Positions 1-64,000 of a DNA stretch of 64,000 bases are shown piece after piece. The stretch is from assembly GCF_000004825.1 (NCBI RefSeq), contig NW_008805072.1, positions 620,435-684,434 on the forward strand. The letters are read 5' to 3'. Position 1 is the first letter of the stretch. Every line of letters begins with the position of its first letter. The notes beneath the pieces are model-generated. The model did no database searches. It saw only the letters and a program-made list of their open reading frames with translations, and was not told the DNA's origin. Source of the DNA: Heterostelium pallidum (lineage: Eukaryota). The translations under genes and the position numbers were made by a program.

Positions 1-2446
1 CGGTAACAGGATTTGGTGCTTCTGCAGCATCAAAGCAAAATCAAGAGTTCTTATTGAAGATCTTGATCTTATCATTAATCTATGTTTTAGGTAAATTTTA
101 GAAATCAATTTCAACTCCAACCCGATTGAATCAGTCATTCACCCATTTTCATTTAGTCTATGTGGAATGATCGATAAAATTCGAATCCAAATACATACAT
201 TGTATGAAACAGATTATTAATAATATTCTCTCTTATTTGTAAATTATTATTATTATGATATTATAAACAGCTTTTTCAACACGTTTATTCTCTGTATTAC
301 GTTATGAATCTGTAATTCATGAGTTTGATCCGTAAGTATTATAGTTGGCAACCATAGTTTGATAATAGTGTAGAATTGGAGAGTTAACTAACAAATTACA
401 CACAACTTGGATAATTTAATAGATATTTCAATTTCCGTTCAACCAAATATTTGGTAGCAGAAGGATTCTATAACTTTTTAAATTGGTTCGATGAGAGATC
501 ATGGTATCCATTGGGTCGTATCGTTGGTGGTACCATCTATCCAGGTTTGATGGCAACTGCCGCTGCTGTTCACTGGGTTTTGAACTCACTCAATCTCACT
601 GTCAACATTAGAAACGTTTGTGTTTTGCTCTCCCCATGGTTCGCCTCGAACACCGCCATGGTTACCTACAAGTTTGCCAAGGAGATTAAGGACACCGAAA
701 CTGGTTTGGTCGCCGCCGCCATGATTGCCATCGTTCCAGGTTACATCTCTCGTTCCGTCGCTGGTTCATTCGATAATGAAGGTATTGCTATTTTCGCATT
801 GATCTTCACCTATTACTGTTGGGTTAAATCCGTCAACACCGGTAGTTTGTTCTGGGCTGCCATTTGTTCACTCGCCTACTTCTACATGTAACTATCTCTC
901 TCTATTATCACAGTTTATTCTCTATTTTTTTTTTTGCTGGCACTAATACTAATCATGATTAATTTTTAAATAATATAGGGCAAGTGCATGGGGTGGTTAT
1001 GTATTCATTATTAATTTGATTCCATTACATGTTTTGGCATTGTTGTTGACTGGAAGATACTCACATCGTTTGTATGTTGCCTATTCAACATTGTTTGTCA
1101 TTGGTACTATTCTTTCGATGCAAATCAATTTCATTGGATTCCAACCAGTTCAATCGTCTGAACATATGGCTGCCATTGGTGTTTTCGGATTGTTGCAATT
1201 GTTCTCTGGTCTCAACTGGGTCAAGTCACATCTTTCCACTGAGGCATTTGCCCGTCTCCAACGTTTGACCATCATGACTGTCTTCTCTGTTGCCTTTGGT
1301 GTCTTTGTCATCGGTACCATCACTGGTTACATTTCACCATGGACCGGTCGTTTCTACTCACTTTTGGATCCAACCTACGCTCGTGACAACATCCCAATTA
1401 TTGCCTCTGTATCTGAGCATCAGCCAACCACCTGGGCATCGTACTTCTTCGATCTCCACATCTTGGTATTCTTGTTCCCAGCCGGTCTCTACTTCTGTTT
1501 CTCCAAGTTGACCGACGCCAACATCTTCTTGATCCTCTACGGTATCACCTCGATCTACTTCTCTGGTGTTATGGTTCGTTTGATGCTCGTTTTGGCACCG
1601 GTTGCCTGTGTCTTGGCTGCCGTCGCCATCTCATCGACCCTCCAAACCTACACTCGTAAACTCAAGGAGCCAACCCCCACTGGAAATGCCAATGCCAACG
1701 ACAACTCCAAGGAATCCAGCTATGTCATGATCGGTGTCATCACTGTTCTCCTCGTTCTCTACGCATTCCACTGTACCTGGGTCACCTCTGAGGCCTACTC
1801 TTCACCATCGATCGTTCTCTCTGCCAAGCAAAACGACGGTTCCCGTATTATTTTCGACGATTTCCGTGAGGCCTATCGTTGGATCGGTCAAAACACCCCA
1901 GATGATGCACGTATCATGTCATGGTGGGATTATGGTTATCAGTTGTCTGCGATGGCCAATCGTACTGTACTGGTCGACAACAACACCTGGAACAACTCAC
2001 ACATTGCCCAGGTCGGTAAGGCATTCGCATCTTCCGAAGAAGACGCCTACAAACTCATGAAGGAGCTCGACGTAGACTATGTTTTGGTTATCTTTGGTGG
2101 TTTAACTGGTTACTCCTCCGACGATATCAACAAGTTCCTCTGGATGGTCCGTATCGGTGGTTCCACCGACCCATCGATCAAGGAGGCTGACTATCTTGCC
2201 AACGGACACTACCGTATCGACAAGGGTGCCTCACCAAAGATGCTCAACACATTGATGTACAAGCTTTGCTACTACCGTTTCTCTGAGATCAACACTGACT
2301 ATGGTAAACCATCCGGTTACGATCGTGTCAGAAACGTTGAGATCGGTTACAAGAACTTCCAACTTACCTATCTCGAAGAAGCTTTCACTTCACTCCATTG
2401 GTTGGTTCGTGTATACAAGGTTAAAGATTTGGAAAACAGAGCTTAA
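1..2446 (+). CDS. stt3: Oligosaccharyltransferase catalytic subunit STT3 (5'-partial gene; exons <=1..90, 271..341, 423..887, 979..2446)
   Basis: Collinear with eukaryotic STT3 (e.g. human STT3A) over the whole length. Matches include ..[53 protein letters not shown], the WWDYGYQ catalytic motif and the C-terminal [15 protein letters not shown]. Track ORFs 451..891 and 1016..2446 are exons 3 and 4. Introns 91-270 (gtaaat..ag), 342-422 (gtaagt..ag) and 888-978 (gtaact..ag) each restore the STT3 frame. The start codon lies upstream of the window. Confidence 0.95.
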
Positions 2447-2655
2447 AAAAAGGAATAATAATATCTCTAAAATATATTTCCAAATTGGATTTTATATAAA
2501 ATCAATCAAATCAAAAAAAAAAAAAAAAAGATATTAATAAATATATAAGTGTCATAATAACAATAACAAAAGTTATATATTTTCATTATTTTATTAATTC
2601 ATCTTTTTGGTATGGAGGTTAATTACTTTTGGGAATAATAAATTTTATAGGTTGT

Positions 2656-4022
2656 TTAATCAGAATACAAGAATGTATGGTCATCCGATGTCATACAATA
2701 TTGTTCACACTTGACCATTGGAATACTAAATTCTTGACTGCTACCCAATAACATATTGGGTACATTGTTGTTATTGTTGTTTGGAACTTGGTTGTTGTAC
2801 AAATTTACACCGCAGACAAGATTGGGTATTTGAGACATCGTTGACTTTGTTTGTTCATCTTCAGAGGTGGGAATTTGAGGGTCGTTCGTCTTTTGTTTGG
2901 ATAATCGGTATCGGATACCACAGGCATTACATAGAGTTTTGGCACCTTGGGGTCCACGTCTCCACTCCGGTGTATCGGTGGTTTTGCAATTCACACAGAC
3001 TCTGTTTTGTGAACTGGATTTCTTGGTCTTTTTATTTTGTGCTTTGATCAAGTTCTCAGTTAAGTTTATATAGGTTGGAGAGTTTCTAGGGTTGGAACTA
3101 GAGGGACTACTTTTCGATTTGGTTTTAGTTTTTGGAGTGGTATGAACACTGGCACCATCTTTAATAGTTTCAGAGCAAGGATGGTCATTCATCTGATAGT
3201 TATAATCATGGGGATTGGAAATGGTTGCACCATTGGGAGATTGAGAATAATGATAGTTTTGTTGAGTATAATTTGAATATTTCTTTTTTTCAATAATCGA
3301 CTTTAGTGAATTAATTTCAAATTGTGCACCAGCACTATATCCCATTAGCAAATCCATTTCCTCATCTGTAATATATGGATTTGAGTAAACAATCTTGGTC
3401 ATATTAAATAATTGAGTAGATAGTTGAAGAATCTTTAAAAAAAAAAAATTTATTAAAATTTGTATTTTATTATTTTTAAATATATGTATTAACTTACTTT
3501 ACAATAATGATTTGATACTGACATCTTTTCTTGATCATTCATATATTGATAATAACATATATTATTTTCAGAATAGTTTAATTGTTGTTGATCTGATTGT
3601 GATTGATTTGGTGTATTTTGATGATATTGAGAATTTGGATTCATTTGTTGAATATTCTGAGAAGGAATAATTATTGGAGAGTTGGATCTTGAAGTTAAAA
3701 TAGTAGGAGTTGGAACAGAATGAACAACTGGAACAATTTGATGGTTTTGTTGAGATGAATAATATTTACTTGAAAAAGGTAGATCCTCTGATACAATTTG
3801 TAAATTCTGAGAATCTTTTAATTCGGAGTCCAAAATCTTTTCCATATGCTCATTGAAAAATGATTGTGCATCGGGATCGATTTGTTTAGAGTTGGATTCA
3901 TAATGAATTCCAACATTATTATAATCCTCAAAGATCTTTGAAGAAAGTGCAAATGGTGGAATCGATTGTGTTGGACTATGAGAGTTTGATTGATAATAAT
4001 AATTATCACTTGATTGATTCAT
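2656..4022 (-). CDS. GATA-type zinc-finger transcription factor (exons 3498..4022 and 2656..3432, putative 65-nt intron 3433..3497)
   Basis: One GATA finger, [35 protein letters not shown] (C-x2-C-x18-C-x2-C, plant/fungal-type spacing), followed by a basic tail. The upstream N/Q/S-rich ORF 3489..4022 ends in AAA|GTAAGT. A ttaaag acceptor at 3433-3434 joins it in phase 0 to the ORF 2656..3402 (reads ..[15 protein letters not shown]). The intron join is inferred. Confidence 0.75.
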
Positions 4023-4951
4023 TTTTTATTATTCTTATTATAGATTAAATAATATTTTGTTTTAATAAAAATACAAATTTTAAAATTTTTAAATAAAATT
4101 ACAAAAAATAAATAAATTTTTATATACTATTTTAAATTAATATTTATAAGAAACTATCTTTTTTTTTATTATTTAAATTTATAAATACATAGATTGTAAA
4201 ATGATAAATAATTCATAAAATGATTAGATATTTCAAGTCGTTTCACACCACCAAAAGTCAGAATGATTCATGTTCACTATCTAAATTGAATTTCATTGCA
4301 AGTGAAGAGAAAAGATGATAAACTTTACATATTTTTTATCTCTATTAAAAATTAAATATATCACCCCATCATTGTCATAAAAAAAAAAGACATTGCAATC
4401 CACATAAAAATAAAATCAACAATGAAATATTTTTTTTCTGTATTTTTTGTTTACCACAGAGAAAATTCATTAATTATATAAATTTTTAAAAATTTTATTT
4501 TTCAAATATTTTTTTCTTTTCATTTTATTATATTATAATAATAGAATAGTTTTATAAAATTTATTGATTTCTCTTATTATTAAAATAATATTTTTTAATA
4601 AGATTTAATTTTTTTTTTTGTGCTTTGTTTTTTTTAAAAAAAAATAAAATTCCAGATCTGAAAAAAATAATTTAAAGTCCACAAGATCTGAGGAAAACTA
4701 AATAATTTTTTAAAAAATAGTTTTTAATTATTTTTTCATTCTTAGAGATGAAATTGTTACTGAAGTGTTGGCCGGGTTGGCTCTTTCAAGAAAGAACCTA
4801 CAATTTCGTATCTCTAAGAAATCTTAAGAGATTTATTGAGAAATAGGTTTTTTGTAAAGTTTTTTTCCTCTTACAATTTTTTTTATTATTGAATAAAGAA
4901 ATACTTTGTTAAAAATAAAATAATAATAATACAAATAAATATAAATTAATT

Positions 4952-7100
4952 ATGAAAACAATTAAAATTATAGTATCAATACTATTGTTATTAATCATAT
5001 CATTAGTTTCTGTAAATGGACAAGATTATTGTGAATATTTGAAACAATCTTTGATGTTTTACAAAGCGAATAGAGCTGGAAGATTACCGGATAGCGATAT
5101 TCCATGGCGTGGCAACTCAGTGCTGGGTGACTCTAGTGGTGGTAAAAATGCAGATGGAGATGGTGATCTGTCCAAAGGTTATTTTGATGCTGGAGATGGT
5201 GTTAAATTTCTATTTCCTATGTCATTTTCAATGACAATGCTATCACTTGGTTTCTTAGAAGCACAAGCTAACATCCAATCCTGTGGACAAACTCAACTCT
5301 ACCTAGATACCATTAAATGGGGTACAGACTTCATTATGGCATGTCATACCTCTGACAATACATTCGTTGCTCAAGTGGCAGATGGAAATACGGATCACTC
5401 ATTCTGGGGACCACCTGAAATGATCAACATGGCGCGTCCAGTCTTCACTTTGAATACCAACAAACCTGGAACCGACGTTGTTATGGAGGCTGCCTCCGCA
5501 TTGGCCTCTGCCTCAATTATCTGGAAAGGAATAGATTCAAGCTATTCATCGAGCTGTCTGAGTCATGCAGCCAAACTCTACAGCTTTGGAATGAACTACC
5601 AAGGAAAGTACTCAGATAGCATTCCAGAGGCAGACAGCTTCTACCATTCAAGCAACTACAAGGATGAAATTGTTTGGGGTTCGATTTGGATGTATAAAGC
5701 AACTGGATCTGCTTCCTACCTGGCCACTGCAGAACAGTACTACGCCAACTATGGATTGAACTATTGGGGAAATCCACCTTTGAGTTGGGATAACAAAGCA
5801 CCGGGTTGCTCGCTACTGCTCTACCAGCTAACCTCTAAGGATATCTACAAGAGTGGAATGGAAGACAATCTCAATAGTTGGTTACCTGGTGGCAGTATTA
5901 AGTACACTGGAACGAATGGACTGGCTTTCTATGACAAATGGGGACCGTGTAGGTATGCTGCTAGCGCTGCATTCGTAGCCAGTGTATATGGTGGTGATAA
6001 ATATGTAAACTTTGCCAAATCACAACTCGGTTATATTTTGGGTGACAATCCCAATGGTCAGTCGTTCGTTGTCGGTATGGGACCAAAGATGCCAATCAAT
6101 CCTCATCATCGTGCAGCACACGGTTCCACAACAAACGACATCAACAACCCAGTCAACAACAAACACATACTAACTGGTGCTCTAGTAGGAGGTCCCGATG
6201 AGAATGGAGCATACACAGACGACCGTACCAATTATATAACAAATGAAGTTGCAACCGATTATAACGCAGGTTTTGTTGGTTTATTATCAATGTTTAGTAA
6301 AGGTATGTTTATATTAAAAAATAACTATTGATAAAATTAATAATTAATCATTTAATATTAGGATCTATGCCACCAACGACAACAGGTAATACACCATCAC
6401 CTTCACCTTCACAACCATCACCTTCACCATCACCTTCAGAACCATCACCTTCACCATCGCCCTCACAACCATCACCTTCACCATCACCTTCACAGCCTTC
6501 ACCTTCACCATCGCCCTCACAACCATCACCATCACCTTCTACACCTTCTGCCCCAATTCCACCAGCCACTAATCAACCAACAACAACATCACCAAAAGAA
6601 ACATCTGTTCCTGAAGTCAGTACTTCCTCTACTCCAATAGGTATATTTTGGTTAACACATATTAAATTTCATTTATTTTCGATTGAATTTACTATCATAA
6701 TGATTTACTATATCTATGATATTTATAAATATATAATGAATGCACATACTTACATATTTGAATTATTTATTTATTTGTAAATATAGATACAACAACAGAT
6801 AAACCGACAGAACCAACAACATCTAGCACAACAGCAACATCTACATCTACATCTACATCTACATCCACAGGAACATCAACATCAACATCAACATCTACAG
6901 CAACATCGACACCAGAAACAACGAGCAATACAACCAGTTCACCTTCACTTACAACTTCGAGTGCTACAAGTTCGCCAACGACACTATCAACAACAGATGA
7001 GGGTACAACCACCGACGGAACAACAACAACACAAGATAAGATATCATGGTTTATAGTTGCTCTATTTATTATGACCTCTACATTTATATTACTTAATTAA
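4952..7100 (+). CDS. Glycoside hydrolase family 9 endoglucanase (cellulase) with Ser/Pro/Thr-rich linker and C-terminal hydrophobic tail (exons 4952..6302, 6362..6640, 6787..7100)
   Basis: N-terminal signal peptide (MKTIKIIVSILLLLIISLVSVNG). GH9 catalytic-domain motifs are present (GYFDAGDGVKF, ..HHRAAHGST.., ..DDRTNYITNEVATDYNAGF). Introns gtatgt..ag (6303-6361) and gtatat..ag (6641-6786) join the catalytic domain in frame to a (PSPSPSQ)n linker, then a T/S-rich tract, ending ..QDKISWFIVALFIMTSTFILLN*. Track ORF 6328..6780 and the antisense ORFs 6348..6569 and 6767..7012 are explained by this gene. Confidence 0.9.
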
Positions 7101-7409
7101 ATAAATAAATAAAATTTAAAATAAAAATGTTTTGCAAAAACAATAGCAGCATTCCGGATTCAATTTAAACATGCAAAAAAAATTCTTGAAAATCATTCTC
7201 GAGCTTTAACAAAAGATTCAAGAATGAAACCCAAATTTTTTCAAATCTAAATTAAAACTTTTTTTATTTTGTAACCATTTTGAATAATTATTTAAACTCA
7301 AATTTAGGATAATGTAATTCATTCGTTAATTTTAAAATATACATACACTTTATATTAGTAATAAAAGTACATACACATTCAAATAATTATTTTCATACTT
7401 GATAAAAAA

Positions 7410-8522
7410 ATGACTTCAAGAATTGTTTCAAAGATAGCAAATGGTATTGCAACATCTGACGGTGCAGGTGTGAAGTTAAAGAGAATCATTGGTGGTTCTA
7501 TTGCATCACTGTAAGTATATTTATAGATAGCCATATTAAATATATTAACAATTAAAAATTAATATTCTAGCGATCCATTCTTAATGTTGGATGAATTTAG
7601 GAATGATAATCCAAATGATTATATGGCTGGTTTTCCTGAGCGTAAGTTTTAATAAATTCATTCCTATTTTCATTTTATTTATTAATATTTCATTTCTATA
7701 GACCCTCATCGTGGATTCGAAACAGTTACATATATGATTGAAGGTTCATTCGAACATAAAGATAATAAGGGTAATCGTGGACTTCTTACACCTGGAAGTG
7801 TACAGTGGATGACTGCCGGTCGTGGTATAGTACACTCTGAGATGCCAAAGCAAGATAAAGGATTAGTTTTTGGTTATCAGTTGTGGGTTAACGTAAGTAA
7901 AGGATATTATTATATAAAATAACAATTTGTAATATTAATAAATTACCAAAAGTTACCTGCAAAAGATAAAATGATAGAACCAAGATATCAAGATATTCCA
8001 CCATCCAAGATCCCAGTTGTCAAAGAGGTCAATGGAAATCAAATCAAAGTAATTGCTGGTAACTATAAACAAACCAGAGGTCCTGTAGATGGCATCGTTA
8101 CAGACCCACTTTACCTCGATGTTACCATCGCTTCAGCACAATCATTTGTCGAAGAGATTCCAACTGAACACACATCATTCGCCTATGTATTTGAAGGAAG
8201 TGGTTTCTTTGGTCCAAAAGGAAATATGAAGAAAGTGGAAAAAGGTCAAATCGCAATTTTAGATGCAAGTGGTGGTAAAACTCAAATTGAGGTCACCTCT
8301 GACGGTGGTTGTCGTTTCCTTTTGGTGGCCGGCAAGCCAATCAAAGAAAGAGTGGTTCAACATGGTCCTTTGTATGTATTATAACACAAATTATAAATCA
8401 AATAATATCATATCAACAACAATTTATTAACATAACCTTTTACAATTGAAATTAATAGTGTAATGAACTCTGAAGAAGAAATTAAACAAGCTTTCATGGA
8501 TTATAGAATGGGAAGATTTTAA
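7410..8522 (+). CDS. Pirin (cupin superfamily; exons 7410..7510, 7571..7641, 7702..7892, 7953..8371, 8459..8522)
   Basis: Spliced product is collinear with human pirin. Matches include [58 protein letters not shown] (metal-binding cupin core), GYQLWVN|[16 protein letters not shown] and the C-terminal VVQHGPF|[20 protein letters not shown]. All four introns are canonical (gtaagt/gtatgt..ag). Confidence 0.9.
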
Positions 8523-9438
8523 AAGAAATATCAACTTTCTTTAATTCTAATTAATAAAAATTGTATAATAATATAACTTTACTTATTGATAAATATTCGA
8601 CTAAGCTCAATTTCAATAAAATTTAATGTAGCTACTATGATATTCAAAGATTTTTATCTTTTATGTTTATATAGATTTCTTTAACATCTTGAATATTACT
8701 ACCAGATGTGCGATCGTTAATATGATTCGAAACATTAGTCTACCTATTTAAGAAAACAATTTTTTTTATTGTCTTGAATGTCACATGTGACTTGCGTGAT
8801 CATATAAACAGAATAAGAGATTTATCAAACATTTTAATATTAAATCAACAATTCAAAAGTGATCACAAAACATATATGAACAGTTACAACACTCTAAGAA
8901 AATTGATTTTGAAGATAAGGAAAACTCTAGATTCGTATTGAATCAATCTTGACAAAAAATAGCAAAATTCAATACACAAACAAACTACAAGGTATCCCTT
9001 ATATTTTCTAAATAAAATAATTAAAAGTTGTATATATTCCTCAATTCAAGTAACTCTTCAGACATTTAGAATCTATTCTCACTGTGTTGGTATGAATCGT
9101 GATTGATAACTTTCTATTTATTATTTTGTTGGATTTAAAGATTTACAGTTCAATAAAAGTTAACTTTTAGCTCTTCAATTGTGTTAAAAAAATTATATTT
9201 CTACATTAAGAATATTTGTTAGTTTAGATTCAACTTCTTTTTCATTTTATTTTAAATGACTCTCTCTGCTCTCTTCACTCTGCTATCCTCACTCTACCTT
9301 CTATCTACTCTCTCTCTTTCTCTCTTCTCTTCCCTTCTATTATTACTCCAATGTTACCTTCTTGTGTTTTGATGATTTTAAAAATATTTTAAAAAAAATG
9401 CATTCGAATCGAGTATGCGCCGCGATAGTAGATGGAGT

Positions 9439-9675
9439 TTAAGCACCAAGTTGGAAACAATCAGCGAAAGCTCTTCCAGCATGTTTATTCTCGGCGTGTT
9501 GTCTTAACTCTGGTTCTTTGGTGGTACACAAGAATGAAGCTCTGCAAACGTTGCACATGATGCTCTTGGCAGCTTCATTTGTTTTCAATTGACTCTTTCC
9601 CTTTGATTCACCAGCGGCTTTCTTGAGATTTCTCTCTCTCTTTTGTTGAGCACGAGCACCGTTTCCAGAAGGCAT
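9439..9675 (-). CDS. ZNF706 / 4F5-domain-like small basic protein with single C2H2-like zinc finger (78 aa)
   Basis: MPSGNGARAQQKRERNLKKAAGESKGKSQLK..CNVCRASFLCTTKEPELRQHAENKH aligns with the vertebrate ZNF706 pattern (MARGQQKIQSQQKN..KK..C.VCR........F.QH.E.KH). It has a true ATG and reads as a single exon. Confidence 0.65.
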   Translation of the reverse strand: MPSGNGARAQQKRERNLKKAAGESKGKSQLKTNEAAKSIMCNVCRASFLCTTKEPELRQHAENKHAGRAFADCFQLGA

Positions 9676-10913
9676 TATTACTTTTCTTTTTCTTTTATTA
9701 TTACTATTATAAAATCAAATATAAATAATGTAATAAAACAGTGAAATAAATATATAAATAAATATATTCAAAAATAGTACTGTGTGATTAATATAAAAAA
9801 TAAAGTACGTTACGATGGATTATTTTTGTGTTAATTGAAAAAACTTCTCAATCAAACAAAATTGATAAAAAAAAAAAACAAAATATTTATTTTAAAAAAT
9901 AAATAAAAAAAATTGAAATTCCTAAGAATTTGTGAGTTTTGAAGGGTATTCAATTAAATAGATCAACAGTTTATCCATAATTATACACACTTTAATATCT
10001 TAGATTTAATTAGTTCAATAACTCTTTACATTGATTCAAAAAAAAAAAAAAAAAAACATCTTTAATAATTAGAATCTTTATTTAATTTTTTTAATATTCA
10101 CAACTTTTTTTTTTTTTTTTTTAAAAGTTACTTGAAAAAAAAAAGTTTGATTTATAATAACAATAAAAGCTCACTGTGAAATTTATAGTTATAATTTGTA
10201 AATACTTTCTTGATTAATAGTTTATTATTAATTAAACAAGTAGTACTTTATTATTTGTTTCTATCTCTCACAGATTTGTTTTGTTTGTTCATGATGATAC
10301 AAAAGATGAAATCGTTCCAAAGGACCTCCTTTGTTGGAGGACCTTTGATCCTTTATGATTATGAATGATTAATAATCTTCTCTCTGACTTTAAACAAACA
10401 AACAAATCGAATCAATCAAATAATTAAACCAACAACAGGAAATTACAATAAATATACATTTTCTTTTAAATCATATAACTAGCTAGATCTTTTTTATTTA
10501 TTTCAACAACTAGAAGAAACACTTGTCTTCTTTTTTTTTTTTAAATAAATGTTTATTTACAAAGTATACATATATATTCATTTTTATTTGATAAAGTTGT
10601 ATTGATTTGTGATAAATATCATTGGTTATATATATTGAAAGTATAGCGCTATTATTTAGTTGTTGTTGTTATAATGCTATATTTCTTTTACTACAAGGAA
10701 TGGATTACATTCTGCAGAGTAATTAATATTTACATGAGAGAAAATCTTTTTAAGGACACTCTCTTTTTGGTAATCTAAATGTGATGTTATAGTTGCTCTA
10801 ACATCTACATTCTCAATCATATTTACATAATATTGTGTTTCTACGGTAATAATTAAAATAAAAATAATAATTTTGTAAGTAAATCATCGTTCTTTAAGAA
10901 ACCATGTATGTGG

Positions 10914-13900
10914 TTATGTATAAAACATACTCTTGTTTGAATATTCTTGGTGTTTTTGTTTTGGTGATACTCTTGATGACATTAGGATCTCTCTTGAATT
11001 CTTTATACCCGATTTAATATATTCCTCTGGTTGTTCATTGATTACTTTACTATTAATCAATGATTCTGTGATGTTGTTGGGGCTATTGGTTATTGTAGAG
11101 GTTGTAGTAGTTGTCGCTACTGTTGATTTATCTGATTCTATCATCTCTACATTATCATTATTATTGTTGTTACTTGAAAGTTTATCTAATTGATGATCTT
11201 GTCTTGAAAATACACCTTCACCAAATACAGAGCTGAATGAATGTACTTCTTCTTTGTTGATACGAATCGGTGCGAATCCAGCTGATAGATAGTTTCTTTC
11301 ATCTGGCATACTGTTGGATTCGTAGCAGTATTGCAATAGTATGTCGTCTGGTGAGTAGCAATTCACTAGTCTGCCTGATACGATCTTTCTAATCTTGACC
11401 CAAGTCGTGAGATTACTGGGCACAGGAGCACCGATAAATACTACATTCTCAATCATACCGTATGCCTTCTTGGCAATCAGCTCCAACAAACAAAAGTATA
11501 TCAAACTACTGCCCATGGAGACACCCACCAGTGTTATTGGTCGCTTTCCAAAACGAGCGGATGACAGTATTTCATCTGCCAAAACTTGGCCTGCCTTTTG
11601 TGCACTCTCCTTCACCGTTCCCCAGCATGTCTTTATAAGTGATGCCGCTTCCAAGATAGTGGCACTCGGCAAGATAGCATCGTGTAGCATTCTCGAAGTG
11701 AACTTGGCAAATGTACTGTTATCCTCTACCTGTTTCTTGTAGTTCTTTAGAGATTCATAGAGTTGATTGAGTAGCTTTGTCTCCCATGCAACGGTGTAGA
11801 CTTCGCCGAGACAGTTGACACCGGATGTCAGACTCTGTTCCCATAGTGTCATGTCCTCCTTACCGGAATCAGCTGGATTCTCAATCCATCCTAATGCACC
11901 GATTACCACATGCAATCCGAATGTCTCGTTTACCTTTTTGATGGTGAGTTCCTCAATGCCCGAAGTATGTTTCTTGACGTGCTCGGCAGTGATGGTGGCA
12001 CCGGCTGCACCAAACAACAGTGATGTCAGAGCGGATCCACTTATTCCCGCTGCCGACAAAGCAGAGAGTACCGCTGTTGCACCAATCAAGTGGAGTGCGG
12101 CACCAATCACAGGGGCGGCAACCAGTCCTCCTATGGCCAACAACGTTCCACCAGTGAGAGCAGCAATTCCAATCTTGAATCCACGATAGTTGGAAGTGGT
12201 TCGCTCAAAGAGATTCTTGATGGTGCTAGACTTGTTGTTGGACACAGAGTCGACAAGCGTCTTACCGATGACACCCTCCATGACGATCAACACTAGCTCA
12301 CCTTCCACAGGATTCAACTTGGTTGCGAAACGCATCAGACCCGAACGAATCCTAGAATCATAACCATTAGAAATAGCCAAGTTTACAACGGTTGAAAGTA
12401 TTTCCATGCCTTTCTCTTGAATCTCTTTGTGAATGGGTTCATCTTCAATGTTATTGTAGATAGCCGATTGTTGATCTCCCCCATTATCACTACCTTCACC
12501 GTTGGATTCTCTAACAGTTGAGTCATTCATCAAGGATTCAATCGATTCTATTGATTTTGTCAAAGACGGATAGTTATCCAACTTGAATGATATAGTACTG
12601 TTGGTTCTAACCAAAGTCTCACCAACCATACTGCCATCTTCATCTCTTGGTGAAACAACACCACTGCTACTAACACTCAAACTATTGATCTGAGATTGTG
12701 ATAACATCTCATGGAATTTGTTTGTAATAAATGTCATAGCAGATGACAATGTTACGAAATAATATGCTGCCTCCGACAATAGTAAATCTTGAGATCTAAA
12801 TATTTCAATATATCTAATAGTAATAATAATAATTGTGATTGTTAGGAAAACTTCATGAAGTTTAATAGTTATATATTGGGTATTGATTTGATACTTACTT
12901 GATATTGGAATAGAGATAGGCAGGATTTGTTTGAATGACTACATAGACTAAACAATTGATAAACTCGTCGGCACCGAATGACTTTCCAGATTCTTTAAGT
13001 CCCTGTGAGATGATACGAGAGAATCTGAGAAGACACATGATCTTGTCTCTCGGCGTTTGATAGAGATTGATGTGTGAGAGTTCAACGATGGCAGACTCCC
13101 ATTTGATGTTCTTCAAATGCACTGGATCCAACTCCAGGAAATCCTTTGGTTTTACTTTAAGGAAATTGATAGCATATTTAATTTCATTGTCTTTTTCTTT
13201 ATTAATTGGACAGATTCTATTATTATTGTTTATTGTTTTCATCAATCAATTAGTTACAAACTAGATAATCTTTCTAAAAAATAAATACATACAAGTCAAA
13301 TAATCTTATTAAAATGATTGATTCAACAGACTCAATGATTCTGTTTCTATCCTCTTTCCTCCAGTCTAGATATATATTATTTACAAACTTTGAGAGCTGC
13401 ATTTGAAACTGTTGACCTTTATCTACAATGAATGTTTCAAAGTCATCCTCAAAGTCACTATTCAGATATTCTCTAATCTCTCTTTCCAAATTATAAGAAT
13501 ATCTAATTAAACGAAAATTGAGAGTAAGTACTATATTGATTTGTAGCAATACAACAACACAACACTTACAATTTAATTTCCGATAATATCTTGGCGGTAG
13601 ATTCATTTGAACTTAATCTTTTCAAGAATGTATTATTATAGATTTCAGTGTAGTTTGCTGTAGGATCATCTATCTTACTACCAATATGACTGATGCTAAT
13701 GTTACTATTGATAATACTACCATTTTCATTGATTTCATTGATTTTACTTAGACTACTGATGATGTTGTTGTTATTGTTGCTGCTGCTGTCAATGGCAATG
13801 TCATAGTGTGATCTATAGTTACAGAGTGGATGTGATTCAAATAGTTGATTGATTTGGTAGTTTGTTAGGTGATAGTGATCGAATACACTCGATAGGAAGT

Positions 13901-14335
13901 TACCAACGGGTGCACACTTTGTATCACGCTCCGAATAGCACCACAGTAGGAGTGATGCAATTACCTCGCCCAACGAAGATCTCTCCTCGGTTGGTGCAGC
14001 TGCTTTTGTAATACTACCATCACTGTTCTGTAAATATTCAAGTGGTTGTTGTTCATCATCATCATAGTCATCAAAATCATCATAATCGTCTGTTGTTCTC
14101 GTAAAATTTACAGCATCATTCATCTCTACACTAACAAAACCACTTCCTCTTTTAGTTCTACCACCATCACCTCTAAAATTAATAATTGGACTATTTCTAT
14201 TCATTCTATTACTAGCACTGCTATTATTCTTGGTAAAAAGATATCTATTTAATATACTATTGTTGTTTTTGCTTTTACTGTTTTTATTGTTTGCACTATT
14301 ACTATTAATATTCATATTGTTATTATTGCTATTAC

Positions 14336-14380
<45 letters not shown>

Positions 14381-14456
14381 TACTATTGATATTTACATTA
14401 TTGTTATCATTATTAATATTATTACCATTTATATCATTGTTTTTATTTCCGAACAT
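10914..14456 (-). CDS. VPS9-domain (Rab5-GEF-like) protein fused to a C-terminal DUF726/TMCO4-like alpha/beta-hydrolase domain (exons 13569..14456, 13293..13502, 12899..13216, 10914..12795)
   Basis: Exon 1 is poly-Asn rich with a true ATG at 14456. Exons 2-3 encode a VPS9 catalytic core (..DKIMCLLRFSRIISQGL..GADEFINCLVYVVIQTNPAYLYSNI, cf. Rabex-5 [25 protein letters not shown]). The VPS9 helix continues across intron 12796-12898 into the 621-aa ORF (..K|SQDLLLSEAAYYFVTLSSAMTFI, cf. Rabex-5 GEDGYYFTNL). That ORF carries the DUF726 signature RPITLVGVSMGSSLIYFCLLEL..VVFIGAPVP..IVSGRLVNCYSPDD plus multiple TM helices. All three junctions are in frame with gtaagt/gtatgt donors. Confidence 0.75.
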
Positions 14457-15950
14457 TTATAAATTGCAAAAATAAAATAAAATAAAATAAAATACTATAA
14501 AAAAAATTATAGTCAAGTTAACGAGAAAACTTATTAGATTAAAAAATACACTACAGTTAGGTTAGTGTTAGTATTTTTTTTTGGTAATAAATAAATAAAA
14601 AAACAATTAAATTTATTTATCACATTTTTTTCAATTTATATATTTGCAAGTGTGGAATTAAAACCTTGTTTTTTAATTTTTTCAAAACCTGGGAAATTGA
14701 AGTATTTTTTTGAAGGAAGAAAAGTAAATCGACAAAGAAAATCACTGATATGATCTTAAATCAATAACTTTTTTAAAAAATACAATTATATCTTAGGAAG
14801 ATATAAAATAAAAGTGATGTTTTTCAAAGAATTTTAAAATTAATTAAAAAAAAAAAAACAAATATTTGTTTTGGTTAATTAATATTCAGAATTTACTGTT
14901 GGGTACTAAGAAAAAAAAAAATACTCCTCAATGTTGTTTGAAATTTAAAGTTTAATAAAAAGATTTTTGTTCAATTTTTTTTTTTTCAAATTAATTCTTG
15001 TTTTTTTATTGTGTTCAAACAATTTTTTTTTTTTTGTTTTTATTTTATTTTGGATGGTGTGTGTAAACAAAGCAATAACAATCATCTCAATTTATACATT
15101 CTTAGTTAATATTCCATAACATTCTATAACATTGTTTGTTTAGTTTGTTTCACAACAAAACAATACAAAACCAAAACAAACACTAACACTAACTTTAACT
15201 TTTAAATTCAAAACAACTTTATAACTTCAACTCATTCATTCATTCTCAACTAAACACTCACACTTTACACACAACTTGCCACCTCTTTTCTCTTTTTTTT
15301 GTTTGTTTGTAAACTAACAGGTTCTTATCACTCTCTTTTCCTTTTTCTAATTATTTAAATCAGTAGACTTTTCTTCACTTCTCACTCTCTTAATTTTGCT
15401 TGCTCCACTTTTAAAATACATCTTCAACCCAACCTAAAAATCAAATCAACTCACCTTTTTTTTTTTTTTAAATTTTTTTTTTTTTAATTAATCTATTTAA
15501 ACCAACCCTCAAAGGTATAGCTTAATTTAAATTAATAACCAAATATTAAATTAAATTAAAATTATATATATAATATTAGTCGCAGCAGCAGTGTAGTTGT
15601 CAAATAGATTTTTTTGTTTAAGAAGTTCAATCATCATTCAAACAACCAAAAACTATTATATATATATTTTACACTGTAGAAAATTAAAATTAAAAATAAT
15701 AATATAATAATAAAAAAACAACAAGTAATTATAATCATTTTATAAACAAAAACAACCTTAATTATTAATACACAATATTCTTTACTTTCTTTTATTATTC
15801 ATTCCTTCTCTCTTTCATTCTATTTATATAGTAAAGATTTAAATTATGATCAACGATATACGATATTTTACAGATTTGATTAAAAGCTGTAGGTATACAT
15901 ATAAAGAGAATCATTCGAACATCAAAGTATTAATACTTTCTTAAATTACA

Positions 15951-18900
15951 ATGAATAGCCGTCGAACTTAGAGAATTATTGGAGGCTCTTGACTATCTGA
16001 TTAAGAATGGATCAACTAAACCTGTAGTTGGTGAACCAGCACCCGATTTGACACCACTCGAAGAGTTCAAGAGTATCGAGAAGTTACCAGAGTTGGTTGA
16101 AGCCCTATGGTGGAAATTGTAAGTTGATTTTAAAAAAAATAACACACACATCAAAAGAGTGAGAAGTGTAGAGCTGAGAGGAGAGGAGATAGAGAGAGAA
16201 AGTGAGAGAAAGCACACATATCAACATTATCATATGTATTACATCTATCATCATCATCATCATATCATCAATAGTGAAGATCAAAGCCTTCAAAAAAAAA
16301 AAAAAAAACAAACATAAATTTAAATTAAAATTTTAATCAAATTTATTAATCAAAAAAAAAAAATTCAAAAAAAAAATTCAAAAAAATTTCTCTCTTTTAT
16401 TTTTATTTTTGTAGGACACAATCCTCTGAACTGGCAGTCAAAGTCCGGACTTTCTTTCAGATTTGTATAGCTATTTCCTTAAAGAAGATTGCCAAAGACG
16501 ATAATCCCAATGAGTATCTTAAGGTTTTAATGAATATTTTCTCACCAAAACCATTCCAAAGGAACAATGAATATAGATATAATCAAGAATATGTTGAACT
16601 CCCAAACAAGGTTTGTATTATCCATCAAATTAAATTCATCAATTTTCGTATATTTCAATCCATATTAATTAGCTTGAAACTACGCTATTAGATATCCAAT
16701 CAACTTGCAGTCTATTTTGGTCAACATGAAGGTGTTTTGCTCTTGAAGGAAAAGATTAAAAATCATAAGGGATCTTTCGATAATTTAAAGAGATTACTTG
16801 GTACTTTGAAAAAGGTAAGAGGCAGATAAAGAAATTCAAATATCTATATATATTAATATATTTATAATTTTATAGTTTACAAAAAAGAATACAATTGATG
16901 AACCAGATGCAGAGGTAGAGGAGTTTATAAAGCTTGTGGTTAATAGAATTTTGTCGACACCAGACGAGGAGTTCAAGAATGAAAGCAAGAAAGATTTGGA
17001 TTTTTGTTTGAAATATCTCAACAGTATTGTATCAAACATCACAGAGAATCCATTTACAATGATGATCCAACTCTACAGTATGGATATTGCTCTCAAGTGT
17101 TTCAAGTCTGTATCTCTCGAGAAGAGAAATGCAGGTTTAAATGATATAATCCGTTTCACCAAGTTTGAATCTTATCATGCTTATACCAGACAATATCCCT
17201 ATTGTTCTCCAGAGTAAGTTATTATTATTATTGTTTTAATAGTACAGTTACACAAAATACTTATTATTTTTTTTATTTTTATTAGGAGAGTTGTGGAGTG
17301 GATCAGAGAAAACAAAATTGTAGAACTTTTGTTTGGTGAGACTATGCATATTCAATTACTTCAAAAATGTACAGATATTTTAAAATTTTTGGCAGAGAAG
17401 AAGGCGTTCCAGCGTAAGTACCTCGATCTTATGTGGAGTGCTGCCGAGGGTAAACATGAAACGATTGAAAATGTAATCTATGACACTATTGGAAATATTG
17501 CACCGTTGCTCCCCACCTCAGATATAGAGTATCTCTTTAATAAGATCAAGGAGATCCCTCTCGAACACTACACCACTCAGACCTTGCAGCTGATTGCCTG
17601 TCTCACTCAGAACCGTTTCCAGTTCATGGGTGGAAACAACAATGGCAATAATGTTGGTGGCAACATTGGTATCGACGATTCTCGTGAAACTACAGCTGTT
17701 CGTGGTCTGGAAATCTTTTGGTCACTCCTTCAAGATAATAATATAAATATCGACAATCAAGATGATAACAACAACAACAATGACCAACAACAACAACAAG
17801 ACCAACCACCACCACAACAACAACAAAAGAAAGAGTTGTTGGTAAACATTGACAACGACAATAATAGCAACAACAACAACAACAGTGGTGGTTCTAGTAG
17901 TCCAACAACAGGTGAGATGGTTGTTTCAGCTATTTCACCAGAGTTGACTCACCAGGCTTTGGTTCACCTCCAAGATGCACTGTACTTTCACCAACATCAA
18001 CGTCACGAATATCTCAACAAGTGCTTGGAGAACATCGAGAACCATCGATCCGTGCTGTTCTCACTGCGTTTGATTCAATATATTATCACGATTTTCACCG
18101 AACGACAGAAAAAGAATCAACCAATGAACAGCCACGAAGGATCGGCTGCCATCATCGATCACATCAACCGAGAGATGGGACTGATTGACAAGTTCTTTGC
18201 TCACCTCGAATACTACAAAGAGCAATGCAAAGTAGCTATCAACAACGAGGGAATGATGATAGTCGACGAGCTTGGTGACACCATCCTCTACGGTCGTCAT
18301 TCGCACTCTGAGCAAATGAACGAGTTCCTAAGCTTCATTAGCTTCATCTGGGAGAAATCCGATATACTACCGACCAACGGAAACATCGATGTTCTCTGGC
18401 ATGTCTACGTTGTAGATTCAATCTCTACCAAAGATAGAGATTTATTCTTTAGATGGATTGAAAGATCACTCTGTTTCCAAGTAATTATTAATAGAATATT
18501 TATATGAAAAGTTTGATTACTAATATTTTTAAATTATTTTTAGGAACAAAATCATTTATACTTTTTGGAGAAATACAATGAGATTCCATTTAACAATTTG
18601 GAATTATCTGGTGCTACATTATATATCAATTGTATGAGAGCTGTTAATCGTGACAGAGGACCGTATGTATATTTTTATCATAAACAATATTCACCATCAT
18701 TATTTATTTCTAATTCATATTTTTTTCATTATTATTATTATTATTATTAGTAAAAATTATATAGGTGTAGAGAATCTTTGGAGAATCGTTCTTGAAGATG
18801 AAAATGAAGAAGTTGGCAAAGAAGTCATTTCATTCATTATTGATTTGTATAAATTTGTAAGTTTTCTTCTTAATTTTATTAAAGTTGTTTTAAAGAATCA

Positions 18901-21900
18901 ATTTATTAATTATTTTTTTTATGAAACACAGATGACAACACAAGATAAGGATAAAGGCGATGAATTCCTTACTACATGTATTTCAAATCTCTCGAATATT
19001 CCAACTGATACTGGTGTGTTGAATAACACTGATCGAATTCTTGTTAATAGAACATTGGCTTTGATACAAACCTACCTCGAGGGTTTCGGTTCGAGAATCA
19101 AAGACTCTTTCAAAAAGAATTTCTCGCCGACCATCACCGTCCACTTTAACAATCAAAAGAGTCGTTTGCAAATGCAGATCAGAAGCAACGAGACTATTGG
19201 CCAAATCAAGGCAAGATTGGGTAAGCAAATCAACATCCATCCCGGTGCTCTCTATTTGGTTCACAATACCAAGGTGTTGCAATTCGACTACGAGACACTC
19301 GAAGACTATCGCGTGGCCAATCACGACACCATTCTCTTCAACGAGTTGGCCGAACCTCGAATCCAAGACGACGTGCAGCCAATCACCATCAATTTCGACC
19401 AGAGTAAATTCGGTCTACTCTTCTCGTTGTTGTCGATCGAGGAGATTGCCCCAACCGTATGGGAAGTTCTCATTCTCCTCCCAGTGAATCGTCAGATCTT
19501 TGACTTGTTGTCCAACATTCCAGCCGACCAAAAGAACTCACCCAACTGGGAGCACCTACTCGACCACTCCTCCGTATTCAAGTTACTCTATTCGCTCTTG
19601 ATCATTGAGAACTTTGTACAGCTTGAAGACAACAACTATGAGTGGCGTAACCGTTTCATTGCCACTGGCGGTCTAACCCAGTTGGTCAAAATCCTCATGC
19701 AAGTGGATCTCCAACACGAAAGCAAGGGTGCCAAGAGAAAGAGATGTCTCTCGCTCCTATTGAAGATCATTGTGCTGTTGGTTGTCGATTTCTCAAACAC
19801 CACAACCATCAACCTCGCCTTTATCTCCACTGCCAAAGTTTCCAACTTTTCAGCTGCCACCTTTTTGAATCGCTTGATGGATCTCGCTTGGAATCAAACC
19901 GCGCCAACTGTTCAAGGGGAAGATATGATGATCCAGCACCTCACCGACGATGGAGATGTCATCCAGAGTATCTTTCTTCTCATTCAATCATTGGTTGTCC
20001 AACCCGCTCAGATGGACCAGCTTTTCAACAGAAAGGATTTCAACAAGTGGTTGTCCCTCTTGATTCTCGACAGCAGTGACTACACCATCCGTGATTCCGT
20101 GTTCAACCGCATCTTGAGTATCTGCCAATTCAGTACTAAAGCTCATGAATTCTTTTTACACCAATGTCTCTCACTTCTCTCTGTCATTGTAGGATCCGAT
20201 CGATACTCTTTCAGTTGCAATCAATTCTTCCAACTGCTGGGATATCTTGTTCGTGACAGTTGCAATGGTGTTGCAGGTGGATCTGTCAACAACTTTGGCG
20301 AGCTCCTCCAACAACTGGTAATAATGATCAAGACACATCCAGTTGTCGAATCTTCCAACTACTACCAGCCAGACTATGTACTTATTGGTCTGTTTGGTTT
20401 GGTTCGTACACTTGTCACCTACTCACTCGATTTCAAGTTGGAGGCCGGTTACAAAGAGGATCTTATCACCGATCTCTTCCACAACTGTTTGTTTGACATT
20501 GCCACAGCAGAGAACCACGGTCCTCTCTGTCCACCAAAGTGCAAAAACAGAGAGTCACGTGACGCCTGTTTCGCATTGCTCTTGGAGTTGGCCAATAACT
20601 GCGAAGAAAACTATCGTATGTTGGTCTCGCTACTCTTGGAGCAAAACAAACCAGAGGAAAGAAGAACACTCTGGAACTACTTGCCAGCCGGTAACGAGAA
20701 GTCCACTTGTGGATACGTTGGTCTCAAGAATTTGGGTGCCACTTGCTACATCAACTCGTTGATGCAACAACTCTTTATGATTCCAGCATTCAGATACAGT
20801 ATCATCCAGGCACAAGAAGCCAACCCAACACCAGACAGCTTGCTCTATCAACTCAAGATTATCTTTGCCAACCTCCAAGAGAGTGAGAAGAAATCTCACG
20901 ATCCAAAGGATTTCTGTATGGCCTACAAATACGAAGGACAGCCACTCAATACCTACGTACAGATGGATGTTGATGAGTTCTTCAACATGTTGTTCGATCG
21001 TCTGGAAAACCAACTCAAGGGCACCAAAGAAGAGAAATTGCTGTCTGAGTTCTTTGGTGGTGCCAGTGTGAATCAATTCATCTCTCAGGAGTGTCCACAT
21101 GTCTCTGAGAGAGAAGAGCCATTCTACACCATCAGTCTTGAGGTAAAGAACAAGCGTGATATCCTCGACTCGCTTCAGCTGTTTGTCGAGTCAGAGACAC
21201 TCGACGGTGACAACAAGTACTTCTGTAGTCAATGTTCACAAAAAGTCAAGTGTCTCATGAGAAGATGTGTAAAGAAGCTGCCAAACACACTGATCATCCA
21301 CAACAAGCGTTTCGAATTTGATTTGGATCTCATGCGTAGAACCAAGCTCAATGATCAACTCAAATTCCCAATGAGTTTGGACATGGCACCATACACCAAG
21401 GAGTGTCTTGAGCGTAAGGAAGCCATTGAGAATGCCAAAGCCAAAGGATTGCCAATCCCAGACATCCCAACACATCCCGCTTCTTACTACCAGTATGAAC
21501 TCAGCGGTATTCTTGTACACACAGGTTCTGCAGAGTCTGGACATTATCACTCGTACATCAAGGAGCGTCAACCATTGATTCCCGGTCAACCACGTCGTTG
21601 GATTCAATTCAACGATCACTCGACAGAGATTTTCAATCCTGAAGACATCTCAAAGGCATGTTTCGGTGGTTACGATCACATCTCTATGGATCAAGGAAAG
21701 ACCAACGTCCGCACCACTCCACGTTACAACAATGCTTATATGCTCTTCTACGAACGTACCAATCCAGAGGCCGTTCCCAAACCAGAGTATCAAAACATCG
21801 CTCAGAACGAGGCATCCAAGTTGGTACCCTCTGAGATATTCAATAGTGTCTGGCGTAAGAACATGAAATTCCTTCACGACAAGAATATCTTTGATCCAAA

Positions 21901-24900
21901 CTACTTCCATTTCATCTGGCAATTCCTACACTTGGACCCCATCAACAGTAATCGTATGACCGATGAAGATGACCACTTTGATCAGGTAATGATGACCATT
22001 GAGTTGGGAACTAGATTTGTCATTGAAACACTCTCGCACTCGAGAGAGAGAAAGACACTTGGTGATTTCATCACCTATATCTGTTCATTGTTCTCCACTC
22101 ACATAGAAGCCTGCCAATGGTTCCTCGATTCGATGACCTACGACTCAACATGGATTCGTCAGAATATGTTGGTTTGTCTCACCAATGATCCAAGAGAGTC
22201 GCTTGCCAAATTACTTCTTCAAGTGATCCAAACTCTCATTCCAATCGATCGTCAATATTACTTTGAGATTGAAAAGGATCCATCGGTGGAATCACCAATG
22301 GAAATCATTGAGATTGACGACAACGATAATGGTGGTGGTGGCGGTGGTGATGGCCAATCTTCACAACAATCAACTGGCAAACAAAAGGCAATCACACAAA
22401 TGATTGACCAAGAAAACTACACCATTATCGGTGGTCGTTCCAAGTCATTCATCGTAAGATTCATGGATACCTATCTCGATTTCATTAAAGAGGCGCCATT
22501 GTTCTGGAGACACTTCCAACAGTACTTCACATTGATTCGTGACTTTAGTGTGTTGGGAACCGAAGAGAAGCGTTACCTACTCTCTAGAAATGTATTGTCA
22601 CGTCTTATCGATTTCTACATGGGTGAGGAGTCGCCATTGTCAAAGACTCATCCACCACAAAAGAAGACAAAGATGGGTGACAAGTATAATTCACCACAGC
22701 ACCAATCCATGTTGGAAACCGTTGCCATCTTGACACTTGCCTCACACACTCGTTACTCGAAACTCACAGGACACGTACTTCCATCACACAATGAAAAGGA
22801 ACCGTTGGACATGAGTGAGGATGACCTGTACATGATTACACATCCTCACTTTATTATGAAGACTATTCGCGAGAATATCAATCCACGTTCCTCCACTGAG
22901 ATTCTTCAACACATTTGTTTCGGTGATATCGAGCTCAGCAAGATCATGATCCAACACATTCAAAATATCGAGGGTAAAGCACCACTCGATGCCTTGTTAC
23001 CATTGATCACCATGGAGGATCACTACTACGCAGAGCGTGCCGATTTGGCCCTTAGAGCCTATATTAATCTACTCGATTGTAACAAACAACGTGCATATAT
23101 CCCACACATCAAGTATATAATTGATCAAGCCACGAGCAGTCAAGTCATTGGCGATTGGTTCGAGAAGAATCTCGACGAGTGGTTGATCAAGTGGACTGTT
23201 GTCTCAGAGTCGATAGAGGTTCGCTCCGATGCATTCAACTTGGCAATTTCACTCTTTAATCTCTCGGGTCAAGCTCAACTCGATCACAACAAGATCCACA
23301 GTCTCTTCCTCTACCTACTTTCTCATGCCAAGGAGGTCAAGAGCATTGTCAAAGCCGAAAAGGATATTCGTGGTGGTAGAGTCGAATTCTACTTTAGATT
23401 ACTCACCCTCTGTATCGTAAGCAATGAAGAGAAGAAAGCATTTGCTCAGTATTTCGCACCACTCGTCAAGATGCTGCAAATTCTCATTACCTCGAATGTG
23501 GCCATCGAGAGAAGCAGACAAGAGATCATCAGATTCTTTGCTGCCATGCTCAAGGATTGTCCAGAGAATATTAAACTACTCCTCGAAGATCCAATTCACA
23601 ACAAGATTATGGATTACTTTATCAGTATTTCGCCAAAGGAAGAATTCAGAATGTTCAACCAAAAATCATTGCCCTATTTCTACCAGGTCATCTTGTATAT
23701 GTCACAACAGAGTTTGGAATTCCTCAACTTTGTTGCCACTCATAACAACTACACATGGGCACTCTCCTTTTTGTACTTGGAGTGTATCGATTACACAGAT
23801 GTTGCCAACATTCTCTTCCAGTTGACAGAGCTCATTGCACAAAAGTTCCCACAACACATCTCGAGAATATTGCACCACTGCATTAGCTTCCCTAACTTCC
23901 ATCTGTGCCTGGCCAACTGTGTCACCATTCTCAACTTGTTGGTCAACAAGAAGAAGGATGCTGCTATGCTCTTCCAGAATTTCCAAAACAACAACAATAT
24001 CAATGAGCGTTGGGTTCCAATTGAGATACTTTGCAAGCAATTGAGAACGAAATCTCAAAACCCAGCCGGTGTAAAGTTGATCGAGTTCATCAGCAAAGTA
24101 CTTGCATTGTTGCGTAAGGAATCATCACCCAATCTCAACAATGGTGAGATCGCTGGAGATCAACCACAGTCACCAACTCAATTGAATATTTGGGACAGCA
24201 ATTATCCACCATTTAAATTGGTTGTATCGGCACTCTTTAATGCTGCTGAATCGGGTACCCTCTACCACAATCACATTAGCAAGGTTTTCAATCAGATCTC
24301 CTGTGAATATCCAGAGGGTATCATTTTGGTATTGTACGATATGTTCAATAAGAGAAACGGTCCAAACTTTGATACCGAATCATTGAACAACAACAACAAC
24401 AACAACAATAATAATAATAATAACAACAATCAACAACAGCAACAGAACCAACTACAACAACAACTATTGACTCCAGAGTCATTCTACAAATTGTTGTTGG
24501 ATACAATCAATCTATGCTCATTGAATCATCCAAATCCAGCTGTTCAACAAAAGGGTATCAACCTGACATTCAAGATCATCAAGGAAATGTTGACCATCGG
24601 TCTCGAGAGCGCCTATCAAGTACTGAGCAATATGGTATCAAAGAATCCGATTCAAATTAAAGACGAAGAGAAAGTTTCAATCATGACCTACGCAGTAAAG
24701 AATCCACATACAATGTTGAACCAAGAGTTCTTCCTCATTATCAAGAAGTTCTTTACCGATACTGAGCGTCTAATGTCGATGGAGTCCAACATGATTTTCG
24801 CTGGATTAATCAGATCACTCGAAGATCAAATCAGCACCTCGATCGCATCGATCAACTCTCTTGGATTCCCGCTTCAATCGGCACCAGCAGAAGTCGAAGC

Positions 24901-25120
24901 CGATATTGACCAACACTTGGTTCAACTCACCAACTCTTTGAAATCCATCGAAGTTTTGGGTGGTAGTGGTCTTGGTTCTCAACACATCACACCAATCTAC
25001 GAAATCCTACAAGCCTTTAGCACAGAGATCACCGATGACAATGTCTCTAGTAAAGCAAAGCTTTTCAAATCAAATTTAGAATCCTTGAAATTCAACACTT
25101 CTCAAAAAAAAGATCAATAA
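15951..25120 (+). CDS. USP9X/FAF-like large ubiquitin carboxyl-terminal hydrolase, ~2800 aa (exons ~15954..16118, 16415..16610, 16692..16814, 16876..17213, 17286..18480, 18544..18662, 18751..18856, 18932..25120)
   Basis: USP catalytic domain with Cys box GYVGLKNLGATCYINSLMQQLF and His box YELSGILVHTGSAESGHYHSYIKER. A ubiquitin-like domain lies upstream (TITVHFNNQKSRLQMQIRSNETIGQIKARLG..). Long armadillo-like flanks resemble USP9X (e.g. NLWRIVLEDENEEVGKEVISFIIDLY). Track ORFs 16936..17217, 17293..18507, 18565..18750 and 18650..25120 are joined by canonical introns. The 5' end is uncertain (see findings). Confidence 0.88.
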
Positions 25121-25639
25121 AATAACATATTAATTTTTTGCACACAAAAAAAATCAAATAAATAATGATTTTTTTTTTTTTTGATTATTCACAGTTTTTT
25201 TTTATTTAAATAACTTATTTATTTAAAGCATAGCAACTATGATCACTGCAAATATATATTGTGAAAGCGAATGTATTACATTTACATCAAAAGGTTCAGA
25301 TATAAAAGATGATTATATAAAACAAGAATATCAAGAAGAGGTTATAGGTGGACCTTTTCATTCGATGATCAAAGAAATACTTTCGATACAAGAGTTGACC
25401 AATAAAGAGTTAACTGTTTTTGTAAATAAAGATAAAGAAACAAAGATGCAACAACAAGCTTCAGAAAAAGGTAACTAAACTCATTGCAATGATCTACATA
25501 TAGCTTATTAACACCAAAACAACTACAATAAGTTGTAAATAGTAACAAAAGAAACCAAAAGAAACAATCAAAAAGCGATAGGTCAAAGAAAGAACAAAAG
25601 TTAAGCGAATAAATAATCATTTTTTGTAAAGATAAACAG

Positions 25640-27560
25640 ATAAGCAACTTATTTAATGAATGAATACTTTATTGTCAGGTCTGAATATAAACAAGTGTAT
25701 CTTTATTTAATTGAACTTACAGTTGATTGTTAAGGCTTATGATTATTAAAATCTTATTGATTATTAAAGTTTTTATTTTTTTATATTCTCTTTGGTTGTG
25801 GGGTAAAATTGTTACAACTCTGTAGAAAAAAAATTAATTTGATCTAGATATCTAAGATAGGCTATCTTGGTTATTGGATTCTATTTTAAACTCAAGAGGG
25901 GAGCACAAAGATTACTTTTGATGATTTGTAGTTATGACAAGTCTAATGTTCATTGTCGTGTGCACAGGAAATTAATAATCATGGACTAGATTTATCAGAA
26001 CTCGTACCCTTGAAGTGAATAGAAACAATTGTTTCCAAAAAAGGTTAAAAGTTTAACTGCTTCAAACTTTACCACTTAAATAAACTTTATTGTTTTTAAA
26101 AAAAATAACAAAAAAACTGATTGCTTTAAATATCTAGGTAAATTTACCAATCTATCCAACGTTCATCACAAAGATTAACCTTTCTTTTATATTATTAATA
26201 TTATAAAGTCGATCTGCTACAGAATGAATAATTTTTACAAAGGAATATTTGGTACCTACTCAAACTGTCAGCTGGATTGTAGGATTGAAGAGGGTGTGAT
26301 TATCAATAAAATACTTTGTTTTTAAAAGGTAAAAAAATATCGAGTTTTATTTTTTATATAACTACAGAAAAAATCAAGTAGTTGTAGATTTAGTGAAGTA
26401 AAAAAATTTGTGAAGTATAAACAAAATATTGATTTAACTATAGTTACCTCATTAAAGAGAAACTTGGAAGAATTGTATTCTTTATCCTACACTTAGTTTT
26501 TTATAAAAAAGAATTGAATAAACCTGATGTTTTGTTTTTATTTTTGATTGAGCTGAAAACTAGTATTTTTCTTTTCTTGATATCAAGAATGATTGGTCAA
26601 ACCTCAAATAATTACAAAGATGGGTAATACAACTAGATTGATGCTGCAATCCAGAATTCATCTTTGTTAAGAAAGATAATATTAATCTGAACTCTCTAGT
26701 GTTCTCTCTGATTGTATTATATACATACTTGTTATAGATAAATCCATCTTGTTACATAATAGTTGGTTTATTTTTTGTTTTTTAAGGATTAAGATTATAT
26801 TTGGTTGAACTGAAAGATTCATATTAGATTCTATGTATTTAAGGTGAAAAACTATTAACTAAAGTATCAAAATAACCACAAGAGACTTCTGAAATACATT
26901 TAATAAAAATAGTTGATCAGACTATAGTTTATTAATAGTCAATCTATCTACTAATGTAAGCTTATTCAAATATATGTTTGAAATTTGAATATGTTTATTT
27001 AAATTTGTTTGACTTATTTTAATCAATTTTATGTTAGAAACTTGAATAAGTAAATCTAAATGATCGTTTTCTTTTTAGTCATAAAAATATTTTGATATTT
27101 GAATTTGAATATAAAAATATATTACTTCAATTTATGTCCAATAGATAATTAAGATAATTAAAGATATCATTGTTATCCATATTAAAATATATTATTTCAA
27201 GTGTATTGTCTATTCTTTATTTGGTTGCAACCAAATAACTGTGAAACTGCTATATGTTAACTGTACCAACTGTCAATCGATACAAGTCACAATTGTAATT
27301 TAAAAAAATCTCGAACGATAATTAAAATATTTTAATTTTGATCTAGCTATCTTTATTGGTTATTGTATAGGTTAATAACTTAATCTTATTTCTTTTAACT
27401 TGTAGAAGAAGAAGATATTCTACCCTAAATCCACCAACTTGACAAGGGTATTTTTGTTCTGCCACTTCTCCAAACTCTTCAAGTCTATCTTACATCAAAC
27501 AAAAGATGTAATATAAAAGTTTTATAAAATCTATGTCATTTAGAGTGTGTGGGTTATCAC
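25640..27560. other. ORF-free ~1.9 kb segment of atypical (non-homopolymeric, ~70% AT) composition next to the tRNA cluster; possible degenerate mobile-element remnant
   Basis: No ORF >80 aa on either strand. It lacks the long A/T homopolymer runs of the neighbouring intergenic DNA and abuts tRNA-associated repeats. No protein homology is recognisable by eye. Confidence 0.25.
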
Positions 27561-27577
27561 ACTTTAATTTCGAATCC

Positions 27578-27616
27578 TCTAAGGCTTACTAATGGACCAA
27601 CTTGGCCAAAGAGGAA
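27578..27616. repeat. 39-bp tRNA-5'-half-like element, copy 1 (tcctctaaggcttactaatggaccaacttggccaaagag)
   Basis: Identical 39-mer recurs at 28180..28218. Its reverse complement (CTCTTTGGCCAAGTTGGTCC..) resembles the acceptor/D-arm half of the nearby tRNA-Ser (GACACCTTAGCCAAGTGGTTAC..). It is flanked by short inverted stems (TCCTCT/AGAGGA). The flanking B-box-like TTCGAATCC does not have 5-bp T-stem pairing, and the element does not fold into a complete tRNA. Confidence 0.6.
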
Positions 27617-28319
27617 TCCTGGAATTTTCAACCTTTTTGTAAGAATGTAAGAAGATTCATCTACCTGTGTGTGATGTTTGTGGAACAGATAATAATTTTT
27701 TTTTTTTTTTTTGCAAAAAAAGATTTGTTGACTCATTATCAGGTATTGGAAGGATTTATATTCCAATCAGATTTAAATTTGCGCGTTATTGTTTTTTTTT
27801 TTTTTTTTTTTTTTAAATTATCCTTGTACTACCATTACTGATAGTCAAGGTGTAGAGCTTGATATTACCCTACAGTTCGTGTTTATTTATTGTTTGAGCA
27901 GTTCAGCCACTGGCCGGCTGAGATAGCCATCATTTTGAGTGAGGATGATGTTCCCATTGATTGATTTGGTTTGGCAGACGGAGTAATTAAGCCACTTAGA
28001 ATTCTAAGCGGGTACGTGTGTAAACCACTCGGTGTTCACCTGTGATAAGCCTGCTAGTTACTGTCGGTGTCAACTTCATGGGGTCCAAGATAGTATTGAA
28101 TACTAGATTAGTACGTGGCGCGCTCCTTTCAAGTCGGGAAAATTTTTGTAAAAACCCGGGATCGATCCCACGACCCAAGTCCTCTAAGGCTTACTAATGG
28201 ACCAACTTGGCCAAAGAGTCTTGGGCACGTTATTGCAGAGGAATCGACGAACAGATCAGAATTAGTTATTATTGGTTACACAAATGCGCGCTTTATGGGT
28301 GATTTGTTTTAAAATTATT
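27617..28319 (-). mobile_element. Putative 5'-truncated non-LTR retroelement remnant(s) (TRE-like) downstream of tRNA-Ser, with oligo(A) tails on the minus strand
   Basis: Oligo(T) tracts at ~27681-27700 and ~27787-27812 on the plus strand give minus-strand A-tails. A GC-richer, ORF-less body lies at 27830-28230, including the palindrome GGGATCGATCCC and the second 39-bp copy at 28180-28218. It sits ~100 bp from the tRNA 3' end. Dictyostelid TRE3-type elements characteristically target that position downstream of tRNA genes. Family assignment was not verified. Confidence 0.3.
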
Positions 28320-28400
28320 CGACACCTGCAGGATTCGAACCTGCGCCCCCGAAGGGATTTGATTTCGAGTCAAACGCCGTAACCACTTGGCTAAGGTGTC
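28320..28400 (-). tRNA. tRNA-Ser (anticodon CGA), 81 nt, long variable arm
   Basis: Minus-strand read is GACACCT-TA-GCCAAGTGGTTACGGC-G-TTTGA-CTCGAAA-TCAAA-TCCCTTCGGGGGC-GCAGG-TTCGAAT-CCTGC-AGGTGTC-G. The 7-bp acceptor stem, D arm, anticodon loop CT-CGA-AA, long variable arm and canonical T-loop GGTTCGAATCC are all present. CCA is not encoded. Confidence 0.9.
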
Positions 28401-29945
28401 TATTGTTTGATGATGGTAAAATTTTAGAAAGCACGCCATTTGGGAGTTTTATAGATTCTATTAATTTGTGAATCTATTGAATATCTAAAAGTGAAATCGA
28501 TAAATGTAATAATTCACAACCAATAATAATGTATTTGGTTTATCGGTTAGATGATATTCTAGAAGTAACACAATGTGGTTGTGGATTATTTGATTTATCG
28601 ATATCACTTTTAGCAGTACCTGTATTATTTTATGAGCTGGTGGTATAATTATAAAGATTGACTTGAATCTATTCAGTATCATAGTTCTTAACAACTCCAC
28701 AATTCTCTAGCACTTCAACTTTGTCTTTTCTGAGTTTCAAACTACTATCAACCAATCATATCAGATTCAGCATGAATTCCAATACTCTTAGTTATTTATC
28801 TGGAATGTTATTTATTAAAGATATAATTATTGTTTTGGGGAGATATTAATATTCTTATTTGATAAAATACTAATAATAAATAAGAAAGTTAGGTAAATAT
28901 CTTGCATTTTTACTTGACCAGCAGCAGAAGTAGCAAATGTCACTCCACTACCACTACTCCAGCAACATCAAATATATGAAACTGTAAAATATATAAACGA
29001 TCTATTATAATTCCAAACTGCAATTCCAACAACAGTGGTCACCTCAATCTTGTAGCAGTCTTTCAACCAAAAAACTCGAATAACTAAGCTCTCATCAGTG
29101 GGTTCACTGATCGAGACATGTCGTCACGCTTGATAAGAGAGGCGATGGATCACAATCAATGACAACAAGTTATTTCAGACCATGGAAAGAAAAAAAAAAG
29201 GACGAACCAATTGAAATGGATCACTTGGAATAGCTTGATTGTAATATTGGAAAATAGAATAAAAATACAAAGTAACCAGTTGTTAATATTAATTAAAGAT
29301 ATAATCAAATAGTAAATAAATAAATGAATTTAAGAATAACTAAATTTAATATAAATAAAATTAATATTACAAATTGATAAAATGTATCAACAAAATAGAT
29401 CTAAATAGATTATTTTGATTCTTTATTTTAAGGTGAATCAAAATTTCATTGATATGATTCACGATTTATTGGAATTGAATGACAATGTCAAGTGTGGGTT
29501 TCTTCTGATGGTTTTTGTTTTTTTGCAAATTAAGACAATATTTAATATATTGTTATTTTTGAGTGTATCAAATAAGTTGACGTTTATTAAATTCAAACTT
29601 TAAGATTATTATGCAAATAAATTCTTCTATTAAAGATACTTTGTTTATTTTACAAAGTTGTTGAACAGATATTTATTAAATAAATGAACTAAATTTCATA
29701 ATTTTTAATTTTTTTGATTATATATTTTTTTGATTTATTTAATGTTTGATGATATTGTATTGAGTTGAGTGCTATGAAATTGATTTAATTTATAATTTAT
29801 AGACAGCTACGCACTTCAAAATCAAACATCTATTAGTCAAGAGTTACTTTTGTTTCCATCTATATACAATCGCAATAGATGGAGAAAAATAGTAAAACAT
29901 AAAAATAAAAAAATTTACAAATAAATTGGTTATAATTTTTGTATT

Positions 29946-30176
29946 TTTTATTTCAAATTTACTTACAAACTTTCTATATATATATATATATATAGTTTAA
30001 AGTTTAATAAAAATACACTAATTATTAATCATACACTCTATTTTTAATATTACAAATAAACACTAAGTTTATAAATATATAAACAATAATAATAATGAAT
30101 ATTAATTAATATTAGTGTATGTATATTAAACTTTAAACTATATGTATATAGAAAGTTTGTAAGTAAATTTGAATTA
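29946..30176. repeat. ~230-bp AT-rich palindrome: ~65-bp imperfect inverted-repeat arms (29946-30022 / 30111-30173) around an ~88-bp spacer
   Basis: Left arm is caaatttacttacaaactttctatatata..tagtttaaagtttaataaaaatacactaat. Reverse complement of the right arm is attagtgtatgtatattaaactttaaactatatgtatatagaaagtttgtaagtaaatttg. Arms differ only in the (TA)n tract and 3-4 substitutions. Confidence 0.7.
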
Positions 30177-30423
30177 AAATAAAAAATATACTATATGTAT
30201 AAAAAACCATTAAGTAGTTGATAGTATAGTTGAAAATCTCAACTCCATTAGCGATTATTTTTTTAAAAAATGATTCATTCAAACTCTTTTTTACAAGATT
30301 GTGTAAATATTATGAATGATCGTCAGTAAAGAAAGAGTGTACTTTATTTAATTAAATCTTCTTTAGAGTGTACTTTAATTCTATTTATAATATTATTGGT
30401 AAAATATACATGATTCATTAATT

Positions 30424-31083
30424 TTATGTTCGTATGGGACACTTGATAGAGAGTACTCCATTACAAAAAAAATGTTCTGTCTTTCCTACATCTGCATTAA
30501 GTGGTAGGATAGCTTCAATCTGAAAACTACCATATTTCCTTTTACCAGATAAAACTGAGACTTCGGATAATGATGAATCTTTCTTTTTTTCCCCAGATAT
30601 AACATATTTACAAACATCATCAGTCTCTATATTAAAATCTTTAGGTTCAATCCCAGGCAGATCTGCTTTGATCAAATATGAATCGTTCGTCATATAGACC
30701 TCTGCAAATATCCAGTCACAATTGATCTCTAATCTGACTAGAGGCTGTATTTGTGGTTGAGGTGTTTCGTTTGTTTTGGCTTTTAATTTCTAAAATAAAA
30801 ACATTAAAAAATAATTAAAAAAATGTTTTTAAACTATAATAATTAAAATAAATATTACTTTATCCTTATGTTGAGCTGCTTTTTTAGATTGCGCTGATGT
30901 GTTTGTAAACGATGGTGTTGATGGTGATGATGGTGATGGCAATGATTTCTTCTTGCCTGAATTAACATTATCCATTATTCTTTGTCTATTATCTTTAAAC
31001 AATCCCACTAGAGTCTCCAAGTCGGTTTCATTCCAATTTATTGAATTCCCCCCACAATATCCGGTTAAATTGTTTTTTTCCTC
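30424..31083 (-). CDS. Small heat-shock protein, alpha-crystallin/Hsp20 domain (exons 30859..31083 and 30424..30789; likely the 3' part of a longer gene)
   Basis: Encodes ..LVRLEINCDWIFAEVYMTNDSYLIKADLPGIEPKDFNIE..GKRKYGSFQIEAILPLNADVGKTEHFFCNGVLSIKCP, the ACD beta2-beta9 pattern (Y.I..DLPG..KED; GVL.I). An upstream exon (..MDNVNSGKKKSLPSPSSPSTP..AQHKDK) is joined via GAT AAA|gtaata..ttttag|AAA TTA in phase 0. Track ORFs 30424..30693 and 30829..31020 are parts of these exons. Confidence 0.75.
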
Positions 31084-31158
31084 CTTTAAATGTTTAAAAA
31101 AAAAAAAAAAAAAGTTAAAATAAATAATAATATTATTTTAAATTATAAAAAATACATA

Positions 31159-32591
31159 CAGAAGGATTTATCAATAAAACATTTATATACGCTGGTAGTG
31201 AACCTTCTTTAGTTGAATTTGGTTTTCTCTTTTTGGTATCGCCACCTTCACCGCCAACTGGATCATCATTCATTTTTGCCGGAACTAAACCTTGCTTCTC
31301 AAGTTCTCTCATATCTTCTTCTATCCATTGATTGATTTTCCTTCCCTATTTATATATTATGGTTTAGTATTTTCTTTTGATTTGATTATTTTTGATTACT
31401 TACTAAATGGTTATCTCGTAGATGATATTTTGGTAATACTTTATTATAATATAATGCCCACCACCTATCCTTTACTTCTTTGTTGCCTGGCTTCAGAACG
31501 AACCAAGTCTTATAAGCTGTTCGGGCGACATCTTCTTTTTCTTTAAGCGTTACTTCTCCTTCGTTTTGATTGTCTTCCTCTTTAGATGGGGGAGTGGAAC
31601 TAGTTAGTGATGCGGTAGAGAGAGAAATCGGTGTAGATGAATTTGATGAACAGTGAGGTGATGGTGATGAAATTGGTGAAGGTGGAGTTTGGGCGGTTGA
31701 CGTGTGTAATTGTGGAAAATTAAAATTGACTTGATTGGAACTTATACTGTTACCAACTGAATTGCCTTGGAGATTTAACGTACTTGATGATTTATTAATT
31801 GTTATCGTATTTATTTTATTACCTGGAGCACTGGAGTTATTTGATTGTTGTGATTGTTGTATGTTGTGTGATTGATTTGATTGTTGACTAATATTATTTT
31901 GTTGACTATTTATATGATTGCTTGGTAATTTTTGATGGAATGTACTTAGATTTGGAGATGACTGGGAGTGATAACTATTATATAGAGAGGGTGGTATAAA
32001 CTGTGGTTGTATTGAAATGCTTGTACTAGAGTGTTGTGATGGTGGTGTTGTCATGGTTTTAATAGAAGAATATAGATTAGTATTATTGGAGAAAGATACA
32101 GGAGGTGTCATTGTATGTTGGAATGTTGGCGCTTGTTGTTGTTGTGGTGCTGGTTGATGTTGTTGTGGAACTTGTTGGACAGGGCTCTGCTGTGGAGGTG
32201 CAGGACTCGAAAAACTGTCCATCGCCCCATGGTTATTATTGCTATTATTGTTGTTTTGGGTTTGAACATTGTTGATATTGCCAAAGTAGTTTTCAACAGA
32301 ATATGTATCCGAGGGGCTCATAAAATTTGGTTGACTATTGTCATATATTAAGGAATTTGAAAATCCAGTGGGAATGGATTGCGTGGAGTACATATGACTT
32401 TGAAGATTAGAAACGAATTGTTGATTGAGATCTGGCGGAGAAAAAAAGTATGAATTGGGTTGAGGTGGCGTTTGCATTATTGATGGCGATGAATTGGTCA
32501 GAGGCATTGAATTATTCATAAATGAATTGTTGGGTGGGCGATACATCATTTCAGCTCCAGTTTGTATGTTACTGGTTGCGTGTGAGTTCAT
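31159..32591 (-). CDS. Q/N/S/P-rich low-complexity protein ORF (31404..32591, true ATG at 32591) plus 62-codon exon 31159..31344; probably the 5' exons of the Hsp20-domain gene
   Basis: The 401-aa ORF ends in a structured segment, ..EGEVTLKEKEDVARTAYKTWFVLKPGNKEVKDRWWALYYNKVLPKYHLRDNHL, then GTAAGT. A 59-nt intron joins exon GRKINQWIEEDMRELEKQGLVP..AYINVLLINPS. That exon joins in phase 0 (gtatgt..aaag) to the Hsp20 exons. All junctions are in frame. Coding-like composition continues upstream of every internal Met, which supports the joins. Separate genes cannot be excluded. Confidence 0.5.
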
Positions 32592-35500
32592 ATGATGAAA
32601 TTATCTAATTCTATATAAATATTAAAACAATATGATGCCAACAACAAATATGGAAATTAATAAATGATGATTATATTTGTTTGGTTTGTGTGGGGTACTT
32701 GAGATAAAATTTATCGTGAATGTCAATTGTTAGATTGTAGACTGTGTGATTAATATTTACAATAAATCAAACACTAAAAATATAAATATTAGGTCCACTT
32801 GCACTACAAAATAAAAATATCTATATTTTAAAAAAAAAAATAGAAAAAAATACAAACAAAAAAAAAAATACAATTTGAGATAATAAATCGAAAGTATTTG
32901 CAAGACACCTTGAGATGACAGTTGTTTGCTTGTTGTTTCTTTTTAAATTTGGTTTGGATATTTTTGAACTCTTTCGTTTTTTAAAATTTAGTGTGGTTGG
33001 GGTCTGATTATTTGAGGTGTTGTTTTTTTAAGGTTTTTGATATTTTAAAGGATCAACAACGGGACCGAATGATCTACAAAAATAAAAAAAATTAAAAAAA
33101 AATTTTTAGTAAAAGTGATGCATCGTCGGAGCTTTTGATAAAGTTTCAAAAGACCAATCTGATATTTTTCTAGTTTATATTTTATTGGGTGATTTAATTT
33201 TATTTGAAGAAAAAAGTCCAAAGATATTTTAAAGTAATCGATGCCGAGTATAAAGTATTAAAAATAGTTTTTATTTGAACATATATAGATATAAATGGTT
33301 TTACAATTTTCCAATTCATACCTTTATGAAATGGAATGTTAAAAAGTGTAATCCGATATCTATTTAAAAATTTAAATTTATCGGTTCTTTGGACACAATT
33401 GTGGTGATTTTAAATTCTTTTGTTTTTATTTTTTTACTTACTATGAATGAATTCAAACTAACATTTAAGTAGATAGAAGGAGATTATTGTTTGTCTTGGA
33501 AATATTAAAAAAAAGAAAAAGAATCCATATAATTTTAAATTTGGTTTTAAAATAATCTGTTTTGATGATGATATAAATATATATATAAGATTCAGCAAAC
33601 AACCAATGTGCTGCTTAAAAAAAATATTGCTCTTAAGAATATGAGGTTTTTTTTTTTTAAAAGAGTGGGAGGTGGTGGCTAAAGGAACTATCAACTTTTG
33701 AACCAAATGAAACAATACTATTGCTCCAGTTAAATTAAAAGTACAAACTATGAAATGCAACTGATTCTAAATCTCCAACATTAATCAGAGGTATTATTCT
33801 AGATATTATTGGATTTGAATATAAATTGTTTGTTTGTACAAACACAAAATCAAGTAGTAGTGGAAGCAACAGACAATAAATACATTATTAACAATATGAG
33901 TGTAGTAGTTATAAAGAGGTTACTATTTATATTGGTATTGGGTGGGGTTTTATTTTTTATTTTATAATATTATCATTTTGGTTAATAATAATTATTTTTT
34001 TCACAATAATAATAAAGTGAATTTATATCAGAAACTATCCTCTTGATCATGAAATAAATGATCCTAGATTTTAATGTGCATTCCAAATAGAAGGGTGATC
34101 ATATGAAATAAGGGTTTGGAAACTATAGAAGTTGTAGCAGATATATGATATCAGTGTGTTGAAGTGAAGTGATGGTTTATATTTATATTTGATTTTAATT
34201 TTATTTATTATTTTTGTTTTTTTTTTTTTCATTTCTTTTAAGTGAGGAGAGTAGATGTGAATTTGGTAAGGAAGGGATTTCAATACAGATATATGAAATC
34301 ATATGTGTGAATGTGTGTGTTGATAAAACTAAAACTACACACCTATCACACCAACACAAACTGTAGAGCAAATCAGTTTCACAGTGTACATTGTGGGTGG
34401 GTGGAAGTTAGTGAAAAAAAAAATGTGAACATTTGTTTTGGTTATGGATTTATCTTTAAAAAAAAAAAAAAACAAAACAAACCAATTTGAATGTAAATAT
34501 GAATGAGTTTGTAGATATGATATAATACTGTCAAAATAATCTGTGTATTTTTACATTATAAGATAATTGTTATTAATTGAAAAAATATCAGATTTCATTT
34601 AATAGATATTTGAAATTATATGGCAATTTTTGTTCTATATAATTTAGGTAAATAAATATCCTATTTGAGCTACTTTTGAAGTGATAAAAAAGAAAACTAC
34701 TTTTCTAGATAAAAGAGTTATCATTTTTTTTCAAAATTATTTTTATTGGGATTGTATAAACCATTCGTATCCTAATTATTTTTAATATTTAGATAATGGA
34801 TTGTTGTTTTTTCTATAGTTTTTTAAAAGATAAAAAATATTGAATTTTTTGAAAATCTTACATACTGGAAAAAATAAAGAAAACACAAATCCATAGGATT
34901 AAAAGAATCTCGAATAAACCATAAACTATTGAAATCGATTTTTTTCAATTAAAAAGAATTTAATTTATAATATCTCCTCTTTCAACTAGAAAATGATAAA
35001 CTCTTTTCTTATCAATGATGAAATATAAAAATAATAATTAGATTTGGAACTCTTAAATTTTTGATTAATTAAAAATGAAAATAGTATTCATTTTCATATA
35101 GATCACACATGAATTTTCATTCAATTCGAATAAGCATAATAATGAAATTATAATATAATTGGTTTTTTTATTTGTTAGAAAAAGAAACAAAAACAAATGA
35201 ATGATGTTGTTCATAATGATGATCAAAAACAAAAATAAAAAAAGAAAAAGAAAAGAAAAGAAGGGTATGGGTCATGTTATCTAGCATTTTTTAATATTGT
35301 TCATTGATTGTGGTTAAAGACACTAACTTCACAACACCCCATTAATTTGTTTTTATAAAAAAAAAAAAAACAAACAATCATAATCAGCTTTAAAGTGTTA
35401 AAACAAATAATAGCTATTACTATTAAAGAAATAACAACACTGAAGTGTGGGCAACAACTCATATGAAGTTATTATGATTATTAATATCAAAATATTTTGG

Positions 35501-35910
35501 GAGATCAAAGAAAAGTGCAATAAAAAAAAAAACGATTCGTGAATGCACCAACAATAAAAAAGCACACAATTCCAAACTTAAAGTAAATCGATTCATATTT
35601 ACAATTATCTTCATACTCTAACTATAAATTTTAATGTATTTTTATACTGAAATACTATTTAGACTAAGGTAATTAAGAATGGATCAAAATACTTCCTGGA
35701 AGCTACCCCGAGGTAACAAATAGTACCCGTGAGGAACTCTTTATAAACATGATTAAAAAAATGAATTTCATTAATACCAATACATAATTCCAAAAAAGAA
35801 ATGATTTTTAAAATTTTGGAGTTGTCATAGTCAGTAACATGATTCAAGTAAGTTTGTTTCACTGATTAGTTGATATGGATATTTGTTTATTCATGTATAT
35901 TATATTCCTT

Positions 35911-37910
35911 TTATTGTTTAGCATAATACATTGGTCCAATATCTGGGTGCGGCTATATTATAAAGATATCAATAATTAATTAATTGATGGTTTTAAAAAA
36001 AAAATAGATAATAATAATAATAAAATAAAAATACTTACCACTTCTGAAAAGGTTGTAAACTTAAGAGTGTCTTTACCGAAGTTGATATAAGCACCGAGAT
36101 TACCTGATTGATCACAATAGTTTGGAGCAGAGAAGATAGTGATGATCGATCCTTCATCATCGATTTGATAACCATTTTCCTTGACCTCATGAGATCTAAT
36201 AACACCACCTGTTTATATGAACAATTAATTAGTTTGTTAGATATCAGCTGTAGAAGAATAGTAGCGAGTAAATTAGATATTTTTTTTTTTTTTGTTGTAC
36301 ATACAAAGATTATTCTCTTTTAAGAATTTTCTTGTGACATCTGGACCGAAATAAACACCGACACCTCTCGAACTTGGTAAGATACCTGGATTTTGTTGTG
36401 GGTCGGACCAGAGCAAGCATTGGAGCAAAGCATTGTCGTTCGAGTCTGGCGATGCTCTGTTAATCTTTCTGATATCGTCTAGTGTTACACCATCTCTATC
36501 AAAGAGGCCACCATGTACAACCAAATAGGAGTTGTCGAGAACAAATGCCAATGGGAACCATGAGAAGAGCTCAGCAAAGAGGTCGTATACCATCTCAGAG
36601 TATTTCGCTACGACCTCACCGTGGAATCCGTAGAAACGATTCATCTCAATCGATTCATGATTACCACGAGTCAAGTGCATATGATCTGGATATAACAACT
36701 TGAATGCTAAAAGTGTAACAATAACCTCCAAACTGAAACTACCTCTATCAACAAAATCACCATTGAAAAGATATGGTTTTTCCTATCGAAAACAAATATA
36801 TAGATAAATTAATAATAGAGTACTAGCTATATACAACTAAACATATTTAAGTAATGACAAACCTTTGATGGTAATCCATTTAACTCGAAAATGTGTAATA
36901 AATCATAGAATTGACCATGAGTATCACCACAAACAGTGATGTTTTGTGTAGTTTCATGATCAATGTCGACCAAAGATGGAAGTTTAGTGAAAAGATCAAA
37001 TGATTTCTTTAGTATTTTAAGAATATATCTAGTAAAAATAAATTGAAACAATAGTTAGCAATCAAGATGGTGTAGGCTTGTAATTATAAACATACTTTTT
37101 GTGAATACTCTTTTGTGACTTCATATATTCGATCATATCTTTTACAAATTCCAATGTAATATCTTCACCAATGAAATGTGGTCCTTTATATGATTCATCT
37201 ACAGCTATAAATATAAATATAGAACAAATGTTAGTATAACTTTACTTAATAATGATGATGTTATTTACAACTGATTAATTAAAAACAAAAAACAAAAACT
37301 TACCCATTGATTCGTAATCCAAGTTCTTGAATGCACTCTCTGCACTGAATTGAATTGCATCTTCGAATGCCTTTCTTTGGATGAGTGCACTCACGGTCTT
37401 TAACTTTTGACGACCCTCGTTGTCATTCGGGAATTTCTTTACGACGGTTTGAAAGTTGATCTTGGCGTCTTGGTAGTGACCCAATGCCATGTTGGCAGAT
37501 CCCAATCTGTAGTAACCCTTCACGTACATTGGGTCCAACTCGGTTGCTTTCTTGGCATCGTCGAGTGCCGATACGAACAACTCCTTCTTGAAGTAGCTGA
37601 ACGAACGATTCGAATAGAGAATGGCAGTTGGATGGTATTCGATGGCCTTTGAATACTCGTCGACCGCAAGATCAAACTTTTGGTCACCAAACAGCTTGTT
37701 GGCCTTTGCCTTGTATTCGTCTGACTTTTTGAGACGCTCCTCCGCCGAGAGTGTAGATGGATCGACAAAGTTTGGATCGGTCTTCTCCTGGTGGTGCGCA
37801 CCACTGCCGTTAGAAGCAGTGGTGTTAGTCGACTCTGGTGATTTCAAAGAAATATCAGAGTTGGCTTCTTTCTTTCGTTGTGGAAATTCAACAACATTTT
37901 GAATTGGCAT
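35911..37910 (-). CDS. Serine/threonine protein phosphatase 5 (TPR + PPP catalytic domain; exons 37304..37910, 37096..37204, 36863..37028, 36305..36782, 36039..36208, 35911..35952)
   Basis: N-terminal TPR repeats (..YSKAIEY..AILYSNRSFSYF..; ..MYVKGYYRLGSANMALGHYQDA..). Collinear with human PPP5C through ..DYESM|AVDESYKGPHF..SIHKK|YILKIL..ITVCGDTHGQFYDLLHIFELNGLPSK|EKPYLFNGDFVDRGSFS..LRGNHE..VVHGG..LWSDP..GVYFGPDVTRKFLKENNL|C|GVIRSHEVKENGYQ..FSAPNYCDQSGNLGAYINF..FSEV|PHPDIGPMYYAKQ*. All five introns are canonical. The terminal 42-nt micro-exon encodes the conserved C-terminal segment. Confidence 0.9.
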
Positions 37911-38851
37911 CCTTATTACACTTGTTGTTCTATTTTGTTTTACTTTGACAAAACAACCAAACTACTCTTTTTAAAATACTGCTATACTACTAATATTATT
38001 TATTATTACTTTAATAACTTTTTTATCTTTTTAAGATTGAAAACTAATATGTTTATTAATAATCAATTATAATCTCGATATGATTAGTTATTTTGTTAAT
38101 ATGATGATACAAAGATATTGAACTAATAATAATTTTAATTTTTTTTAAATTTCCTTGTATGATTTTTTTTTTTTTTTTTCAAATTTTTTTTTTTTTTCAA
38201 AGTTAATTTTTTTTTATCTTAAAACTATAGATTAAGTGTTATCCATTTGGTAAAGATCAAAATCGATATAATAAAAAGATTTGAAATTTAATTATAAATA
38301 TGAAAGTAATTTAATAATAATAAAAAACCTTAAAAAGAAATATTTTTTTTTTCGACAAGAAAAATTTAATTATTTATTAAATGTAATTGGAAAATCAACA
38401 AAATATATGATGGATATATTTGTGTTTTCAAAGATTGGTTTGTTTTGGTTGGTTTAGAAACAACTCTCAGAGCTATTACTAATTGATACAATAATTATCA
38501 TAAACTGATTTCAATGGCAGTTTAAAATGATAAGTTTTATAATTGAAATAATAATAATATTTAATAATGATAAGAATTACAATGATATTTTGTAGTCTAG
38601 TCAATATTATTATTAATACTTAATTACAGAGTTGATTTATATAATGTTACTATTTACTATAGTGTGAGGTCTGTGACATGGAATCTTCCTCACGATCGGA
38701 TGTTTTTTTGGTTTTTGTGATGAGATTGTAGATTTGACGATTTTTGGTGTTAGTTGGTAATGGGCGATTGCTGAGTGAAAAGTTGAGGAAAATTTAAAAA
38801 CTGGTATAATATCTAGGGGAAAAAAAAAATTAAAATAAAACAAATTGTTGA

Positions 38852-39901
38852 TTAAAATGATTTGGTCGATGATGCCCCACTATTTAAAACGAAATTGATG
38901 GCGGTTTTTGAGAAATCGGATGATGAGTTGTTGTGGATTGGACGTGATTGAATAATTTGTGATTGTTGTTGTTGTTGTTGTTGATTGGTGTAGGTTTCAT
39001 TTTGAAGGACATCACAGAGCAGTGAAAGTGGATGATTGGCCACATGATTGGGGGAGGTTGCTGGTGCACCGGAAACAGAAGATAATTGTGGTGTTGAACT
39101 TGCGGATTTGGACTCTGGACTTTGTGCTTTGAAAGTTGTAGATGGTGTTGGGGAGCTGGCAGTGTTGGTGTCTGGTACTAAACCAAAACTTCCAGTGCTG
39201 TTTGCCAAGGCTGGGATTGAAGCAAAATTAGAGGATGAAGACGATGGCGAGGTGAGAAAATGTAAACTTGGGGATGATGGTGGTGATGATGGTGATGGTT
39301 GACCTGAACCAAAATATGGTTGCTCATTACTGAACAGATCGATGGTTTTGTTTTTTAATTTAAAATCTAATGGTGGAATTGTTGGTTGTTGTTGATTGTT
39401 GTTAACGGATTGTACTACTGGTGAGTTGGATGGAGTCATGGCTACTGGTGATGCTGGTGGTGAGTTGGTTGGCGAGGTTACTTGGTGAATGGTGGAAATG
39501 AGACCTTGGTAGGCTGTGGCTATGGAGTTTTGGGCGGTTTGAATCGATGAGGCACTGGCAGAGATTATGACATCGATCTGGTGTTGTTTGTGGTCGAGTT
39601 GCGATTTGAGCGAGGTCAACTGGTGGATATAACTCTGAGGAATTCGAGTGTCTTGCTCTAGAATGGCGACTTTGAATAGAGCTTCTTTCAAGTCTTTCTC
39701 GAGCATCGAAATTCTCGATTGATAGGAATCCAAATTTTGCTCCAAGTTGCCAATCTCTGAGACTTGTCTGATTGACTCTAACTTCTTTCTCTTTCTATAT
39801 TCAGCATTTTGTTGTCTTATCTTTTCCCTATTCTCTGGCTTGCTTCTATACTTTTGCATATAGACACGGCATGCCTCACGATGTTCTTCTGAACTTAACA
39901 T
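38852..39901 (-). CDS. bZIP-like transcription factor (basic region + leucine-zipper heptads), S/P/Q-rich C-terminus, single exon
   Basis: True ATG at 39901. Basic segment EKIRQQNAEYRKRKKLESIRQ is followed by heptad-spaced Leu/Ile (L-x6-L-x6-I-x6-L..). The remainder is low-complexity Ser/Pro/Gln. The call rests on motif pattern only. Confidence 0.5.
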   Translation of the reverse strand: MLSSEEHREACRVYMQKYRSKPENREKIRQQNAEYRKRKKLESIRQVSEIGNLEQNLDSYQSRISMLEKDLKEALFKVAILEQDTRIPQSYIHQLTSLKSQLDHKQHQIDVIISASASSIQTAQNSIATAYQGLISTIHQVTSPTNSPPASPVAMTPSNSPVVQSVNNNQQQPTIPPLDFKLKNKTIDLFSNEQPYFGSGQPSPSSPPSSPSLHFLTSPSSSSSNFASIPALANSTGSFGLVPDTNTASSPTPSTTFKAQSPESKSASSTPQLSSVSGAPATSPNHVANHPLSLLCDVLQNETYTNQQQQQQQSQIIQSRPIHNNSSSDFSKTAINFVLNSGASSTKSF

Positions 39902-40935
39902 TATTATTTATAATAAAAAAGTCTAAAATTTATAATGAAATAAAATATATATAATTTATATTATTGTGAAGTTATTATGAATATTTATATATCAAGATAG
40001 AAAAAAAAAATAATGGTAATCTTGATATTATTTAATAATAATAATAAATAATTAAAGTAAAAATAATTTATTATTATTGTTATTATTTGTATAAGATATT
40101 ATATATATATGTATTAAAAATATTTCTTTAAAGAAATTATATATATATTTTTTGTTTAGATGTTGATTGTCGATAATAAAGAATGAATGGACTTCTTTTT
40201 GATCATTACAATCAAAACAAAGTCTGTAATGTTCCCACCACATAACACACAAACAAAAAAACTTTTTACTACCACTGTGTGAAACTAATCTCATTGTAAT
40301 TCAGATCTGAGATCTTGATGGGCACTCCCATAAAAACAAAAAACAATCGAGATCTGACATCGATGAAGTGAGTGTTTTTCAATTTTACAACATGCCTCCA
40401 CTACGTTGTTAGCTCAGAGAAAACCTAAACAAATTGTTTTTTCATCGAGAAGATTTTTTGTTTTTTTTTGCAATCGAGATTAAAGATGTTTGTTAATTTT
40501 TTTTCTTTTTTTATTTTTTGATACTCATCATTAGTCCTTGTTAGAGTTTTGATATTTTATTTTTTTTTAACTAAAATTGATCAATAAAAACAAAATTCAA
40601 TCAACTTTAATTTTGTAGAATAGATCACACCTACCTCCAGACAGCAAAACCAAGCTTGTAAACCTAAACAACATCTTTATTAGTCTTTTACAAGCGGGTA
40701 TTCAAATTAATAAAAGTTTAATGATTTTTCTAAAAATAAAATAAAATAAATAATAAAAATATCAAATACTATGAAATGATTGCGGAGAAAAAGAAAAAAA
40801 AAAAAAAGCGACTCAAACAAAAATCAATGCAACATATGAATTCAGAAACAGATGGATTTGGTTGGATGACGGTCCACAACCCAAAAACTCTTTGTTGCTT
40901 TATTATTTAATATAATATAATATAAATTAATTAAT

Positions 40936-42452
40936 TTAGTTGAATTTCTTTTTCGATTCGGATTTTTCGAGTTGTTGTTGTTGCTCTACCCAAGTATCGA
41001 TATCGACCCAGTTCTTGAGGATCCAATCGATTCTCTCTTGTCTGGTCTTTGGAATATCCTCATACTTAATTCTTACAAATCTTATTTTAACAACTCTGTT
41101 ACACAGTTTACCCTTCATCATTTGCGCGAAATTAGACGATGCCTCAAGTCCAATGTGTGAACAGAAAATCTAAACGTCGACGGGTTTAAAATAAAATAAA
41201 ATAAATTAGTAAATTTGAGCAAACACTATATATCTTTTTATTAAAGAGATCATTGATACATACAACATCACCACATGTATTTGATTCTAAAAGAGCAAGA
41301 GCACCACCAACTCTTGGTAAAAGAGTGTGCTTGAGTTTTGAAGCAAACTCATACTTTGGATCGTCCTTCTTTTTCAAGCTTTCCAATACTTTCTCTCTCT
41401 TTGACTTTGAGAATCTAGTTCCCTCTGGCCAAATACAAGTAACTTCATTACCCTGATAATAACAATATAGATCCAAGCTTTGTTAATAAACATATAAATC
41501 GATACAACTTGCTTCTACAATTATTACCTTTGGTTTGAAATCTCTAACTAAATTCTTGATTGCTTCCATTTCAATATCCATACCTTCGGCACCGGCATCT
41601 CTGAAGAGGAAAAAGTTTGGTGTTCTCGAACCTGAAATATCTAAGCCTGGATCCCAGAGCAACTCTTGCTTGACAATGTATCTAAGATGGAAAAAGTGTG
41701 ATAATATACCTCTATAATAAATGAAAAGAATTTGAATGAAATTGTTAGAGGTTGCTATTTTGTTGATTTCCTTTTGTAACTTTAGAATAATCTTACTGTG
41801 GAACTAGAGTATCGGCAAAACTAGCATGTCTCAAAAACATAATCTTTGGATTGATACCGATGGCTTTGGCGACACGCTCACGAATGTTGGCGTCGCTCCA
41901 TGGCGCAATAAAGTCTTCTTCACCACCCTTGATTTCGATCTGAACCGAAAGTCCCATGGCACGCATGCTCCAACCAAAGAGCATGACACCACCCCACCAC
42001 GATTGGTACCAGAAGTTCCAGCGGTCCCAACGCGAACGATCACGATCGCCACCGGCAACCACCAAGCTAATCATGTAGAGAATGTAGATGATAAGACAAG
42101 AGATGATCGCAATGAACTCGATCACCAGGTAGGTCTCGAAAAATGCTAAAACACGAACGTAGTTGAAACCGTTACGCTTCTTATAGAGTACAATATCGGC
42201 GATGAGTGCGGCCACTGCCAACACGGGGAACAATGCAGTGAGCACCACAAACACCAGTGCGATCATTGTGATTGAAATGGCACGACGCCACCACTTCTCT
42301 GCCCACAGTGCTAAAGGGTGTTGATAGATACTAGAGTATCTTCCATAGTTGTGCAAGTATCGCTTCGGTGTCTTTTTGTTTGACAATGGTGGACTTGACG
42401 CACCGCTGTTGTTGCCACCATCACCAGTGGTAGCCACTACTGATTTACTCAT
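40936..42452 (-). CDS. Lysophospholipid acyltransferase of the AGPAT/LCLAT1 (PlsC) family (exons 41797..42452, 41528..41711, 41264..41452, 40936..41169)
   Basis: Acyltransferase motif I variant FLRHASFADTL (H-x4-D) sits after multi-TM N-terminus. Motif III FPEGTR appears as IWPEGTRFSKSK. C-terminal ..VKIRFVRIKYEDIPKTRQERIDWILKNW resembles the LCLAT1 tail. Three canonical introns keep the frame. Track ORFs 41793..42452, 41186..41476 and 40936..41121 are exons 1, 3 and 4. Confidence 0.85.
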
Positions 42453-42979
42453 TTCCTAAAAATCTATATAAACTATAATATATCTATCTAATTTTACAAA
42501 TATATATATAGAGAATAAAGATATAAGAAAAAATAAAATAAAATAAAATATCAATTGTTAAAAAAAAAAAAAAATTCAAAACTAATCGAAAAAAACCCCA
42601 TTTATTTTATTGATATCGCATAATAGCGACATAAAGCAACCAAAAGATAATATATTTTTTTGAATAATATCTATCATTTGTTATCGGATGAATGAATTCA
42701 ATTCCGATACATTTTATAAGGTTTTTTTATTTTATTTAAACAAATAATAATATTTATTATTGCTTATTTAAATAAAAAAAAAAAAAAAATATAATATTTT
42801 TAAATAATATAATATTATTAAGTTTGTTTTCTTTTTTTTGTTTAATGTCATTCACAAGTTATAAAATATAAATAGTTTTTATTTTTATTTTCTTTTGAAA
42901 AATCTTTTAACTATTTCATCTGCCTATTAACTAGAACTATCGAATTGAGGTGACATCACCTTTTATAACTAAAAGAAAG

Positions 42980-45500
42980 ACTCGTCTGCTTACATCATCA
43001 CACAAGTCGCAATTATAAATTTTATTCATTATTGCAAAGATGTTTGCAAAGAAAGTATCTATTTCAAAATAAAAGTGGGAAGATTGATGATGAAAAGTTG
43101 TAGGAACATTCCATTACAATCACTCCTTTTTAGTAAGAGTCTCACTTTTAAATATTTTCACATTAAAAATTTCAGATCAATTTGATCACCTAATTATTTT
43201 AAGTCTCCACAGGCTCCACTTTTTGGTTGAGATTGGGTACGATGGAACCAATTCTATGTTCCATTTGCGCTCTATTTGGCAAATATTAATTAATTTAAAA
43301 GCTATGATGATGTATTATTGTTTACACTAGATGAAATTTGCACTTGCCTACATCATCAAAGAAAAAAAAAAAAAAAAACGTCATCAAAATCTAAATTTGT
43401 TTAAACTATGGTTGATTAATGGGCAATTGCTAATAATTATGAATTGTATGGGAGCATTGATTTGCTCCATCACTATAAATTTTATTAAATATCAAGAAAT
43501 TTTCAAGATACTTATGATAAAATTTTTTTTGCTTTTTAAAACAATTTTTTTTTCTTTAAAATAATAAATCGCTGAAATAAACAAAAGAAAAAAAAATCAT
43601 CATGTGTTTTTATTAAGATGTGATGATGTGTTTGTTTTTGTTTTCGAATCACAAAGAACAAGTCCGTATGAAAAAATATACCCAATCTTAAATAAGGAGT
43701 TTGCACAAATCATCCTTTAAAATAAGGTTTTGTTTTTTACGTCATCATGCATATGGTCACCATCATTGTCATGTGATAGATTTTTTATTTTTTGTTTGGG
43801 GGGAGTGGTGTAAATGAAAAAAAAAAAAAAAACATGATCAAAATTGAAAAAGATATTTTTTGTAAAAATTCTTTATACAAAAAACAAAAAAAAATTTGTG
43901 ACTAAAAAAAAAAATCAAAAGTACACATCATCATGCAAGTCATCTGGAGAAAAATAAGGTCTACAGTGTAGGTTTTGATTAATGGGGTGATCAAAACAGT
44001 TCAGAAGTGGAGGAATTTAGTGTGTTTTGCAGTTCAATTAATATGAGTGATTTTTCAAATCCGAACAAAAGATGGACCTTTTTTTATAAAAAATTTGGAT
44101 TGATTTTTTTGAAGATGGAGGCTTTCCACTGTTGAATGGGTTAAGAAAAACAATAACAAGTTCTCGTTCTATATTGTAAGGTAGTATTATAAAAAACAGG
44201 AACATCTCAATAAAACCGTTAGAAAGCCATAAATATCTTTGTTTTTTAAAAAACAAAAGTTTACACCTGCAAACCCTCAAGAAAGAGTAGTATGATCCAT
44301 CAAATTTTTTTAATGAACTGAAATCAAACACACAATCCATCAAAATGAAAAGTGGTGTGTGTATTCGTCATTTTCAAAAACCATCAAAACACCAAAATCT
44401 TAAGAATTTCTTCCAAATGTGTGGAGCCTCCCCCATATAGTCTAGCTAAAAAACCAGTTGAATTCAATCAACTGAAAAATCAAAAAAATAACAAAAACAA
44501 CCAAAAAAAAAAAAAATCAATTTTCATTCAACATAATTAAATTTAATTTTGTTTTTTTTTTGTTTTTTTTTAATTTTGTTTTGATTCATAAACCATCGCC
44601 TCACGAAAGACACAAACAGCTGATTTTTTTTTTCCACCATTTACTTTATTATCTTAGATACTTTTATCTAATACATCATCAATATCTTCTTCACACATCA
44701 TACTCTAAAATTTACTACTACTATAACATTATCATATACCCGGTCGGTTTTCTCTCCACCACCGAAAAACAACACTACTATTAAGATTATCATTAATAGT
44801 ATCACACTATAATTTAAATATTATCCTAAACAATAATATCAAAACTGTACAATTTCAGGTGAGTAGTATATCATATCCTCATTGCCATCCTATTAGGGAT
44901 AGGAAATGCTATCACAATGTCTTTACAACTTTAGATTTTATTGTGTTGTGTTTTTGGTAATTAGATTTTGTTTTGTCATCTATATTACTTCCACAATTGG
45001 CACAAAATAGCCGTAGCACGGTCCTGGTCTGTCTCTATAAATCTGCATATGACCCCCTTTTTGTGTTCCTATTGAACAATACCTATTCTATGTTTTTTTT
45101 TTGTTGCACGTCATCAAATATCTAGTTCTAATTCACCCATTAGAATGATGTATTAACATCCTATGTTTGTTTTTTTTGTTTGTTGCACGTCATCAAATAT
45201 CTAATTCAACACACATTCACACCATCTCTACCCAAAATCACAAAAAAATTTCATATAAACACTTTAAAATTGAAGAGCTGTAATTTTACAATATATTTCA
45301 CAAGATGCCCTTCCTTTAGCACAAAGCCCATCATGATGTAGGTCCTGCCCCAACCCAAAAATAAAACCAAAAAATTTATTTTTGTTTTTTTTTCTTTTTT
45401 TTTTTTTTACTTTTCGAAATATCTTTTCGACACATCATCAATATCTTTTCTTTAAAAGAAAACTCCTATCATTTGCTACATCATCAATCCAAATTTCCCA
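42980..45500. promoter_or_regulatory. Cluster of ~10 (C/T)ACATCATCA / ACGTCATCA motif occurrences in a 4.5-kb gene-free region, including a ~40-bp direct repeat (45101-45124 / 45180-45203)
   Basis: Occurrences at ~42990, 43345, 43378, 43745, 43927, 44672 (x2), 45107, 45190, 45428 and 45480. The repeat ctatgttttttttttgttgcacgtcatcaaatatcta occurs twice, 80 bp apart. Function is unknown. The position is upstream of the MYB gene starting at 47054, and also 5' of the minus-strand acyltransferase gene. Confidence 0.3.
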
Positions 45501-47053
45501 CCTCTACAAATCTTATTTATTGTAGGTTATTATCTCTTTATTTATCACTATTATCTTTTTTTTTCAAATACAAATATTATCTGTTAATATCTTTTAAATA
45601 TTTATTTATATAAAATATATAATATTTCTTTTACAAAAGTATTTTTTATTTATTTATTTATTAATTATTTTTTGTTGATTAATAATTAAACAAACCTCAC
45701 ATCTAACAATTTTAAAACAAACCCAATCATTCATTTAATTTAAATTAAATCACATGAATAAATTAATTTTAAACTATTTTTATTTATTGCCCACCGTTGT
45801 TTCTTTTTTGAAGCGCCACCATCAAATACTTATAAATTACTTTTTTTGTGTTTAATAATTGATCTCCTTCACTTTTGATTATTTTCATGGGTCAACACCA
45901 ACTTATAACACCACTATAATTCCAATATATGTTTAAGATGACTTTTAAAACAGTTGTTAAAAAGGCCTGACTTGTTATTATTCACACTTCCCAACAAATC
46001 ACAATCCTTTAAATTAATCAACAACATCATTATTAGGTGATCACTATTTCAAATGATAAAGTGAAGTTACTGTTGTTGATTTTAAATACTATTTTTAACA
46101 AATCTTAACCCACACTCTTTTAACTTTTGATTTTTAATAATTTTATTAAATTTATTTTAAAACAACAATCAATCAAAACAATCAATCAAATCATAACCCA
46201 TACAATCATATTTTATTAAAGATATTTTCAAAAAATAATAAATATTATTTGCTCAAGCAAAGCAATCTATTACAACAACCTTAAATATATAATAATTAAT
46301 TAAAATACAATTATTAATGCAAAGCTAAAACACTGCCTTTTAACAACTGCAACAAAACAGTACTTTTCTTAAAAGGTATTAATTTAATCATGTTCAAACC
46401 AAATCATCTTTATGTTTAAAGCTATTTATTGTTTATACAAAAAAAAAAAAAAAAGTAATAACAAATAATCATTACATCTACATTTTTTAGCAAACATATT
46501 TTTTTTATTTTTATTAAATTGTTGTTCCCAGATTACCGTACCCCATAACTTTTTTAAATTTATGATTACCATTTTGTGTTTGTTTGCATAGGGGTTTTCA
46601 AGAAAATTCTTCCGCACCCATCTTACTTTTTTTTTTTGTTTTTTTGTTTTGTGATAAATTAACAACCCTTACTGACCCTTTTCTTTTTTTCTTTTCATTA
46701 GGCATCTGATTTAACGACACAACAACCTCTTTCTGGTACCCTTTTACCCCAAAAACAATCAAACTTTTTTTTTTTCTTCTTTTCTATCATTAAGTTTAAA
46801 CAAATTTCTATTTTATTTCATAAATAATTATTTATTTAAAGAATCTCCTTTTAACATCGCCAACCAACAAACAAACAACCAAAGTGCATATTTGATTTAA
46901 TATTAATCAAATCAAACCACAATACCACCTTTCCTTCATCAATTTTTAATTAATATCATAATTTTTAAAATTTTAATTTTTAATTTTTTATTATTATTTT
47001 TTTTTTGAAAAACAAATTTCAATTTCAAAAAACCTCCTAACAAAATATCAAAA

Positions 47054-48274
47054 ATGTCATTTAATCAAATGGTACCAAATCAACCACTTAATCCAACACA
47101 ACTCTTACAACAGCAAGCAATGAATCCAAAGTCACGTAAACCATATACAATTACCAAACAAAGAGAAAATTGGACTGAAGAGGAACATGCCAAATTCCTA
47201 GAGGCACTCACATTGTAAGTCTGAAAAAAAAAAAAAAAAAAAAAAAATCAAATTACATTTTTACTAAACTTTTTTCTCTCCCTCTCTCTCTACTCTCTTT
47301 TGATTTCTTCTTTTTATAGATTCGGTAGAGATTGGAAAAAGATTGAAGGTTTCGTAGGAACCAAGACTGTAATTCAAATCCGTAGTCATGCACAGAAATA
47401 TTTCATCAAAGTCACAAAGAATAACACTGGTGAGAACATTCCACCACCACGTCCAAAGAGAAAGTCCGTTCAACCATATCCACAGAAGGCCAGAAACGAC
47501 CCATCGCTGGGTATGCTGACCGACTCACTCTCTAACAACCCATTCTTGAATTCAGCATCGTTTGTCAATTGGATGAGCTACCGTGGATTGATGCCATCGA
47601 TGGACAACTCCTCTGGTGGAGCCATGCCATTGAACAGTATGGATTCACACCGTCAACAACTCGAACAACTCAACCAAGCACAACAATATATCCAATCGGC
47701 CATGTCTGCCGCGCAGAATGCCAACCGCAACGCGGGTAGCACTGCCAACAGCATGAGCAGTAGCAGCGGTAACATCAACATCACACCAAACTACCCAAAG
47801 ATATACAACTTCCTCTCTGCATTGTTTGACTCGAACAACTCTTCATACACCGACACACTCAACGAGCTCTCACAGATCGACCGTGAGACCATGCAACTCT
47901 TGATGCACAACCTCGCCATCAACTTGGCCAACCAACAATACCGTGACCAACATCAATCACTCTTGGATCAATGTCGTTCGATGAAGCGTGAAGACGAAGA
48001 GGAAATCATCTCCTCACCGATCATCTCTCCACGCAATCCAGGTTCCGCCTCGGATTTCTGTGATACACTCGACAGTCTTGGATTCAACATGCAATCCGCC
48101 AACAACATCTTCTCATTGCAATCAACACAACCAACCAACTTTAATTTGAACCCATTGTCACATTCCACACCCAATTTAAACATGAACAGCCTAATGTCAC
48201 TGAACACCAACAACAATCTTTTGCTGGGTCAACAAAACAAATTCATGAACACTGCACAACCAAGTTTTTCTTAA
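47054..48274 (+). CDS. MYB-related transcription factor, SHAQKYF class (single MYB/SANT repeat; exons 47054..47214, 47320..48274)
   Basis: The MYB repeat is split by one gtaagt..ag intron. It reads W-TEEEHAKFLEALTL|FGRDWKKIEGFVGTKTVIQIRSHAQKYFIKV, the diagnostic SHAQKYF motif of CCA1/LHY/RVE-type proteins. The C-terminus is N/Q/S-rich. Confidence 0.85.
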
Positions 48275-49527
48275 ACAACAACAACTACCATCTACACCTC
48301 ACACACCTATTCTATTAGGACGAGTAAACTTTGTTTAGTTTTTTTAAATATTCTTAATTATCAAACTATCTACTCTCAATAATGCACACTACCACTCTAC
48401 ACTCAACCTCTTATCGAACTCCAATATTACTTTTAAAAGTCAATTATAATTACACACATATATTTATATATATATTCAAAAACAAAAACAAAAAAAAAAC
48501 ATCTAACAACAATAGCTATAATAACAACTGTTAATATAATAATAATATAATCGAGTGCAAACAATAATTTGATTTCAAAAGAATCATCAGTAATCAGCAT
48601 CAGCATCATCTCAACAACTAGTGTAAAGTGGTTCAACAAACAACAACAACAACAAGGGTAGATTTGTACAATGACTTTTTAAATGTCGAAAGTTTAAGAG
48701 TCAACCAACTCGACAACAATGATTTATCATCATCCGACTATTTTCTTTTTATTATTATCTTCTTCTTCTCCTCTTCTTCTCTTACTTCTATCTATCTCTA
48801 ATAATATATAATATTATTTTTTTCCCCCAAATTGAAGTTAACTTGGCAAAAACAACGATGTTGTCCTTATCAACCAATTGATTAATATCAAACAACAATT
48901 AATCAAAAGCAACAACCTAACAACAATAACTACAACAACTCAAGATAAAACAAATGGCTTTTAGAGAATGTCATTTTAACTTCACTGTGTATTATGCGAT
49001 AAAAAAATTTTGTATACATTAAATAAAACCTTTTTAAAACAAATATGCAAAGTTTTTTTTTTTTTTTTTCTTTGATCGTATTAAATTAATTATCTGTTTA
49101 ATTTTAATTATTTATATTAATTTAATAATATCAATTATGTGTCAAAAATTAAAAAAGATATTATTTTGAACTTAAAACCTGGTGCGATTTACCATCGCAC
49201 AATCAAATGATACAAATCCGTCCAATTATTCCTTGTGTTTTTTTTTAAAAAATTTTAATTTTGATTTATTTTTTATTTTTTTTTTGCAAAAAACGTACAA
49301 GGACATAGAATTTATAAATGGTTTTTGGAAATTTGAATTTATTATATTTCCAGCTTTTTCATTTATTTGTTATATGTTATTTGTAATAACAATATTTATA
49401 CGATAATAGTTGGTTGTTGGTCATTTTTATTTATATTTATTTCTTTAAAACAAACTCACATACACACACTCATATACTATTGAAATAAATATTTATTATA
49501 AATATACTATTATATTGTAATAATACA

Positions 49528-50775
49528 ATGTTTCAATATAACAAGTTGGATGAGGAAAACTATGACAATGAAATGTCATCGGTTGCACCATCCGAAGAGA
49601 GTAGATTGATAATTGACCAAAATGCTTACCAACTAGACTCGAGCAGCACAGGAATAGATACTGCCACCTCGCCAGAGTACTACAATGCAGACTCTGAGTT
49701 GGTGTATCGTCGTCACGCCAAACAAACAGAGGATCTACGTAACCTTCTCACTCAGACAAAGAAGCACGAAGACGAGATCAAGGGTCTCAAGAACAAGCGT
49801 GAACGTGGTTTCTATATCAAGCAGAATGAGTTGATCGACCAATTCTTGGCACCTCTCAAAGAGGGTGGCGATAGCGATGAAGACGACGAGAATGACTTCA
49901 AGGTAAAGGTTGCCATCAACGGTAGTTTACTCGTAAATATCGTTTTGTTCACATTGCAAATCACAGCGGCAATCATCACAGGTTCACTCTCGCTCGTTTC
50001 CACCTCGATCGATGCATTCATGGATTTGCTCAGTGGTTTCATTCTCTTCATGACTGCACGTGCCCGTAAGAAGCGTAACTACTTTGAATACCCAACCGGA
50101 AAATCTCGTATGGAGCCGGTCGGTATCATTATTTTCGCTGCACTCATGTCGACCGTCTCTATCAATTTGATTATCGAAGGTTCGACCTCGCTCATCAAGC
50201 AGAACGACAAGGAACTCTCACTCGGTATCATCCCAATTGCTTTCGTTGGACTCTCCATCGTCTGCAAGATCGTCATGTATCTCTACTGTCGTGTATTGAC
50301 ACACTCGTCGTCGGCAATGATTCTCGCTACCGACCATCGTAACGATATCACCGTCAATTCATTCGGAATTGGTATGGCTATTCTCGGTACCTACGTCAAG
50401 TGGTGGCTCGACCCAGTCGGTGCTTTGATTGTCGCCCTCATCATTTTGCGTTCCTGGACATCGGAGGCCTACGAACAGATCGAGTTGCTCGTCGGAAAGT
50501 CTGCTTCACCAGAGTTCCTCCAGCGTCTTACCTACATCGCCGTCTCGCACAGCCCAGAGATTCTCAAGGTCGACACATGTCGTGCATTCCACGTCGGTAA
50601 CAACCTCTTTGTCGAAGTCGACATTGTTTTGCCAGAGAACATGCCACTGATCAGAACTCACGACATCGGAGAATCTCTCCAAATCAAGCTCGAGTCTCTT
50701 CCAGAGGTTGAGAGAGCATTTGTACATGTTGATTACGAATTCAGACACAAACCAGAACACAAGAGAATTAATTAA
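49528..50775 (+). CDS. Cation diffusion facilitator (CDF) family metal transporter, Mn-CDF/MTP8-11-like, single exon, 415 aa
   Basis: Six predicted TM helices with CDF signature regions (..SLSLVSTSIDAFMDLLSGFIL.., ..HRNDITVNSFGI.., ..LDPVGALIVALIIL..). A C-terminal cytoplasmic domain is present (..AFHVGNNLFVEVDIVLPENMPL..ERAFVHVDYE). The ORF is clean from ATG to TAA. Confidence 0.88.
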   Translation: MFQYNKLDEENYDNEMSSVAPSEESRLIIDQNAYQLDSSSTGIDTATSPEYYNADSELVYRRHAKQTEDLRNLLTQTKKHEDEIKGLKNKRERGFYIKQNELIDQFLAPLKEGGDSDEDDENDFKVKVAINGSLLVNIVLFTLQITAAIITGSLSLVSTSIDAFMDLLSGFILFMTARARKKRNYFEYPTGKSRMEPVGIIIFAALMSTVSINLIIEGSTSLIKQNDKELSLGIIPIAFVGLSIVCKIVMYLYCRVLTHSSSAMILATDHRNDITVNSFGIGMAILGTYVKWWLDPVGALIVALIILRSWTSEAYEQIELLVGKSASPEFLQRLTYIAVSHSPEILKVDTCRAFHVGNNLFVEVDIVLPENMPLIRTHDIGESLQIKLESLPEVERAFVHVDYEFRHKPEHKRIN

Positions 50776-52875
50776 TTAATCTCCTCGAATTGAATATAAT
50801 ATATTATTTTTATCCTATTTATTAAAAATCAAATAAATCTTATTTCCAAAAAAAAAAATCAATCAAATTAAATGTTTATCACATTATGATAAATTTAATC
50901 AGCTTTATTTTTTTTCTTGTTTTTCTTAAAAAGGTTAATTTTTTTTTTACCCTATTGATTCAAACAAAAAAAAAAAATAAGTATCAGTTGTTGTTTTTTT
51001 AAAACAAATGTTCAAAGAAAAAAAAGTTCTGGTATCCCATTGACTGATTAAAATTTGGTAAAAAAACTTAAAAACCAAAAAAAAACCATATTATTTTTTA
51101 CCCGATAGGCAGTTGGTCTCTACGAAAACTAACACCTCTACTTCTCATTTTCTTTTTTCTCTAACTTCCTCAAATATAATATATTAATTAAAAATTTAAT
51201 TAAACAAGATAATTCTATTATAATTTATTTGTTCATTTATATAAATTTAGTATTTTATTAATTTAATTTTTAAAAAAAAAAAGTATGTATATCATTTTTC
51301 CCTCGTGAATTTGAATTTTTTTTTTTTTCTTTCGCAAAAACACCTTTAACTAATGTAACTGACACCAATTGAAATTGGACAATTTTTTTTTTTTTGTTCA
51401 AATTAATTAAATTAAAAATTTTTTTGCTTTCATTTTCATATTTCATATTTCTTATTACCATAGGACTTTCAATTATTATAACAATATTGTAACATTACAT
51501 TTTACAAAAGTAGTCTATCTTTATTATGACATAATTTCAGACAACACACAATATATAACATTACTATCTTTGAAAGATTACAAAAAAAAAAAACAAACAA
51601 AGTCTATTTAGTTTGAACTCTATAAATAGAACATAATACTTGGAATTAAAATATTGCGATCATCTCTAAAGTATTGGACAGGTATGTACATAGTTGTTCA
51701 ATTACATCATTTATAGATAATATCATTGTTTTTTTTTTTTTGTTGTTTCATACCATATACATATTTTTTACATATAACACTTTTTTAGCATTTAAAAATA
51801 GATCATTTTTGTATCATTTGAAACATATTGACTTAGTAACAGGATTTAGAATCGAGTATTTACCAAATAATAACATCATCATCAACAAACAATGACCAAC
51901 TGCCTAACACTTATCTATACAGTTCACTCATTCATTCTCTCATGTCTAAAGAAGGCAAGAATCACCCGACATCCTCTGTGAATGATACAATATCGAACAA
52001 ATTATTTACCTATCTATTCTTTATTCTCGTTATTTTCTTCTTTGTTGTTTGTTTTTGAAAAGGTGTGGGTGTTCTACAATAACAGACTTTGTCAAACCAG
52101 GTTTATTTGTTATAAATATATAAAAATAGAAACAACAATAACACATCATTCATCTTTGTCTTACCTTTCTCATTATCATTCACCTAAACACCTCTAATAT
52201 AATCTCAAAACTAAATAATCTTACCACACCGACAAACAAACAACAAACAAACAAAACACCCACACACAACACTTTTAAAAATTTTTTTTTAATATCTTTG
52301 TATGTCGTTTGTCTTTGGCACCTCTTGCTTTTTTTTATTTTTATTTTATTTTTATTTTTATTTTCTTAAAAAAATTTAATTGTGTTAATCGATCAACCGA
52401 TATTGCTTTCAACTTCAATACATTTAACAATTGAATCATCATTTTATACACATCATCACCAATACCACTCACAACATCAAATCATAAATAACATTAAATA
52501 TTTAATATTAAATTACCTTTTTACTTTTTAAAAAAAATAAAAATATTTATTGTAAATTCAAATATTTATTTAATCATATTCACATTTTAAATCAAAATTA
52601 TACCTGTATATTATCACCATATTTATTATTTATTTATTTATTTATTAGAAACAATCAAACTAACTAATTAATATCAATCATTTGTATCTTATCTTATCTT
52701 ATCAAACTATTTATAGAATATTTAATCTTTAGCAAATTTCATACAGTCATATTTCTATAAAGTAATCTTTTTTGGCAATCTAAATAATTAATAATCAATC
52801 AAGTAAACAGCAAATCATCAAAAAACAAAAAAAAACAAAAAGAATTAATTAATAATCAACATTTGAGATCAATCA

Positions 52876-55522
52876 ATGTTGTCTCTAAAAGGGTCTTCTG
52901 ACTCTATCAATGGTCAGAACAGCAATGGAGTACCCAGATCACCACTCTCCATGACACAGACTCTAGAGAGTGTACTGGAGGTACAAGACTTCACCGGATG
53001 TGGCAGTCCACCCACTATGGACACAACTGGCGATGCTGATGATCCCAACCATCACTTCCTACACTATCATCATCTGAATCAGAAAGACAATCAGACAATG
53101 GCAACAGATATGATGTGTCTCTCTGAAACTGAGCAAGAGCTGTACAACTCACCAAAGTTTCTTCAGACCACTCAGAAATCACTGAGAACCTCGCCAACAA
53201 AATCATCGCCACCCGTACCCTCAACTCCACTTTTCTTTCACCAACACTCACACAGCACCAATACATCGCCGTTACAACAAGCTATCAACCATCACAACCA
53301 ACAGCACCATCCACTTCAACACTCAACTTCTTTTCAATTGAATTCCAACAACAAATCCAGACTCATTGGATTCACCAGATCAACCTCACACTCTTCATTT
53401 TTAAATAGTCAAGACTCGTCATTCGATTCTTCCTCTCCGTCCACCCCTAATCTATCAGAAGACCATCAGATGGAGTCATCACCAAAGATGACACAGAGGC
53501 GAATGATACGCAATGAAAAGGCACGTTCGTCACCTCCACTTTCACCATCATCTTTTCTTCGTGGACAGAATCAAAATGATTCTTTCAGTAGCTGCAGTAG
53601 TATCAACAGTAGCAATAGTTACAACAACGATTTCAAAGCACGCAATGAGAATTCATTAGTACCACTTTCACCTTCTTCTCTGTTACCAGGAGTAGAACAA
53701 TTAGTAGAATCATCAAATAACAACAATAATAACAACAATCAAAACAATAGTAATAGCAATTTTTCACCATCAAGAAGTCGGTCAAATTCTCGAGGAGTAC
53801 TCTACTCACCTCGTTCAAGATCACCTTCAATCACACCAACTTCATCACCATCATCATCCTGTAAAAATATACCACCTCCATCCACGCCACCCATACCAAT
53901 CATTTCAAATGGATCAAACAGATTAGATCCAATTTCAGAATCGTTGTTGACCTCTGACGCCAATGTGATGTCGACTCCTATAACACAGAATTTGGCATCA
54001 CTTCGTTTGAACGGCAGTAGCAGCATACAGATTACACCTGCAACACCAATCACACCCATTTCACTCTCATCGAGACACGTAACCATCAATGATTTCACTT
54101 TGATTGAAAAGATTGGTGAAGGTGGATTCGGTCAGGTTTATCTCGCCAAAAAGCAAGACACTGGCGAAGTCGTCGCACTCAAGCGTATGTCCAAAGATTT
54201 GATTTGGTCCAAGAACAAAATATCACACATCAAGAATGAAAGAGATATTCTCGCACAGGGCAAGAATCACCGATATATCGTATCGTTGGTCTACTCTTTC
54301 CAAGACGATCAGTATCTGTATCTTGCAATGGAGTATGTTGCCGGTGGTGACCTAAGATCGCTCCTCAGTGCAATCGGATGTCTCGATGAAGAGAATGCCA
54401 AGTTCTACATGGCAGAGATGGTGGAAGCAGTCGACTCTTGTCATACTCTTGGTTACTGTCACCGTGATCTCAAACCAGAGAATTTCCTTATCGACAAGAC
54501 TGGTCATATCAAGCTGGCCGATTTCGGTCTCTCCAAGATGTTTACCCGTTATGTAAAGTCTGCCAAAGGCACTCCAGGTCCAAATCCAGCGGTCCTCGAG
54601 CACACACCAATGAAGTTCTCAAGTAATAGTCTCAGCACATCGGTGACAGACTTTTCGGGATTCGGTTCATTCAAAGATATCAGTCTGCAAGCAAGATTGG
54701 CATACAGCGTTGTCGGTAGTCCATTCTACATGGCACCGGAGGTCCTCCAAGCGACCACTGGGTATGGTGACGAAGTAGATTGGTGGTCACTGGGATGTAT
54801 GTTTTACGAATTCATATGTGGTGTACCTCCATTCGACGGAGATTCACCAGAGGAAGTTATGGAAACCGTACTGAAATGGAAGTCGAATCTTCAACGTCCT
54901 CCAAACATCTCTGACGACTTGTGGAGTCTTATCACTGGTTTAATAACTGATGGCAACACAAGATTGGGCACCGGTGAAAGAGGTGTAGAGAATATCAAGA
55001 GCCATCCATTCTTTAGTGGTGTATCATGGGGAATGCTTCATGAAAATGAACCTCCATTTGTGCCTCTCGTAAGTTGATATAACTATTTTTCAAATCAATT
55101 CTTTACTAACTCGTATCTATTTATTTGTTTTTTAATATTTCTAGCTTGAAGATGATTTTGATACAACATATTTTGAAAAAGATAGAGAAAGAGCAGTAGT
55201 TTACACAAACAGAAATTCTGGTGGTACCGTTTCAACCTATAAAGGTAAAGCAAATAGAAACATTCTTGGCTTTACCTATCCAAGAGCCGGTGATGATCCT
55301 CTGGTCTGGAGTAACATGTTAAAAGGTCTGACCACAGAGCAAAACAATGAAAACAATATAAATAAACTAAAAACATCACTCAACCATCTGACGCCACCAG
55401 GAGCTAGTCCATCTTCCAATGACACAAATCAAGAATCAACAAGCCCTTATAGTACCTACAGAAACAAATTTAGTTTGACAGAAATGAATTTAGAGTTATC
55501 AAATAAAGAGCCATGGAATTAA
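52876..55522 (+). CDS. NDR/LATS-family AGC serine/threonine kinase with long low-complexity N-terminus (exons 52876..55068, 55145..55522)
   Basis: Kinase subdomains are IGEGGFGQVYLAKK, HRDLKPENFLID and DFGLSKMF. An NDR-specific insert lies between subdomains VII and VIII. Then VGSPFYMAPEV. After a 76-nt gtaagt..ag intron comes the AGC tail with hydrophobic motif ..NRNILGFTYPR. Track ORF 55316..55522 is the in-frame end of exon 2. Confidence 0.9.
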
Positions 55523-55861
55523 AGATCTAATAAATTTTTAACATAATTTTATTTATTCATCAAAAACCGATTTTGTGTTTTTTTCAAATAAACTTTTTTT
55601 ACAATCAAAATTATTTTCAATGATTTTTACCCAAAAATTTTAAAAGTCATGTCTCCCCAAAAATCCCATTGATTCATTCCAAAAAAACCTAAAAACAAAC
55701 CCAGTATTGAAAATTCATCTTTTTTTATATGAAAAAAATAAAGATTTTTCATTTTTTATGTGGGTTGATTAATTTTAAAAAAGCATAAATAGTGAACTGC
55801 TAGCAATCATTCATCATATTGTTGAATAACAAATTAACTAATAAACTAATAAATAAATAAA

Positions 55862-57072
<1,211 letters not shown>

Positions 57073-57686
57073 ACAATTTAATAATAATCTTGTTGTAAAT
57101 TATAATAAAATATTTAATGATAAAAAATCAGCTGTTGATTTAATCCAGTTGGTTTTATTTTGTATTTAAAATTATTATTTTGTTTTTTTTTTTTATTTCA
57201 TTATAAATAATAATATAACTTCTATCAAAGTGAAGAACATGCATAGTTGGTTTAACTTGAAGTTGGAAGGCAATCAGTAAGATCTCTAATGAAGTTTTGA
57301 TTGGAACTTTTACAACTTCTCACTCAATATTTCAAGATAGTTGAAAAGTTAATAAATAAACTAACAATATTAGAAAACTAACCTTGACAATGTTCTAACA
57401 GATAAATCTTTTCAAATTAAAACTATCATGAATTACAAATATAAATAATCTAGAGGGGTAATAAACAACAAAATTAAAGTCCACTATTTCCCTTATGTTT
57501 ATTGAAGACTTTTTTTTTCCTTACTAAATATGGTTTTTTTAAAAATAATCTAGTTTTATTTGATTACATTAAATAGTAACACATGTTTATAAATAAAGTT
57601 GAATGACAATCTTAATTATTATAATTTATTTATATTGTTTTAATTGTATTTTTAGATTGATTTTTAATATTATTAAATAATAAAGG

Positions 57687-60600
57687 TTACATTTCAGTTG
57701 GTTTCTTATGATAAAGGTTGGTTATTATATCCTTAGTGTATTTGACTTTACCAACGATCTTTGAGTCCATCGATTCCAAAAAGTTTGATAAACGATCGGT
57801 CTTTACTGTTGTTTCGTCACTAGCAATGTATGTAACCATATGATGCTTTGTGAATATTATTATTGATTTGTCAAAGAAATTAACTTGAATTGTCTTATCG
57901 CTAAGGCGGAACGCAATACCTTTACTTGTCTTAATCCATTTCTTAACATAGACTGGATTATTTAAATCATTTTGCTGTGGAGCATAGTTGTTATTATTGT
58001 TGTTGTTGTTGATTAGTTGTTTGATTTTTACAGGTTGGTTAAGATGATTTGCAAAGTATTTGATCAAAGTAACCTTCTTTTGAGTGTCATGTGGGTGACT
58101 CTCATCTATATTTAAAATTCTTCTGCCGTCTCCTTCAGTTCCTTTTGCGTGTTCCATATAATGTGCAATACTATATAGTTAAAGAGTCATGTTAATAACA
58201 ATAGATATGTGTAATGTTTAGTTAATTACTATAACCTACCCAGTTCCAAGGAAACTGATAACTTTGGTTGAATCATTAAAGTAGGCACCAATTGATCCAT
58301 TGGATAAAGCATAACCAAGACCATACTTGTTTGAAAAGTCAGCAAATTGTTCGATGAATACTAGATTTGATGGTAGTCCGTTCATTGCTTTAAAAAAAAA
58401 AAAAAAAAGTTAGTGTTATTATAATTTAAGGTTTAGTTTGTATGCAAATGCTTACCCTTTGTCGAAGGTTCAGAAATATGGTTATTGGCAATTCCAACTT
58501 CCAAATCCTTTACATTATTACATATTTGTTGTTGATGTTGTTGTTGTTGGCTCTGTTGTTGGTGTTGTTGTTCATTGTTGTTGGCTCCATCCATTTGATA
58601 ATCTTGGCACTCTGGTAATGTTATTAGTTTTTGTTTTAATAGTTTAGTTTTTAAATCTAAATAGAGAATCAAAAAAAAAAAAAAAAAAAAAAAGAAAGAG
58701 ATAGAGAAATAAATCATTCAATTAATGAAACTAATCAATTGACGAGTCATTGGAAGAATTTTGATAATTACCATTTTCTTTCATCTTTTCGAGTCTTCTT
58801 AATTTTCTGTAATGGAAATCGTCTTTGTCTACATCTGAAAGCTTTTGTTGTGAGTTTGGCGAAAGTGTGACTATGTTGTTGGCTGACGAGGAGTATGCTG
58901 CAATAGTGGAGGTGGTTGAAGTGGTTGTGAATGTTTTTGATTTGTGTGGCGATGTGGTTAGTGATTGTTGTTGTTGGTTGACGATGTTAGTATTCTCGGA
59001 CAATGGTTGCATTCTAATCATTGGAATCATTGTCAAGGCAGTCTGTGGCAGATATTTAGGAATGGTGGAAAGAGTAAAGAATTCATTCTCGAGAATTTGA
59101 TGCAAGTTTGGTCTTTTTTCTTTATAAATAAAAATATTATATTAATAATCGAACAAACAATATTAAAAAAAAAAAAAAAAGTTAATAGTTACCTGGAATT
59201 GGATTTAAAATTGATATAATTAATTTCTTGGCATAATCGGAGATGGTAGGCTCCTCTGGAAAAGTATATTGGTTCTGTCTGATTCTTTGATAGGTATTTC
59301 TTACGTCTGGTGTTTCAAAAGGAGGCTTTCCAATTAGAAGAGTGTAGAGAATGATACCGATCGACCAAACATCAACCTCATAACTGTGACCATTGGAGTT
59401 ATCGAGTACCTCTGGTGCAATATAATTTGGTGTACCACAAATAGTTCTAAATAAAAAAAAGATAAAAAAAAAGAATAGAAAAATAATAATTTGTAATTAG
59501 TATGTTAATTTAAATATATATATATAAAGTCAATTTTGATCAATAATACTTTTTTCTTTCACCTTCACGTTCAACTCTTGTGGACAAACCAAAATCACCC
59601 AACTTGATCTTCATGTTATGAATGAAAAGATTACCCAACTTTAAATCACGATGAATGATCTTGTTTTGGTGTAGATAGAGAACCGCTTGGATTACTTGAT
59701 AAACATAGTACTTAACCTCTGCTTCCAACAAGAACTTTCTTCTCTTGTGTAAATCCATTACAGTCTTAAGAGATAAAAAAAAAAAGGAAAGATAACAAAA
59801 AAAAAAATAAAGAAAAGAAAATAAAATATTTATAGTAAGTAATCTATAAATTATCTGATTATAATATATATATTGTTTTTTTTTTTGAACTATACCTTTT
59901 GATTACATAGACCCAACAAAATATAGACATTCTCTTCATTCTCAAAACAATGTTCAAACTTTACGATATTTTCATGATTCAAAGAACTATGAATTCTAAT
60001 CTCTGTTTTTAACTGTTAATCAAAACAAAAAATAGTTTGAAAATTTGTTAATATCAGATGATCATTATACTATAATAGTATTACTAATAGTTAAATATTT
60101 ATAAATACCTTTGATCTGGCTCTTGGTTTTTGGAGTGTTGATTTTGGTACGATTTTGGCGGCATAAATTTTATTTGTTTCTAAATCGGTCATCAAGTAGC
60201 ATTTAGCGAAACCACCCTATACATTCGATAAACAATGATGATTAGTGATTGTGTTGATGAATATGATGTGCTTTTACTAAAGAATATGTGATAATGATGA
60301 TTTGTGTAGATCAATGATACTTACTTTACCCAAGAATTCACCTTGCTTATACTCCTTAATATGAGTTTGACCGCCACTGTTAATTACCTCTTTGACAATG
60401 ATTGGTTGTTCTTGCTGTTGTGCAGCAGAGGAAGATGAAGATGAGGAAGATGATTGGTGGTGGTGTTGTTGTTGTTGTTGCTGTTCCGACGGTCTGATCA
60501 CCATTGATTTAGTGATCAATGATGATTGGTGTTGCAAAGATGAAGTAGATTGCATCTTGACAGATGATGAACTTGCAGCAAGACCGTTATTAATATTACT

Positions 60601-60786
60601 ATTAGCTGGTGGATAGTTCTCTTGATTATCTAAATGGTTATGATTATGATTGTTATAGTAACTATATTGTTGATGTAATTGATGTTGTGTTGATTGATAG
60701 AGAGGTGTGGTGGTGCTATTGGTAGTAGTAGATGATTGATAAGAGGTAGTGGGTGCAGCAGAGAGTGAGGTTGTAGGAAAGACCAT
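57687..60786 (-). CDS. Polo-like kinase (9 exons: 60325..60786, 60109..60216, 59896..60012, 59550..59764, 59193..59446, 58772..59119, 58456..58611, 58240..58387, 57687..58170)
   Basis: Spliced product is collinear with PLK1. Matches include ..EFLGK|[26 protein letters not shown]..|..HENIV..|[36 protein letters not shown]|[19 protein letters not shown]..|E|[15 protein letters not shown]... The polo-box domain follows (..[33 protein letters not shown].. and ..[36 protein letters not shown]..). All eight introns are GT-AG and every phase is consistent. Confidence 0.9.
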
Positions 60787-61753
60787 CGTTACAAAACAAT
60801 AAACATTAATCTAAATATAAATAGTTTGATAATAGCAAATAAATAGAAAATAAAACACTAATATAGATATAGATTCTAGGCAGCAAACATTAATCGATTA
60901 TGAAATAATGAAATAATGACAAAGAGTAAAAGAGAGGGTAGTTGATTAAAAGTTTTTTTTTTTTTTTTTTTAATTTGATATGATCATAAAATTATAATTT
61001 AACTAAATAACTATATAAATACTTGATTTTGATAATAATATATTAGATATATATATAGTTTAAGATTATATTATAAATATATTAGTATATAAGTATGTAA
61101 GTAATTATGATGATGATGATGATTAATCTATTATATTAAAAGTTTATTAATGATTTGAATATTCTATTGTTATTAAATTGTGATGGTGTACCGGTGTATT
61201 GATTGACTGATTTATTTAACTGTTATGAAATTGGAAACAAACAAACAAATGAACAACACCAATTCAAAAACTAAAAACATAAAAAATAACTTTTTTTAAA
61301 AATTCAAAAAAAAAATAAAAAAATAGTCTGCGCAAACAGTCAAAAAGAGAGCCAAATCCAAAAAGATATTATTTGTTTTTTATCTGATTGTTTAAAAAGT
61401 GTTGATTATTTTCTGTTTTATACTCTATTTGTAATTTAAGAGTTAATAAATTTATTTAATTTAGATTATTATTATTTGTTTCAAAAATTTGTAAAACTTT
61501 ATAAAATTTGATTAATTTTTAAAATCTTCGCGCGTTTCAAATTCTCATCAAAATGTGAAAAATTGTCCGTTAGATTCTGATGTTCAAAAAACAAACCCCA
61601 CCAAAATTTGAAAAAAAAAAAATTCAAATTCAAATTTGAAAAAAAAAAAAAGTAGAACTTTTTTTAAATTTTGGCACAAAACAAAAAAAAATAGTTTGCA
61701 ATTTGTTTTTTTTTTATTGTTGCATTAGGATTTGTGTCACACACACAGAGCAT

Positions 61754-63488
61754 TTAAGGGAAGAAAACTTCTTTGAAATTGGACATCAGTGATTGATCGA
61801 ATGGATTCTTCAATTCCTTGATGGTGAGTGGCAGTGGTATGGTAACACGCTCGTCGTTGTCGTCGTGATGACTGTGATTCTTCTTTTTCGATTTTCGTTT
61901 GTTGTTTGCTTTGCTACTGCTAAGTCGTTGCTGTTCCTTTTCGAGTTCCTTTTGTTTGTCGGTATCGTTTGAAATGAAATCATTCTCAAAGAGTTCATCA
62001 TCGTCATCAAAGTGGTGGTCGTCCAAATTTACATTGTTGTTTTCTTCGTTGTTGCTACTATTCTCTCCTCCAACTTTCTTTGCATTCTTCTTGCTGGCTT
62101 TCTTTGCCAATCGCTTCTTCTCATTGATTCTATTCAGTCTGATCTGATCTTTAATGTCGTCCCACTTGAATGTCTCATTGGTAGTTCTGTTGGTTGCAAC
62201 CAAGAACAAATGATAACACCAAAAGTAACATAAAAACAATGATATCACCAAACAAAAGATACCCAATGGAAATACTGTTTTAGATTCTGCAAATAAATAC
62301 TATTTAATGTTTTGAATAAGTAATCGGTTTCTAGTAATAGGTAGTAATAATGATAATGATAGTTACACGAATAATTAAAGAGGTTGGTAATGGAGTCCAT
62401 TTTCCATTTTGATTGTATCCAAGCTTAAGTAGATTTCTATCATCGATGATGGTAAAGAGTGCACATGTACATAAATAGAAACCATAGAAGCACAATGCCG
62501 ATGTATTTCCAACGAAAATCAAAAAGTATCTAAGGTTTTTCTCACCAACACAATTGTTGACTGTCATATAAGTGTTGGATAAAGGTTAGTTAGTTATTGT
62601 TGATTATTATTATTATGTTGTTGACTTGTAATACATACTCCATGGACAATGATGATCGAATCTAGCTACACATTTATCACAAACTCTACAATGTTTAGAT
62701 CTTGATGGTCTATCGAGTAAAAGAAAAAAAAAATAAAAAATAGTTGTTAGCGCAATTGTCAAAATCAATGAATAAAGAGAAGATAATACAAACTTTACAA
62801 ATTCACATGTTTCACATGATTTCTTTACATATAATATTCTATCGTATTTAAACTTTGATTGAAAACCACTATGATTCTCATGGGTGATGTAACCAGGATC
62901 AGAAACAGACGATACAACGAAACTGGTTAGTGTTATAACAATTGCAATTACAGAACCAATTTTATGATAGGTAGGTGCAATGTATCCATTTAGATAAGGA
63001 TATGTATCTTTCATAAACAAATATGAACCACCAACTACCAATATCAAATATGCAATCTATTATAATCGTTATTAATTTGATAAGTTAAATGAAACTACTA
63101 CTACTATCACATCTTTATCTATATCTATTTCTATAACTAAATTAAATTACATAAATATACCTGTAATATTCGATTTGGTTTATAAAGAAAGTAATCTATA
63201 AATCTTTCAGAGTATCTCTTTAAAAATCTCGGACATATAAATGATAATATAGATCTATAATGATGAAAACGATTAGGTAATTGCATAGGCTATATAGATT
63301 TAATCTGAATCTTATTAAGATATGTATAGTACATACGAACAAAAGTTTGGAAGACCTGTAGTTAAGAATCGATTGATCTTTCCAACTATACCATCTCTAT
63401 GAAAGTTTGAGTTACCAAACGATAAAGAGTATATTACAATCACTGCAAATATAATATATCCAATTAAGATATTATATACAATATCCAT
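61754..63488 (-). CDS. DHHC-type palmitoyltransferase (zDHHC; exons ~63337..63488, 63161..63254, 62794..63056, 62639..62709, 62367..62560, 61754..62299)
   Basis: After splicing the Cys-rich domain reads [31 protein letters not shown]|[13 protein letters not shown], exactly CX2CX9HCX2CX4DHHC. Four TM helices are present. The C-terminal TTxE region reads [12 protein letters not shown], followed by an N/K/D-rich tail. Track ORFs 62613..63047, 62331..62567 and 61754..62266 are internal exons. The 5' exons were assembled by frame continuity (GTATGT/GTATAT donors). Confidence 0.8.
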
Positions 63489-63844
63489 TATAATACAATA
63501 TAGTAATAGTATATAAATATAAAGTAATAAGAAAAAAAAAAACTAACTAATTAATTAAGATGCAAAAAAAAAAAAAAAAACTTTTAAAAAAAATCTCAAT
63601 TAAAAATATTATTTCGAATAGGTTACAACTAACTTACTTAAAAGTCAGGTGAATCATCAAGATAGATGTATCATAGAATTTTTGAATGTTTTTTGAATAA
63701 AATATGTTTTATTGGTTGTAAATATAATATTATTATTATTAATAGAGATAAAGGGGAAATGTTTTTTTTTTAGATACTATTATTTGAATAGATAATTAAT
63801 AATTATATATTAATGATTATCATTATAATGGGAGTATAGTATTT

Positions 63845-64000
63845 TTAAAAACAACCGAGTCTATTTTTGTTAACGACAATTGTGTTGTCATTGTCGTCGG
63901 ATGCAGATTGCTCTAATGCAAACTTGAGGAATACTTTTTCGAGTGATGTCTGTGATACCGAGAAATCTAGGATACCCAACTTGTGTTTGTTTTGCTCAAA
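63845..64000 (-). CDS. 3' end of an ABC-transporter gene (nucleotide-binding-domain C-terminus); gene continues beyond the window
   Basis: Minus-strand read is FEQNKHKLGILDFSVSQTSLEKVFLKFALEQSASDDNDNTIVVNKNRLGCF*. The motif ..DFSVSQTSLEeVFLkfA is the conserved helix that follows the Walker B/D-loop of ABCA/ABCG-type NBDs. Confidence 0.55.
   Translation of the reverse strand, partial: FEQNKHKLGILDFSVSQTSLEKVFLKFALEQSASDDNDNTIVVNKNRLGCF

Follow-up and report, generated by a model that had tools for sequence, protein, structure and literature searches.

A five-exon gene of Heterostelium pallidum predicted to encode a fusion of VPS9 and DUF726 domains

The window analysed is a stretch of 64,000 nt from contig NW_008805072.1 of Heterostelium pallidum. 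The region 10677-14456 on its minus strand is predicted from the sequence and its alignments to be one five-exon gene with a product of 1153 aa, a fusion of a VPS9 domain and a DUF726 hydrolase. Taken as a whole, the locus is very probably a single-gene member of group A of the VPS9-DUF726 proteins of dictyostelid social amoebae, for which we infer the mechanism given further below. The exons, introns, domain segments, catalytic residues and neighbouring genes are listed in Table 1.

All four introns are canonical GT..AG, and the alignment with orthologues is unbroken over every junction. The exon 3/4 junction lies in codon 472, and the last 31 residues of VPS9 are encoded in the exon of DUF726. 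In the initial annotation, too, a VPS9 domain split by an intron ran into the DUF726 ORF. A single gene at 10914-14456 had been described there. It is indeed one gene, but extends over 10677-14456, as the fourth intron and the fifth exon had been missed, and the product has 1153 aa instead of 1099 aa. The intron 3 acceptor had been set at 12796/12795 and is found instead at 12814/12813. Both acceptors are in frame, but the upstream one restores YIEIFR, which aligns with "YIQRYR" of AtVPS9a, "YITRF" of Rabex-5 and the orthologues, and the VPS9 score rises from 81.5 to 105.9 bits. At the first junction, given as 13502/13569, the position 13502 was kept and the end of exon 1 was set to 13570, because 13569 taken literally breaks the reading frame. 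A cryptic in-frame AG is present at 12797-12796, 18 nt downstream of the intron 3 acceptor. Exon 5 encodes KTQYYVNMIENVDVRATITSHLDYQKESVLKKIFSHVNINYSAECNPFLVVKEI, and four orthologues have C-termini that align with it. The earlier model had stopped the hydrolase short of the catalytic His.

Table 1. Predicted features of the VPS9-DUF726 gene and its neighbours; positions are those of the window.
Feature	Position	Strand	Residues	Remarks
Exon 1	13570..14456	-	aa 1-296	ORF and GTAAGT donor at 13569; ATG 14456-14454; Asn-rich low-complexity N-terminus; start of helical bundle
Conserved helical region in exon 1	13985-13791	-	aa 158-222	kept in orthologues
Intron 1	13503..13569	-		67 nt, GTAAGT...TTAATTAG, phase 2, 72% A+T
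Exon 2	13293..13502	-	aa 296-366	helical bundle (HB) ahead of VPS9 domain
Intron 2	13217..13292	-		76 nt, GTATGT...AATAATAG
Exon 3	12899..13216	-	aa 366-472	first two thirds of VPS9, including GADEF motif
Intron 3	12814..12898	-		85 nt, GTAAGT...ACTATTAG, phase 2
Exon 4	10931..12813	-	aa 472-1100	last VPS9 helices (YIEIFR...AAYYFVTLSSAMTFI), linker of ~100 aa, YDSRIR helices (aa 605-660), Gly/Ala-rich hydrophobic segment, alpha/beta-hydrolase core, low-complexity insert of ~100 aa
Gly/Ala-rich hydrophobic segment	12176-11985	-	aa 685-748	exon 4; DUF726 family-wide feature
Ser904	11519-11517	-		GVSMG, exon 4
Asp962	11345-11343	-		SPDD, exon 4
Intron 4	10841..10930	-		90 nt, GTATGT...TACCGTAG, phase 1, ends TAG, 78% A+T
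Exon 5	10677..10840	-	aa 1100-1153	TAG stop 10679-10677; ORF 10677..10820; last beta-strand, catalytic His1120, C-terminal helix of hydrolase
His1120	10781-10779	-		SHLDY, exon 5
USP9X-like neighbour	17293-25120	+		UCH, ARM_UBP24_USP9X-Y, DUF3517; divergent, upstream
SERF/zf-met2 neighbour	9439-9675	-		downstream

Both domains named in the initial annotation were found by Pfam on the spliced product. VPS9 (PF02204) was matched at aa 405-503 with 105.9 bits and E=1.7e-30 over profile positions 1-101 of 104 (cut-off 27), a score in the usual range for bona fide VPS9 domains. The conserved region at aa 158-222 has no Pfam match. Among PDB sequences, AtVPS9a (1e-22) and Rabex-5 (4e-15) were matched; both alignments cross the exon 3/4 junction and begin within exon 2, about 50 residues upstream of the Pfam VPS9 domain. 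The Asp finger D449 (12969-12967, GADEF, exon 3) aligns with D185 of AtVPS9a (GADEF in 2efc), and PDB entry 2efh, the D185N mutant, has GANEF at this position. The counterpart in Rabex-5 is D313. The Pro of FLP and the Tyr and Thr of YYFT in Rabex-5 are said to be relevant to exchange, reportedly after work of Delprato in 2004. In the window protein the Tyr of the YY motif is kept, while Pro of FLP is replaced by Asn and Thr of YYFT by Val.

The AF2 model of the group A homologue from P. violaceum has pLDDT of about 90 for both the HB and VPS9 part and the hydrolase, and with this model Foldseek matched the full HB-VPS9 tandems of Rabex-5 and AtVPS9a (2ot3, 1txu, and 2efc; 245-265 columns, E~1e-7, TM 0.6-0.72). 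On these alignments and models, the N-terminal half is an HB and VPS9 tandem like that of Rabex-5 and AtVPS9a, predicted to be a minimal Rab5/21/22 exchange-factor core. Rabex-5, yeast Vps9, and Arabidopsis VPS9a have the same tandem, with the Asp finger in a GAD(E/D)F motif and with YY(F). The window protein differs from this set in the two substitutions mentioned, in the hydrolase fused C-terminally, and in being without the zinc-finger, UIM, and CUE ubiquitin-binding parts and the Rabaptin-binding coiled coil.

D449 and the YY motif are kept in the window protein and most orthologues, the whole HB-VPS9 tandem is kept with high model confidence, and the Pfam score is that of bona fide VPS9 domains, all of which argues against a pseudo-GEF, i.e., a module that would bind a Rab or another partner and so target the hydrolase, without nucleotide exchange. 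Such a module seems rather unlikely to us, with several observations in its favour. Across group A proteins, Pro of FLP is replaced by Asn, Gly, or Ser and Thr of YYFT by Val or Ile, and the position of the Asp finger is occupied by Glu in Synstelium (group A) and D. firmibasis (group B). The N-terminal region of yeast Mil1 is a pure binding module for the AP-1R subunit Apm2 (PMC4751606), and GEF activity has been demonstrated for no dictyostelid VPS9 protein (PMC8923023). A predicted active exchange factor is the preferred reading of the N-terminal half.

The match to Pfam DUF726 (PF05277) reached 211.5 bits with E=2.1e-62 (cut-off 22.6), covering aa 684-974. Adding exon 5 introduced a second DUF726 stretch and raised the score from 200.4 to 211.5 bits. 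Ser904, Asp962, and His1120 align with near-invariant S, D, and H columns of 138 DUF726 relatives, and the hydrolase signature of GxSxG type noticed initially holds, with the Ser of GVSMG in a conserved triad column; the catalytic His is in the product only when the corrected last exon is included. The consensus of these relatives is also matched by YDSRIR (aa 623-628) and by the GGLxAP...LFGAAGA segment. In the P. violaceum homologue model, strand 764-769 is followed by the Ser and then by helix 771-785, strand 821-825 by the Asp, and strand 936-939 by the His, which is the canonical alpha/beta-hydrolase order. Foldseek matches of this model to esterases and thioesterases had probability 0.9-1.0 and weak E-values of 0.02-0.1. 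No solved relative was found when PDB sequences were searched with the DUF726 half. The C-terminal half is, according to the alignments, a complete DUF726 module of the TMCO4/Mil1 type with an intact triad, and is predicted to be a serine hydrolase.

Mil1 (Yfl034w) and TMCO4 have the same YDxR helices, Gly/Ala-rich hydrophobic segment, and order of Ser, Asp, and His as the window protein. Yeast Mil1 has a functional triad (S759/D817/H858), binds Apm2 and is a peripheral protein of Golgi and early endosomes (PMC4751606). Human TMCO4 is recruited by active RAB18, and TMCO4-EGFP is diffuse until then (PMC10641524). Where these two proteins have an N-terminal partner-binding region, the window protein has a Rab-GEF domain; it differs also by the low-complexity insert of about 100 aa between the Asp and His strands. 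In a 2024 survey of alpha/beta-hydrolases, other DUF726 fusions are given and VPS9 is not among them.

The initial annotation considered the hydrolase to be membrane-embedded, with TM helices, and this has become doubtful. If the Gly/Ala-rich stretch did form TM helices in an integral membrane protein, an odd number of spans would place the hydrolase in the lumen and the GEF in the cytosol. Mil1, however, comes off membranes with high salt and is therefore peripheral, TMCO4-EGFP is diffuse before recruitment by RAB18, TMCO4 is without a TM helix by DeepTMHMM and in the 3D model, and the segment itself is rich in Gly, Ala, Ser, and Thr, with a conserved Pro. True membrane insertion is thus improbable, and it is given some residual weight because Kyte-Doolittle means of up to 2.1 over aa 685-748 are above the TM threshold and the segment, as modelled by AF2 in the P. 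violaceum homologue, has pLDDT<50 and no confident packing. In addition, the proteins of C. fasciculata and H. album are named "transmembrane protein" in databases. A peripheral protein is the preferred reading.

Very improbable is the retention of intron 4, by which the product would end with ...SMFYT at 10914 and, without the catalytic His, would be a pseudo-hydrolase. A stop is indeed reached 15 nt past the donor in read-through, and pseudo-enzymes exist among the relatives, GTGMG being found in the group B proteins from Heterostelium and Synstelium, but the intron is canonical (GTATGT..TAG) and A+T-rich, its position is shared with A. subglobosum, and the downstream ORF aligns full length with orthologue C-termini, with SHLDY kept. 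Scarcely credible is a wrong merging of two adjoining genes, VPS9 and DUF726, by conceptual splicing: the 621-aa ORF could in principle begin at an internal codon, but the final 31 VPS9 residues sit in the DUF726 exon, the A. subglobosum genomic ORF and D. purpureum are laid out alike, both domains are on single transcript-derived ORFs in Physarum, Clastostelium, and Mastigella, and the upstream ORFs stay open up to their donors, the only in-frame stop being inside the GTAAGT donor itself. The initial claim that the two domains cannot be separate genes is borne out by the exon 3/4 junction and by the same junction and fusion in the genomic DNA of D. purpureum and A. subglobosum.

The gene order of USP9X-like gene, fusion gene and SERF/zf-met2 gene is identical in D. 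purpureum and A. subglobosum. The position of intron 3, inside VPS9, is common to both species. The position of intron 4 is common to A. subglobosum (...KEK|RLEFYLDMIENVDV), and in D. purpureum there is a frame change between HSPs. Intron 2 is absent in D. purpureum, where one tblastn HSP spans aa 160-474. In a rough neighbour-joining distance tree of 563 conserved columns, drawn without support values, the window protein was placed in group A, adjoining A. subglobosum. Over conserved columns it is 52-68% identical to full-length group A models, 49% to the partial model of C. fasciculata, and 29-34% to group B. The window protein has its domain order and conserved N-terminal region in common with the amoebozoan proteins DICPUDRAFT_153177 (D. 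purpureum), CYY_009166 (P. violaceum), SAMD00019534_117230 (A. subglobosum), and F4PHI9 (C. fasciculata) and with transcripts of Physarum, Clastostelium, and Mastigella, while its low-complexity inserts differ. Several public models of the family are truncated or mis-spliced, losing part of the VPS9 domain or the catalytic His, as the locus makes visible, whereas the window yields a complete five-exon model. Neither the 1153-aa product nor the SERF neighbour had an exact match in a collection of 15 billion sequences.

The search of other Dictyostelia and Amoebozoa suggested with the first gene model recovered the architecture in Dictyostelia, Physarum, Clastostelium, and Mastigella, and the fusion is at least as old as the common ancestor of Eumycetozoa and Archamoebae. 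VPS9 was present in only 13-14 of the best 152 of 5090 profile matches, and the named sources were all Amoebozoa. A word-index search with an all-fusion profile for the architecture outside Amoebozoa returned the query only, by a method that had missed most relatives. The initial statement that no described protein combines both domains has to be withdrawn. UniProt and NCBI entries from D. purpureum, P. violaceum, D. firmibasis, C. fasciculata, and H. album have them, and in Table S1 of Herman et al. 2018 the D. discoideum proteins DDB0234182 and DDB0234184, likened here by this description and not by sequence identity, are given as "Vps9, alpha/beta-hydrolase family", with no functional study. 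A literature search for these two identifiers found no paper. The architecture is thus already catalogued, its function never having been discussed or tested, and the locus is a further member of the VPS9-DUF726 family.

As to the mechanism, the protein would most likely be peripheral on the cytosolic side of endosomal or Golgi membranes, where its VPS9 tandem would bind and activate a GTPase of the Rab5 family, in Dictyostelia Rab5 or Rab21. Within this patch of membrane, the serine hydrolase tethered to the tandem may work on a lipid or an acyl substrate, and this would couple Rab activation in cis to the remodelling of lipids nearby. By analogy, this would parallel the set-ups with separate proteins, namely Mil1 via Apm2 and TMCO4 via RAB18, the variable N-terminal "trafficking adaptor" of the DUF726 enzyme being here a putative Rab-GEF domain. 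RAB18, the known Rab partner of TMCO4, is not known to be a VPS9 substrate, and this speaks against the mechanism, as do the two changed exchange positions of Rabex-5.

DUF726/TMCO4/Mil1 enzymes occur eukaryote-wide with an intact triad and no known substrate, and have scattered links to trafficking, to Apm2/AP-1R in yeast (Mil1) and to RAB18 in human cells (TMCO4). A fusion to a Rab5-type GEF kept since the ancestor of Eumycetozoa and Archamoebae is evidence of an independent kind, from evolution, that such hydrolases act together with Rab switches on endomembranes. A Rosetta-stone reading, in which the fusion reports a general and so far unrecognised partnership of DUF726 hydrolases (TMCO4/Mil1) with Rab-GEF or Rab modules, is speculative and put forward with low confidence. 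If it were true, the amoebozoan protein could be considered a self-contained unit of GEF plus effector, with lipid remodelling where a Rab5-family GTPase is switched on and with positive feedback like that of Rabex-5 and Rabaptin-5, and the orphan human lipase TMCO4 would be placed in an endosomal Rab pathway. Dictyostelium, in which gene knock-outs and live imaging are standard methods, is among the organisms that have the fusion.

The G+C content of the coding sequence is 40-52%. ORFs of up to 124 aa on the plus strand within exon 4 were attributed to the higher G+C content of this coding stretch and taken as antisense artefacts.

The fusion of a VPS9 and a DUF726 domain in one Heterostelium pallidum gene is real and statistically unambiguous. 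In the 1153-aa product of the corrected gene model, both domains named in the initial annotation were matched by Pfam, VPS9 (PF02204) at aa 405-503 (E=1.7e-30) and DUF726 (PF05277) at aa 684-974 and a C-terminal stretch (E=2.1e-62). The exon 3/4 junction lies inside codon 472; therefore, the last 31 VPS9 residues share an exon with the linker and hydrolase, and the central argument of that annotation, an intron-split VPS9 domain continuing into the DUF726 ORF, was correct.

In a PDB sequence search, aa ~345 to ~510 matched the solved HB-VPS9 tandems of AtVPS9a (2efc, 1.1e-22) and Rabex-5 (1txu, 4e-15). D449 represents the aspartate finger, because its GADEF motif aligns with GADEF of AtVPS9a, at the site read as GANEF in 2efh (D185N mutant). 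The Tyr pair of YYF is retained as well, but in comparison with Rabex-5 the protein has Asn for Pro of FLP and Val for Thr of YYFT. Delprato et al. 2004 reportedly found both residues important in Rabex-5. A VPS9 module that is a pseudo-GEF targeting module is a rather unlikely alternative to an active GEF. N-terminal to the helical bundle is a conserved helical region (aa 158-222, GEVIASLLLWCYSERD...YHLTNYQINQLFESH) with no Pfam match. It is common to full-length dictyostelid group A proteins (the clade of orthologues holding the window protein) and missing from orthologue P0001, whose model starts further downstream; the equivalent region is predicted with pLDDT 85-91 in an orthologue model.

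In the hydrolase half, GVSMG Ser904, SPDD Asp962, and SHLDY His1120 align with nearly invariant columns among 138 relatives and correspond to the Mil1 triad S759/D817/H858, mutation of which impaired function (PMC4751606). Family-typical YDxR helices and a Gly/Ala-rich hydrophobic segment are present N-terminal of the Pfam DUF726 boundary, and thus the entire TMCO4-like module is fused, beyond the catalytic core. A low-complexity insert of ~100 aa (aa ~1000-1099), rich in Asn, Thr, and Ser, sits within the alpha/beta-hydrolase fold between the Asp and His strands. All dictyostelid group A proteins carry such an insert, with differing sequences, and it is predicted to be disordered. No solved DUF726 structure was found when the PDB was searched with the DUF726 half. 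The HB+VPS9/hydrolase layout is supported by an AlphaFold2 model for P0004, the P. violaceum homologue, which was built on 91 aligned sequences and stands in for the window protein. Its pLDDT averages 73 and is ~90 for both HB+VPS9 (128-391) and the hydrolase (600-860, 917-963), with values <50 for the linker, most of the hydrophobic segment, and the low-complexity insert. The triad residues Ser, Asp, and His are each preceded by a beta-strand, in the order canonical for alpha/beta-hydrolases. In a Foldseek search of the PDB, the model matched the Rabex-5 and AtVPS9a tandems (E~1e-7, TM 0.6-0.72), followed by esterases and thioesterases with E 0.02-0.1 and probability 0.9-1.0.

Besides the gene structure, domains, conserved catalytic residues, orthology, and phyletic distribution established here, a mechanism can be proposed. 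The protein would be cytosolic and peripherally membrane-bound, its HB-VPS9 tandem would activate a Rab5-family GTPase, and the hydrolase would process a lipid or acyl substrate within the same patch of membrane. This is suggested by analogy, because Mil1, which requires its triad for full function, is active at Golgi/early endosomes and uses its N-terminal region to bind the mu subunit of AP-1R (PMC4751606), because TMCO4 is recruited by active RAB18 (PMC10641524), and because the Rab-GEF module occupies the place of the variable N-terminal extensions of DUF726 proteins. Rab21 is documented to take part in phagocytosis in Dictyostelium. The TM helices and membrane embedding initially annotated are doubtful and probably wrong. 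The hydrophobic segment exceeds the Kyte-Doolittle threshold and is poorly modelled in P0004, so it could possibly form a monotopic hairpin, but Mil1 is salt-extractable (PMC4751606), TMCO4-EGFP is diffuse (PMC10641524), and DeepTMHMM gives TMCO4 no TM helix (PMC11878206); an integral membrane protein with lumenal hydrolase is improbable. For this orphan family of hydrolases, the fusion offers a useful Rosetta-stone clue in an organism amenable to experiment.

Splice sites of all five exons were re-derived in this AT-rich region, where coding repeats are Asn-rich. The four GT..AG introns are 67, 76, 85, and 90 nt long, with 72-82% A+T. The gene lies on the minus strand. A single gene had been recognized before, but the literal exon coordinates did not keep the frame. 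Intron 3 can end in frame at either of two AG acceptors, 18 nt apart (12796-12814, minus). The upstream one (12814/12813) is preferred over that chosen earlier, as it adds YIEIFR and raises the Pfam VPS9 score from 81.5 to 105.9 bits. Its counterparts in alignments are YIQRYR of Arabidopsis VPS9a, YITRF of Rabex-5, and YIELFR, FIDLFR, or FIELFR in orthologues, and the A. subglobosum genomic ORF aligns with it as well. Alternative acceptor choice would gain or lose the hexapeptide within a VPS9 helix. The gene was earlier ended at a TAA at 10914-10916; however, all full-length orthologues extend past this stop (...IENVDV..SHLDYQK..FSHVNI...), and the gene reaches 10677. The ORF at 10677-10820 encodes the SHLDY-containing extension and is joined in frame via the canonical 90-nt intron. 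Including exon 5 brings a second DUF726 stretch into the Pfam match and lifts the score to 211.5 bits. Since exon 5 encodes the catalytic His, the earlier 1099-aa product would be a truncated hydrolase. Intron-4 retention as the real product is very unlikely. Within the hydrolase exon (11400-12300), coding GC is as high as 46-52%, versus 17-25% in flanking non-coding DNA; for D. discoideum coding sequence, far lower values are expected, and the composition fits a species nearer to Acytostelium.

Features of the VPS9-DUF726 gene and its neighbours (window positions)
Feature	Position	Strand	Remarks
Exon 1	14456-13570	minus	splice sites re-derived
Exon 2	13502-13293	minus	splice sites re-derived
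Exon 3	13216-12899	minus	splice sites re-derived
Exon 4	12813-10931	minus	splice sites re-derived
Exon 5	10840-10677	minus	splice sites re-derived
N-terminal helical region	13791-13985	minus	
Low-complexity insert	10932-11231	minus	
USP9X/UBP24-like deubiquitinase	17293-25120	plus	large, divergent from fusion gene; ARM_UBP24_USP9X-Y, ubiquitin, UCH, DUF3517
SERF-like/zf-met2 gene	9439-9675	minus	single exon, 78 aa, downstream of fusion gene
Pirin (1e-19) and Pirin_C (1.8e-15) matches	7734-8384	plus	two adjacent ORFs

A first homology search revealed five dictyostelid proteins annotated with PF02204 and PF05277. When 1.84 billion representatives were searched exhaustively with a profile, 5090 matches were obtained; among the best 152, only 13-14 (Pfam; local HMM) have a VPS9 domain. 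Every one of these for which a source is named comes from Amoebozoa, and the closest are dictyostelid. The architecture occurs in other Dictyostelia (C. fasciculata, H. album, Synstelium with two copies, D. purpureum, D. firmibasis, P. violaceum, and A. subglobosum) and further Amoebozoa. Physarum polycephalum, Clastostelium recurvatum (Eumycetozoa), and Mastigella eilhardi (Archamoebae) are represented by transcriptome-derived ORFs, which is transcript-level evidence that relatives express the fusion as one mRNA. The window gene shares its neighbours with the D. purpureum and A. subglobosum genes, namely a USP9X-like deubiquitinase transcribed divergently and a syntenic SERF/zf-met2 gene downstream; intron 3 is at the identical codon position in both species, and intron 4 at the same place in A. 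subglobosum. Two mis-joined neighbouring genes are hardly credible. In a rough distance tree, the window protein is in group A beside A. subglobosum (68% identity over conserved columns, 29-34% to the group B paralogue). Exact matches to it and its SERF neighbour were absent from a 15-billion-sequence collection, so its source species is not covered there.

Contrary to the initial statement that no such protein was described, the combination is catalogued, yet functionally unexplored. Table S1 of Herman et al. 2018 (PMC6032885) lists D. discoideum DDB0234182 and DDB0234184 as 'Vps9, alpha/beta-hydrolase family', assigned to the Rabex+GAPVD1 clade; its amoebozoan, excavate, and plant parts give the combination for no other taxon, a third 'hydrolase' entry stands elsewhere in the file, and the main text does not discuss the combination. 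Orthologues are named 'VPS9 domain-containing protein' or 'transmembrane protein' in UniProt/NCBI. Forbes et al. 2021 (PMC8923023) counted 18 conserved VPS9 proteins in Dictyostelia, with RabGEF activity demonstrated for none and RgfA alone studied. VPS9 is not among the DUF726 multi-domain exceptions of a 2024 alpha/beta-hydrolase survey (PMC11878206). The literature search found no paper with DUF726 and Vps9 together; the RAB18 study, the sole one found naming TMCO4 and Vps9, does not describe the fusion. The H. pallidum locus is therefore a further member, not a new architecture.

Group B proteins of Heterostelium album (P0014) and Synstelium (P0015) have GTGMG in place of GxSxG and, judged from this Ser to Gly change, are probably pseudo-hydrolases. 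D. firmibasis P0009, likewise of group B, retains the Ser (STSMG), but its VPS9 Asp-finger position is occupied by Glu. Public models of the family are often defective. P0002 (A. subglobosum locus L002, 6001-9413) omits the VPS9 C-terminus and linker, both encoded by the ORF at L002 7139-9184. The hexapeptide YIE(L)FR is missing from P0008 (C. fasciculata) and P0003 (Synstelium), where the cryptic in-frame acceptor initially chosen here may likewise have been used. Likely mergers with neighbouring genes are P0015, which terminates in an RNA_pol_Rpc4 domain, and the 3598-aa homologue model P0011. In the window, the two pirin ORFs are probably one gene interrupted by an intron.
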